Origin: Clostridia bacterium
GTDB taxonomy: Bacteria; Bacillota; Clostridia; TANB77; CAG-508
DNA length: 64,000 nucleotides
Assembly: GCA_022797145.1 (NCBI GenBank)
Contig: JAAWKA010000003.1
Coordinates: forward strand, 26,164 to 90,163
Reading direction: 5' to 3'
Shown here: positions 1 to 64,000 of the stretch, piece after piece
How positions within the stretch are numbered: the first letter of the stretch is position 1
Layout of the letters: every line of letters begins with the position of its first letter
Translations under genes and position numbers: made by a program
The notes under the pieces: generated by a model
Databases searched by the model: none
What the model saw: the letters and a program-made list of their open reading frames with translations, nothing else
What the model was told of the DNA's origin: nothing

Positions 1-83
1 AAGTACAAACAAAAGATATGGGAGAACTAATAAAAATACTATAATAATATATATTCAAAGATATGTAGAAAGAGAGGTAATAG

Positions 84-3000
84 ATGTCAGAATTTGTTCA
101 TTTACATGTTCATAGTGAATATAGTTTACTAGATGGAGCAAATAGAATTAAAGACTTACCAATAAGAGCAAAAGAACTTGGGATGAATGCAATTGCTCTT
201 ACTGATCATGGAGTTATGTATGGAATTATCGACTTTTACAAAGCATGTACAAAAGAAGGAATAAAACCTATTATAGGTTGTGAAGTGTATGTATCAAATA
301 GAAGTAGATTTGATAAAGAAGCTAATATAGATTTTAACAATCATTTAATATTACTTGCAAAAAATAATGAAGGATATAAAAACCTTACAAAGCTTGTGTC
401 TATAGGATTTGTAGAAGGATTTTACTATAAACCACGTATAGATAAAGAAATGCTAAAGAAATATCATGAAGGACTTATATGTTGTAGTGCATGTCTTGCA
501 GGTGAAGTAAATAGAGCAATTCTAAAAGATGATATGAAAAAAGCAGAAGAAGTTGCTTTATGGTATAAAGATCTATTTAAGGAAGACTATTACTTGGAAA
601 TACAAAATAATGGATTAAAAGAACAAGTACTTGCAAATCAGAAATTGATTGAATTGGCAAACAAGCTAGATATTCCATTAGTTGCTACAAATGATGCACA
701 TTATTTAAAAAAAGAAGATTCATATAATCATGAAGTTTTATTGTGTATTCAAACTGGAAAGAAAATGAATGATGGAGATAGAATGAAATTTGAGACAGAT
801 GAGTTATATATAAAATCTCCACAAGAAATGATAGAATATTTCAAAAATATTCCAGAGGCTATACAAAATACAGTTAAAATAGCAGATAAATGCAATGTTA
901 ATTTTGAATTTGGAAATACTATATTGCCAAATTACAATGTTCCAAAAGAATTTGGATCTCATTATGAGTATTTAAAGAAACTTTGTGATGATGGGATAAA
1001 GAAAAGATATGGAAAAAATCCAAGTAAAGAAATATTACAAAGAGCAGAATATGAAATAAATGTAATTAACAAAATGGGATATGTAGACTATTACTTAATT
1101 GTTTGGGATTATATAAATTATGCAAAATCGGTAGGAATACCAGTAGGACCAGGACGTGGTTCAGGAGCTGGATCTATACTCGCATACGCAATAGGTATTA
1201 CAGATATTGATCCAATAAAATATAATTTACTTTTTGAAAGATTTTTAAATCCTGAAAGAATTAGTATGCCAGATTTTGATATAGATTTTTGTTATGAAAG
1301 AAGGCAAGAAGTAATTGACTATGTATGTAATAAATATGGAGAAGATCATGTATCACAAATCATTACTTTTGGAACAATGTCTGCAAGAATGGTAATAAGA
1401 GATGTAGCAAGAGTATTAGATGTTTCATATGCTGAAGCAGACAAACTTGCTAAAATGATACCAAATGAATTACACATAACAATAAAAAAGGCATTAGAAC
1501 AAAATAGAGAATTAGATGAATTATATAAATCAAATGAAGAAGTTAAAAATCTATTAAATATTGCTATGGCATTAGAAGGAATGCCAAGACAGGCATCTAC
1601 TCATGCATGTGGTATAGTTATAACAAAAGATCCAGTTGTGGATTATGTACCATTATATGTAAATACAAAAGATGGAACAATAACTACACAATATATTATG
1701 ACCACTTTAGAAGAGTTAGGACTTCTTAAAATGGACTTTTTGGGACTTCGTACTTTAACTGTTATACAAGATGCTATTAATTTAATAAAAGAACATAGAG
1801 ACATAGAAGTAAAATTTGATAAAGAAATGAAAGACAAAAAGGTATATAAATTATGGGGAAATGGAGAAAGTCAAGGTATATTTCAATTTGAAAGTCAAGG
1901 TATGACTAATTTTATGAAAGAGCTAAAACCAGATAGTTTAGAAGATATAATAGCAGGAGTTTCACTATATAGACCAGGACCAATGGATCAAATACCAAGA
2001 TATATAAAAAATAAATTAAATCCAGAACATGCAGAATATACACATCCATCATTAGAACCAATATTAAATGTAACATATGGTTGTATGGTTTATCAAGAAC
2101 AAGTAATGCAAATAGTAAGAGACTTAGCAGGGTATTCACTTGGAAGAGCAGATTTAGTTAGACGTGCAATGGGAAAGAAAAAACTAGATGTTATGGAAAA
2201 AGAAAGACAATATTTTATACATGGAAAATTAGATGAAAGCGGTCAAATAGAAATACCTGGTTGTGTAAGAAATGGGATAGATGAAGTATCAGCAAACCAT
2301 ATATTTGATGAGATGGCAGAATTTGCAAAATATGCTTTTAATAAATCGCATGCTGCAGCATATGCTGTTATATCATATCAAACTGCATACTTAAAAGCAT
2401 ATTACCCAGAGGAATTTATGGCTGCGACATTAAATAGTTTTTTGGGCAATTTAGATAAAATACCAGGATATATAGATGAATGTAAAAGATTAAAGATAGA
2501 TATATTAAAACCAAGTATAAACAAAAGCTACACAAAATTTACAGTAGATGATGGAAAAATAAGGTTTGGTATGGGAAGTATAAAAAATGTTGGAATAGGG
2601 GCAGTAGAAGCAATAGTTACAGAGAGAAATAAAGGAGGAGATTACAAAAATTTTACAGATTTTTGTGAAAGATTATCAAATGAAGCTGTTAACAAAAAAT
2701 GTATAGAAAGTTTAATAAAAGCAGGAACTTTTGATGAATTTGAACAAACTAGAAGTACATTAATTGAATCTTTTGAAAACATTTTAGATACAATTCAAAC
2801 ATCTTCTAAAAGAGCTTTTAAAGGACAGGTTACAATGTTTGACTTAGATGTAGAAAATGAAGAGATAAATGATATAAAATATACATATAAAATCTTAAAA
2901 GAATTTACTAAAAAAGAATTACTATATATGGAAAAAGAAATGTTAGGATTATATATATCAGGACATCCATTAGAAAATATAAAAGAACAAATAGAAAACA

Positions 3001-3557
3001 ATACTGATGTTAACACAATGCAACTAAAAAATCTAAGAGAACAGATAAAAGATGAGCAAATAGTAGAAGAGTATAGAGATGGTCAAATAGTTAAAATTGC
3101 AGGAATTATTAATAGCATAAAGAAAAAATATACAAAAACAAATAAAATAATGGCATTTATTACAATAGAAGATTTATATGGGCAAATAGAAGTAATAGCA
3201 TTTGAAAATTGTTATCAAGCCTCTTATAATCTATTATTAAATGATGAAATAGTATTAATTGAAGGAAGATTAAGTATTAGAGAAGATGAGGAAACAAAAA
3301 TTATTGCAAATAGAATTACAAAATTTGGACAAAAATCTAGTAAAAGCTTAACAATAGATATAACAGATTTAGAAGAAGAAAAAAAAGCACAATTAAGAGG
3401 TGCTATAAAGTTTTTTTCAGGAGATAAAAATAACATATCAATAAACATAAAAGAAAAAGAAGAAGAAAAGGCATGTGGGGGAATATATATAACAGAAAAT
3501 ATATTAAAAGAATTTGAAGAACTTATAGGAAAACAAAGAGTGAAACTAAATGAATAA
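84..3557 (+). CDS. dnaE: DNA polymerase III alpha subunit (DnaE type, N-terminal PHP domain)
   Basis: 1157-aa ORF. The N-terminal PHP motif HLHVHSEYSLLDG is present, the length is typical of DnaE and the catalytic core region is conserved. Confidence 0.9.
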   Translation: MSEFVHLHVHSEYSLLDGANRIKDLPIRAKELGMNAIALTDHGVMYGIIDFYKACTKEGIKPIIGCEVYVSNRSRFDKEANIDFNNHLILLAKNNEGYKNLTKLVSIGFVEGFYYKPRIDKEMLKKYHEGLICCSACLAGEVNRAILKDDMKKAEEVALWYKDLFKEDYYLEIQNNGLKEQVLANQKLIELANKLDIPLVATNDAHYLKKEDSYNHEVLLCIQTGKKMNDGDRMKFETDELYIKSPQEMIEYFKNIPEAIQNTVKIADKCNVNFEFGNTILPNYNVPKEFGSHYEYLKKLCDDGIKKRYGKNPSKEILQRAEYEINVINKMGYVDYYLIVWDYINYAKSVGIPVGPGRGSGAGSILAYAIGITDIDPIKYNLLFERFLNPERISMPDFDIDFCYERRQEVIDYVCNKYGEDHVSQIITFGTMSARMVIRDVARVLDVSYAEADKLAKMIPNELHITIKKALEQNRELDELYKSNEEVKNLLNIAMALEGMPRQASTHACGIVITKDPVVDYVPLYVNTKDGTITTQYIMTTLEELGLLKMDFLGLRTLTVIQDAINLIKEHRDIEVKFDKEMKDKKVYKLWGNGESQGIFQFESQGMTNFMKELKPDSLEDIIAGVSLYRPGPMDQIPRYIKNKLNPEHAEYTHPSLEPILNVTYGCMVYQEQVMQIVRDLAGYSLGRADLVRRAMGKKKLDVMEKERQYFIHGKLDESGQIEIPGCVRNGIDEVSANHIFDEMAEFAKYAFNKSHAAAYAVISYQTAYLKAYYPEEFMAATLNSFLGNLDKIPGYIDECKRLKIDILKPSINKSYTKFTVDDGKIRFGMGSIKNVGIGAVEAIVTERNKGGDYKNFTDFCERLSNEAVNKKCIESLIKAGTFDEFEQTRSTLIESFENILDTIQTSSKRAFKGQVTMFDLDVENEEINDIKYTYKILKEFTKKELLYMEKEMLGLYISGHPLENIKEQIENNTDVNTMQLKNLREQIKDEQIVEEYRDGQIVKIAGIINSIKKKYTKTNKIMAFITIEDLYGQIEVIAFENCYQASYNLLLNDEIVLIEGRLSIREDEETKIIANRITKFGQKSSKSLTIDITDLEEEKKAQLRGAIKFFSGDKNNISINIKEKEEEKACGGIYITENILKEFEELIGKQRVKLNE

Positions 3558-3663
3558 AGATTATATAAAACTAATAAAAAGTATACGCTATTTTCACAAT
3601 TTAGACACATATAAAAAATATAATATGTAATATTTATGAAAACAAACAAGGAGTGAAATACAC

Positions 3664-4341
3664 ATGAACAATAGAACCGTGTTAATAGTAGATGATGAAG
3701 TAAGAATGAGAAAATTAATAAAGGATTTTTTAGTTCAAAAGGAATATTCAGTATTAGAAGCAGAAAATGGTGAAGAGGCATTAGAAGTATTTGAAGAAAA
3801 GCAAAATATAATAGATATTATTCTCTTAGATATAATGATGCCTAAATTAGATGGCTGGTCAGTGCTAAGACAAATCAGACAAACTTCTAAAGTACCAATA
3901 ATAATGTTAACAGCAAGAGGAGAAGAACAAGATGAATTATTTGGATTTGAGTTAGGAGTTGATGAATATATATCAAAACCATTTAGTCCTAAAGTACTAG
4001 TAGCAAGAGTAGAAGCAATACTAAAAAGAACAAAACCAATACAAAATGATATAAAAGATTATGGTGGAATTGTAATAGATGCTGATGGAAGAACTGTGAA
4101 AATAGATGGGAAAGATGTAGAAATGAGTTTAAGAGAATATGAACTATTAAAATATTTAGTAGATAATGAAGCAATAGCATTATCAAGAGATAAAATATTA
4201 AATAATGTATGGAATTATGATTATTATGGAGATTCTAGAACAATAGATAGTCATATAAAAAAGATAAGACATAAATTAGGAAAAAAAGGAAAATATATTC
4301 AAACAATGAGAGGAATAGGATATAAATTTGAGGTGAAATAG
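3664..4341 (+). CDS. two-component response regulator, OmpR family
   Basis: The N-terminal receiver has the LIVDDE motif and the phospho-acceptor Asp context LDIMMP, with a Lys near the end. The C-terminal winged helix shows a trans_reg_C pattern (MSLREYELLKYL, YIQTMRGIGYKF). Confidence 0.85.
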   Translation: MNNRTVLIVDDEVRMRKLIKDFLVQKEYSVLEAENGEEALEVFEEKQNIIDIILLDIMMPKLDGWSVLRQIRQTSKVPIIMLTARGEEQDELFGFELGVDEYISKPFSPKVLVARVEAILKRTKPIQNDIKDYGGIVIDADGRTVKIDGKDVEMSLREYELLKYLVDNEAIALSRDKILNNVWNYDYYGDSRTIDSHIKKIRHKLGKKGKYIQTMRGIGYKFEVK

Positions 4342-4343
4342 AA

Positions 4344-5856
4344 TTGGATAACATAAAGAACAAATTAAAATCAATAAGAGTAAAACTATTTTTAACTTTG
4401 TGTATTGTAGTCATTATAATAATTGCATTTCTAATAATCACAAATAACTTTATATTAGAAACCTTCTATCTATATTCAAAACAAAGAAAGCTAGTATCAG
4501 TATATGAAACTTTAAACAATTATTATACTAATCAAGATTTAAACATAAATTTAGAACTAGAATTAGAAAAAATAGCAATTAATAATAACTTTGATATAGT
4601 TGTAAAAACAGATAAAAATGTTAGTATATATTCCATAAATAGAGATTTTTTAAGCACAATTAATTCAATTAACTCAATAACTAATATGGTAGCAAAAAAT
4701 GAAAATATAATATTAAGAAATGATAAAGTTACGATACAAAAAATAGAAGACTCAAAAAATCGGTTTAACATTTATTCTATGTCATGCTACATTAGATAAT
4801 GGATATAAACTCTATATAAGAATGCCAGTGGCTTCTATACATGAAAGTGTAAAAATATCAAATAATTTTTTATACTTAATAGGAGGATTTACAATAATTG
4901 TAGGTGGAATAGTAGTATCGATCATATCTAGAAGATTTACTACTCCAATATTAGAATTAAATAATATAGCAAAAAAAATGTCAAAACTAGATTTTAGTCA
5001 TAAATATAATATAACTGATATAGATGATGAAATAAATAACTTAGGAAAAAGTATAAATACAATGTCAGACAAATTGGAAAGAACTATAAGACAACTAAGA
5101 AATACTAATATTGAGCTAGAAAAGGATATAGAAGAAAAATCTCAAATAGATGAAATGAGAAAACAATTTATACAGGATGTATCACATGAGTTAAAAACTC
5201 CAATAGCACTAATACAAGGATATGCAGAAGGACTAATAGAAAATGTAAATAAAGATGAAGAAAGTAGAAATTTTTATTCAGAAGTAATACTAGATGAAGC
5301 AAATAAAATGGATAAATTAGTAAAACAACTATTAGAACTAATGAAATTAGAATATGGAAAAAGGCAGTTTAACAATAAAAGATTTGACATACAGGAGCTA
5401 ATAACAGAAGTAATAAGAAAGTCTACAGTAATGTTAGAAGAAAAACAAATAGAGGTAGAATTTGATAATAAAGTACCAATTTATGTATATGCAGATGATT
5501 TTTATGTAGAACAAGTAGTGACAAACTATTTTACAAATGCAATAAAACATGTAAAAGAAGTAAATAAGAAAAAGATAATAAGGATAACAAATACAATAAA
5601 TAAAGAAAAGAATGTAGTAAGAATAAAAATATTTAATACAGGAGAAAATATAGATGAAGAAAAATTAACAAGAATATGGAATAGGTTTTATAAAATAGAT
5701 GAATCAAGAAATAGACAAGAAGGTGGAACAGGAATTGGGCTATCACTAGTAAAAGCAATAATGAATAACTATAACCAAGATTATGGAGTAATAAATCATG
5801 AAAATGGAGTAGAATTTTATTTTGAATTATCTAGTGAGCAGCTATGTAAAATATAA
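4344..5856 (+). pseudogene. sensor histidine kinase, apparently frameshifted (4344..4799 N-terminal TM/sensor part; 4822..5856 TM2-HAMP-HisKA-HATPase part)
   Basis: Two adjacent same-strand ORFs in different frames. The first has TM1 plus an extracytoplasmic domain. The second continues upstream open in its own frame (..LDNGYKLYIRMPVAS..), then has TM2 (LYLIGGFTIIVGGIVVSII), the H-box (DVSHELKTPIALIQGYAEGL) and the N/G1/G2 boxes. The frame change lies within 4747-4800. Confidence 0.6.
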
Positions 5857-5924
5857 TTATAATATTTATTTACAATAAATATAAAGTAGTGTAAAATAGA
5901 AAAAAATAATATAAGGAGATACAA

Positions 5925-7478
5925 ATGAAAACAAATAAAGAAAATGGAATTACATTAGTGGCATTAATAATTACAATAATTATACTTTTAATTTTGGCAG
6001 GAATAACAATTAATCTATTAATTGGAGAAAATGGACTTATAAAAATAGCAACAGAAGCAGCAAAGAAATATGAATTAGAAGCAATTAAGGAAAGAATAGA
6101 ATTAGTAGTATTAGGAAGCTACAATAATGAAGGAAAATTAGAACTTGATATATTAAAAAATAATATAAGTGAAAATATTCCAGAAGCAACAATAGTTGGA
6201 GAAGACTTTCCAATAATAGTAAATGTATTTGATTATTCTTTTGAAATAGATAAAGATGGTAAAGTAGAATTTATAGAATCAAATAAGCCAGAAATTACAC
6301 ATCAACCAGAAGTGACAGAAGTGAAAGTAGTAGAAAATAGTGATGGAACAGGAAATTCAATAGAATCAGATAGCGTGGAAGAAGGAAGACAATTATATAT
6401 AAGTTTTAAAGCCAGTATAAAGGAAGGAACAATAAAATCAGTAACTTGTGATAAAGGAACCCCAACATTATTGAATGGAATTTATGTCACTCCAATTACA
6501 CAAAATGGAATCTATAAATTTACTATTGTAGGAAATGTAGGAGGAAAAGATTATAGTATAATACATTCAGTAAATGTAGATAAATATGAAAAAAGATCAG
6601 GACTAAAAGTAGGAGACTATATATCTTATGAGCCAGATTCAGCACAACCATATACAAAATTATCTTTAGATAATACAGGAGCACAAAATAATTCTACATC
6701 ACTAACACAAGAAAATTTAAATTGGCAAATATTAAGAATATATGATGATGGAAGTATGGATTTAATAGGAAGTCCAACAAGTGCATATCTATATTTAGGA
6801 GTTCATAAAGGATATAATAATGGGGTATATTTAATGAATGATATATGCAAAAGCTTGTACAGTAAAACTAGCAAAGGAATTATAGCAAGAAGTATAAGAA
6901 AAGAAGATTTTGAAGAATGGCTAACTGATTCAGGAAGGGAAGTTAGAGATAAATATACTAGTGAACCAGGAATAATCTATGGAGGATCAAAATTTTATGC
7001 AACAAATTCATATTATCCAGATATATACCAATATGAAAAAGGAGCAGGAATTAATTCTACCACACCTCAAACAGAGGGGATTGGGCCATCTGAAAGTTAT
7101 AGTGGATATGAAAATGGTTTAACTACAAATACTTATGAAAGAGCAGATTCTGTAGGATTAACAGTTACGCAAACAGGGTATGAATTACCAGCTATAGATG
7201 TTGCGACATTTGGAGAGGGAGTAAAGCCATTAACTGCATCAACAGTATATTGGATAGCTTCACGTTATACTTGGTGTGGACCAGTTCATTCGACATTTGG
7301 ATATTTTATTGGTGGAACTGCTATAAAACTTAACTGGCTAACTACTACAGCTAATAGTCATCCACAGACACTTGGCTATAATCTTCGTCCTGTAGTTTCA
7401 ATAGGAGCAAATGCTGAGATAACAACTTGTTTAGGAGCAAATAGTGTAACTAATAAACATATTATAACACAATATTAA
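5925..7478 (+). CDS. large secreted or surface protein with a pilin-like N-terminal hydrophobic segment
   Basis: The N-terminus MKTNKENGITLVALIITIIILLILAG resembles a type IV prepilin leader plus hydrophobic helix but lacks the canonical Glu at +5. The remainder is Thr/Gly/Asn-rich, as in an extracellular domain. Confidence 0.35.
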   Translation: MKTNKENGITLVALIITIIILLILAGITINLLIGENGLIKIATEAAKKYELEAIKERIELVVLGSYNNEGKLELDILKNNISENIPEATIVGEDFPIIVNVFDYSFEIDKDGKVEFIESNKPEITHQPEVTEVKVVENSDGTGNSIESDSVEEGRQLYISFKASIKEGTIKSVTCDKGTPTLLNGIYVTPITQNGIYKFTIVGNVGGKDYSIIHSVNVDKYEKRSGLKVGDYISYEPDSAQPYTKLSLDNTGAQNNSTSLTQENLNWQILRIYDDGSMDLIGSPTSAYLYLGVHKGYNNGVYLMNDICKSLYSKTSKGIIARSIRKEDFEEWLTDSGREVRDKYTSEPGIIYGGSKFYATNSYYPDIYQYEKGAGINSTTPQTEGIGPSESYSGYENGLTTNTYERADSVGLTVTQTGYELPAIDVATFGEGVKPLTASTVYWIASRYTWCGPVHSTFGYFIGGTAIKLNWLTTTANSHPQTLGYNLRPVVSIGANAEITTCLGANSVTNKHIITQY

Positions 7479-7515
7479 AATAATCCCTCTTAACTTTAGC
7501 TTAAGAGGGATTATT
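7479..7515 (+). terminator. rho-independent terminator (perfect stem AATCCCTCTTAA..TTAAGAGGGATT)
   Basis: Inverted repeat immediately after the stop of the 5925..7478 ORF, followed by a TT-rich tract. Confidence 0.5.
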
Positions 7516-7753
7516 TAATAGTATAGATTTATAGATAAATAGTCAAGATATTCTATAAAAAACAAACTACAACCTTTTAGAATTCATAAAATAGATTAAT
7601 TCAGAATAAGAATTAGTCTATTTTATTTTACAAACATTAATAATTATTTGTCGAAAACTTCTCATAAATCGCTAAAACTTCTATTTATTCGCTATTGGAA
7701 AATATTGCCATAGGAGTTATAATGAAAAAAACAAAAGATAAGGAGGAGTTAGT

Positions 7754-8080
7754 TTGAATACAAAATATGAAGAAAAGGACAAGCAACTGTTTTTTGAGAT
7801 AACAGAAGAGATTGACCACCATACAACAGAGAAAATAAGGAGGAAAATGGATAATGAAATTCAAAGATATATGCCTAAAAGAATTATATTTGATTTTAAT
7901 AAAGTTACTTTCATGGATAGTGCGGGAATTGGAATGTTAATAGGGAGATATAAAATGATGAAAATGTTAGGAGGAACATCAGAAATAATAAATGTAAAGC
8001 CAAGTATTAAAAAGATATTTGAAATGTGTGGTTTATTAAAAATAATACCAATAAGAAATAATGCTAAAAACATTAGCTAA
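7754..8080 (+). CDS. spoIIAA: anti-sigma-F factor antagonist SpoIIAA (STAS domain)
   Basis: 108 aa with a TTG start and a strong RBS (AAGGAGG). The STAS motif FMDSAGIGML carries the phosphorylatable Ser. It is the first gene of a three-gene operon with spoIIAB and sigF. Confidence 0.85.
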   Translation: MNTKYEEKDKQLFFEITEEIDHHTTEKIRRKMDNEIQRYMPKRIIFDFNKVTFMDSAGIGMLIGRYKMMKMLGGTSEIINVKPSIKKIFEMCGLLKIIPIRNNAKNIS

Positions 8081-8134
8081 TGAAATATAAAAAATATTAT
8101 AAACACTAATACAAGAAATAAGGAGGAAAGTTTA

Positions 8135-8626
8135 GTGAAAAGTTTATATGAAAATGAAATGAAATTAGAATTTTATAGTAAATCTAATAATGAAGCATTT
8201 GCACGTATAAGTGTAGCAGCTTTTGTGTCACAATTAGATCCAACTATTGAAGAATTAGCAGATATAAAGACAGCAGTATCAGAAGCAGTAACAAATTGTA
8301 TTATACATGGATATGAAGATGAAGAAGGAATTATAAGTTTAAATTGCAAAATTTTTGCAAATACAATAGTAATTGAAATATCAGATGAAGGTAAAGGAAT
8401 AGAAAATGTAGATATGGCAAAGGAGCCACTTTATACATCTAAACCAGATTTAGAACGTTCAGGCATGGGATTTACTATTATGGAAAGTTTTATGGATGAT
8501 GTAAAAATAGAATCTATATTAGGTTTAGGTACCAAAGTTACAATGAAGAAAATTATAAAAAAACAAGAAAGTAAAGAAGGAAATGAGAAATTACAAACTA
8601 AAATATTCAGTTCCTTTAGAGGATAA
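8135..8626 (+). CDS. spoIIAB: anti-sigma-F factor / serine kinase SpoIIAB
   Basis: GHKL-type ATPase motifs ([12 protein letters not shown]; DEGKGI; GMGFTIM) and its position between spoIIAA and sigF. Confidence 0.85.
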
Positions 8627-8656
8627 ACAAAAGAATAAATAAAGAGGGAGTTACAT

Positions 8657-9379
8657 ATGTATGAAAATAATATACTAGATATACAAAAAGCCCAAAAAGG
8701 TGATCAAGGAGCAATGACCAATTTAATTAATAATAATAAAGGATTAATATGGAACATTGTAAAAAGATTTACCAATAGAGGATATGAAACAGAAGATATC
8801 TACCAAATAGGCTGTATGGGTTTTTTAAAAGCAATAAAAAGATTTGATACAAATTTTGAAGTACAGGTTTCTACATATGCAGTACCATATATATTAGGAG
8901 AAATAAAAAGATTTATAAGAGATGATGGAGCAATAAAGGTTAGTAGAAGTACTAAAGAATTAGCAATTAAAATATTAGAATTACAAAAACAGCATTTAAA
9001 TAAAACAGGTGAAGAAATAACAATATCAGAAATTTCAAAAGAATTAAAAATTCCAAAAGAAGAAATTACATTTGCATTAGACTGTTTAAAACCAGTATCT
9101 TCAATATATGAAGAAAGCACAACATCATCAGATGATGATAGAACTTTAATTGATAAAATAAGTACAAATAAAGATGAGGCAAGTATGATAACAGATAAAA
9201 TAGCAATAAGTGAATTAATAAAAAACTTAAATGATAGAGAAAAACAGATTATTATGCTTCGCTTTTACAAAGACAAAACACAAGCACAAGTTGCAAAGGT
9301 TTTGGGTATAACACAAGTACAAGTATCTAGAATAGAAAAAAAGATTTTACACAATATGAAATTAAAATTAACAAGTTAA
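8657..9379 (+). CDS. sigF: RNA polymerase sporulation sigma factor sigma-F
   Basis: 240 aa with sigma-70 region 2 (YQIGCMGFLKAIKRFD, STYAVPYILGEIKRF), region 3, and the region 4 HTH (QAQVAKVLGITQVQVSRIEKK). It is the third gene of the spoIIA operon. Confidence 0.9.
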   Translation: MYENNILDIQKAQKGDQGAMTNLINNNKGLIWNIVKRFTNRGYETEDIYQIGCMGFLKAIKRFDTNFEVQVSTYAVPYILGEIKRFIRDDGAIKVSRSTKELAIKILELQKQHLNKTGEEITISEISKELKIPKEEITFALDCLKPVSSIYEESTTSSDDDRTLIDKISTNKDEASMITDKIAISELIKNLNDREKQIIMLRFYKDKTQAQVAKVLGITQVQVSRIEKKILHNMKLKLTS

Positions 9380-9392
9380 AGTCAAATATAAA

Positions 9393-9430
9393 GGGTTATA
9401 GGAAAATCCCATAAAAAACCTAAATAAAAT
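9393..9430. promoter_or_regulatory. conserved ~36-nt intergenic motif, copy 1 (upstream of spoIID)
   Basis: GGGTTATAGGAAAATCCCATAAAAAACCTAAATAAAAT is about 80% identical to a second copy at 13487-13520. Each copy is followed about 20 nt later by an RBS and a start codon. Confidence 0.35.
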
Positions 9431-9444
9431 TAACAGGAAGAGAT

Positions 9445-10458
9445 ATGAAAAAAATATTAAGTTATGTATTAATTGTAATTTTTGTATGTTTTGCAATTCC
9501 AATTATATTTACCTCAAATAGAAAAACAAAAGAAACTTCATCAGAGGTTGCTGTGAATATAGAAAAAGAAGAAAAGATAGAAAGTATCGAGAATAATTAT
9601 GATTATAAAAATTATAATACAATAAAACTATTACATACAAAAACAAATCAAATAGAAGAAGTAAATTTAGATGAATATTTATATCATGTAGTATCAGCTG
9701 AAATGCCAGCTGATTTTCATATAGAAGCACTAAAAGCACAAGCAGCAGTAGCAAGAACTTATACAATATATAAAATAGTAAGTAATCAAAAAAAACATGG
9801 AGAAGCAGATATATGTGATAGTTCGGACTGTTGTCAAGCTTGGATTTCAAAAGAAGACAGACTAGCTAGGTGGGATGAAAATATAAGACAAAGTAATTGG
9901 GATAAAATAGTAAGTGTGGTCAATTCAACTCAGGGAAAGATTATAACATATAATAGTGAACCAATAAATGCTTTTTTTCATTCCAATAGTGGGGGGACAA
10001 CAGAAATACCATTAAATGTTTGGGGGGGAAGTAATTATCCATACTTACAGACAGTACAAACTTCAGGAGAAGAAGAATATTCACAATATAGTTCAGAAGT
10101 TAATTTAACAAAAGAAGAATTTAAAGAAAAAATCAAACAAAAATATACAGAAATACAAATAGATTTTAATGCTCAAGATTGTGTTCAAATAAAAGAAAAA
10201 ACACAAAGTGGTAGGGTAAAAACATTAAAAATAGGCAATATAGAAATAGCAGGAGTTGAGGCAAGAACTATACTAGGTTTAAGATCAACAAATTTTGATT
10301 TTAAAATAGAAGAAGATAAAATAATATTTAAAGTAATAGGTTATGGACATGGAGTTGGAATGAGTCAAACAGGAGCAGATGCACTTGCTAAACAAGGTAA
10401 AAACTATGAAGAAATAATAAAACATTATTATACAGGAGTAGAAATAAAAGATATGTAA
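9445..10458 (+). CDS. spoIID: stage II sporulation protein D (SpoIID/LytB-type lytic transglycosylase)
   Basis: N-terminal TM, then a SpoIID domain with conserved blocks (AQAAVARTY.., FHSNSGGTTE, GHGVGMSQTGA). Confidence 0.8.
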   Translation: MKKILSYVLIVIFVCFAIPIIFTSNRKTKETSSEVAVNIEKEEKIESIENNYDYKNYNTIKLLHTKTNQIEEVNLDEYLYHVVSAEMPADFHIEALKAQAAVARTYTIYKIVSNQKKHGEADICDSSDCCQAWISKEDRLARWDENIRQSNWDKIVSVVNSTQGKIITYNSEPINAFFHSNSGGTTEIPLNVWGGSNYPYLQTVQTSGEEEYSQYSSEVNLTKEEFKEKIKQKYTEIQIDFNAQDCVQIKEKTQSGRVKTLKIGNIEIAGVEARTILGLRSTNFDFKIEEDKIIFKVIGYGHGVGMSQTGADALAKQGKNYEEIIKHYYTGVEIKDM

Positions 10459-10512
10459 TAAAAATTGTATAAATTTTTAAAATAAGGAAATACTCTTACT
10501 AAATAATAAAAT

Positions 10513-11322
10513 TTGGGAGGAGTTATAATGAGAAGAGATAGTAGAAAATTAGAAAAAAGAGAGAAAAATAAAAGTCTTATTTATATAGGGGGAAGTATTT
10601 TAGCAATAGGAATTCTTGTTTTTGCTATTGCCTTTGTGCTATATGATAGTAATATGGAAAAGCAAAGTAAAATAGATACTACAAAGATTGCAGATTTAAT
10701 ACAAAATAATACAGAAACAGCTAGTACACAAATGGGAAAATCTGTAGAGGAATCTAAAAATCAAATAGAAGATATACCAATAATACCAGAATCAAAAAAC
10801 AAAACACAAACAAGTACAAATAGTAGTAAAAATACAGTAACAACAAATAAATCTACTAAACAAGCACAAACTAAAAAAGAAGAAGTAAAAAAGGAAGAAA
10901 CAGAAGTTAAAAAAGAAGAAATTAAATTTATACAACCAGTTGAAGGAGAAATAATAAAAGAATTTGCAAAAGATAATTTAGTGTATTCACAGACATTGCA
11001 AGAATGGACAACACATACAGCAATAGACTATAAAGCAGAGAAAACAACAATAGTAAAAGCAGCAGCAGATGGAAAAGTAAAATCAATAAAAAATGATCCT
11101 AGATATGGATTATCTATAATAATAGAACATCAGGAGGGATATGAAAGTTTATATGCTAATTTACTAACTTCAGAATTTGTACAAATAGGAGAAGAAGTAA
11201 AAAGTGGACAAAGCATAGGAACAGTAGGAAATACTGCTACTTTTGAAATAGCAGATGAACCACATTTGCATTTTGAAATAATAAAAGATGGAGTTGCAAT
11301 AGATCCAAGAAGTGTTCAATAG
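10513..11322 (+). CDS. membrane-anchored M23/LytM peptidase, SpoIIQ-like
   Basis: N-terminal TM, a Lys/Thr-rich linker and a C-terminal LytM domain (HTAIDY.., IIEHQEGYESLYANL, EPHLHFEI). It is adjacent to spoIID, as spoIIQ is in clostridia. Confidence 0.55.
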   Translation: MGGVIMRRDSRKLEKREKNKSLIYIGGSILAIGILVFAIAFVLYDSNMEKQSKIDTTKIADLIQNNTETASTQMGKSVEESKNQIEDIPIIPESKNKTQTSTNSSKNTVTTNKSTKQAQTKKEEVKKEETEVKKEEIKFIQPVEGEIIKEFAKDNLVYSQTLQEWTTHTAIDYKAEKTTIVKAAADGKVKSIKNDPRYGLSIIIEHQEGYESLYANLLTSEFVQIGEEVKSGQSIGTVGNTATFEIADEPHLHFEIIKDGVAIDPRSVQ

Positions 11323-11346
11323 GGATATTTAGTATAAAGTTATATT

Positions 11347-11396
11347 TTTGATTAAAGACAGTATAGTTTGAAAACTATGCTGTCTTTAATTTTACA
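11347..11396 (+). terminator. rho-independent terminator
   Basis: Long hairpin AAAGACAGTATAGTTTGAAAACTATGCTGTCTTT followed by AATTTT. Confidence 0.45.
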
Positions 11397-11479
11397 TTTA
11401 GGATATTAAAATATACATTACATATGGGAATAAAGTAAAATATATAACATATTTATAAAATGAAAGAGGTTAATAGATT

Positions 11480-12676
11480 ATGATAAAAACAGGTATATGT
11501 ATTCTAATGATTGGTATTTTACTTATATTAGTAGTAATTGGAAGTAATTTTTTTTTTAAAGAAGAGAAGAATTTACCAGTAAAAAAAACAAGTGCAACAG
11601 ATATTGAAGATGAAATATTTAGTGCATATAATGAAAAAGCAAATCAAAAAATACAGACGCTATCATTAGAAGAAAAAATAGCACAATTATTTATAATAGG
11701 AATATCTACAAATAGTGACATAGGGGAGTTAAAAAAGTATCAATTTGGTGGATATCTATTTTTTAAAGATTTCTTTAATAATAAGACAAAAGAACAAGTA
11801 AAAAAAGAAATTAATGATTTTCAGTTAAATTCTAAAATTCCATTATTGATAGCAGTAGATGAAGAAGGAGGAGATGTAGTAAGAGTTAGTAATAATCCAA
11901 ATCTTGCTAAAGAATCATTTAAAAGCCCAAGTGATATATATAGGAAGGGAGGATTAGAAGCTATTGAGGAAGATACAGTATGTAAAAGTATTTTGTTAGA
12001 AGAGTTAGGAATTAATCTTAATTTTGCACCTGTTGTAGATATATCTATAAATCCAAAAAACTATATGTATAAAAGGACACTACAGGAAGGAAAAGAATTA
12101 ACATCTAAATATGCAAAAACTGTGATTAATATTAGTAAGAATTATAAAGTATCTTATACTCTAAAGCATTTTCCAGGTTATGGAGATAATAAAGATACAC
12201 ATACAAATAGTTCAGTAGATGAAAGAAGTTATATAGATATTTATAAAAATGATTTAGAACCATTTCGTGCTGGAATTGAGGCAGGAGCAGAAGTAGTCAT
12301 GGTTAGTCATAATATAGTGAAATCTATAGATGATAAAAATCCTTCATCCATTTCAAAAATAATACATAATTTATTAAGAAATGAACTAAAATTTACTGGA
12401 ATTATTATTACAGATGATATTGCTATGGAAGCAATACAAAAGCAATATACAATTCCAAAAGCTATTATTAAAGCCATTCTAGCTGGAAATGATATGATTA
12501 TTATTTCTATTGATAAAAATACAAAAAATAAAATTGACAATACAAAAGTAAATTATGAGATAATAATAGAAAATGTAAAACAATCACTAGAAAATGGAGA
12601 GATTACTCAAAAAGATATTGATAAAGCAGTAGCTCGTATTTTGGCTTGGAAATATTATAAAAAGTTAATAAATTAG
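11480..12676 (+). CDS. glycoside hydrolase family 3 (NagZ-like beta-N-acetylhexosaminidase), membrane-anchored
   Basis: GH3 N-terminal domain motifs (PLLIAVDEEGGDVVRV, KHFPGYGDN.DTHT) and an N-terminal TM. Confidence 0.7.
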   Translation: MIKTGICILMIGILLILVVIGSNFFFKEEKNLPVKKTSATDIEDEIFSAYNEKANQKIQTLSLEEKIAQLFIIGISTNSDIGELKKYQFGGYLFFKDFFNNKTKEQVKKEINDFQLNSKIPLLIAVDEEGGDVVRVSNNPNLAKESFKSPSDIYRKGGLEAIEEDTVCKSILLEELGINLNFAPVVDISINPKNYMYKRTLQEGKELTSKYAKTVINISKNYKVSYTLKHFPGYGDNKDTHTNSSVDERSYIDIYKNDLEPFRAGIEAGAEVVMVSHNIVKSIDDKNPSSISKIIHNLLRNELKFTGIIITDDIAMEAIQKQYTIPKAIIKAILAGNDMIIISIDKNTKNKIDNTKVNYEIIIENVKQSLENGEITQKDIDKAVARILAWKYYKKLIN

Positions 12677-12825
12677 GGAAGAAGTTAATTAAATACTATA
12701 ATAAAAAATATTAATTAATAATTAAAAGAATACTTGAAAAGTAATCTTTTTTGATATAGAATACTTCTAGTGTATAATTAAATTAAAAAGTGGTATATTA
12801 AGATAAAAACTTTATGGAGGTATGA

Positions 12826-13485
12826 ATGATAACATTACGAGATGTAAGAAATAATGAGGAAGTGCAAGCACTAATAGAGGGGACACAAAGACATTTAGAT
12901 GTATTGGGATATACAGAGCATTCAATAAGACATATAAGTATTGTATCAAAAAGAGCAGCGGATATATTAAAAACATTTGAATATTCTGAAGACAGAATAG
13001 AACTTGCAAAAATTGCTGGATATTTACATGATATTGGAAATTGTGTAAATAGAGTAGATCATGCACAATCAGGAGCATTACTTGCATATAGAATTTTAAA
13101 AGACATGGGGATGAACCATAAAGATAGAACAGAGATCATGATGGCAATAGGAAATCATGATGAAAAAACAGGAACAGCAGTAAGTGATATTTCAGCAGCT
13201 CTTATATTAGCTGATAAATCAGATGTTCATAGAGATAGAGTAGTAAATAAAAATATATCAACATTTGGTATACATGATAGAGTTAATTATGCAGTTACAA
13301 AAACAAATTTAGAGTTGGATAATGTAAATAAAAAGGTAATATTAAGCATTAATATAGATACAGATATATGTCCAGTATTAGATTATTTTGAAATATTTAT
13401 GGACAGGACAATGATGAGTAAATATGCAGCAAAGTTTTTAGGAGTTTGGTTTGAATTAGTTATTAATAATACAAAATTATTATAA
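12826..13485 (+). CDS. HD-domain phosphohydrolase
   Basis: HD motif (H..RH...V; YLHDIGN). Confidence 0.6.
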   Translation: MITLRDVRNNEEVQALIEGTQRHLDVLGYTEHSIRHISIVSKRAADILKTFEYSEDRIELAKIAGYLHDIGNCVNRVDHAQSGALLAYRILKDMGMNHKDRTEIMMAIGNHDEKTGTAVSDISAALILADKSDVHRDRVVNKNISTFGIHDRVNYAVTKTNLELDNVNKKVILSINIDTDICPVLDYFEIFMDRTMMSKYAAKFLGVWFELVINNTKLL

Positions 13486-13486
13486 A

Positions 13487-13520
13487 GGTTTATAGGTAAA
13501 ACCATAAAAACCTAAATAAT
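13487..13520. promoter_or_regulatory. conserved ~36-nt intergenic motif, copy 2 (upstream of the 13542 membrane-protein gene)
   Basis: AGGTTTATAGGTAAAACCATAAAAACCTAAATAA aligns with 9393-9430. Confidence 0.35.
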
Positions 13521-13541
13521 TATATAAGGAATGATCAAAAG

Positions 13542-14912
13542 ATGAAAGAAAATAACTTAGTAAAGATTTTAATAATTTTAGTAATAATAGCAATAAGTTT
13601 AATATCTTTTTTAGGAATTAATAAAAAGGATAAAAATAGATGGATAAATATATTACCAAATTATTTATTAAGTACAAATTTAAAAGGAGCAAGAGTAACA
13701 AAGCTAGAATTAGATTCTTCAACAAAGGAAGTTATATATGATTCAGAAGGGAATATAGTAGAAGATGGAAAAAATGAAGATGGAACACTAAAGGAAGGAT
13801 ATACAAATGAAGATAAGAAAGTAAATCCAGATGAATTATTAACAAAAGAAAATTTTTTACAAGCAAAACAGGTATTAGAAAATAGGTTAAAAAAATTAGG
13901 TGTACAAGACTATAAAATAAGACAAAACTATGAGAATGGAGAAATAATAATAGAGATTCCAGAAGATACAACAACAGATGACGTTATATCAAATTTTACA
14001 TATAAAGGAAATTTTGAAATTCAAGATTCGGAAACAAAGGAAGTACTTTTAAATAGTTCTCATATAAAAGAAGCAAAAGCAGCATATGGAACCTCACAAA
14101 CAGGTGTAGGGACTAGTGTATATTTAAGTATGGAGTTTAATAAAGAGGGAAAAGAAAAGTTAAGGGAAATAACAAAAAAATATATACAATCAACAGATGA
14201 AGAAGGAAATATAAAAACCAAAAACATATCTATAAAGGTAGATGATCAAGAATTAACAAATACATATTTTAGTGAGGAAATTACAACAGGTATTCTTTCA
14301 TTATCAATGGGAGTACCAACAACAGACGAAGGACAACTTTCACAATATATTGAACAAGCTAGATATATGGCAGCAATTATAGATTCTGGAAAAATGGAAT
14401 TAAAATATGATTTAAAACAAAATCAATATATATCTACAACAATAGATGAAGACCTTTTAAAAAATATGATATTTATTTTTATAATACCTATTATTATAGC
14501 AGGCATATATTTTGTAATAAAATATAAAGATAATGGAATAATGGCAATTATATCTACAATTGGGTTAATAGGATTTATTCTGCTTACACTAAGGTATACA
14601 AATGTTCTAATATCATTAGAAGCAATAGTTGGAATTATAACAGTAATAATTCTACAAGTAATGTTTATAGAAATTCTACTTAATAAGATAAATAATTCAA
14701 AGCAATCTATGAAAGAGAGTATAAAAGAAACATATATAAAATTAATTCCTATTTTAGTTCCATTATTAATAATAGCAATAACTTTTACCTTTACAAATTG
14801 GGTTGAAGTTGCAAGTATAGGAATGACAATGTTTTGGGGGATTATTATTATACTTGGATATAACTATATATTTACAAAAAATTTATTTGTAAACAAAAAA
14901 GTTAAGGAATAA
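13542..14912 (+). CDS. polytopic membrane protein with SecD-like architecture (N-terminal TM, about 300-aa extracytoplasmic domain, C-terminal TM bundle)
   Basis: Assigned from the hydrophobicity pattern only. No motif-level confirmation is possible by eye. Confidence 0.3.
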   Translation: MKENNLVKILIILVIIAISLISFLGINKKDKNRWINILPNYLLSTNLKGARVTKLELDSSTKEVIYDSEGNIVEDGKNEDGTLKEGYTNEDKKVNPDELLTKENFLQAKQVLENRLKKLGVQDYKIRQNYENGEIIIEIPEDTTTDDVISNFTYKGNFEIQDSETKEVLLNSSHIKEAKAAYGTSQTGVGTSVYLSMEFNKEGKEKLREITKKYIQSTDEEGNIKTKNISIKVDDQELTNTYFSEEITTGILSLSMGVPTTDEGQLSQYIEQARYMAAIIDSGKMELKYDLKQNQYISTTIDEDLLKNMIFIFIIPIIIAGIYFVIKYKDNGIMAIISTIGLIGFILLTLRYTNVLISLEAIVGIITVIILQVMFIEILLNKINNSKQSMKESIKETYIKLIPILVPLLIIAITFTFTNWVEVASIGMTMFWGIIIILGYNYIFTKNLFVNKKVKE

Positions 14913-14925
14913 GGAGGGAAGAAAG

Positions 14926-15588
14926 ATGGAAAAAAAGATGAAAAATAAGATAATAGTATATAGTGTTATGACAGTTGTAACATTATTAGGAATAGTAGCA
15001 ACATATTTCTTCCGACTAAATTTTTCACTTATGTATGCAGATCATGTAAAATTAGACATATATATAGAAAAGGGATGTAATATAGAGGATATAAAAAACA
15101 TAGCACAAGAAGTATTTGGAAATCAAGAAATAAAGTATCAAAAAATAAGTGATTTTAATGATGAAATATCTATTAATATAAAAGAAGTAACCGATGAACA
15201 GGAAGAAGAGCTAAAGAATAAATTAATAGAAAAATATGAATTAGAAGAAACACAAAATATACTTACAAAAACAAATATAGGGAAAATAAGAGCAAGAGAT
15301 ATTTTAAAACCATATATAATACCTATAATAATAGCAACTCTTCTTATAATTGGTTATACAGGTATTTGGTATATGAAATTAGGTTCTATAAAAATAATGT
15401 TTGAATTATTTATAAATATTTTATTGATACAAGGGGTATATTGGTCAATAATTACTATATTAGAATTACCAATAGGTATATATACAATGCCGATTTCAAT
15501 ATTGATATATATAATTACAGTAGTTGCAACAAGCATAAAAAATCAGAATAGTTTAGAAAATGTGTTGAAACAAGAAGTAGAAACTTAG
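14926..15588 (+). CDS. polytopic membrane protein with SecF-like architecture, partner of the 13542 ORF
   Basis: N-terminal TM, about 100-aa extracytoplasmic segment and a C-terminal TM bundle. Translationally coupled to the upstream ORF. Confidence 0.25.
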   Translation: MEKKMKNKIIVYSVMTVVTLLGIVATYFFRLNFSLMYADHVKLDIYIEKGCNIEDIKNIAQEVFGNQEIKYQKISDFNDEISINIKEVTDEQEEELKNKLIEKYELEETQNILTKTNIGKIRARDILKPYIIPIIIATLLIIGYTGIWYMKLGSIKIMFELFINILLIQGVYWSIITILELPIGIYTMPISILIYIITVVATSIKNQNSLENVLKQEVET

Positions 15589-15594
15589 TAATTA

Positions 15595-15850
15595 TTGACA
15601 ATAGGTATATAAGAAGGTATAATATAAAAAATAAATTGCGATGAAAAAGAAAAAGTGTATTGTATTATTTAAAGAGAGCTAGAAGATTGGTGAAATCTAG
15701 TAATAAAAGATATATGGGGAGCTTTGGAGCAATAGAAGTAAAAGAGGGTATAAAATACCAATTAGGGTGGAACCGCGTGAGTAAAACTTTCGTCCCTAGC
15801 ATGTAAGCTAGGTATGAAAGTTTTTATATATTTAAATAAGGAGGAATTTT
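15595..15850 (+). promoter_or_regulatory. T-box riboswitch leader of glyQS, including a consensus promoter (TTGACA-17-TATAAT) and a terminator/antiterminator
   Basis: The T-box sequence AATTAGGGTGGAACCGCG lies at 15759-15776. It is followed by the hairpin AAACTTTCGTCCCTAGC..GCTAGG..GAAAGTTTTT plus a U-run, upstream of a tRNA synthetase gene. Confidence 0.7.
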
Positions 15851-15851
15851 T

Positions 15852-17237
15852 ATGGTGGAAAAAACAATGGAGAAAATTGTTAATTTATGTAAGTCAAGAG
15901 GATATGTATATTCAGGATCTGAAATATATGGTGGTCTTGCAAATACATGGGATTATGGGCCACTAGGAGTAGAATTGAAAAATAATATAAAAAAAGCATG
16001 GCTAAAAAAGTTTGTACAAGAAAGTAAATATAATGTAGGTTTAGATTCAGCAATTTTGATGAATCCTAAAACTTGGATAGCATCAGGGCATATAGCAGGT
16101 TTTAGTGATCCATTAATAGATTGTAAAGAGTGTAAAACAAGACATAGAGCAGATAAGCTAATAGAAGAATGGATGCATGAGAATGATTGTGAAGAAATAG
16201 TAGATGGATGGGCAGATGAAAAAATGATTGACTATATAAAAGAGCATAGTATTTCATGTCCTAATTGTGGAAAAGAAAATTTTACATCAATAAGAAAATT
16301 TAATTTGATGTTTAAAACATTTCAAGGAGTAACAGAGGAGGCAAAAGCAGAGATTTATCTAAGACCAGAAACAGCACAAGGAATTTTTATAAATTTTAAG
16401 AATGTATTAAGAACTACAAGAAAAAAATTACCAATGGGAATAGCACAAATTGGAAAATCATTTAGGAATGAAATAACACCAGGAAACTTTATATTTAGAA
16501 CAAGAGAGTTCGAACAAATGGAACTAGAATTTTTTTGCAAACCAGGAACAGATTTAGAGTGGCATAAATATTGGAAGGAGTTTTGCAAGAACTGGTTAAT
16601 AAATTTAGGAATGAAAGAGGAAAATATACGATTAAGAGATCATTCAAAAGAAGAGTTATCACATTATAGTAATGCAACAACAGATATAGAATTTGCATTT
16701 CCATTTGGGTTTGGAGAATTATGGGGAATTGCAGATAGAACAGACTTTGATTTAAAAAGTCATATGGACTATTCAGGAGAGGATTTCATATATTTAGATC
16801 AAGAAACTCAGGAAAGATATATACCATATTGTATAGAACCATCACTTGGATGTGATAGGGTAGCACTTGCATTTTTATGTAATGCATATAATGAAGAAGA
16901 AATAGGAGAAGATGATAATCGTATAGTATTAAGATTACATCCAGCGTTGGCTCCATATAAAATAGCAATTTTGCCATTATCAAAAAAATTAAGTTTAAAA
17001 GCTGAAGAAATTTATTCTAGCTTATCAAAAAAATTTATGTGTGATTATGATGAAACAGGAAGTATAGGAAAACGTTATAGAAGGGAAGACGAGATAGGAA
17101 CACCGTATTGCTTAACAGTAGATTTTGATACTTTACAAGATAATACAGTAACTATAAGAGATAGGGATACAATGGAACAAATAAGAATAAATATAGAAGA
17201 GGTAGAAAAATGGATAGAAAGTAAAATTGAATTTTAG
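15852..17237 (+). CDS. glyQS: glycyl-tRNA synthetase (class II, dimeric GlyQS type)
   Basis: 461 aa. The N-terminal block [28 protein letters not shown] and class II motifs are present. Confidence 0.9.
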
Positions 17238-17347
17238 AATATGCTTAATGTATGTAAAAAAGCTTTCTCAAATTAACTTAAGTTCTAATATAAACTTCCA
17301 TTGAATACAATGTACAAAACAGGGTAATTCATAAGGGGGTTTTTCAT

Positions 17348-17608
17348 TTGGGAAAAATATATATAGAAGAACGTGCAGTGAATTTGGCACATTATATAAT
17401 AGATAGTGGAGATACTGTAAGGGGAGCAGCAAAAAGGTTTGGAATTTCAAAAAGTACAGTACACAAGGATGTAACACTAAAGAACGGTAAAAGAAATGGA
17501 CATGTAGAGGAGGCTATTAGCTGTCCGATTCTAGAAAGTATTGAGATTAGGAAGGTTTTTTTAGCAGAGAAAAATCCTATTGTGAGGTTGGGGTTGGTGA
17601 TTAAATAA
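17348..17608 (+). CDS. spoIIID: spoIIID 5' portion, interrupted. Codons 1-42 (17348..17474) encode the SpoIIID HTH and the remaining 44 codons are read into the inserted element.
   Basis: TTG start with RBS AAGGGGG. The product matches SpoIIID through ..FGISKSTVHKDV and then diverges. The missing C-terminus is found at 25940..26082. Confidence 0.7.
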   Translation: MGKIYIEERAVNLAHYIIDSGDTVRGAAKRFGISKSTVHKDVTLKNGKRNGHVEEAISCPILESIEIRKVFLAEKNPIVRLGLVIK

Positions 17609-17732
17609 AAATAAGTAAAGTATTTCGAGTTAGTATGCTTGAAATACTTTATTTTTGTTACTAGTTAATAATTAGCAAATAATCTATATTAAACTACTAA
17701 CTAGTAATTATTTTTTTAAGTATAAAAAGGTA

Positions 17733-17763
17733 TTGACATACATTTTAGCACGTGCTAAAATGT
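17733..17763 (+). promoter_or_regulatory. promoter (TTGACA 17733-17738; TAAAAT 17756-17761) overlapped by a 24-bp perfect palindrome ACATTTTAGCACGTGCTAAAATGT (17740-17763)
   Basis: Read directly from the sequence. The palindrome is perfect and the spacer is 17 bp. Confidence 0.5.
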
Positions 17764-17783
17764 ATAAAGTAAGGAGGAATAGT

Positions 17784-18275
17784 ATGAATATAATAAATGA
17801 TATTAGAGAAAAACAAAATCAACTTATTGTTATGATTAATGCAACATTTGATGAACTTGTAAGAAAAGTAGAAGATTTACAATCAGGAAGTAATGAATAT
17901 GAAAAAGAATATGAAAGTGTATATCCAATAACAAATACGACAGGATTTAAGGGAAAGAAACCAATTGCAGTTAAAATAGCAAATGAACGTATAACAGCTT
18001 CTACATGGAAGATAGTTGTTGAAAAAATATTAAAACAAGTATTAAAAGACAGAGAGATGGAAGATAGATTAATGGCGTTGAGAGATAAGATATTAGGCAG
18101 AAAGAGAACAAGAGTGTCTTCTAGCAATGTGACTATGCGTAGTCCATTAAAGTTAAATGAAAAATTATATATAGAAACGCATTATGATACAGAGACTTTA
18201 ATGAACTTTTTAATACAGATTTTAAGTGAAATTCATTATGATTATAATAATATAGAAATAGTAATAAAGAATTAA
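17784..18275 (+). CDS. hypothetical protein (element cargo, first gene of a 3-gene cassette)
   Basis: ATG preceded by AAGGAGG. The ORF-track start at 17733 lies inside the promoter. Confidence 0.4.
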   Translation: MNIINDIREKQNQLIVMINATFDELVRKVEDLQSGSNEYEKEYESVYPITNTTGFKGKKPIAVKIANERITASTWKIVVEKILKQVLKDREMEDRLMALRDKILGRKRTRVSSSNVTMRSPLKLNEKLYIETHYDTETLMNFLIQILSEIHYDYNNIEIVIKN

Positions 18276-18284
18276 TGGGAGAGA

Positions 18285-18758
18285 ATGAAATGTTTTATAG
18301 CAGATCCACACTTTAACCATGAAAATATAATTAAATATTGCAATAGACCATTTGAAAATTCAAATGAAATGAACGAATATATAATAAACAAATGGAATTC
18401 GGTTGTTAATGAAAATGATGTTGTCTATCATTTAGGAGATGTTGGATTTGGGAATACAGAAGAATTAAAGCAATTAGTCGGAAGATTAAATGGTACAAAA
18501 ATATTAATAAGAGGAAATCACGATTATAAAAGAGGATTAAATGGTTGGAAAGAAGTTGGATTTAATGAAGTATATAAAAAGAGATTAGTTTTGAATAATC
18601 TAATTTTAACACATGAACCAATTGAAGTAGAAGAAAATTGCATCAATGTTTTTGGACATATACATGATAAACCATTAGACGAAAGATTTAATAAAGAAAA
18701 TCACATTTGTGTGTCATGTGATGCAATTGATTATACACCTATACCTATTAGTAATTAG
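18285..18758 (+). CDS. small calcineurin-like metallophosphoesterase
   Basis: Motifs DPHFNH, GDVGFG, GNHD and GHIHD. Confidence 0.7.
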   Translation: MKCFIADPHFNHENIIKYCNRPFENSNEMNEYIINKWNSVVNENDVVYHLGDVGFGNTEELKQLVGRLNGTKILIRGNHDYKRGLNGWKEVGFNEVYKKRLVLNNLILTHEPIEVEENCINVFGHIHDKPLDERFNKENHICVSCDAIDYTPIPISN

Positions 18759-18774
18759 AGGAGGAACTGAATAT

Positions 18775-19164
18775 ATGAATTTAAAAGATTTAAAACAAGA
18801 AATCAGTAAAGAAGCAATAGAAGGATATAAGGTGAAGACAAATTTTAGTTCATGTGAGTTTCTTGTAGAGGTTGGAAATATAACAATAATGGCTAAGCCA
18901 ATATGCTTAGAAAAAGAAGTTAGATATGAATTTATGTTAGATACACAATGGTTATCTTCTAATGAAATTACTTATAAAGAAATAGTTATGATAAAAAATG
19001 TCATGGATATATTAAATGAAAATAAAAAGCTAACCATTTCAAGATTAAAGAAATGGACTGTAGAAGAATATAAAAAAGATAAAAGAAAAAGAGAAGAACA
19101 AAGTGAGCAAATGCTAGAAATGTTAAAAAATGCTTATTATAATAGTCAAAATTCATGGAAATAA
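18775..19164 (+). CDS. hypothetical protein (third gene of the cassette)
   Basis: ATG at 18775 after AGAGGAGG, followed by a hairpin terminator at about 19168-19215. Confidence 0.4.
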   Translation: MNLKDLKQEISKEAIEGYKVKTNFSSCEFLVEVGNITIMAKPICLEKEVRYEFMLDTQWLSSNEITYKEIVMIKNVMDILNENKKLTISRLKKWTVEEYKKDKRKREEQSEQMLEMLKNAYYNSQNSWK

Positions 19165-19226
19165 ATTAAAGTAAACCCACGCAAATGTATTGACAAATGC
19201 GTGGTTTTACTTTAAAATAATAATAG

Positions 19227-19778
19227 GTGATAAATATGATATATAATTATAAAGAAATTATAGAAATTTATAGAAATGATTACAATTTAAAGAAAGCATT
19301 GAATAAAAATGAAATTTTTAAATTAGATAAAGGAATATATTCAAAGAAAAAAATAGTTAGTCCACTTGTAATATATTCAAAAAAATATCCCAATAGTGTT
19401 ATCACAATGGATAGTGCATTTTATTATTATAATTTGACAGATGTTATACCAAGTAAAGTGTATTTAGCGACAGATAGAAATACTGATAAAATAAATAATG
19501 AGAAAATTGTTCAGACATTTATGTCAAAGGATATATTGTACCAAGGAAAGGTAAATGTGCAAACAAATGATGGAGTAATAAATATTTATGACAGAGAAAG
19601 ATTGTTAATTGAATTAATAAGAAAAAAGAAACAAATTCCTTTTGACTATTATAAAGAAATCATATCTAATTATAGAGCAATTGTAGATGAACTAGATATG
19701 TATAAAATAGAAGAATATTTAGCATTATTTAAGAATGATATGAGTTTATCAAATATACTACAAATGGAGGTCTTTTAG
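19227..19778 (+). CDS. AbiEi-family antitoxin/transcriptional regulator
   Basis: The l.kGiY motif (FKLDKGIYSKKK) and the SAFYYYNLTDVIPSKVYLAT block are typical of AbiEi. Its stop overlaps the start of the next gene (ATGA). Confidence 0.55.
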   Translation: MINMIYNYKEIIEIYRNDYNLKKALNKNEIFKLDKGIYSKKKIVSPLVIYSKKYPNSVITMDSAFYYYNLTDVIPSKVYLATDRNTDKINNEKIVQTFMSKDILYQGKVNVQTNDGVINIYDRERLLIELIRKKKQIPFDYYKEIISNYRAIVDELDMYKIEEYLALFKNDMSLSNILQMEVF

Positions 19779-20599
19779 TGAATATAGAAGAAGCAATTGA
19801 AAAATATCAAAAATTAGGATATGAATTTGAAGAAGCAGAGTCAAAAGTTTGTCAAGATATTATTTTGTTAAAAATATCTCAAAGTAAATTTTCTAAAAAT
19901 ATAACAATTAAGGGTGGAGTAGTAATACACAGTATATCAAATGATATACGTAGAGCAACACAAGATTTAGACTTGGATTTTATAAAATATTCGTTAGATG
20001 ATAAATCTATAAAAAATTTCATAAAAACATTAAGTGATATAAATGATGGCATAAAGATAAATATCATGGGTAAAATTGTACCATTACATCACCAAGATTA
20101 TGCTGGAAAAAGAGTTAATTTAAAGATACATGATAATTTTGAAAATACTATGCATACAAAACTAGATATAGGAGTACATAAATTATTTGAATTAGAACAA
20201 GAGGAATATTGCTTTAGTTTTGATTTATATAAAAATAGTGCAAATTTATTAATTAATTCTATGGAGCAGATTTTTACAGAGAAATTGAAATCACTTTTGA
20301 AATTAGGATTTAGATCTACAAGGTATAAAGATTTATTTGATTTTTACTATTTAATAGAAAACAATAAATTAGATAAAGAGAAATTAATAAATTGTATTGA
20401 AATATTAATTTTTAAAGATGAAACAATCAGAGAAAATACAATCCAAGATATTATAACTAGAATGAAAGGAACTCTTGATTCCCAAAGATATCGTAATAAT
20501 TTAAATAGTCCAAAAGTTAATTGGTTAGGAATACCAATCGAAGAAACAATAAATATAGTGTTAGATTATATAAGTAGTTTAGAGAAAATAACAGCTTAA
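19778..20599 (+). CDS. AbiEii-family (DUF1814) nucleotidyltransferase toxin
   Basis: A GG-containing NTase motif (ITIKGGVVIHS) and a DLDLDF acidic motif, at the expected size (273 aa), coupled to AbiEi. Confidence 0.5.
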   Translation: MNIEEAIEKYQKLGYEFEEAESKVCQDIILLKISQSKFSKNITIKGGVVIHSISNDIRRATQDLDLDFIKYSLDDKSIKNFIKTLSDINDGIKINIMGKIVPLHHQDYAGKRVNLKIHDNFENTMHTKLDIGVHKLFELEQEEYCFSFDLYKNSANLLINSMEQIFTEKLKSLLKLGFRSTRYKDLFDFYYLIENNKLDKEKLINCIEILIFKDETIRENTIQDIITRMKGTLDSQRYRNNLNSPKVNWLGIPIEETINIVLDYISSLEKITA

Positions 20600-20674
20600 T
20601 AAAATTGAATATAATGGAGAAAATTTAATAGAATATGAATAAAAGGAGTACTATATATTAGTTGGAGGAAATAT

Positions 20675-21265
20675 ATGATGATAGAAAAAAATATTGAAGA
20701 TTTAAAATTAATTCAAGTTTTATGGAATTACATGAAGATGAATCAAAAATTGAAACCTTCAGATTGTATTATTGGATTAGGAACTATGGATACAAATGTA
20801 GCTAAAGTTGCATCAAAATTGTATTTAGATGGTTATGCTGACAAAATTATATTTTCAGGGGGATTAGGCAAAATTACATATAAATTATGGAATGTAACAG
20901 AGGCAGAGAAATTTGAAGAAATTGCAATAAAAAATGGTGTACCAAAAGAAAGAATATATTTAGAAAAACAATCAACTAATACAGGAGATAACTTTAGATT
21001 TTCTAAGAAATTAATAGAAAAAGAAAAATTAAATGTAAAATCGTGCATAGTTGTATGCAAGCCTTATGATGAAAAAAGAACATATGCAGCATTTAAGAAA
21101 ATAATGCCAGAATATGAAGTTATAATTAACTCTGAAGATATTGATTGTGAAGAATATTATAAAAGGAACAAAACGGAATGGGTTAGTGTTCTTGTGGGAG
21201 ACATTCAAAGAATGAAATTGTTTTATGAAAAGGGCTGGCAAATAAAAATGGATATTCCTCAATAA
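20675..21265 (+). CDS. DUF218 (YdcF/SanA-like) domain protein
   Basis: Blocks CIIGLG, KIIFSGG and QSTNTGDN match the DUF218 pattern. Confidence 0.55.
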   Translation: MMIEKNIEDLKLIQVLWNYMKMNQKLKPSDCIIGLGTMDTNVAKVASKLYLDGYADKIIFSGGLGKITYKLWNVTEAEKFEEIAIKNGVPKERIYLEKQSTNTGDNFRFSKKLIEKEKLNVKSCIVVCKPYDEKRTYAAFKKIMPEYEVIINSEDIDCEEYYKRNKTEWVSVLVGDIQRMKLFYEKGWQIKMDIPQ

Positions 21266-21554
21266 GTATGGGAAGCTTATTATATATTAGTAAAAAGAGG
21301 ATATGATAAATTTGTTTTGAAAGACAAAGAAGATAAAGATGAAAAGAAGAATATTGAAATGAAACTAAATAAAATATTATAACCTTATAAAAATTATTCA
21401 AAAGTAAATACACCTAAACAGTATAATTGAAATCTCCTCAATTAAAATTGAGGGCAGGAAAGCGAGTATTAACAATCGCTTACACACATTGAAGGACAAG
21501 CCTTAAAGAATTAATAAAAGAACAAAAATTTTAAGCAGATTTGATGTAAAAATT

Positions 21555-30962: not shown

Positions 30963-31670
30963 ATGGATAATATTTATTCTAGAAATACAGTAAAATTTCC
31001 TAAAATAATATATAAAAAGTTTAATAAAAAACAAAGTAAAAAGATATTAAAAGTTTTACTTATTGTCATAATAGCAATATCAACATGTTATTTAATTATA
31101 AATGCAATCAACCCAATATTTAAAAAATTATGTAGTGATAAGGCTAAAAGTATTGCTACTTTAATATGTAACTCAGAATCAACTAAAATACTAAAAAATT
31201 ATGAATATGAAGATTTGATAACAATAGACAGAGATAAAAACAATAATATAACAATGATAAAATCCAATATTACACCAATTAATCTAATAATATCAGATGT
31301 TGCAGAAAATATACAAAAAAGGATAAATGAAACAGAAGAGGAAGAAATTGCAATAAATTTAGGAAGCTTTACAGGAAGTAAAATTTTATCAGGAAGAGGT
31401 CCAAAAATTCCAATTAAATTATCTGCAATAGGAAATGTAGAAACAGATTTAAGAAGTGAATTTAAAGAAGCTGGTATTAATCAGACTTTACATAGAATTT
31501 ATCTACAAGTAAATTGTAAAATGAGCATATTGACTCCATATGAAAACTTTGAAGAAAACATTTCGAATCAAATATTAATAGCAGAAAATGTAATTGTAGG
31601 AAATACCCCTCAAACTTATTATAATTTGCAAGGACTAGAACAAAGAGATTCATTAGAGATTATTGAATAA
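30963..31670 (+). CDS. yunB: sporulation protein YunB
   Basis: N-terminal TM, then the blocks GPKIPIKLSAIGNVETDLRSEFKEAGINQTLHRIYLQV and VIVGNTPQTYYN, which match the YunB family. Confidence 0.6.
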   Translation: MDNIYSRNTVKFPKIIYKKFNKKQSKKILKVLLIVIIAISTCYLIINAINPIFKKLCSDKAKSIATLICNSESTKILKNYEYEDLITIDRDKNNNITMIKSNITPINLIISDVAENIQKRINETEEEEIAINLGSFTGSKILSGRGPKIPIKLSAIGNVETDLRSEFKEAGINQTLHRIYLQVNCKMSILTPYENFEENISNQILIAENVIVGNTPQTYYNLQGLEQRDSLEIIE

Positions 31671-31895
31671 TAAAGTATAAACCAAAAGTTTGAAATAAAA
31701 AAATTAAAAGACTAAAAAGTGCCTTTATTTAAGTAGAAAATACAGGCACTTTTTAACAATCATAAATAATTTTAAGTAATTATAGAATAGAGGTTGATAT
31801 TTTATATAAGATGTAATATAATTGTAATGAAAATGTAACAAAACGAAAATAATAAATATATAAAGGAATAATTTTAGGAAGGAAGATAGATATCA

Positions 31896-32900
31896 ATGTT
31901 TGGATTTGGTCAAGATATTGGGATTGATTTAGGTACAGCAACAGTAATTGCATATGTAAGAGGAAAAGGAATTGTATTAAGAGAACCATCAGTAGTTGCA
32001 GTAGATAACAATACAGGAGAGGTACTTGCTGTTGGACAAGAAGCAAGAAGAATGCTTGGAAGAACACCAGGAAATATTGTAGCAACAAGACCTTTAAAAG
32101 ATGGAGTGATATCAGATTATACAGTAACAGAAAAGATGTTAAAGCATTTTATAAATAAAGTATGTGGTAAATTTATATTTGCACCTAGAATTATGATTTG
32201 TATCCCTTCACAAGTAACAGAGGTAGAAAAAAAAGCAGTTATTGATGCTGCTTCACAAGCAGGTGCTCGTAAAGTATATTTAATAGAAGAACCAATAGCA
32301 GCAGCAATAGGAGCTGGAATAGACATATCAAAACCCTGTGGAAATATGATAGTAGACATAGGGGGAGGAACCACAGATATAGCGGTTATTTCTTTAGGAG
32401 GGGCAGTTGTAAGCAATTCAATAAAAGTTGCAGGTGATAAGTTTGATGAAGCTATTGTAAAATATATAAAGAAGAAACATAATATCATGATAGGAGAAAG
32501 AACAGCAGAAGATCTAAAAGTGAATGTTGGCTGTGTATTCCCAAAAATTCAAGATATAGAAATGGATATAAGAGGAAGAGATTTAATAACAGGACTTCCA
32601 AAAACAATTACAATATATTCAAGTGAAATGATGGAAGCATTAGAAGAACCAGCAATGATGATAGTAGATGCAGTATATTCTGTATTAGAAAAAACACCAC
32701 CAGAACTAGCAGCAGATATAAGTGACAAAGGAATATACATGACAGGGGGAGGATGTTTGGTTGATGGATTAGATAAACTTTTAAGTGAAAAAACAGGAAT
32801 AAATGTTATGATTGCAGAAGATACAGTATCATGTGTAGCATTAGGAACAGGAAAAGCATTAGACAATTTAGATTCTTTAGATGGAAAAAATAGAAGATAA
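31896..32900 (+). CDS. rod-shape determining actin homolog, MreB/Mbl family
   Basis: MFGFGQDIGIDLGTATVIAYVRGKGIVLREPSVVAV. Actin-fold motifs run throughout the 334 aa. Confidence 0.9.
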   Translation: MFGFGQDIGIDLGTATVIAYVRGKGIVLREPSVVAVDNNTGEVLAVGQEARRMLGRTPGNIVATRPLKDGVISDYTVTEKMLKHFINKVCGKFIFAPRIMICIPSQVTEVEKKAVIDAASQAGARKVYLIEEPIAAAIGAGIDISKPCGNMIVDIGGGTTDIAVISLGGAVVSNSIKVAGDKFDEAIVKYIKKKHNIMIGERTAEDLKVNVGCVFPKIQDIEMDIRGRDLITGLPKTITIYSSEMMEALEEPAMMIVDAVYSVLEKTPPELAADISDKGIYMTGGGCLVDGLDKLLSEKTGINVMIAEDTVSCVALGTGKALDNLDSLDGKNRR

Positions 32901-33132
32901 ATAGGCCATTACATTGGCTTATTTTTTATATAAAGGTTAATTGACTTTATATAAGATGTTATATATAATTTAATCAATAAAAATAGAAAGAGAGAAAAAA
33001 TGCGGAGAAGATAATAAAAAAATAAAAGTAGCTTTTTATACTTTACGGTTGTCCGTGTGTATAAGTAAATATGATTTTATAAAACCTATGTAGCTGTAAG
33101 AAAAAGATACATGGGCATTTTTGCATTTTTTA

Positions 33133-34890
33133 CTAATTTTCCTCATACTCGAAATGATGAGTAAGGCCATTTTTTAATGTAATATGATGGATTTTTTTAT
33201 GATCTACTGATATTTCACTTATAATAGTAGATAAGAAATCTTTGATAACAGACTTATCAACATTTTCTAATAAATGTCTAACATCTATATTTTTCTTAGT
33301 ATTTATATGTTTAGTAAGTAAAAAGAAGCTAGATTTTAATATAAAAGAAAAATCATTATTATTCATATATTGTTTTTCTTCTTTTTTTGTATTATTGATT
33401 TTAGCATTTATAGCTTCTATACTGTCAGAGATTTCTTTTCTTTTTATAATAAAATCCTTTTGTGGCATACTATCTTGTGAATACAGATATAAGTCATCTA
33501 ACCTTTTTAATGCATTTTCTAGCTTTTCTTTTTCTAAAGTATATATTTTTTCTTTGTCTGTAATACTTTCTATTTTATTTTCTTTTTTGTTCTTTAATTT
33601 GTATGAATCTGTTTTGGTACTTTGTAACAACAATGTATATGTTTTCTTAATATCTTCCATATTTATATTTTGAATATCAGAAAAATAAGGTCCTCTTAAC
33701 AAAATGCTTTTCATATCCCTATATGAATGATTTGAGGTGATTTTATTGCTTAAAGTAATATAATTGGATATATAATTTATCAAGAATGATAATATGTTTA
33801 AATCGCTTGCATAGTTATTGCATTTAATTGCATTTCTGTATATATAGCAAGTATAACGAGAGGGAGTAAAGCCATTGCTACGAGTTCTATCATTTCCTGC
33901 AATCATTTTATTTCCACAAGTACTACATCTAATGATTCCAGATAATATATGAGTTTCTGTATTTTCTTTTTGTCTGTTATAATCACCTTTATAATTATTT
34001 TTTAATATATCTTGTATTTTATCAAATTGTTCTTTAGCAATTATAGCCATGTGGTTATTTTCAATAACAATCCATTCCTTTTTATCTTTCCATCTTCTAG
34101 TTTTCTGTGTTTTTGTATTATATCTATAAGTACCAATATAAAATGGATTCGAAAGAATTGCACCCACAGTTCTTGCTGTCCAAGTAGCATTACGCTTAGT
34201 CGGTATGTTCTCAGCATTCAATTTTTGTGCTACTTTAGTTGTAGAACGCAGTTCCTCATATAAATCATAAGTATACTGTACTATTTTAGTTTCAGGCTCA
34301 TAAGGCTTTGGAAATCTAGTCTCTTCATCCCATTCATAACCAAAAGGAACTGTCGCACCATTCCATAATCCTTTTTCTGCTCTTGACATCATAACAGCAA
34401 AGACTCTTTCTGCAGTTAATTTTCTTTCTAATTCTGCGAATACAAGTATTATTTTTAGCATTGCTTCCCCCATAGCTGTTGATGTATCAAATTGCTCATT
34501 TTTAGATATGAATGTTACATTATAATGTTTTAGTTCATCATACATTTCAGAGAAGTCTCGTAAATTTCTACTGATACGATCAATTTTCCACACTAATAGA
34601 TGTGTAAATTCTCCAACTCTAATTCTAGACATCATTTTTTGGTAATCTGGTCTATCTGTATTTTTAGCAGAATATCCTGCATCTTCAAATATAACAAAAT
34701 CATTTGTATTCAATACATATTTACAATAGTTTATTAAATCTTTTCGCTGCAAGGGAAGAGAATCCTTATCTATTTGATGGGATGTAGATACCCTTATATA
34801 TATTGCTACCTTAATATTTAGTACATTCCTTATATCATACAATTTATTTGATTTTTCCAATAAAAAAACCTCCATTTTCTTATATTTCAC
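33133..34890 (-). CDS. large serine recombinase (prophage integrase)
   Basis: N-terminal resolvase domain (VAIYIRVSTSHQIDKDSLPLQ), recombinase domain and Cys cluster, 585 aa. Confidence 0.85.
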   Translation of the reverse strand: MKYKKMEVFLLEKSNKLYDIRNVLNIKVAIYIRVSTSHQIDKDSLPLQRKDLINYCKYVLNTNDFVIFEDAGYSAKNTDRPDYQKMMSRIRVGEFTHLLVWKIDRISRNLRDFSEMYDELKHYNVTFISKNEQFDTSTAMGEAMLKIILVFAELERKLTAERVFAVMMSRAEKGLWNGATVPFGYEWDEETRFPKPYEPETKIVQYTYDLYEELRSTTKVAQKLNAENIPTKRNATWTARTVGAILSNPFYIGTYRYNTKTQKTRRWKDKKEWIVIENNHMAIIAKEQFDKIQDILKNNYKGDYNRQKENTETHILSGIIRCSTCGNKMIAGNDRTRSNGFTPSRYTCYIYRNAIKCNNYASDLNILSFLINYISNYITLSNKITSNHSYRDMKSILLRGPYFSDIQNINMEDIKKTYTLLLQSTKTDSYKLKNKKENKIESITDKEKIYTLEKEKLENALKRLDDLYLYSQDSMPQKDFIIKRKEISDSIEAINAKINNTKKEEKQYMNNNDFSFILKSSFFLLTKHINTKKNIDVRHLLENVDKSVIKDFLSTIISEISVDHKKIHHITLKNGLTHHFEYEEN

Positions 34891-34999
34891 TTGAAAAATG
34901 AAGAACTTTCATATATAATATAAAGGTAGTCATTTCTCGTAAGTGATTGCGTGTTCTGATAATGTGTGGTGTCTGCAAAAACAATACACATTATCTTTT

Positions 35000-35560
35000 T
35001 TACAAATTTATAGTTGTAGATGTTGTATTTTGATTATTTTTTTTAAATTCTTTTATAAATTTATTTGCAATAAATACACTAGAACAATGAAAAGCAATAT
35101 ATTTAATTTCATTATTATCTAAATAACTGAATATCAAATAATTGTTTATAATTCTAGATGTTTTTTCTTTTGTTCTTCCTCCAATCATTGCACCAAGTGG
35201 ACCAAATAAAACAGCACCACCAATTGTACCACCAACACTTGATGAATAACTTTTTTGTATATCTATATTACTAGTTATAGATATATCAGTTACTTTGTTT
35301 TTTTCTAATTTAAAAGATGTATTGTTTGCCCAAAATTCATATTCATTTGGACAAGAGAAAATTTGAGTTAATGTATTTTCTGCAATAGAAAGTCCATTAA
35401 AATGATTTAATGCCATAAACAAAGAAGCTTGATGTTGATTTTTTAAATTTTCAATTTTTTTTAATTTTTTGTTATGAGAATCTATACAAGCACAGATTCC
35501 AATAAGTAAGATTAACCCAATAATTCCTAAAAGTGGTTCCATATTTTTCTCCTTTATCAT
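35000..35560 (-). CDS. lipoprotein/membrane protein with a glycine-zipper C-terminus (moron, possibly exclusion function)
   Basis: Signal peptide with a lipobox-like LIGICAC and the motif GGTIGGAVLFGPLGAMIGG. Confidence 0.4.
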   Translation of the reverse strand: MIKEKNMEPLLGIIGLILLIGICACIDSHNKKLKKIENLKNQHQASLFMALNHFNGLSIAENTLTQIFSCPNEYEFWANNTSFKLEKNKVTDISITSNIDIQKSYSSSVGGTIGGAVLFGPLGAMIGGRTKEKTSRIINNYLIFSYLDNNEIKYIAFHCSSVFIANKFIKEFKKNNQNTTSTTINL

Positions 35561-35569
35561 ATAATATAT

Positions 35570-36463
35570 TTATTTAAAAGCACTTGTATTTTCAGCTCTT
35601 ATAACTCTTCCTAGAAATTTTATATCATTAACAATAAATTTTTCCGTTTTTGCATTTAAGTATGAAAGTTCAATAATATTATCATACTTGAATAATTTAC
35701 CAATTATACATTTTTCTCTAGTAGTAGAATAAGTAGCAACAATTTGCCCATTTACAAATTCAGTTTCTTTATGAATTATAGCAATATCATTTATATCAAG
35801 TAAAAATGCCATACTGTCATTATCAATTAATAGTGCAAAATAATCTTCAGCTGACTGTGAAGAAGGTATATTAAAATTGACATAATCGACAATATCAGAT
35901 ACTAAAAACAAGTCTATATTTTTGGTATTCTTGTAAACTGGGACAGGATATAAGTAGCCATTTTTGTGTAGATTAATTAATGCTTTACTAATTTCATCAT
36001 TTATATTTATTAAAGTAGCAAATAGTTCTTTAGCATTTGAAGAATTACTTATTGCAAAATTATTTAATTGACTTGTTATAGGGGAATTATGTTCATTTCT
36101 TTCCATTAGAATCTTTTTTAAATCTAAAATATTACTATTAGATAAATCATATTTGCTAAGTAGGCTAATGTGATTATTAAATATTGATTCAGATAATTGC
36201 ATATCTAAAGATTGAAAATTAATATTTATATTATTTGGAATATATCCACATATCTGCATTAGTTCATTATAAGTAGTAAGTCCTTTACTTCCTTCTGCTA
36301 TTTTTTGCAATATTTTAGGAGAGGGGGGATTTTTTAATTCTTTTCTAACATATTTAGAAATAGAAGTACGATTAAATCCAGAAACATTGGAAAAATCTCT
36401 TAAACTTTCATATTTAGATATTATTGAATTTAATATGCTTGAAAAAATTTGTTGATTAAACAT
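35570..36463 (-). CDS. CI-like phage repressor (XRE HTH + S24 LexA-like peptidase domain)
   Basis: N-terminal HTH, then C-terminal IDNDSMAFLLDINDIAIIHKE..NGQIVA..IIGKL (Ser/Lys dyad pattern). It is divergent from cro. Confidence 0.65.
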   Translation of the reverse strand: MFNQQIFSSILNSIISKYESLRDFSNVSGFNRTSISKYVRKELKNPPSPKILQKIAEGSKGLTTYNELMQICGYIPNNININFQSLDMQLSESIFNNHISLLSKYDLSNSNILDLKKILMERNEHNSPITSQLNNFAISNSSNAKELFATLININDEISKALINLHKNGYLYPVPVYKNTKNIDLFLVSDIVDYVNFNIPSSQSAEDYFALLIDNDSMAFLLDINDIAIIHKETEFVNGQIVATYSTTREKCIIGKLFKYDNIIELSYLNAKTEKFIVNDIKFLGRVIRAENTSAFK

Positions 36464-36516
36464 TTTTTACCTCCACAACAATAGTATACAATAAGAAAAA
36501 AAAAAAATCAATAAAA

Positions 36517-36593
36517 TGTCATAAAAAAATGACAAAAAATATTGACAATGAAAAAATAAAGTGGTATATTCTTTTTGTCAGTTAAAAATGACA
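36517..36593. promoter_or_regulatory. immunity-region promoter TTGACA(36542-36547)-17-TATATT(36565-36570), flanked by operators TGTCA-N8-TGACA at 36517-36534 and 36576-36593. A third operator lies at 36833-36850.
   Basis: Read directly from the sequence. There are three copies of the same 18-bp palindrome. Confidence 0.5.
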
Positions 36594-36614
36594 AAAAGAA
36601 GAGAGGTGAATTAA

Positions 36615-36827
36615 ATGATAGTTAATATAGAGGCTGTTGATATATTAATAAAAAATGAATTTAATAATAATAAAGCATATTTTGCAGATGAAATTGGAGT
36701 TAGTAGGAGTCTTTTATCAAATATTTTATGCAAAAAAATTAAAAACAATAGCCCAAAAGTTTGCAATTCTATAATAGTATTTTGCAATAGAAAAAATATA
36801 GATGTTAGTAAATTTATTATTTTTTAA
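36615..36827 (+). CDS. Cro-like small HTH regulator
   Basis: 70-aa HTH protein divergent from the repressor. Confidence 0.5.
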   Translation: MIVNIEAVDILIKNEFNNNKAYFADEIGVSRSLLSNILCKKIKNNSPKVCNSIIVFCNRKNIDVSKFIIF

Positions 36828-36866
36828 CAATGTGTCAGTTTTAAATGACAAAACTAAATAAAGTGG

Positions 36867-37259
36867 GTGATAAAAATAGAATTAAATATAGAAGCGATAA
36901 AAGAATTAGTAGAAAAACATTTTAGAAATAAGTTAACATACTTAGCAAATGAATTAGAAATTGATTATTCATATTTAAATCAAATAATGAATGGAAAAAG
37001 AGTAGCAACAAGTAAAAAAGTTTGTAAGGGAATAATTAAATATTGTGTCAATAATGGATTAGATTATCAAAAGTATGTTTCTGTGCCATTTGGGAAGAAA
37101 TTTGATAGTACAAATTTATCAATGATAAGGTCTAGGAACAATCAAATAAAATCATGTATAACGAAAGTACAGAATCAAATAAATGAAGTATTAGAATATG
37201 TAAATTGCATGGATGAATTAATAAGAAAGGCAGGTGATGATAGTGTTGAAAGTTTATAA
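36867..37259 (+). CDS. HTH-domain protein (paralog of the Cro-like ORF)
   Basis: GTG start, N-terminal HTH similar to the 36615 ORF, preceded by a third operator. Confidence 0.4.
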   Translation: MIKIELNIEAIKELVEKHFRNKLTYLANELEIDYSYLNQIMNGKRVATSKKVCKGIIKYCVNNGLDYQKYVSVPFGKKFDSTNLSMIRSRNNQIKSCITKVQNQINEVLEYVNCMDELIRKAGDDSVESL

Positions 37260-37710
37260 ACAAAATACTTTAGAGCAAGATAGTATATGTCTAATACAAG
37301 TATCTAAAATACTACAAAAAATTATTAATAATTACAATTCTCTAAATGAATTTGCAAAGCAGATAGAAATAAGTTCAGCATATATTTCTAAATTAATAAA
37401 TTTAAAATATAAAAATCCCCCTTCTCCTAAAATATTGCAAAAAATAGCAGAAGGAAGTAAAGGACTTACTACTTATAATGAATTGATGCAGATATGTGGA
37501 TATGGACAAACCATAGAAAAGACATCAATAGAACAAGGAGCAATTGAATATTTGAAGGAAATAGTTAAAAGGCAAGAGTCAGGATGGTCATTAGTAGAGA
37601 TAGTATTAAATTATATTAAAAAATTAGAAAGAGGCGATTATATACTGGATACACAAGAAAATACTAAAAATAAAAATTTGTGGCATACCACAATTATTGG
37701 AAAGGAGTAA
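37234..37710 (+). CDS. XRE-family HTH protein sharing a near-identical 95-bp segment with the repressor gene
   Basis: Residues KNPPSPKILQKIAEGSKGLTTYNELMQICGY are identical to those of the repressor. Confidence 0.45.
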   Translation: MMIVLKVYKQNTLEQDSICLIQVSKILQKIINNYNSLNEFAKQIEISSAYISKLINLKYKNPPSPKILQKIAEGSKGLTTYNELMQICGYGQTIEKTSIEQGAIEYLKEIVKRQESGWSLVEIVLNYIKKLERGDYILDTQENTKNKNLWHTTIIGKE

Positions 37711-37870
37711 AGAGATATGAATGAACCAAGTTTAAAAGACAGGATATGGCGAGAGCTAAAGAAGTTTGGAATACATGATGAAAAAGAACTAGATCAAGAG
37801 TTAGCAAAACTGGAATTGATAAATATATCATGCTTTACAATTCCTTTGAATGAAAGAGAGGTGGTTATAG

Positions 37871-38155
37871 ATGAAAAGTAAAAATATAAGAAGGTTTATA
37901 ACTTCAATACTAATTCTAGCAATAATTATATTTGCTATATTTAGAAAACCAAATGATAGTAATACTTTTTACCAAATAGAAACCATTTATATTTCAAAAG
38001 GAGATACATTATGGAGCATTGCAGAACAATATAAACTAAGAAATCAAGATATCAGAGATTATATATATGAAATAAGACAATTAAATAATATGCAATCTGT
38101 GGAACTACATATTGACCAAGAATTACAAATAATTATATATGAGGAGGGAAAATAA
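37871..38155 (+). CDS. small membrane-anchored LysM protein
   Basis: TM plus LysM (GDTLWSIAEQYKL). Confidence 0.4.
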   Translation: MKSKNIRRFITSILILAIIIFAIFRKPNDSNTFYQIETIYISKGDTLWSIAEQYKLRNQDIRDYIYEIRQLNNMQSVELHIDQELQIIIYEEGK

Positions 38156-38931
38156 TGGAAGAAAGGCTACACAAATCATATATTTGGCACATTATAACAT
38201 TGTCCACAATGAAGTATAAAATAAAAAAATTGAAAGTAGGAAAAAACTATGTTAGGTAAACATACTAAAGAAGAAATTAAGATTCAGCAATTGGAAAATA
38301 TTATACAACGAAAAGACAAGGAAATTAAAGATATAAAATTTAGTTTGGCAGATATTTTACTAATGATTAAAGATCTTAATGATGCAAATGACTATGGAGA
38401 TTCATCAGTAAAAAAGAGAAAAATATCAGAATTATGTATGGAAATAAGATATCAATTACTTATTGATGAGTCAGAAGACAACTATGAAAAAGCAAAAATA
38501 ATAGAACTACCAAATACCCGCAAAAGTAATAAATAGTTCTATAAAAACACTTATATAAATGCTCTATTTCTATTCTAACATATAAGAATTTGGAAATCAA
38601 GAGCAGAAAGGAGAAAAATATGCCTATATGTAGTATTTGTGGAAAACATTATGAAGGATATGGAAATAATGCACAACCAGTAAATGATGGCAGATGTTGT
38701 GATTATTGCAATTCCACAATAGTTATTCCAAGAAGAATACAAGATCATATTAGAAAGGAGTAGAAATGCCTATAAGCCAAATTATAGAAACATTAAATAT
38801 TATAAAAAATAGTAATGATATGAAAGAATATTACAGAATTAATAAAAATCCTGGATTATTACCAGATGAAATTGATGCTATTTTTAAAGATATTAATAAT
38901 GTGATTGATATTTTAGAAATATTAGAAGGAG

Positions 38932-40878
38932 TTGAAAACTATGGAAATAAAAATATTTAGTTTAAAACTGAAGAATTTTAAAGGAATAAAAGAATTAAAA
39001 ATAGACTTTAATTGTCAAAATACAAATATTTATGGAGCAAATGCAACAGGAAAAACAACAGTATTTGATGCATTTAAATGGCTGTTTTTTGATAAAGATA
39101 GTAACGATAGAAAAGATTTCAATATAAAAACATTAGATAATAATAATAATCCAATACACTTTTTAGAACATGAAGTAGAAGCAATTTTAATAATAGATGG
39201 TGTAGATATGACATTTAAAAAAGTATTACAAGAAAAATGGGTAAAGAAAAGAGGAGAAAGTGACCAAGAATTTTCTGGGCATGAAACTAATTATTGGATA
39301 GATGAAGTACCAGTAAAAAAGAAAGATTATGAAGAAAAAATTAATAGTTTAATTCCAGAAAGTTTATTTAAATTAATTACGGATCCAACATATTTTAATA
39401 ACCAATTGAAATGGACTGAAAGAAGAGAATTGCTAATAAATATTTCTGGTACAAATATTTCTGATAATGAAATATTAGATTCAAAAGAAGAATTTAAAAT
39501 ATTAAAAGACAATTTAGAAGGTAGATCTATTGATGATTATAAAAAGGTAGTACAAGCAAAAATAAAAGATTTAAATAAAGAAAAGGAAACAATACCTGTA
39601 AGAATCGATGAACTTACTAATACATTAATAACAGAACATGATATAAATTACAAAAAAGTTGAAGATGAAAAGGAAGAATACAATAAACAAATAAATGGTA
39701 TTGAATTAGAAATGACTGACACACAAACAAAAGCAAAAGAAAATATGAAAATAGCAGATCAATTAGCAATTGCAAAAAAGGAATTGGCAGATTTTAAATT
39801 AAAAAAAGAAACTGAATATTCTCAAAAATATGCTACAGACTTAATAAATTTACAAAATGAAAAAAAGGTAATTGAAAATACAATTAGATTAAAGCAGGAA
39901 GAGGATAGTGACAGGTTATTAAAAATAAAATCTGACCAAAAGAGAAAAGAAGAATTATATAAAAAATGGGATGAAGTTAGTAAAACTACATTAGAATTTG
40001 CTCCAAACTCATTTATATGTCCAACTTGTAAAAGAGAGTATGAAACAGATAAAAAGGAAGAAATAAAAAAACAATTTGAAGATAATTTAAATCTACATAA
40101 AAGGAGTGAACAAGAGGCGATAAATAGAGAAGGACAGGCCATAAATATAAGATTAGATGAAAATACAAAGGCTAGAGAAAAAATACAACAAGAACTTCCA
40201 AAACTAGATAACAAACTAGAAGAAATAAATACTAAGATAGCAAAAATTGAAAAAACAAAAGAAACAGACAACTCATTTGATGTAACTTCATTACCAGAGT
40301 ATAGTAATAAAATCAAAGAAATAGAAGAACTAGAAGAAAAAGTAAAGAACTTAACAAATGGAGATATATCATATCTACAAAATAAAAAGGCAGAAATAAT
40401 AGAAGCAATTAACAAGTTAAATAAAACACTAAATGAAAGAGATACACAAGAAAAAACAAAACAACGTATAGAAGAATTACAAACATTGGAAGAAGATATT
40501 TCAAACAAGATACAAGAACTAGAAGGTCAACAATATGCACTAGAAGAGTTTACAAAAACAAAAGTTGAGTTATTGGAAAATGCTATAAATAGTAAATTTG
40601 AATTAGTAAAATTCAGATTATTTGACACGCAAATAAATGGAGGACTTATAGAATGCTGCGATACATTAGTAAATGGTGTTCCATATGCAGATGTAAACAA
40701 CGCTCATAAAATACTTGCTGGACTAGATATTATAAATACATTAATAAAATTTTATAATACTTCAGCACCAATATTTATAGACAATAGAGAGTCAATAAAT
40801 GAAATTTATAATATAAATACACAAATTATTAACTTAATTGTAACTACAGATTCCACATTGAGAATTGAGGTGATGTAG
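38932..40878 (+). CDS. SbcC/Rad50-like SMC-type ATPase
   Basis: Walker A GANATGKTT, a long coiled-coil and a C-terminal signature/Walker B region (IFIDNRESINE). Confidence 0.65.
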   Translation: MKTMEIKIFSLKLKNFKGIKELKIDFNCQNTNIYGANATGKTTVFDAFKWLFFDKDSNDRKDFNIKTLDNNNNPIHFLEHEVEAILIIDGVDMTFKKVLQEKWVKKRGESDQEFSGHETNYWIDEVPVKKKDYEEKINSLIPESLFKLITDPTYFNNQLKWTERRELLINISGTNISDNEILDSKEEFKILKDNLEGRSIDDYKKVVQAKIKDLNKEKETIPVRIDELTNTLITEHDINYKKVEDEKEEYNKQINGIELEMTDTQTKAKENMKIADQLAIAKKELADFKLKKETEYSQKYATDLINLQNEKKVIENTIRLKQEEDSDRLLKIKSDQKRKEELYKKWDEVSKTTLEFAPNSFICPTCKREYETDKKEEIKKQFEDNLNLHKRSEQEAINREGQAINIRLDENTKAREKIQQELPKLDNKLEEINTKIAKIEKTKETDNSFDVTSLPEYSNKIKEIEELEEKVKNLTNGDISYLQNKKAEIIEAINKLNKTLNERDTQEKTKQRIEELQTLEEDISNKIQELEGQQYALEEFTKTKVELLENAINSKFELVKFRLFDTQINGGLIECCDTLVNGVPYADVNNAHKILAGLDIINTLIKFYNTSAPIFIDNRESINEIYNINTQIINLIVTTDSTLRIEVM

Positions 40879-41086
40879 TTGGAGCCTAAAACCATATTGG
40901 AATTTATACAGACGGATGAAGGTATAAAAGTTAATATATATCCAACTGGAACAGTTAACGTATTGATTGGAGTTGCAGAAACAATACAAATGATAACTGA
41001 AGAAACAAAAGAAGATAGAAAAAGTATTCTATCAGATGTAAATAAAATTTTAGATATATTAGAAGAAAAAGAGGAGGAAACAAAAA

Positions 41087-41356
41087 ATGAATAATGAAAC
41101 ATTAAAAATATCAAGTAAATCAAATCCAAATGCTGTTGCTGGAGCAATAGCAGGAATATTAACTGAAAAAGGAAGGGTAGAAATTCAAGCAATAGGAGCG
41201 GGTGCAATAAATCAAGCAATAAAGGCCATTGCTATTACTAGATCATATGTAGCAGCAAGTGGTATTGATTTAGTATGTGTACCCGCTTTTTGTACAGTAA
41301 AAGTAGAAAATGAAGATAGAACTGGAATGAAATTTATAGTTAAGGAGGCTAAATAA
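41087..41356 (+). CDS. SpoVS-family protein (phage-encoded)
   Basis: LKISSKSNPNAVAGAIAGIL..EIQAIGAGAINQAIKAIAI..SGIDLVCVPAF matches SpoVS nearly motif for motif. Confidence 0.7.
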   Translation: MNNETLKISSKSNPNAVAGAIAGILTEKGRVEIQAIGAGAINQAIKAIAITRSYVAASGIDLVCVPAFCTVKVENEDRTGMKFIVKEAK

Positions 41357-41357
41357 T

Positions 41358-42386
41358 ATGAGTAATGAATTAGTAAAAAAAGAAGAAGCATCAGTACAAA
41401 AGCAAGAATTAACAGCAAGTGAGAGATTTACAGGAATGGTAATGAAAGAATTTCAAGGTAATGTTGGGGCATTAAATTTAAATGAATACCAAAAACAATT
41501 AATAAGAGGATATTTTATAGGAATTGACAATGCATTAAAAAAAGCTGAAGAAGCAAGACAAAATAAAAATAGTTGGAAATCAACCAAAGAAGAAGATAAA
41601 AATAACTTACCAATCATTTGGCAAAATGTTAATATGAACGATTTAGCAATAGCTGTAGTACATCATGCAAAATTAGGATTAGATATGCAAATACTTAACC
41701 ATTTAAATGCAATACCATATAAGAATAATAAAACACAAAAATACGATATTGGATTTTTAAAAGGATATAAAGGTCTAGAATATATAGCAACACAATTATC
41801 ATTATACCCTATTAAAAATATAATTATTGAATTAATATATTCAAATGATGTTTTTGAAATAGTAAATAAAGACAATATTACTAGATATAATTTTACAATT
41901 AAAAATCCATTTGATAGAGGAGAAATAATAGGTGGATTTGGATATATACAATATATTGATGAATCAAGAAATAAAATAATAACACTTTCTAAAAAAGATA
42001 TAGATAAGAGAAAACCAGCTTATGCTGCAGCTGAATTCTGGGGTGGCGAAAAAGATAAATGGGAGAATGGAAAAAAAGTAGGAAAAGAAAAGATAGATGG
42101 TTGGTATGAAGAAATGGCAAGAAAAACTATTGCTAGAGCAACATACAATGCAGTTGCAATAGATCCTAAAAAAGTAAATGAAAGTTATGCATATGTAATA
42201 GAAAATAACGATAATACTTATGAAAATGTAATAGAAACACAAGTTGATGAAGAAATAGAAGAAAATGCAAATAAGGAAATTATAGACATAGAAGAGCCAA
42301 AACAATTAGATGCTCCTGGAGAAGTTCCTCAACCTGTATCTGAAGAAAAAACACAAGATACTACAACTGAAGGACCAGCATTCTAA
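41358..42386 (+). CDS. RecT-family single-strand annealing recombinase
   Basis: The blocks AKLGLD, NAIPYKNNKTQKYDIGFLKGYKGLEYIA and GFGYIQYIDESRNKIITLSKKDIDKRK parallel E. coli RecT. Confidence 0.6.
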   Translation: MSNELVKKEEASVQKQELTASERFTGMVMKEFQGNVGALNLNEYQKQLIRGYFIGIDNALKKAEEARQNKNSWKSTKEEDKNNLPIIWQNVNMNDLAIAVVHHAKLGLDMQILNHLNAIPYKNNKTQKYDIGFLKGYKGLEYIATQLSLYPIKNIIIELIYSNDVFEIVNKDNITRYNFTIKNPFDRGEIIGGFGYIQYIDESRNKIITLSKKDIDKRKPAYAAAEFWGGEKDKWENGKKVGKEKIDGWYEEMARKTIARATYNAVAIDPKKVNESYAYVIENNDNTYENVIETQVDEEIEENANKEIIDIEEPKQLDAPGEVPQPVSEEKTQDTTTEGPAF

Positions 42387-43129
42387 TGAATTTAAAAGTA
42401 TTAGGTAGTGGTTCTAGTGGTAACTGCTACCTAATAGAAGCAAATGACAATGAAAAATTAATATTAGATGCAGGTGTTAAGTTTAAAATTGTTCAAAAGG
42501 AATTAAATTTTAATTTTAATGGAATAAAAGCAGTATTAATAACACATGAACATATGGATCATTTAAAATATGCTACAAACTTTGCATTATATGGAATAGA
42601 TATATATGCATCTGCAGGTACATTTAAAAAGCAAAATTTAGTTGGTCACAGATTTAAAATTATAAAAGCATTAAATCAATTTGAAATTGGAAATTTTGTA
42701 ATACTTCCATTCGATACACAACATGATGCTGCAGAACCATTAGGATTTTTAATACAACATAAAATTACTGGAGAAAAATTATTGTATGCTACTGATACAT
42801 ATTATATTAAATACAAGTTTAATAAATTAAATTACTTACTTTTAGAATGTAACTATAATAAGGAAATAGCAAAAGAAAATGCAAAAAATGGAGTAATAAA
42901 TAAAACTAGGTATAGCAGATTACTAGAGAGTCATTTTAGCTTAGAAAATGTAATAAAATTTCTAAAATCTAATGATTTAAGTTATGCAAAGAATATTATA
43001 CTATGCCATCTATCAGATACAAATTCAAACCAATATATAATGCAAGACAAAGTATATGAAGCAACAAGAATAACAACTACAATTGCTAAACCAGGACTGA
43101 ACATAGAATTAAAATTATATCTATTTTGA
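42386..43129 (+). CDS. metallo-beta-lactamase fold hydrolase (phage recombination-module type)
   Basis: HxHxDH motif (ITHEHMDHLKY). Confidence 0.7.
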   Translation: MNLKVLGSGSSGNCYLIEANDNEKLILDAGVKFKIVQKELNFNFNGIKAVLITHEHMDHLKYATNFALYGIDIYASAGTFKKQNLVGHRFKIIKALNQFEIGNFVILPFDTQHDAAEPLGFLIQHKITGEKLLYATDTYYIKYKFNKLNYLLLECNYNKEIAKENAKNGVINKTRYSRLLESHFSLENVIKFLKSNDLSYAKNIILCHLSDTNSNQYIMQDKVYEATRITTTIAKPGLNIELKLYLF

Positions 43130-43463
43130 TGGAGGAATATTATGAATAGTGTAAAAGCAAGAATGCAACTGGAATCATTAAAAAGGGACAGGTTAAGTTT
43201 TATACATAATAATGATTTAGATGAAATTTATTTAAATGATATAAAAGCCATTAACTTAGCAATAAAAGCATTAAATAAATGTCCAGATGTAAAAGATACA
43301 TCATTTAATTGTAGAATGTGCAATAAAGAATTAAAAACATGGAAAAGTATCCAAAGAGGATTTGGACCAATATGTGAAAAGAAATATTTAGAAAATGTAT
43401 ATAAGAATCAGCAAATTTCTATGGATACAATTATAAATACTAAAGGAAAGGAGAGGTAGTAGT

Positions 43464-44411
43464 ATGGTCACAAAAAAAGATGTGTATTATTTTAGTCACG
43501 ATGCAAACGCATTATCAGATCCAAAAATATTAGCAATGCGATGTGACTATGGATTAGAAGGTTATGGATTATTTTGGGCCATACTTGAATTGTTACGAAA
43601 TGAAGCAACATATAAACTACCTCTTAATAAAAATACATATAGAGCAATTAAAATGCAAACTGGAACAACTATTGATGTGGAAAGTTATTTACAAGATTGT
43701 ATAAACGAATATACAGATAACGAAAGTGGAAACGGACTCTTTAATGCTGATAATAAGTCTTTTTGGTCTGCTAGTCTACTAAGAAGAATGCAAAAATATG
43801 AAAACTTAAAAGATAAAAGAAGGCAAGCAGCAAATGCTAGATGGAATAAAGAAAATGAGAAAACTCCAAATGCAAAAAAATACAAATGCATAAAAGGTTT
43901 TTACAAATATAATGCAAATGCAAAGCAAAAGAAATACAAAAGCAATGCAAAAGTGAAAAAAATATATGCAAAAAAATGCAAATCAAATCAAATTAAATCA
44001 AATCAAATTAAATTAAAGAAAATGAAATCTATTTATCCATCTAATCACAAACCACAAGAAAATAAAAACTTGGATAATATGATGGATGAGATGGAAAAGA
44101 TGGAATTTGATATGCTGATATCTAATTGTGAAATGCATATTCTTTCCACAGAACTTTCTATTGAAATAACAGAAATACTAAAAGAGATGTATATGCATCC
44201 AGATACTAGAGAAAAGATAAAAGAAATCAATTCTAAAAAATTATTATATGGATTAAAGAATTTTGCTATTGCAAATACAAAATCACGAATACAAATACCA
44301 AAAGCATATTTTAAAAAATGTATTTTATCTGCATTAGATCAAACTGAATTAAGTACACAATATGATGTAGATACAATAATAAATGAAATGTCTAACTATG
44401 AAGGAGGATAA
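43464..44411 (+). CDS. putative phage replication initiation protein (DUF4373-like N-terminal domain)
   Basis: N-terminal block YYFSHDANALSDPKILAMRCDYGLEGYGLFWAILELL. There are internal iteron-like tandem repeats. Confidence 0.45.
   Translation: MVTKKDVYYFSHDANALSDPKILAMRCDYGLEGYGLFWAILELLRNEATYKLPLNKNTYRAIKMQTGTTIDVESYLQDCINEYTDNESGNGLFNADNKSFWSASLLRRMQKYENLKDKRRQAANARWNKENEKTPNAKKYKCIKGFYKYNANAKQKKYKSNAKVKKIYAKKCKSNQIKSNQIKLKKMKSIYPSNHKPQENKNLDNMMDEMEKMEFDMLISNCEMHILSTELSIEITEILKEMYMHPDTREKIKEINSKKLLYGLKNFAIANTKSRIQIPKAYFKKCILSALDQTELSTQYDVDTIINEMSNYEGG
43981..44010 (+). repeat. perfect tandem 15-bp direct repeat (AATCAAATCAAATTA x2), preceded by TGCAAA repeats. Candidate phage origin iterons inside the rep gene.
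   Basis: Read directly from the sequence. Confidence 0.5.
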
Positions 44412-45857
44412 TATGGCTGTAAAAGAAAATGAATTAGTTTCAAGATCATTAAAAACTTGCGAAAATTGTGAATGGTGTATTCCAACATTAAATAATGAAT
44501 TTCCACATTGCCTATTAAACGGACAACCCAAAGGACTATTTGAAACTTGCGGACATTACAAGAAACGAACAGGAATGCACATAAGTATGTAGGAGGAATT
44601 ATGATTATTTATATATTAGTTTTTATAATAGGATTTGTAATAGGTTGTATGGCATATTCAGATGCAATATTTATTGAATTAAGAAAGTGTAAAACAATAC
44701 AAGAACTTGTAGATATGCTTGTAAAACTAAAATTATTAAGTGGTAAACATAATAAAAAACAAAAAAATAACTCACATAAGTAATTTTTAAAAACAAACAC
44801 AATCTAGAAAAAATCTACAAAGGGAAGGCGGAACAATTATGATAATTGAAGATATATAGCAGTCATTGGAGTTGCTAGAAAATATAAAATATTTCTTTTA
44901 TGACATAGAAGAAACAGAAAAGAAATTAAGTGCAGAATTGTATAACAAGGAAGGAGAAAGAGATGACCTTCTGCATGAGATAGAATTAAGTAAATTAAAT
45001 GCTATTGAAAGAATACAAATATATGCAAAGTTAGAAAAAGTATTACAAGAAAGAAGAATAATCAAAGATAAAATTGATTTAATAAATACCATCAAACCAT
45101 ACACTAGTAAGTTTATAACAAAAGGTATTTGTGCAGAAACCGATGCAACTATAAAGAATATAGAAACATTGAAAAGTAATCAAGAAAACAGAAAATATAC
45201 ACCTAGAATATTAAAAGACCTAAAGTGTGCAAAGGTCAAAAAGGAGGAATAAATATTATGGATAATTATAGAAAAATCCAAGAAATGCAAAGGATAAATA
45301 GAATTAAAAAAATAATGATTGTTTAACTTGTGAAGTTGTAATTACAAAAGAATTTAAAGAAGCACCAATATCAATTGTGCAAGGCAATGGTGGACCTATT
45401 GAAATGGCACAAATGGTAAAAACTTTAATAGATGTTGCAGAATCATTAAAAAAAGAATTTCCAGAAATAAATGAAATCATACCAATGTTACATCAAAATA
45501 ATGAAATGAGAACAGCATATAAACAAGTTGAGAGTTGGGGGAGATTTTAAATGTTAATAGTTAGTCAAGATAAAGAAACAATAATAAATTTTGAAAATAC
45601 AACAAGAATGAGTATAATTCCACCAGAAGAGGAAGGATATAAATATTCAATAGCAATTAATAGTTGTTTGGATTTAGGATATTACAAAACAAAAGAAAGA
45701 ACAAAAGAAGTATTACAAGAAATAATCAAGCAAAAAGCAATGTTTGAATTATTTAGGACAGCACCAACAGGAGGAAAAGAGCAAACAGAAATGCTAGAAA
45801 AATTTGCACAGAAAAAAATCATATTTGATACATATGAAATGCCAAAGGAGTAGTAAT

Positions 45858-46211
45858 ATGCAAGAGTATTGGAGCATTGAGCAATACAAAGAATATCAAA
45901 AAAAAGGAAATAAAAAAAGTAAATATAGTGCAGTAAAAACATCTGTAGATGGACAAACATTCGATAGCAAAAAAGAAGCGGATTACTATTGCAATTTAAA
46001 ATTAAGGCTGCATGGCGGAGACATCAAAGGTTTTTGTTTGCAGCCTATATTTATACTAGCACCAGGATTAAAATATAAAGCAGATTTTATAGTATTCAAT
46101 AATGATGGGACAGCAGAAATTATTGATACAAAAGGCTTTAAGACCAAAGAATATATAACTAAAAAGAAAGTATTTGAAGATAAATACAATTTGAAAATTA
46201 GGGAGGTATAG
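45858..46211 (+). CDS. DUF1064-type small phage protein
   Basis: ATG 45858 after GGAG. Motif pattern KY.A.KT..DG..FDSKKEA..Y..L......G.I......QP.F.L....Y..DF.....G....IDTKG..T.....K. Confidence 0.4.
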   Translation: MQEYWSIEQYKEYQKKGNKKSKYSAVKTSVDGQTFDSKKEADYYCNLKLRLHGGDIKGFCLQPIFILAPGLKYKADFIVFNNDGTAEIIDTKGFKTKEYITKKKVFEDKYNLKIREV

Positions 46212-46226
46212 AGAATTCTGAAAGAA

Positions 46227-46570
46227 ATGAAATATCAATTTGATTATAAAAGAGAAATATTAGATACAGGTTTCTGTTTTGGATTATTGTATTACATTAT
46301 AAGTTTAGGAACACATCCAGTAGCTTATATAAAAATACCTGAAAATCAAATATTTTGGTAAAGGTATTTGTGATATAGACATAGAGGTGCATGGCAGAAT
46401 AACATATGCAGAAGATTATCTATATATATGATAGCCAAAAGTTAGAAGGATACTTTATTGGATGGGATTATGCACATTGCTACGATTATGCAGGCTATGA
46501 AGAAAGATTACCAATAACTATAAGAACTAAAGGAAAAAATGGACAACACAAGAAATATATAAGGAAGTAA
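46227..46570 (+). pseudogene. phage gene broken into three frames (46227-46358, 46354-46431, 46428-46570)
   Basis: Contiguous coding-like translation is obtained only by switching frame twice. No single ORF covers it. Confidence 0.4.
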
Positions 46571-46859
46571 GAGCAGCATGCTATCAAATACAAAATGCAA
46601 AGGAGGAAAAAGAAAATGGGGATTAAAAATAAATTAGTAGATCTAAATAATCACTTATTTGAGGAATTAGAAAGATTAAACGATGAGGAACTAAAAGGGG
46701 AAGCACTACAAGAAGAAATGGAAAGAGCAAAATCAATATCACATATTGCACAAACAATTATAAATAATGGAGAATTAGCATTAAAAGCACAAAAACATTT
46801 TGATGAATACGGAAAAACAAATCAAATACCAGATATATTACAAATAGGAGAGGGAAAGA

Positions 46860-47648
46860 ATGAGTAAATTTTACACTGAAGAAATGAAAAAGTATATTGC
46901 TGATAATTATAAAGGAAAGACAATATTAGAATTACAAATAGAATTTAATAATAGATTTAATACAAATATTACATATAAAGCAATGAAATCATATCTCAGT
47001 GGCCATAAATTGAAAGTTGGAAGAGGGAAGGAACAACATAGAAAATATAAAGATGAACATATAGAATTTGTAAAAAACAATGTAAAAGGCATTACTCTAA
47101 AAGAATTAACTGATAGATTTAATAAAAAATTTAATATGAATGTAAGTGAAAGTGCTATTGCTAATATAAAAAATAAACATAATCTACAAAGCGGAATGGT
47201 TGGAGGACGATTTGAAAAAGGACAAACTTCATGGAATAAAGGTAAAAAGGGCTCGATGAGCCCTGAACAATATGAAAAATGTAAAGCTACAATGTTTAAA
47301 AAAGGTAATATTCCAGCAAATGCAAGAGCAATTGGTAGTGAGAGAATAGATAAAAATGGATATATATTAATTAAAATACAAGATGGACATAAGAATAACA
47401 ATTGGATTAGGAAACATCGTTACTTATATGAACAAAAATATGGAAAAGTTCCAAAGGGATATAAAGTAATATTTGCAGATGGAAATAATAGAAATTTTGA
47501 TTTGAATAATTTGATTGTAGTTTCTGATGCTGAAGAACTAATAATGAATAGAAATAACTTATTTAAAAAAGATACAGAGTTAACAAAAGCGGGTGTTGCA
47601 GTAGCAAAATTATTAGATAAAGTAAATAAAAGAAAAAAGGATCTATGA
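46860..47648 (+). CDS. HNH homing-type endonuclease with duplicated N-terminal DNA-binding repeats
   Basis: The C-terminal WIRKHRYLYEQKYGKVPKGYKVIFADGNNRNFDLNNL is an HNH_3 motif. Two internal repeats (ILELQIEFNNRFNTNIT / LKELTDRFNKKFNMNVS) are present. Confidence 0.65.
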   Translation: MSKFYTEEMKKYIADNYKGKTILELQIEFNNRFNTNITYKAMKSYLSGHKLKVGRGKEQHRKYKDEHIEFVKNNVKGITLKELTDRFNKKFNMNVSESAIANIKNKHNLQSGMVGGRFEKGQTSWNKGKKGSMSPEQYEKCKATMFKKGNIPANARAIGSERIDKNGYILIKIQDGHKNNNWIRKHRYLYEQKYGKVPKGYKVIFADGNNRNFDLNNLIVVSDAEELIMNRNNLFKKDTELTKAGVAVAKLLDKVNKRKKDL

Positions 47649-50319
47649 TATGGAAAATAAAGATTATGAACAACTTTATTATGATGAAGTATATGAAAAC
47701 AGAAAACTAAAAAACAGAATAACAGAGTTAGAAAACGAAATCCAGGATCTAAATATCTGCAGAACAAAGAAAAATATTGATTTACAAAAATATATTATAC
47801 TGCAGATGGGAAGGAGGGACAATGGCAAAACCAGTTCAAAGAAAAAGATATAAAAATAAACAAAATATAACTTGCGAATTATTCGAACATTGTATGTATG
47901 TAGAACATGGAGACATGTATTGCGATGAGCATGAGAATTTTGCAGATGGTTATGATGAATTTTGTCCAACTGAAAACTATATGTGGTGTAATGGAAAAAA
48001 ATTTATAGAAAGGTAGAGAAACAAATGAAAACAAAGTATTATGATAAGGAAATGTATGCCAGAAATGAAAGTATAAAAGGTGCATTGGTAGTATTATTGT
48101 CTTTTATACTAGGATTTGCAAGCGGATGTATTGCAATAAATAAGGAATTAGCAAAACAAAACAATGAAAAACAAAAGTATATTACTACTTTAGAACAACA
48201 AGTGGAAGAACAGAAAATAACGATAAGGGACCAGTATATTGAATTAGATTCGTTAAGAGAAACTGTATATATGTATGCATATATGGAAAGTAGGTATTAC
48301 TAATGATTAAGTTTATATTAGGGTTGTTATTAGGTACATTTTTAGGAATAGGACTAATGTGTTTACTTCAAGTAGCAAAGGAGGATAAAGAATAATGCCA
48401 TCATTAGAAATAAAAGGAAAAAAGACGGGGATTATATTTAGTTTTAGAGGTAAAGGACAACTTCCACTATTTATGATAATAAAAGAGTATTTTGATGAAA
48501 ATGGCGAGGTTGACTTTGCAAAAGTATTATTTGAAATTGAAGGAAGAAAATGAAAATGAAAATGATAATTGATTTTTTTACAGGAAAAGAAATAAAAGAT
48601 GATAGTAAATGTAATAATTGCAAATATAATCAGGGGTATAAAACAAACAATCCTAGCATTATATGCTGTGATAAACATATAACATATAAACAAGAAAATT
48701 ATGAATGTTCTGATTATAAATTTAGATGTGAAGGAGGTACGAAAGAATGAAATGTACCGATAAAGAATGGCAACATTGCCGAGTAGAAAAAATGGGATGT
48801 CCTGGATGCTATTATGATGAAATAGAAATACAGGAGTATATAAGGAATAAAGATGGATACATTGGACAAGTAATGAAAGTTATTAATGCTGATGAAAAGA
48901 TGAGAGAAAAATATTATTGTTGTGAAACTACAATGGCAAGCGCACATAGGAGCCAAATAATTAAACATAGCAAAAATATATTAGATTTAATTGAAATAGG
49001 AGATATATTAGAAATCAAAGAAGGTAATGACATTTGTTATTTAGGACTAGCAAAAGACACAATAACAGTTAATTATAGAGAAATAAAAGAAAGTATAGAA
49101 AATAAAGAATGTGAATTATTATCAATACTAACACACGAGCAATATCAAGAAAATTGTTTTAAGGTAGGTGACTAATATGAGTAAAAACTTATTAGGAAAA
49201 CATGTTATAACATATGATAATCACGAAGGAATAGTTATAAATCAATACAAACCAACAGGAAGAAATCAAGAAAGTGTGCATATACAACAAGTTGACGGGC
49301 AAATATGGTTTTGTCCAATTGATAACATAAAAGAAGAGGTGTAAAGATGAGCATAGAAAGAGATTGTAAAAAAATACATAAAAAAATTAGAAAATTTTAT
49401 GAAAAATACAAAGATAAAAGAAATATTTGTTTTAATTTACAATGCGATAAAGAAAATGACTCTTATGATATATGTTTATACGTAAATTCTAGAATAGAAG
49501 AACTGGAGGTAATGAAAGAAAACATTAAACTTGAAAGAAGGAAAAAATATGCAAATAAAACTGAATGGTAAAATAGAAGATATAAGTGCAATGTTAGTAG
49601 GAGCAGAAAGATATGCACTAGGAAGAAGAACATACATAGTTCAATGGATTTGTGAATTTATAAAAAACAACTTACATTTAATAACTAATAAGGACAAGCA
49701 AGTAATGATTAGAGATATAGAAAATTCAATTAGTTATGGAGATGAATGTGATAAGGAATGCTGGATGCAGTTATTAAAAAAATTAAAAATGGAGGTAAAA
49801 GAAAATGTATAGAATTAAATTAGAAAGAAACCTAGAGGAATTGAAACAATTTGGATATGAGAAAGATATGCAAGGAAATTACTCTAAAAAAGTAATGAAA
49901 GATAGAAATAAAGGATGGACATATTTTGAAACTATTGAAATCAATAAGGATGATAGAATAGTAAAAACAAGATTATATCAAGATTGTGCAGATCAAGAAT
50001 GGGTAGGTTATATAGAGAAAAAAGGTAGATTTATTTATGATTTAGATGCAGCAGGGTTACTTGAAGAAATAAATATAACAAAGGAAAAAGAATTAAGATT
50101 TGAAGCATTTGAGAATTTAAGAAAAGAAAATGAGGAATTAAACCGACGACATAAATTGGATATGAAAACATTACAAGAACAATATACAGCTCAAATAGAT
50201 GGGTTAAAAGATACAATAGTCCATATGAGTGTAGATGTTTTTACAAGTCAAGATAGTTTTATGAATGTATTTAAAAATATTGACAAAAAATTAAATTTAA
50301 TATTAGGAGGAAAGTAAAG

Positions 50320-51108
50320 ATGATAGAAAAAGTAAATCCAGATCATCCAGATAAAATAGCAGATAGAATTGCAGGAGCAATAGTAGATTTAGGATATAAA
50401 TTACAAGAAAATCCTAAAATAGCAGTAGAAGTGCTAATTGGTCATAATAATTGTAAAATAATAATTGAAAGTTCTGTTAAGTATAATGAAACAGATATAT
50501 TTGACATTGTATATAGAATTACTAAAACAAATAATATTGCGGTAGAAGTAATATTAGCGAAGCAAGACGAGTATTTAGCAAATAATCAAAAAGAAAAAAT
50601 AAGGTGTGGAGATAATGGAATATTCAAAGGTGTTCCACTTACTGAAGAAGAAATACAAGCAAGTTATTTAGCACATCAAATTTATAATAAGTATAATAGT
50701 GATGGTAAATACATAATAGATATGCCAAGCAATAAGACAACTATATGTCAAAGTAATGCCAAGACAGAGGAGTTAAAAGCTATATATCCAACAGCAATAA
50801 TAAATCCATTAGGAGAGTGGACAGGAGGATTAAATGTCGATACTGGTGCTACAAATAGAAAGTTAGGTAGTGATATGGGAAAAGGCGTTACAGGTGGAGG
50901 ATTACATGGTAAAGATCTATCAAAAGCTGATGTAAGCATAAATATATATGCATTTTTGAAAGCCCAAGAAACAGGAAAAATAGTAGAATTAAGTTGTGCT
51001 ATTGGAGATGAATTTGTAGATGGAAAGCCATATGAAGAAATAGTAAAGCAAGCTAAAAAATATATACAACTACAAGGAGGATTTGAAAAATTTGCAGAAT
51101 GGAGGTAA
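50320..51108 (+). CDS. compact MetK-like (S-adenosylmethionine synthetase-like) protein, 262 aa
   Basis: DHPDKIADRIAGAIVD (MetK GHPDKxxDQISDAxLD), CGDNGIFKG (GAGDQGLMFG), GGLNVDTGATNRKL (GGPMGDCGLTGRKI) and GGGLHGKDLSKADVS (GGGAFSGKDPSKVDRS). It lacks about 120 aa of the canonical MetK. Confidence 0.5.
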   Translation: MIEKVNPDHPDKIADRIAGAIVDLGYKLQENPKIAVEVLIGHNNCKIIIESSVKYNETDIFDIVYRITKTNNIAVEVILAKQDEYLANNQKEKIRCGDNGIFKGVPLTEEEIQASYLAHQIYNKYNSDGKYIIDMPSNKTTICQSNAKTEELKAIYPTAIINPLGEWTGGLNVDTGATNRKLGSDMGKGVTGGGLHGKDLSKADVSINIYAFLKAQETGKIVELSCAIGDEFVDGKPYEEIVKQAKKYIQLQGGFEKFAEWR

Positions 51109-51672
51109 GTAAAATGCCAAAGAAAAAAGATAATGTGACAGAATCAAGTGAAATTCCTAAAAAAATTGACAATGAAGAAAATCAAATAATAACTAATCAA
51201 AAATTAGGATGGGTTCAAATACTATTATTAATAGGCAAACCTTTATGGGATGCACAAAAGAAAAAATGGAGAGTGTTAAATGGTTATCAATCTATATTGG
51301 GAAATCAAAATAATCAAATGTTCTTTGAAGTTACATTTACAGACACACCACATTGGGAAAACTTTATTGAAAAACAATTATATATAGATATTCAAAAAGA
51401 ACAGGAGACTAATGTAGAGGAGGGAAATAAAGGAAGCAATAAAAAAGGCAAACGAACTAAAACAGAAGATGAAAAATAAACCATATATCCAGGTAAGAAA
51501 AGATAATACAGATAGTTATGGATATATTGCAGCAATAGATACATTAGTAAGAGAATTGAAAATGTATCAAAAATAAAATAGGAAATATTGTAATACATAT
51601 CAAAGATCGTAGAATTATAATTTATTAAGGTTCATAGCATACAATCTACCTAAAAGGAAAGAAGGATTTTGT

Positions 51673-52263
51673 ATGAAAAAAATAGAAATTTCTGAAAGAG
51701 AAAATCAATTACTAGAATTAATAGAGCAACTTGTTACTGATGGAGTTGCTAAGGGAATAAAAAAGGGGATTGAACAAGCAAAAAATGAAGAAAGATTGAG
51801 AGAAAAAATAACATACGATATCAAAATAAAAAATACAAGATTATTATTTAAAAATTATAGAAATTTTGTAAAGGCTTGCAAACAAGCGACTTTTACTGAA
51901 AAGGATTTAGAAACTGCAACAGTAGAAGAAGTGTTAGATAAATTATTCTGTCGATCTTATGATGAGGTAACCGTAGTTCAATCTATATTAGCATCTAAAA
52001 AAAGAACAGAAATTATATTAACACATATAAAAAGAATTATAAAATTTTATTTATATGAAGCGGACCAAAGTAAAAACGAAGAAAAAAAGCGAAAAGCACA
52101 TATTCTAAACGATTTATATGTGGTTGGAGAATATAAACCAAAAATAAATATGATGTCCGAAAAATATCATATAAGTGAGAGGCAAATTAGAAGGGATGCA
52201 AATTCCGCAATTGAAGAAATTGCAGTGCTTATGTTTGGTATAGATGGTATAAGGAAAATGTGA
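51673..52263 (+). CDS. sigma-70 region-4-like late-gene transcriptional regulator (ArpU/RinA-like)
   Basis: C-terminal HTH ISERQIRRDANSAIEEIAVLMFG. It is positioned immediately upstream of the packaging genes. Confidence 0.4.
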   Translation: MKKIEISERENQLLELIEQLVTDGVAKGIKKGIEQAKNEERLREKITYDIKIKNTRLLFKNYRNFVKACKQATFTEKDLETATVEEVLDKLFCRSYDEVTVVQSILASKKRTEIILTHIKRIIKFYLYEADQSKNEEKKRKAHILNDLYVVGEYKPKINMMSEKYHISERQIRRDANSAIEEIAVLMFGIDGIRKM

Positions 52264-52297
52264 TTTTTGAATAGTAAAACTTGTCCAAAACTTGTCC

Positions 52298-52326
52298 TTG
52301 ACATGTCAATGTCAATAATTTATAAT
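52298..52326 (+). promoter_or_regulatory. consensus promoter TTGACA-17-TATAAT whose -35 is part of the perfect palindrome TTGACATGTCAA. CTTGTCC direct repeats lie upstream.
   Basis: Read directly from the sequence. Confidence 0.5.
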
Positions 52327-52503
52327 AATAATATCAAAAAATATGTTTAAGAAAAATAAATCCCCTTTTATTTTTTGAAATAATATAGATAAAACGAACT
52401 TGTAAATCGGTTTTTACAGGTTCTTTTTTTATACAAAAGAAGGTATGTTATATGAAATATGATATGTGTATGAGAAGAGAATGTAAAAATTGCTATAAGC
52501 AAA

Positions 52504-53034
52504 TTGAATGTTTTAAGAAAGAAGGAGAGAATGAATCTAAAAAAATTAAAAATAGGGGATTTAAAAATAGAAGCATACAATCCCAGAAAAGAACTAACAG
52601 AAGACAAAGAATATCAAAAGATAAAAAATAGCATTATTGAATTTGGATATGTTATACCGATTATAATTAATTCAGATATGACAGTAATAAGTGGATATCA
52701 GAGACTCAAAGTTCTAAAAGATCTCAAATATGAAGATATAGATTGTATAGTAGTTGAGTTTGACAAAAATAAAGAAAAATTACTAAATATAGCACTTAAC
52801 AAAATATCTGGAGAATGGGATTATCAAAAATTAGAAAATATATTTAATGAACTAGAAAATATCAATATTGATTTATCAATAACTGGATTCGATGATAAAG
52901 AAATAGACAAATTTATAAAAGATACAGAGGAAATAATTACAGAAAATGAAGAGGTCAATATACTGGATTTTAGTGATGAAAAATTCAAATGCCAATGCCC
53001 AAAATGTGGCATCATGTTTGATGTGAACAAGTGA
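52504..53034 (+). CDS. ParB-like nuclease domain protein
   Basis: ParB N-terminal motif (IEAYNPRKELTEDKEYQKIKNSIIEFGY..VISGYQRLKV). Confidence 0.55.
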   Translation: MNVLRKKERMNLKKLKIGDLKIEAYNPRKELTEDKEYQKIKNSIIEFGYVIPIIINSDMTVISGYQRLKVLKDLKYEDIDCIVVEFDKNKEKLLNIALNKISGEWDYQKLENIFNELENINIDLSITGFDDKEIDKFIKDTEEIITENEEVNILDFSDEKFKCQCPKCGIMFDVNK

Positions 53035-53035
53035 G

Positions 53036-64000: not shown

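Follow-up and report, generated by a model that had tools for sequence, protein, structure and literature searches.

A tightly packed trio of genes from a Clostridia bacterium, here called g1, g2 and g3, is probably a chimeric unit in which two unrelated modules have been joined inside an element that interrupts spoIIID, with g1 repressing its own promoter and g2 and g3 being expressed by read-through. Sequence comparisons point to three unrelated cargo genes that recombination brought together in a single lineage of gut Clostridia. The original prediction, made from the letters of the window (the whole 64,000-nt stretch of DNA analysed), had put the genes forward as a candidate three-gene phage defence or anti-defence module; by the prediction's own test this interpretation fails, since the three genes are not kept together elsewhere.

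The trio lies at the left end of an element of ~8.5 kb that splits spoIIID, as had been proposed, and att cores flank the cargo: the attL core (GTACACAAGGATGTAA; 17459-17474, plus strand) marks the left edge, a near-identical core is found at 25924-25939, and joining the two yields an intact 89-aa SpoIIID. On the left side, a chimeric spoIIID' ORF (17348-17608, plus strand) consists of the genuine 43-aa 5' part fused to an element-encoded tail, with the Pfam SpoIIID match spanning profile positions 2-53 of 82. This tail is kept in frame in locus L016 and as DNA in locus L030, and the ORF is followed by a terminator-like hairpin called by the terminator scan (17608-17659, plus strand; RNA fold -20.1 kcal/mol, z = -5.95). 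A large serine recombinase (24294-25943, plus strand; Pfam Resolvase, Recombinase and Zn_ribbon_recom) closes the element on the right, its stop codon falling inside the attR core (25924-25939), and the spoIIID element of L030 carries a recombinase 89% identical to it. The 3' part of spoIIID follows (25948-26082, plus strand), its ORF encoding ...LKINPVLALEVRRILDENKAERHIRGGMATKLKY..., and is reconstituted by joining the att cores. In its small size, its non-phage character, its insertion into a mother-cell sporulation gene, its terminal large serine recombinase and its short flanking att cores, the element resembles gin (in gerE of B. cereus) and skin (in sigK), non-prophage gene-intervening elements that are excised during sporulation. 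Unlike these, it targets spoIIID, and its first gene, g1, occurs elsewhere outside the element beside spoIIID. In general, spoIIID recurrently adjoins g1, and an attempt to trace g1 on either side of spoIIID to a single rearrangement history derived none.

The g1 promoter is of the sigma-A type (17733-17761, plus strand), with TTGACA at 17733-17738, a 17-nt spacer containing TG and TAAAAT at 17756-17761. Its score of 11/12 with the TG extension is among the two best matches in the scanned region, and its architecture is conserved in homologous loci. Overlapping this promoter is a perfect 28-bp palindrome (ATACATTTTAGCAC|GTGCTAAAATGTAT; 17738-17765) with the conserved core TAGCAC|GTGCTA (17746-17757). 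The full palindrome occurs once in the window, where shuffles predict 0 matches; the palindrome pattern of the g1 operator is GCACGTGC. The perfect palindrome that had been noticed in the promoter spacer and -10 is real, its proposed length of 24 bp being the inner part of the full 28 bp. Furthermore, conservation in front of g1 homologues from very divergent genomes identifies it as a genuine operator-like element. Among 63 distinct regions upstream of g1 homologues, GCACGTG is present in 51, at 15-50 nt before the start codon, and CATATG or CATGTG variants, symmetric or changed at a single base, appear in 6 more; together these make 57/63, against a background rate of 0.11 CACGTG per kb. A distance of 29-37 nt separates the GCAC|GTGC core from the g1 homologues downstream of it in Clostridia, 'Bacilli' MAGs and Oscillospiraceae, and the footprint holds for proteins 37% to 100% identical, even with the promoter moved ~20 bp upstream. 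Among the three genes, the palindrome belongs to g1 alone and is a family-specific footprint. A role at the RNA level was considered and is less parsimonious than one at the DNA level because in low-GC genomes the palindrome precedes the point where transcription probably begins; an Rfam search of 17200-19400 returned nothing near threshold.

The g1 protein and its operator also co-vary. Residue 138 of g1 is Met in place of Thr in all four loci with a CATATG core (L055/L025, L037, L043 and L046), Met138 being found in none of the 42 g1 sequences with a CACGTG core, a comparison that involves a small sample of four CATATG loci. Three of these four could be placed in a neighbour-joining tree (no support values), and they take separate positions. 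The pairing of Met138 with CATATG cores suggests that g1 binds its own operator, and g1 probably represses its own promoter.

The g1 gene (17784-18275, plus strand) encodes a 163-aa protein of an orphan family from gut and termite-gut Firmicutes, with at least 150 homologues, none of them named; grouped at 50% identity, the family forms at least 468 clusters. Structure prediction, which had been recommended for g1 and g3, gave models of pLDDT 87 and 92, respectively, and a significant fold match for neither. The AlphaFold2 model of g1 features a long N-terminal helix and an alpha/beta domain, for which Foldseek found no match at E <= 0.001 and no DNA-binding fold in the PDB and BFVD. Searches of Pfam, PHROG, PADLOC and NCBIfam produced nothing above noise, and the sole PDB match in sequence and profile searches was a 19-bit stretch of SAMHD1 that we judged to be due to chance. 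No recognisable DNA-binding motif (HTH, wHTH or RHH) was found with Pfam, NCBIfam, the PDB and BFVD, and the hint of DNA binding from domain context consists of a single fusion to an N6 DNA methylase; tandem copies of g1 also occur. In the phage and plasmid collections IMG/VR, INPHARED and PLSDB, g1 was absent.

In several respects g1 resembles known autoregulated repressors such as AbiEi acting on PabiE or the controller proteins of restriction-modification systems: the palindrome overlaps the spacer, -10 or start, it is conserved in orthologous loci, the gene directly downstream is its only constant partner, and protein and operator co-vary. Unlike such repressors, g1 has no HTH, wHTH, RHH or detectable relative of known function, and a regulator that acts solely on itself without obvious purpose also counts against autoregulation. 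A bolder extension, which we offer tentatively and regard as possible at best, is that g1 is the founder of a hitherto undescribed family whose members bind DNA sequence-specifically, in which a non-HTH alpha/beta domain would read the CACGTG-type palindrome via an ETHYDTE(T/M)L helix and repress its own promoter, and in which placement by spoIIID and att sites would reflect control of the locus or of its rearrangement. The likeness of the operator core CACGTG to the eukaryotic E-box of bHLH and bZIP factors is a resemblance only, and no bacterial paper on the core turned up in the literature.

The absence of a known DNA-binding motif from g1 favours an explanation in which a host regulator other than g1, conserved widely, recognises the palindrome and has g1 simply as its target gene. 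Single-gene regulons exist, and the low-GC half-sites TTAGCAC/GTGCTAA resemble the outer part of CIRCE, the HrcA site. This explanation is nevertheless unlikely, since the invariant part of the operator is GCAC|GTGC with zero spacing, as opposed to the 9-nt spacer of CIRCE, and its outer bases vary by clade; moreover, g1 is the sole gene constantly linked to the site, residue 138 covaries with the central operator bases, and the exact 12-mer is confined to g1 promoters in the ~1 Mb of locus and flanking DNA examined. LexA, CIRCE/HrcA, cre/CcpA, Rex, Fur/PerR, FapR, MerR-type and PadR sites do not fit GCAC|GTGC with zero spacing and were rejected for the g1 operator.

Downstream of the operator, the predicted arrangement of one promoter and three tightly spaced ORFs holds: 9 nt separate g1 from g2 (18285-18758, plus strand) and 16 nt separate g2 from g3 (18775-19164, plus strand), and a Shine-Dalgarno sequence precedes each. 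No plus-strand terminator was detected in 17762-19114, where the best plus-strand promoter match scores 9/12; given this spacing, with neither a terminator nor a strong promoter in between, we infer co-transcription of g1, g2 and g3. The DNA homology breaks exactly in the 9-nt gap between g1 and g2 (18276-18284, plus strand). Homology to L017 and L018 stops at 18274-18276 and that to L016 at 18304, whereas homology to L014, L015 and L115-L120 begins at 18285. This junction separates module A, comprising promoter, operator and g1 (about 17710-18275), from module B, comprising g2, g3, AbiEi and AbiEii (18285-20599). In L016, g1 is 99% identical and sits at the same spoIIID left end, yet other cargo follows it. 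When other genomes and metagenomes were examined, giving ~90 further g1 loci with flanks of up to 4-8 kb each, tblastn with g2 and g3 found neither gene near g1 outside the window's species, even where g1 is 94-99% identical. The trio as such is found in one species-level lineage only, on at least 21 contigs and with nucleotide identities of 97.7-99.7% where measured (L109 and L110).

Module B leads an existence of its own. In five other contexts it has its own promoter, which is absent in the window, and as a 2.3-kb block of ~94% identity it moves as one into at least three contexts; g2 and g3 are kept even where AbiE is replaced (L014 and L015), with the shared promoter preceding g2. This mobility and persistence would fit g2-g3, with or without AbiE, as the true functional unit, for instance a phosphoesterase with a partner or regulator alongside AbiE, to which g1 is irrelevant. 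However, DNA identity among all g2-g3 pairs is 91-94%, which points to one recent block rather than conserved synteny. Beyond this block the two genes part company: a g2 homologue 92% identical has KilA-N and not g3 after it, in the company of Schlafen-like genes, one 76% identical sits in a Mob_Pre element, and g3 homologues at 63-80% identity adjoin Bro-N, NT5C, UDG, NUDIX, YhcG, Fic or Ham1 and never a phosphoesterase. We accordingly consider a dedicated g2-g3 unit improbable, somewhat more so than a separate regulator of g1.

The AbiE neighbour named in the original prediction is present, as AbiEi antitoxin (19236-19778, plus strand) and AbiEii toxin (19778-20599, plus strand) follow directly, with PADLOC matches of 1.7e-68 and 8.7e-104 and, for AbiEii, a match to Pfam AbiEii of 6.2e-20. 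The pair adjoining g3 thus matches AbiEi and AbiEii of the S. agalactiae type IV toxin-antitoxin and abortive infection system AbiE, a likeness that is a property of the neighbour genes and not of g1-g2-g3. Between g3 and this pair, at 19166-19215, lies the hairpin that had been read as the terminator of the trio. It is a large and stable inverted repeat with two 23-nt arms and a 4-nt gap (RNA fold -22.4 kcal/mol, z = -6), for which an AbiEi operator overlapping the abiE promoter is the better reading. The -35 of this promoter (TTGACA at 19190) falls between the repeat arms and its -10 (TAAAAT) ends at 19218; the repeat moves together with module B, the fold prediction pairs its UUUUACUUU tract with an A-tract further upstream, and it was not among the calls of the terminator scan. 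In S. agalactiae the published operator of AbiEi is a pair of 23-bp inverted repeats with 3 bp between them (PMC7319586), and the repeat in the window, over the abiE promoter, comes close to it and is probably an AbiEi operator. Unlike in S. agalactiae, it occupies the spot expected for a g3 terminator, and it is possibly a g3 terminator as well.

Turning to the individual products of module B, g2 is a 157-aa calcineurin-like metallophosphoesterase, as predicted, matching PF00149 with 27.6 bits (Pfam gathering cut-off 21.5), phrog_547 with 7.9e-46 and PDB 1xm7 (Aquifex aq_1665) with 3.7e-8. Its active site is complete: all five motifs (DxH, GD, GNH[DE], H and GHxH) are present, and D7, H9, D52, N78, H79, D80, H110, H125 and H127 are invariant among 15 homologues of 66-100% identity. 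By sequence, g2 would be an intact and active phage-type metallophosphoesterase, and it shares its length with the small phosphoesterases of PHROG 547 and 1xm7 (~155-165 aa). Unlike the phage members of PHROG 547, however, the proteins most similar to it (66-92% identity) are encoded on the chromosomes or in the element cargo of gut Firmicutes, and the matches in 1624 phage records are every one below 60% identity. The 129-aa product of g3 again belongs to an orphan family, with at least 160 homologues, none named; its AlphaFold2 model consists of a helix, a 4-stranded sheet and a long C-terminal helix. Neither Pfam, PHROG, PADLOC and NCBIfam (nothing above noise) nor sequence and profile searches of the PDB provided a match for g3, Foldseek against the PDB gave none at E <= 0.001, and g3 is absent from IMG/VR, INPHARED and PLSDB.

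In light of these distributions, it is very unlikely that g1, g2 and g3 form one repressor-controlled phage defence or anti-defence module. The tight packing behind one strong operator-bearing promoter, the position beside AbiE in mobile-element cargo and the stability of the trio within the species (at least 21 contigs) all invite such a reading, as does a weak 42-residue partial match of g2 to PDC-S10 in PADLOC (E = 5e-4). Against it, the trio is confined to one species-level lineage and missing from the ~90 other g1 loci, each gene is found without the others elsewhere, the recombination junction falls in the g1-g2 gap, and g1 and g3, both missing from the phage and plasmid collections, match no defence family. 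We can give hardly any credence to g2 as a recombination directionality factor of the large serine recombinase, rejected here although gp47 of mycobacteriophage Bxb1, annotated as such a factor, is likewise a metallophosphoesterase of the same superfamily fold in a serine-recombinase setting, since gp47 belongs to a different family (phrog_221, 2e-115) with no significant pairwise similarity to g2 (BLASTP E = 0.056), the sister elements L030 and L016 lack g2, and relatives of g2 are common in large lytic phages without integrase context.

We therefore return to the chimeric unit as the likely explanation. Module A would be a self-contained unit of many gut Firmicutes, made up of a strong sigma-A promoter, a CACGTG-centred palindromic operator and g1. 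Binding of the operator by the g1 product is most likely, probably as a dimer through its long N-terminal helix, and the bound protein would repress its own promoter by occluding RNA polymerase, whatever physiological role this may serve. Module B would be a mobile block of g2, g3 and the AbiEi/AbiEii toxin-antitoxin with its own operator. On joining of the two modules inside the serine-recombinase element, module B would have lost its native promoter in this lineage, and the g2 ATG now stands 9 nt past the g1 stop; g2 and g3 are consequently probably expressed by read-through from the g1 promoter. Control of g2 and g3 by the palindrome would then be a historical accident and not design.

Tight spacing, a regulated promoter and an adjacent defence system can thus all stem from a recent recombination junction, and any proposal of a module needs a prior check that the gene order holds in divergent genomes. 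Of greater value than the trio is the widespread orphan family of g1, whose operator is unusually clear and conserved over deep divergence and for which residue 138 is a candidate determinant of specificity. Linked as it also is to spoIIID and to spoIIID-intervening elements, this family offers a simple, testable system for what is possibly a new DNA-recognition domain.

The cassette at the left end of the spoIIID-interrupting element opens with a near-consensus g1 promoter found by promoter scan (TTGACA-17-TAAAAT with an upstream TG, 17733-17761), which is overlapped by a perfect palindrome of 28 bp (ATACATTTTAGCAC/GTGCTAAAATGTAT, 17738-17765). The original prediction had placed a palindrome in this promoter, as found here, and had given its perfect length as 24 bp. 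The palindrome occurs once in the 64-kb window, with 0 matches expected from shuffled sequence. The three ORFs g1 (17784-18275, 163 aa), g2 (18285-18758, 157 aa) and g3 (18775-19164, 129 aa), each preceded by a Shine-Dalgarno sequence, are separated by gaps of 9 nt and 16 nt, respectively, and are followed by a large inverted repeat (19166-19215) and by AbiEi and AbiEii (PADLOC 1.7e-68 and 8.7e-104). ORF calls and PADLOC matches agree with the predicted gene layout and AbiE neighbour.

The palindrome belongs to g1. A GCAC/GTGC-centred palindrome lies 29-37 nt 5' of the start codon at most g1-homologue loci, across Clostridia, 'Bacilli' MAGs, Oscillospiraceae, Defluviitaleaceae and termite-gut Firmicutes, with g1 proteins ranging from 37% to 100% identity. 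GCACGTG is present at the operator position in 51/63 distinct upstream regions and CATATG or CATGTG in 6 more, against a CACGTG background rate of 0.11 per kb. Every occurrence of the exact 12-mer TAGCACGTGCTA in about 1 Mb of retrieved DNA is at a g1 promoter, and the window has one copy. In low-GC genomes the operator overlaps the spacer and -10, and in Oscillospiraceae and the termite-gut group, where the promoter lies about 20 bp further 5', it covers the transcription start; both placements are repressor positions. Perfect palindromes reach 40-42 bp in some lineages (termite-gut loci L058, about 4940-4985, and L062, about 330-375), in which the operator starts at the -10 hexamer, stretches as far as the Shine-Dalgarno sequence and exceeds the length needed for a simple dimer site.

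Across the loci compared, g1 is the sole gene constantly linked to the operator. Furthermore, at all four loci with a symmetric CATATG core (L055/L025, L037, L043 and the L046 pseudogene) Met replaces Thr at g1 residue 138, a substitution seen in 0/42 CACGTG sequences. This residue is part of the invariant ETHYDTE-T-L motif and lies where a predicted helix (136-149) begins, and three of the four loci (L055, L037 and L043; the L046 pseudogene was left out) occupy separate positions in a neighbour-joining tree. A profile search also located tandem copies of the g1 C-terminal domain and a single case in which it follows an N6 DNA methylase domain. From the constant linkage, the residue-138 covariation and the domain fusions, we propose that g1 binds DNA sequence-specifically and represses its own promoter. 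Family, PDB and fold searches found no known DNA-binding motif in g1, and a separate host regulator might possibly bind the palindrome; the covariation of residue 138 with the operator core disfavours such a regulator.

Both g1 and g3 have well over 100 conserved homologues, none of them named, and confident AlphaFold2 models (pLDDT 87 and 92, respectively). Neither gave a significant match in family searches, PDB sequences or fold comparison, and neither occurs in IMG/VR, in 50,697 phage records or in 72,556 plasmids. As a repeatable module, the C-terminal domain of g1 (about residues 44-163) recurs in P0312, P0246, P0257, P0269 and P0345, homologous proteins with tandem copies in three, an N6 DNA methylase fusion in one and a DUF3846 fusion in one. 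The g2 protein is a calcineurin-like metallophosphoesterase: it scores above the Pfam threshold, matches phrog_547 at 7.9e-46 and has metal-binding residues that are all invariant across homologues. It matched 1624 phage records, every one below 60% identity, and its many relatives at 66-92% identity lie on long bacterial contigs.

In order to map the junctions of the cassette, the window was compared by blastn with homologous loci. Homology to g1 loci stops at 18274-18276 (L017, L018) or at 18304 (L016), and homology to L014, L015 and L115-L120 begins precisely at the start codon of g2 (18285) and continues through g3, and for L115-L120 also through AbiEii, with 91-94% identity. These latter loci share a promoter region 5' of g2 (TTGAAT-17-TACAAT, then ACAAATGTTCG) that is absent 5' of g2 in the window, where the g2 ribosome-binding site lies in a stretch that in L016 forms the start of a different gene. 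By these sharp breakpoints and the missing promoter, the "operon" is a fusion of one module (promoter, operator and g1) with a promoterless second module (g2-g3-abiE). By read-through, g2 and g3 would share control by the g1 promoter, probably by accident of this fusion. The ACAAATGTTCG element following the native g2-g3 promoter (L014, about 3650-3700; L115, L116 and L118) resembles half of a LexA box, which in Firmicutes is GAAC-N4-GTTC, and the g2-g3 block may be damage-inducible in its original contexts.

The conserved stretch from g2 through AbiEii makes a functional g2-g3(-AbiE) unit a possible, if weak, reading; all g2-g3 pairs seen are copies of one recent block and not conserved synteny. 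Another recombinase-flanked island holds a 92%-identical g2, without g3, flanked by KilA-N and Schlafen-like genes, and a 76%-identical g2 lies within a Mob_Pre element. Homologues of g3 at 63-80% identity neighbour Bro-N, NT5C, UDG, NUDIX, YhcG, Fic, Ham1 or ABC genes, with a phosphoesterase neighbour in none of the loci examined. The islands that hold g3 homologues and the cargo after g1 in L016 (L009-L013, L016, L125-L128) are rich in small stand-alone nucleotide-metabolising hydrolases that vary by locus (NT5C, UDG, NUDIX, Ham1/ITPase, HAD-like), alongside Bro-N, Fic and YhcG genes. The original prediction of a single three-gene defence or anti-defence module, for which the genes are tightly packed behind one promoter, is contradicted by the independent distribution of g1, g2 and g3 and by the g1-g2 junction. 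When about 90 g1 loci from metagenome look-ups, species-representative genomes and JGI metagenomes were queried by tblastn with g2 and g3, none had g2 or g3 near g1, including loci with g1 94-99% identical. L016 shares the interrupted spoIIID and the left end and has a g1 that is 99% identical, but the genes after g1 there are entirely different, and the exact trio was seen on contigs of the window's own species alone. A role for g2 as a Bxb1 gp47-like recombination directionality factor was rejected, gp47 being phrog_221, a different family without significant pairwise similarity to g2, and sister elements being without g2. Taken as a whole, the cassette is cargo genes in an ordinary mosaic.

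The inverted repeat at 19166-19215 consists of two 23-nt arms with a 4-nt gap, holds the abiE promoter -35 between its arms and, by blastn against other loci, travels with g2-g3-abiE. It resembles the published AbiEi operator, two 23-bp inverted repeats inside the promoter, there 3 bp apart (PMC7319586). As RNA the repeat forms a stable fold (-22.4 kcal/mol) followed by UUUUACUUU, and therefore it may also terminate g3 transcripts. The predicted "hairpin terminator" holds in so far as a stable hairpin exists; the architecture is that of an AbiEi operator, the predicted fold has the U-tract base-paired, and the terminator scan made no call there.

The element itself (about 17475-25939, ~8.5 kb) is non-phage and is bounded by 16-nt att cores differing by one base, the left (GTACACAAGGATGTAA, 17459-17474) at the end of the spoIIID 5' part and the right (25924-25939) directly 5' of the 3' part (25948-26082). 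Core-to-core joining restores an 89-aa SpoIIID. Its genes are, in order, g1, g2, g3, AbiE, a DUF218 gene, an RNase H/RepL-like gene, a candidate toxin-antitoxin pair and a large serine recombinase (24294-25943) that ends with its stop codon inside the right core. Given this gene content, the recombinase and the core-flanked split gene, it falls among small non-phage intervening elements such as the one described in gerE (PMC5595907). The RNase H/RepL-like gene (22064-22771) encodes an RNase H domain fused to a RepL-like winged-helix C-terminus, and a 69%-identical copy lies immediately 5' of intact spoIIID in L039 (6494-7225), where the next ORF is homologous to the 66-aa ORF at 23880-24080. 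This ORF and the preceding 146-aa ORF (together 23439-24080), just 5' of the recombinase, resemble a toxin-antitoxin pair that may be PIN-like. A 64-aa ORF (22848-23042) is a candidate recombination directionality factor; it is 70% identical to an ORF of the L030 element (13571-13759) about 0.9 kb 5' of a recombinase 89% identical to that of the window. The element-encoded tail replacing the SpoIIID C-terminus (LKNGK...LGLVIK, 17475-17608) is conserved in frame with L016 (2160-2270), from which it differs by an in-frame 5-codon indel, and has about 71% DNA identity in L030 (about 8760-8869); the chimeric protein may be functional rather than a by-product. Phage genes to the right of the element belong to a separate prophage (35000-64000), which starts with its own large serine recombinase (33133-34890, minus strand) and carries RecT, terminase, SPP1-type portal and major capsid genes and a Mu F-like head protein (57624-59189) with a C-terminal Ntox50 toxin domain.

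Homologues of g1 recur near spoIIID (0.1-3.6 kb, on either side, inside and outside intervening elements). The gene lies 5' of intact spoIIID in L004, L020 and L024 (partial in L052), 3' of it in L039 and, in L030/L003, 5' of a spoIIID that a related element interrupts. In the window, L016 and L019 it comes first among the genes of the element, and in L046 it is a pseudogene next to an inverted spoIIID 5' fragment. It is also near spoIIID in L021, L017 and L025. The YabG-o122-Veg block adjoining spoIIID is inverted between genomes, and no single rearrangement path fitting all arrangements was found among these loci. Separate promoters serve g1 and spoIIID, with a terminator between them at least in L024.

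Taken together, the observation behind the original prediction is confirmed and its interpretation only partly supported. Interest centres on the g1-operator pair, a system of proposed autoregulation that is uncharacterised and testable.

Follow-up and report, generated by a model that had tools for sequence, protein, structure and literature searches.

The closest described relatives of the gene reported here are the viral metK genes, which virome surveys often count as an "auxiliary metabolic gene". For viral MetK, the same list of motifs as found here, dN/dS values below 1 and expression in metatranscriptomes were described earlier, as was the co-occurrence of metK and dcm in viruses (Kieft et al. 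2021, bioRxiv 10.1101/2021.01.05.425418). Among the gut phages of Ca. Heliusvirales, metK (K00789) is present in 58.9% of genomes and dcm, which encodes a C5 methylase, in 67% (PMC11283538). Shortened forms are known as well: the prophage MetK of S. agalactiae 12/111phiA has a 135-aa truncation by comparison to E. coli MetK (Renard et al., PMC8223999). Another phage protein that acts on SAM metabolism is the SAMase of T3, which cleaves SAM and inhibits MetK, thereby disabling Type I R-M and BREX (bioRxiv 10.1101/2023.02.27.530186).

Here we analyze a prophage gene for a 262-aa MetK-like protein, termed mini-MAT in the following, in a window of 64,000 nucleotides (the whole stretch of Clostridia DNA under study). 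The gene falls into the class of viral metK auxiliary genes, which has already been described; this class is very common, and its truncation is already in print. The common gut-phage form is about one third smaller than the characterised MATs, and the literature searched contained neither an enzyme assay nor a structure of any compact viral MetK member. In our assessment, the family to which mini-MAT belongs is probably a miniaturised, catalytically competent SAM synthetase that supplies the SAM-consuming DNA-modification enzymes of phages.

A divergent MetK homolog in a Clostridia prophage

The original prediction for this locus, a prophage-encoded compact MetK-like protein of 262 aa carrying the hallmark motifs of the enzyme, holds in all of its parts: the ORF, the motifs and the prophage genes are present. 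The motifs are HPDKIAD at residues 9-15, GDNG at 97-100, DTGATNRK at 174-181 and GGGLHGKDLSKAD at 192-204. The stop codon of the preceding gene occupies 50315-50317 and is thus only 3 nt ahead of the mini-MAT start (Table 1).

In searches with curated models, the protein matched Pfam S-AdoMet_synt_N (PF00438) with 35.7 bits at a gathering score of 33.1 (E 1.3e-8). The central domain PF02772 gave no match in the 262-aa protein, and the C-terminal PF02773 remained at 11.8 bits, under its cutoff of 25; one longer family member (P0227) reached PF02773 with 29.2 bits. The NCBIfam equivalog model for metK, TIGR01034, was not satisfied (42.9 bits vs. a cutoff of 309.4). Mini-MAT is a divergent MetK homolog, and not an equivalog by the curated TIGR01034 standard. 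Its best PDB match by phmmer is the Ureaplasma MAT (E 6.4e-9), and with a family profile made from 36 sequences the PDB matches improved to E 3.8e-17, with MATs accounting for 45 of the 45 significant matches. The similarity to MetK is statistically solid and far above chance.

The original prediction could not place the protein in a described family. Such a family exists: residues 1-252 match the profile of phrog_1569 (E 6.6e-65, 220.8 bits), and the viral metK class had been described before. In PHROGs, phrog_1569 is labelled "unknown function". Homologs in phage genomes, which the prediction had proposed to look for, are numerous. Proteins that are 60-67% identical are encoded by 24 GenBank phages, where they are mostly annotated as "hypothetical", and relatives are present in at least 580 IMG/VR stretches and in at least 545 species-representative genomes. 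The phages with homologs include Streptococcus Javan prophages and the "NatCom" gut phages (Ca. Heliusvirales), and the hosts include Clostridia, Bacilli, Erysipelotrichaceae, Prevotella/Segatella and Gardnerella. A database clustered at 90% identity contained at least 8000 matches to mini-MAT; the best 120 of these are nearly all 264 aa in length, and some carry the name "S-adenosylmethionine synthetase" from their source. Among 50%-identity representatives, an exhaustive search recovered 1193 clusters with E<=1e-3, of which 185 reach E<=1e-30.

In the window, mini-MAT is surrounded by prophage genes for a serine recombinase, an S24 repressor, RecT, a RusA-like resolvase, HNH, TerS, TerL, an SPP1-type portal and a capsid protein. 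A SipL gene of the host indicates a low-GC, spore-forming member of the Clostridia. As in related phages, the mini-MAT/methylase module is placed just upstream of the packaging genes. In more distant phages, the slot directly upstream of mini-MAT is occupied by an ORF of about 185 aa that is Terminase_4-like. The ParB_N domain, a separate ORF in the window, is fused in other phages to N6_N4 DNA methylases located beside mini-MAT.

An Rfam scan of the whole 64-kb window returned zero matches, and so no SAM riboswitch. Promoter-like sites near mini-MAT were at the level expected from shuffled sequence, the only perfect promoter consensus that was found lies outside the mini-MAT gene, and terminator-like sites were not seen on its flanks. 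With the preceding stop codon so close to its start, the gene is packed into an operon, in which it has neither its own promoter or terminator nor its own riboswitch.

Table 1. Features of the mini-MAT locus in the window, radical-SAM genes adjoining mini-MAT in relatives, and residues of mini-MAT paired with active-site residues of E. coli MetK
Feature	Position	Strand	Remarks
Host SipL gene	29398-30951		
Serine recombinase	33133-34890	-	
Upstream 170-aa ORF	49805..50317	+	Same position in relatives L006 and L007
Shine-Dalgarno AGGAGG of mini-MAT gene	50305..50310	+	9 nt before ATG
Mini methionine adenosyltransferase (viral MetK, phrog_1569)	50320..51108	+	ATG start, 262 aa, TAA stop
Deletion junction in mini-MAT 3' end	51100..51108	+	~25-27 nt, vs. 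close relatives L006 and L007
Downstream 121-aa ORF	51114..51479	+	Likely true start ATG 51114, not 51099
196-aa ORF, phrog_1558	51673..52263	+	
ParB_N-domain protein (phrog_620 / phrog_498)	52504..53034	+	
C5 cytosine DNA methyltransferase pseudogene	53036..53904	+	Behind separate ParB_N ORF
Terminase small subunit	53924-54682	+	
Terminase large subunit	54645-56060	+	
Radical_SAM ORF adjoining mini-MAT	L091:4774-6006		
Radical_SAM ORF adjoining mini-MAT	L085:3919-5238		
Radical_SAM ORF adjoining mini-MAT	L066:5141-5938		
Active-site pair	H9-P-D-K12		E. coli MetK H14-P-D-K17
Active-site pair	E37		E. coli MetK E42
Active-site pair	E50		E. coli MetK E55
Active-site pair	Q82		E. coli MetK Q98
Active-site pair	D98 (in GDNG)		E. 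coli MetK D118
Active-site pair	D128-G-K130		E. coli MetK D163-A-K165
Active-site pair	W167 (in N162-P-x-G-x-W167)		E. coli MetK F230
Active-site pair	D174		E. coli MetK D238
Active-site pair	R180-K181		E. coli MetK R244-K245
Active-site pair	K198-D199 (after G192-G-G194)		E. coli MetK K265-D266
Active-site pair	K202		E. coli MetK K269
Active-site pair	D204		E. coli MetK D271

Predicted fold and conserved active site

Structure prediction bears out the relationship to MetK. An AlphaFold2 model calculated from a 36-sequence alignment has a mean pLDDT of 95.1 and a pTM of 0.93, with every segment at 70 or above, and the order of its secondary-structure elements corresponds to three beta-alpha-beta-beta-alpha-beta repeats, which is the MAT architecture. 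When the model was compared with the PDB by Foldseek, the best 50 matches were all MATs; the lowest E value was 1.3e-17, and the query-normalised TM-score was highest, at 0.81, with the small Ureaplasma MAT 6rkc. A dip of the pLDDT to 86-87 coincides with a flexible loop after Q82, at the position of the gating loop. The BFVD viral structure library held no meaningful match to the model (best E 1e-3, TMq 0.24).

According to the original prediction, about one third of the canonical enzyme is lacking. This is correct with respect to size, given that mini-MAT has 262 aa and all solved MATs found have 377-430 aa, but it is not correct in the sense of a missing block, because the trimming is spread over three domains. 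Relative to E. coli MetK, mapping by sequence and topology indicates that the N domain is shorter by about 10 aa, the central domain by about 45 aa and the C terminus by about 55 aa. The trimming of the central domain consists of a shorter hairpin and a shorter second helix. The model thus suggests that all three MAT domains are kept in trimmed form and that no single domain is lost. The active site of MATs sits at the dimer interface, and mini-MAT would presumably form a homodimer.

Conservation was evaluated in 45 diverse representatives of 50%-identity clusters and in 149 non-identical full-length homologs from viral and genome contigs, the latter being 62-93% identical to the window protein. 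In both sets, the conserved positions coincide with the catalytic and substrate-binding residues of MetK. Among the 149 homologs, conservation reaches at least 90% in 126 columns, and each counterpart of a catalytic or substrate-binding residue of MetK is conserved in 148-149 of 149 sequences. Sequence alignment of the central domain is unreliable: MAFFT and HMMER matched the DGK segment to different portions of this domain. A BLAST alignment proposed K139 as the counterpart of E. coli K165, a pairing that we rejected for lack of conservation at K139. The invariant K130 is found, like K165, at a helix-to-strand junction in the model; the assignment of K130 to K165 is based on the helix-DGK-strand topology and on this invariance.

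The family also has invariant motif variants of its own, namely CGDNG in place of GAGDQG, W167 in place of F230, and GGGLHGKD, which is one residue shorter, in place of GGGAFSGKD. Pairwise dN/dS values of mini-MAT against ten relatives range from 0.09 to 0.34. Taken together with the conservation, this range is the likely signature of an enzyme selected for catalysis. One family member (P0123) contains a 316-aa insert, the boundaries of which fit an intein; neither Pfam nor the PDB provided support for the intein reading.

Gene neighborhoods and the proposed role of the family

In annotated phages, a helicase gene is followed, after other genes, by a regulator, HNH, a small-terminase-like ORF, mini-MAT and one or more DNA methyltransferases, with the large terminase further downstream. 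The neighbors of mini-MAT include, by Pfam, fusions of ParB_N and N6_N4_Mtase as well as C5 DNA_methylases. Under a strict criterion, a DNA methyltransferase homolog is encoded in 67 of 83 IMG/VR loci and directly adjacent in 61; this filter replaced a looser count of 71/82, which had taken in matches to ParB_N only. The corresponding figures for genome loci, 41 of 80 with direct adjacency in 35, are an undercount in which the C5 gene of L006 and the N6_N4 methylase of L139 were missed. Where the flanks of IMG/VR loci are complete, 37 of the 42 methylases found are located no more than 700 bp from mini-MAT; by our calculation, uniform placement in +/-6 kb would bring only about 12% this close. 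Mini-MAT and its neighbors frequently overlap by 4-18 nt at start and stop codons, and this arrangement suggests co-translation.

At loci without a recognisable methylase, Radical_SAM is the top neighboring Pfam family (8 ORFs), and three of these ORFs directly adjoin mini-MAT (Table 1). Of the adjacent ORFs that were individually checked in such loci, 6/10 are unrelated to SAM. The linkage of mini-MAT to SAM-using enzymes is strong, but not universal. Genes designated DAM-like-phage/GNAT-phage and NTP-transferase are found next to some relatives.

If mini-MAT is a competent SAM synthetase, it would catalyze the conversion of ATP and L-methionine to SAM, PPi and Pi. Its expression would occur inside the phage lytic operon, during lytic growth, and because a SAM riboswitch is absent from the gene, the phage would make SAM independently of the feedback control of the host. 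The supply of SAM would thereby be raised while many copies of the phage genome undergo modification. The adjacent phage enzymes would consume this SAM, mostly ParB_N-N6/N4 and C5 DNA methyltransferases and, in some relatives, radical-SAM enzymes, and the DNA-modifying enzymes among them would shield progeny DNA from restriction. Both the enzymatic activity of mini-MAT and its benefit to methylation are what we infer. This explanation is limited by the absence, relative to canonical MetK, of approximately 55 residues at the C terminus and 45 in the central domain.

The original prediction had offered two possibilities, a minimal synthetase or a subunit that poisons host MetK, and had framed the gene as a means to target SAM and so escape SAM-dependent defences. 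The minimal synthetase fits our results. A poison subunit would form a heterodimer with host MetK and inactivate it, so that SAM levels fall and SAM-dependent defences (Type I R-M, BREX) are disarmed. With an active site at the dimer interface, a truncated paralog could in principle enter into mixed dimers, and phage inhibition of MetK has a precedent in T3 SAMase (bioRxiv 10.1101/2023.02.27.530186; PDB 8bb1). However, the residues for ATP, Met, Mg and triphosphate are invariant in the 149 homologs, which is unexpected for a mere binder, and the usual neighbors need SAM, so that lowering it would starve the adjacent methylases. Moreover, sequence identity is 62-70% across prophages of Firmicutes, Bacteroidota and Actinomycetota, so that host MetK is not tracked in the way expected of an inhibitor that depends on an interface. 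Based on residue conservation, SAM-consuming neighbors and the lack of host tracking, we reject the poison subunit as very unlikely. The invariant catalytic set and the SAM-using neighbors likewise speak against the framing as an escape from SAM-dependent defences and argue for the making of SAM. In the literature searched, we found no SAM-depleting defence that short phage MATs might counter.

A further alternative is an altered chemistry, by which a MAT-fold enzyme would use another nucleotide or amino acid, or would produce a SAM analogue, for hypermodification of phage DNA. Such a divergence could account for the invariant family deviations CGDNG, W167 and GGGLHGKD, and for the radical-SAM, DAM-like-phage/GNAT-phage and NTP-transferase genes beside some relatives. 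We regard it as very unlikely, given that the residues contacting Met and adenine (E. coli E55, Q98, D238, D163 and the aromatic residue at 230) are retained and that the dominant neighbors are ordinary SAM-dependent DNA methylases.

A role in lysogenic conversion would involve the same SAM chemistry, with expression from the prophage for the benefit of the host through methylation, polyamine or AI-2 traits, including aggregation and biofilm formation. Removing the relB-metK segment in S. agalactiae 12/111phiA abolished aggregation and biofilm, and flocculation and long chains returned in part when metK was supplied on a plasmid (PMC8223999). By contrast, the gene studied here is an internal gene of the lytic operon, separated by a 3-nt gap from the gene upstream and overlapping the one downstream; signals for its own promoter or terminator do not exceed shuffle expectation, and it is not at the end of the prophage. 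The tight linkage to DNA methylases indicates a phage-centred role. Lysogenic conversion is an unlikely explanation; it is possible in some prophages, and the operon position in the window does not favour it.

Returning to the reading of mini-MAT as a SAM synthetase serving phage DNA modification, a more far-reaching proposal can be formulated, which we put forward tentatively and with some doubt. The family of about 260 aa could be the smallest natural SAM synthetase, a minimal MAT that acts as a dimer only and is insensitive to feedback. It might constitute a portable "cofactor supply" cassette of phages, coupled translationally, and perhaps physically, to the adjoining SAM-consuming DNA-modification enzyme (an N6/N4 or C5 methylase, or a radical-SAM enzyme), and SAM availability would then be limiting in the escape from restriction. 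If active, mini-MAT would show how small the catalytic core of an essential and universally conserved enzyme can be, which would be useful for engineering and for biocatalysis with SAM analogues, and SAM supply would be shown as a limit on the self-methylation of phages. Activity would also justify a proper family model for proteins that PHROGs lists without a function, of which Pfam recognizes the N domain only and which are mostly "hypothetical" in GenBank.

Lesions of the window copy and comparison with known systems

Through the deletion in its 3' end, the window copy has exchanged the C-terminal ...AEWGL(x) of the family for ...AEWR-stop, and the intergenic spacer was lost. The deletion takes away a Gly that all 149/149 homologs have and a Leu with 99% conservation. 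This end is the sole departure of the window protein from the 126+ strongly conserved columns of the family. The only methyltransferase gene in the window, 1.9 kb downstream of mini-MAT, is the C5 pseudogene, and no other methylase genes were found in the 64 kb. An intact reference is available in the 348-aa ortholog L006:8746-9792. By comparison, the pseudogene has lost the catalytic PPC motif through a frame-shifting deletion; in addition, QKRER is interrupted by an in-frame stop, and motif I reads FSYGVGS instead of FSCGGGS. Both lesions are genuine: the identical 262-aa protein, followed downstream by the same methylase fragments, recurs on 19 contigs, which stem from at least six independent samples.

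The methylase/mini-MAT module appears to be decaying in this prophage lineage. Because the partner methylase is dead and two invariant C-terminal residues are lost, activity is less certain for the window copy than for the family. It is conceivable, albeit doubtful, that this copy is a decaying remnant of a functional family, on its way to a pseudogene or to partial loss of function. Such a fate would be in keeping with the loss of the two conserved residues Gly and Leu and with a clearly dead C5 methylase next to it in a window devoid of any other. Against this, the ORF is otherwise intact and, in each of the other 126 strongly conserved columns, agrees with the family, its dN/dS in comparison to L006 is 0.17, and the same variant has persisted in at least six independent samples. 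The biological significance of the window copy itself is small, as it represents one more, slightly damaged, member of the family.

Compared to known systems, mini-MAT resembles the T3 SAM lyase (SAMase) in that both represent an intervention of a phage in host SAM metabolism. The direction is opposite: T3 SAMase removes SAM, whereas mini-MAT is predicted to possess the machinery for making it. Similarity of mini-MAT to SAM lyases was absent from the Pfam, PHROGs, NCBIfam and PDB results, and the sole match to 8bb1 is to its MetK chain.

With canonical MetK (E. coli, PDB 1FUG/7LL3; Ureaplasma MAT, 6RJS/6RKC), mini-MAT has in common the three-repeat fold and the catalytic and substrate residues. 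The two differ in that identity is only 18-25% and that 262 aa stand against 377-430 aa. Unlike canonical MetK, mini-MAT has its own invariant CGDNG, W167 and GGGLHGKD and a C-terminal GGFEKFAEWGL, is phage-borne and is not associated with a SAM riboswitch.

The closest correspondence is with the viral metK auxiliary metabolic genes of phrog_1569. The window protein is 61-67% identical to the Heliusvirales NatCom and Streptococcus Javan proteins, and it shares with this group the motif set and purifying selection, as well as, at the level of the family, the association with dcm-type methylases. What distinguishes the window copy from other phrog_1569 members are details of its lineage only, namely the methylase pseudogene, the C terminus shortened by deletion and the Clostridia host.

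Lesions in the mini-MAT gene and the adjoining methylase

The C5 cytosine DNA methyltransferase of the window is a pseudogene by comparison with the intact 348-aa ortholog of the close relative L006 (L006:8746-9792). A frame-shifting deletion has removed the PPC catalytic motif, a second lesion places an in-frame stop within QKRER, and motif I is damaged. Identical fragments of this methylase recur across independent samples. At the 3' end of the gene encoding mini-MAT, the compact viral MetK of the prophage, approximately 25-27 nt have been lost at window positions ~51100-51114. This deletion takes the invariant C-terminal Gly-Leu of mini-MAT together with the intergenic spacer that follows, and because of it the ATG at 51114, not position 51099, is probably where the downstream ORF (121 aa) begins.

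Features located in the window and in loci carrying mini-MAT homologs
Feature	Position	Strand	Remark
sipL, host spore-coat gene	29398-30951		
Large serine recombinase (585-aa ORF) and S24 (LexA/CI-type) repressor	33133-36463	-	Left end of prophage
Perfect sigma-70 consensus, TTGACA-17 nt-TATAAT	52298-52326	+	Sequence match, 12/12
Terminator-like hairpin with T-run	52396-52423	+	~70 nt after sigma-70 consensus
C5 cytosine DNA methyltransferase pseudogene	53036-53904	+	Compared with L006:8746-9792
Radical-SAM ORF	L091:4774-6006		Adjoins mini-MAT gene
Radical-SAM ORF	L085:3919-5238		Adjoins mini-MAT gene
Radical-SAM ORF	L066:5141-5938		Adjoins mini-MAT gene

Prophage boundary and candidate regulatory signals

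The recombinase and repressor pair lies approximately 2 kb downstream of sipL. Directly upstream of the block of ParB_N, methylase and terminase genes, the sigma-70 consensus and the hairpin may together act as an attenuator or as a late promoter under regulation, or may encode a small RNA. An Rfam scan of window positions 1-64000 returned no family at the gathering score, tRNA included. About 33 kb of the 64-kb window is host chromosome, yet it too is without an Rfam match, even to a tRNA.

Mini-MAT in other loci

Short contigs from Methanobrevibacter, Treponema and Saccharibacteria MAGs (L117, L097 and L155) carry homologs of mini-MAT with 64-69% identity. Most likely these contigs belong to phages and were assigned to the wrong bins, and so are not indicative of true hosts. 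At seven Prevotella/Segatella loci (L105, L106, L108, L125, L126, L128 and L130), a reference-based search identified no methylase within 4 kb of mini-MAT. This group may represent a different type of element, or its mini-MAT genes may lie at the edge of a prophage. Among mini-MAT loci devoid of a recognisable DNA methyltransferase, the GMP-synthase-type domains GMP_synt_C, NAD_synthase and GATase are among the commonest Pfam matches.

In phages L091, L085 and L066, the position beside mini-MAT is occupied not by a methylase but by a radical-SAM ORF containing the cluster motif Y-x-x-C-x-x-x-C-x-Y-C-F. This direct adjacency in phages with no methylase beside mini-MAT suggests an unexplored SAM-dependent partner of mini-MAT, possibly one that modifies DNA.

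In the 582-aa cluster representative P0123, a 316-aa insertion interrupts mini-MAT precisely within the catalytic loop, between GGGLH and GKD. Pfam and PDB sequence searches recognised no intein or homing endonuclease in the insertion. It begins with CLSGD, contains TPYH and ends with ITGN followed by Cys, and its boundaries are intein-like.
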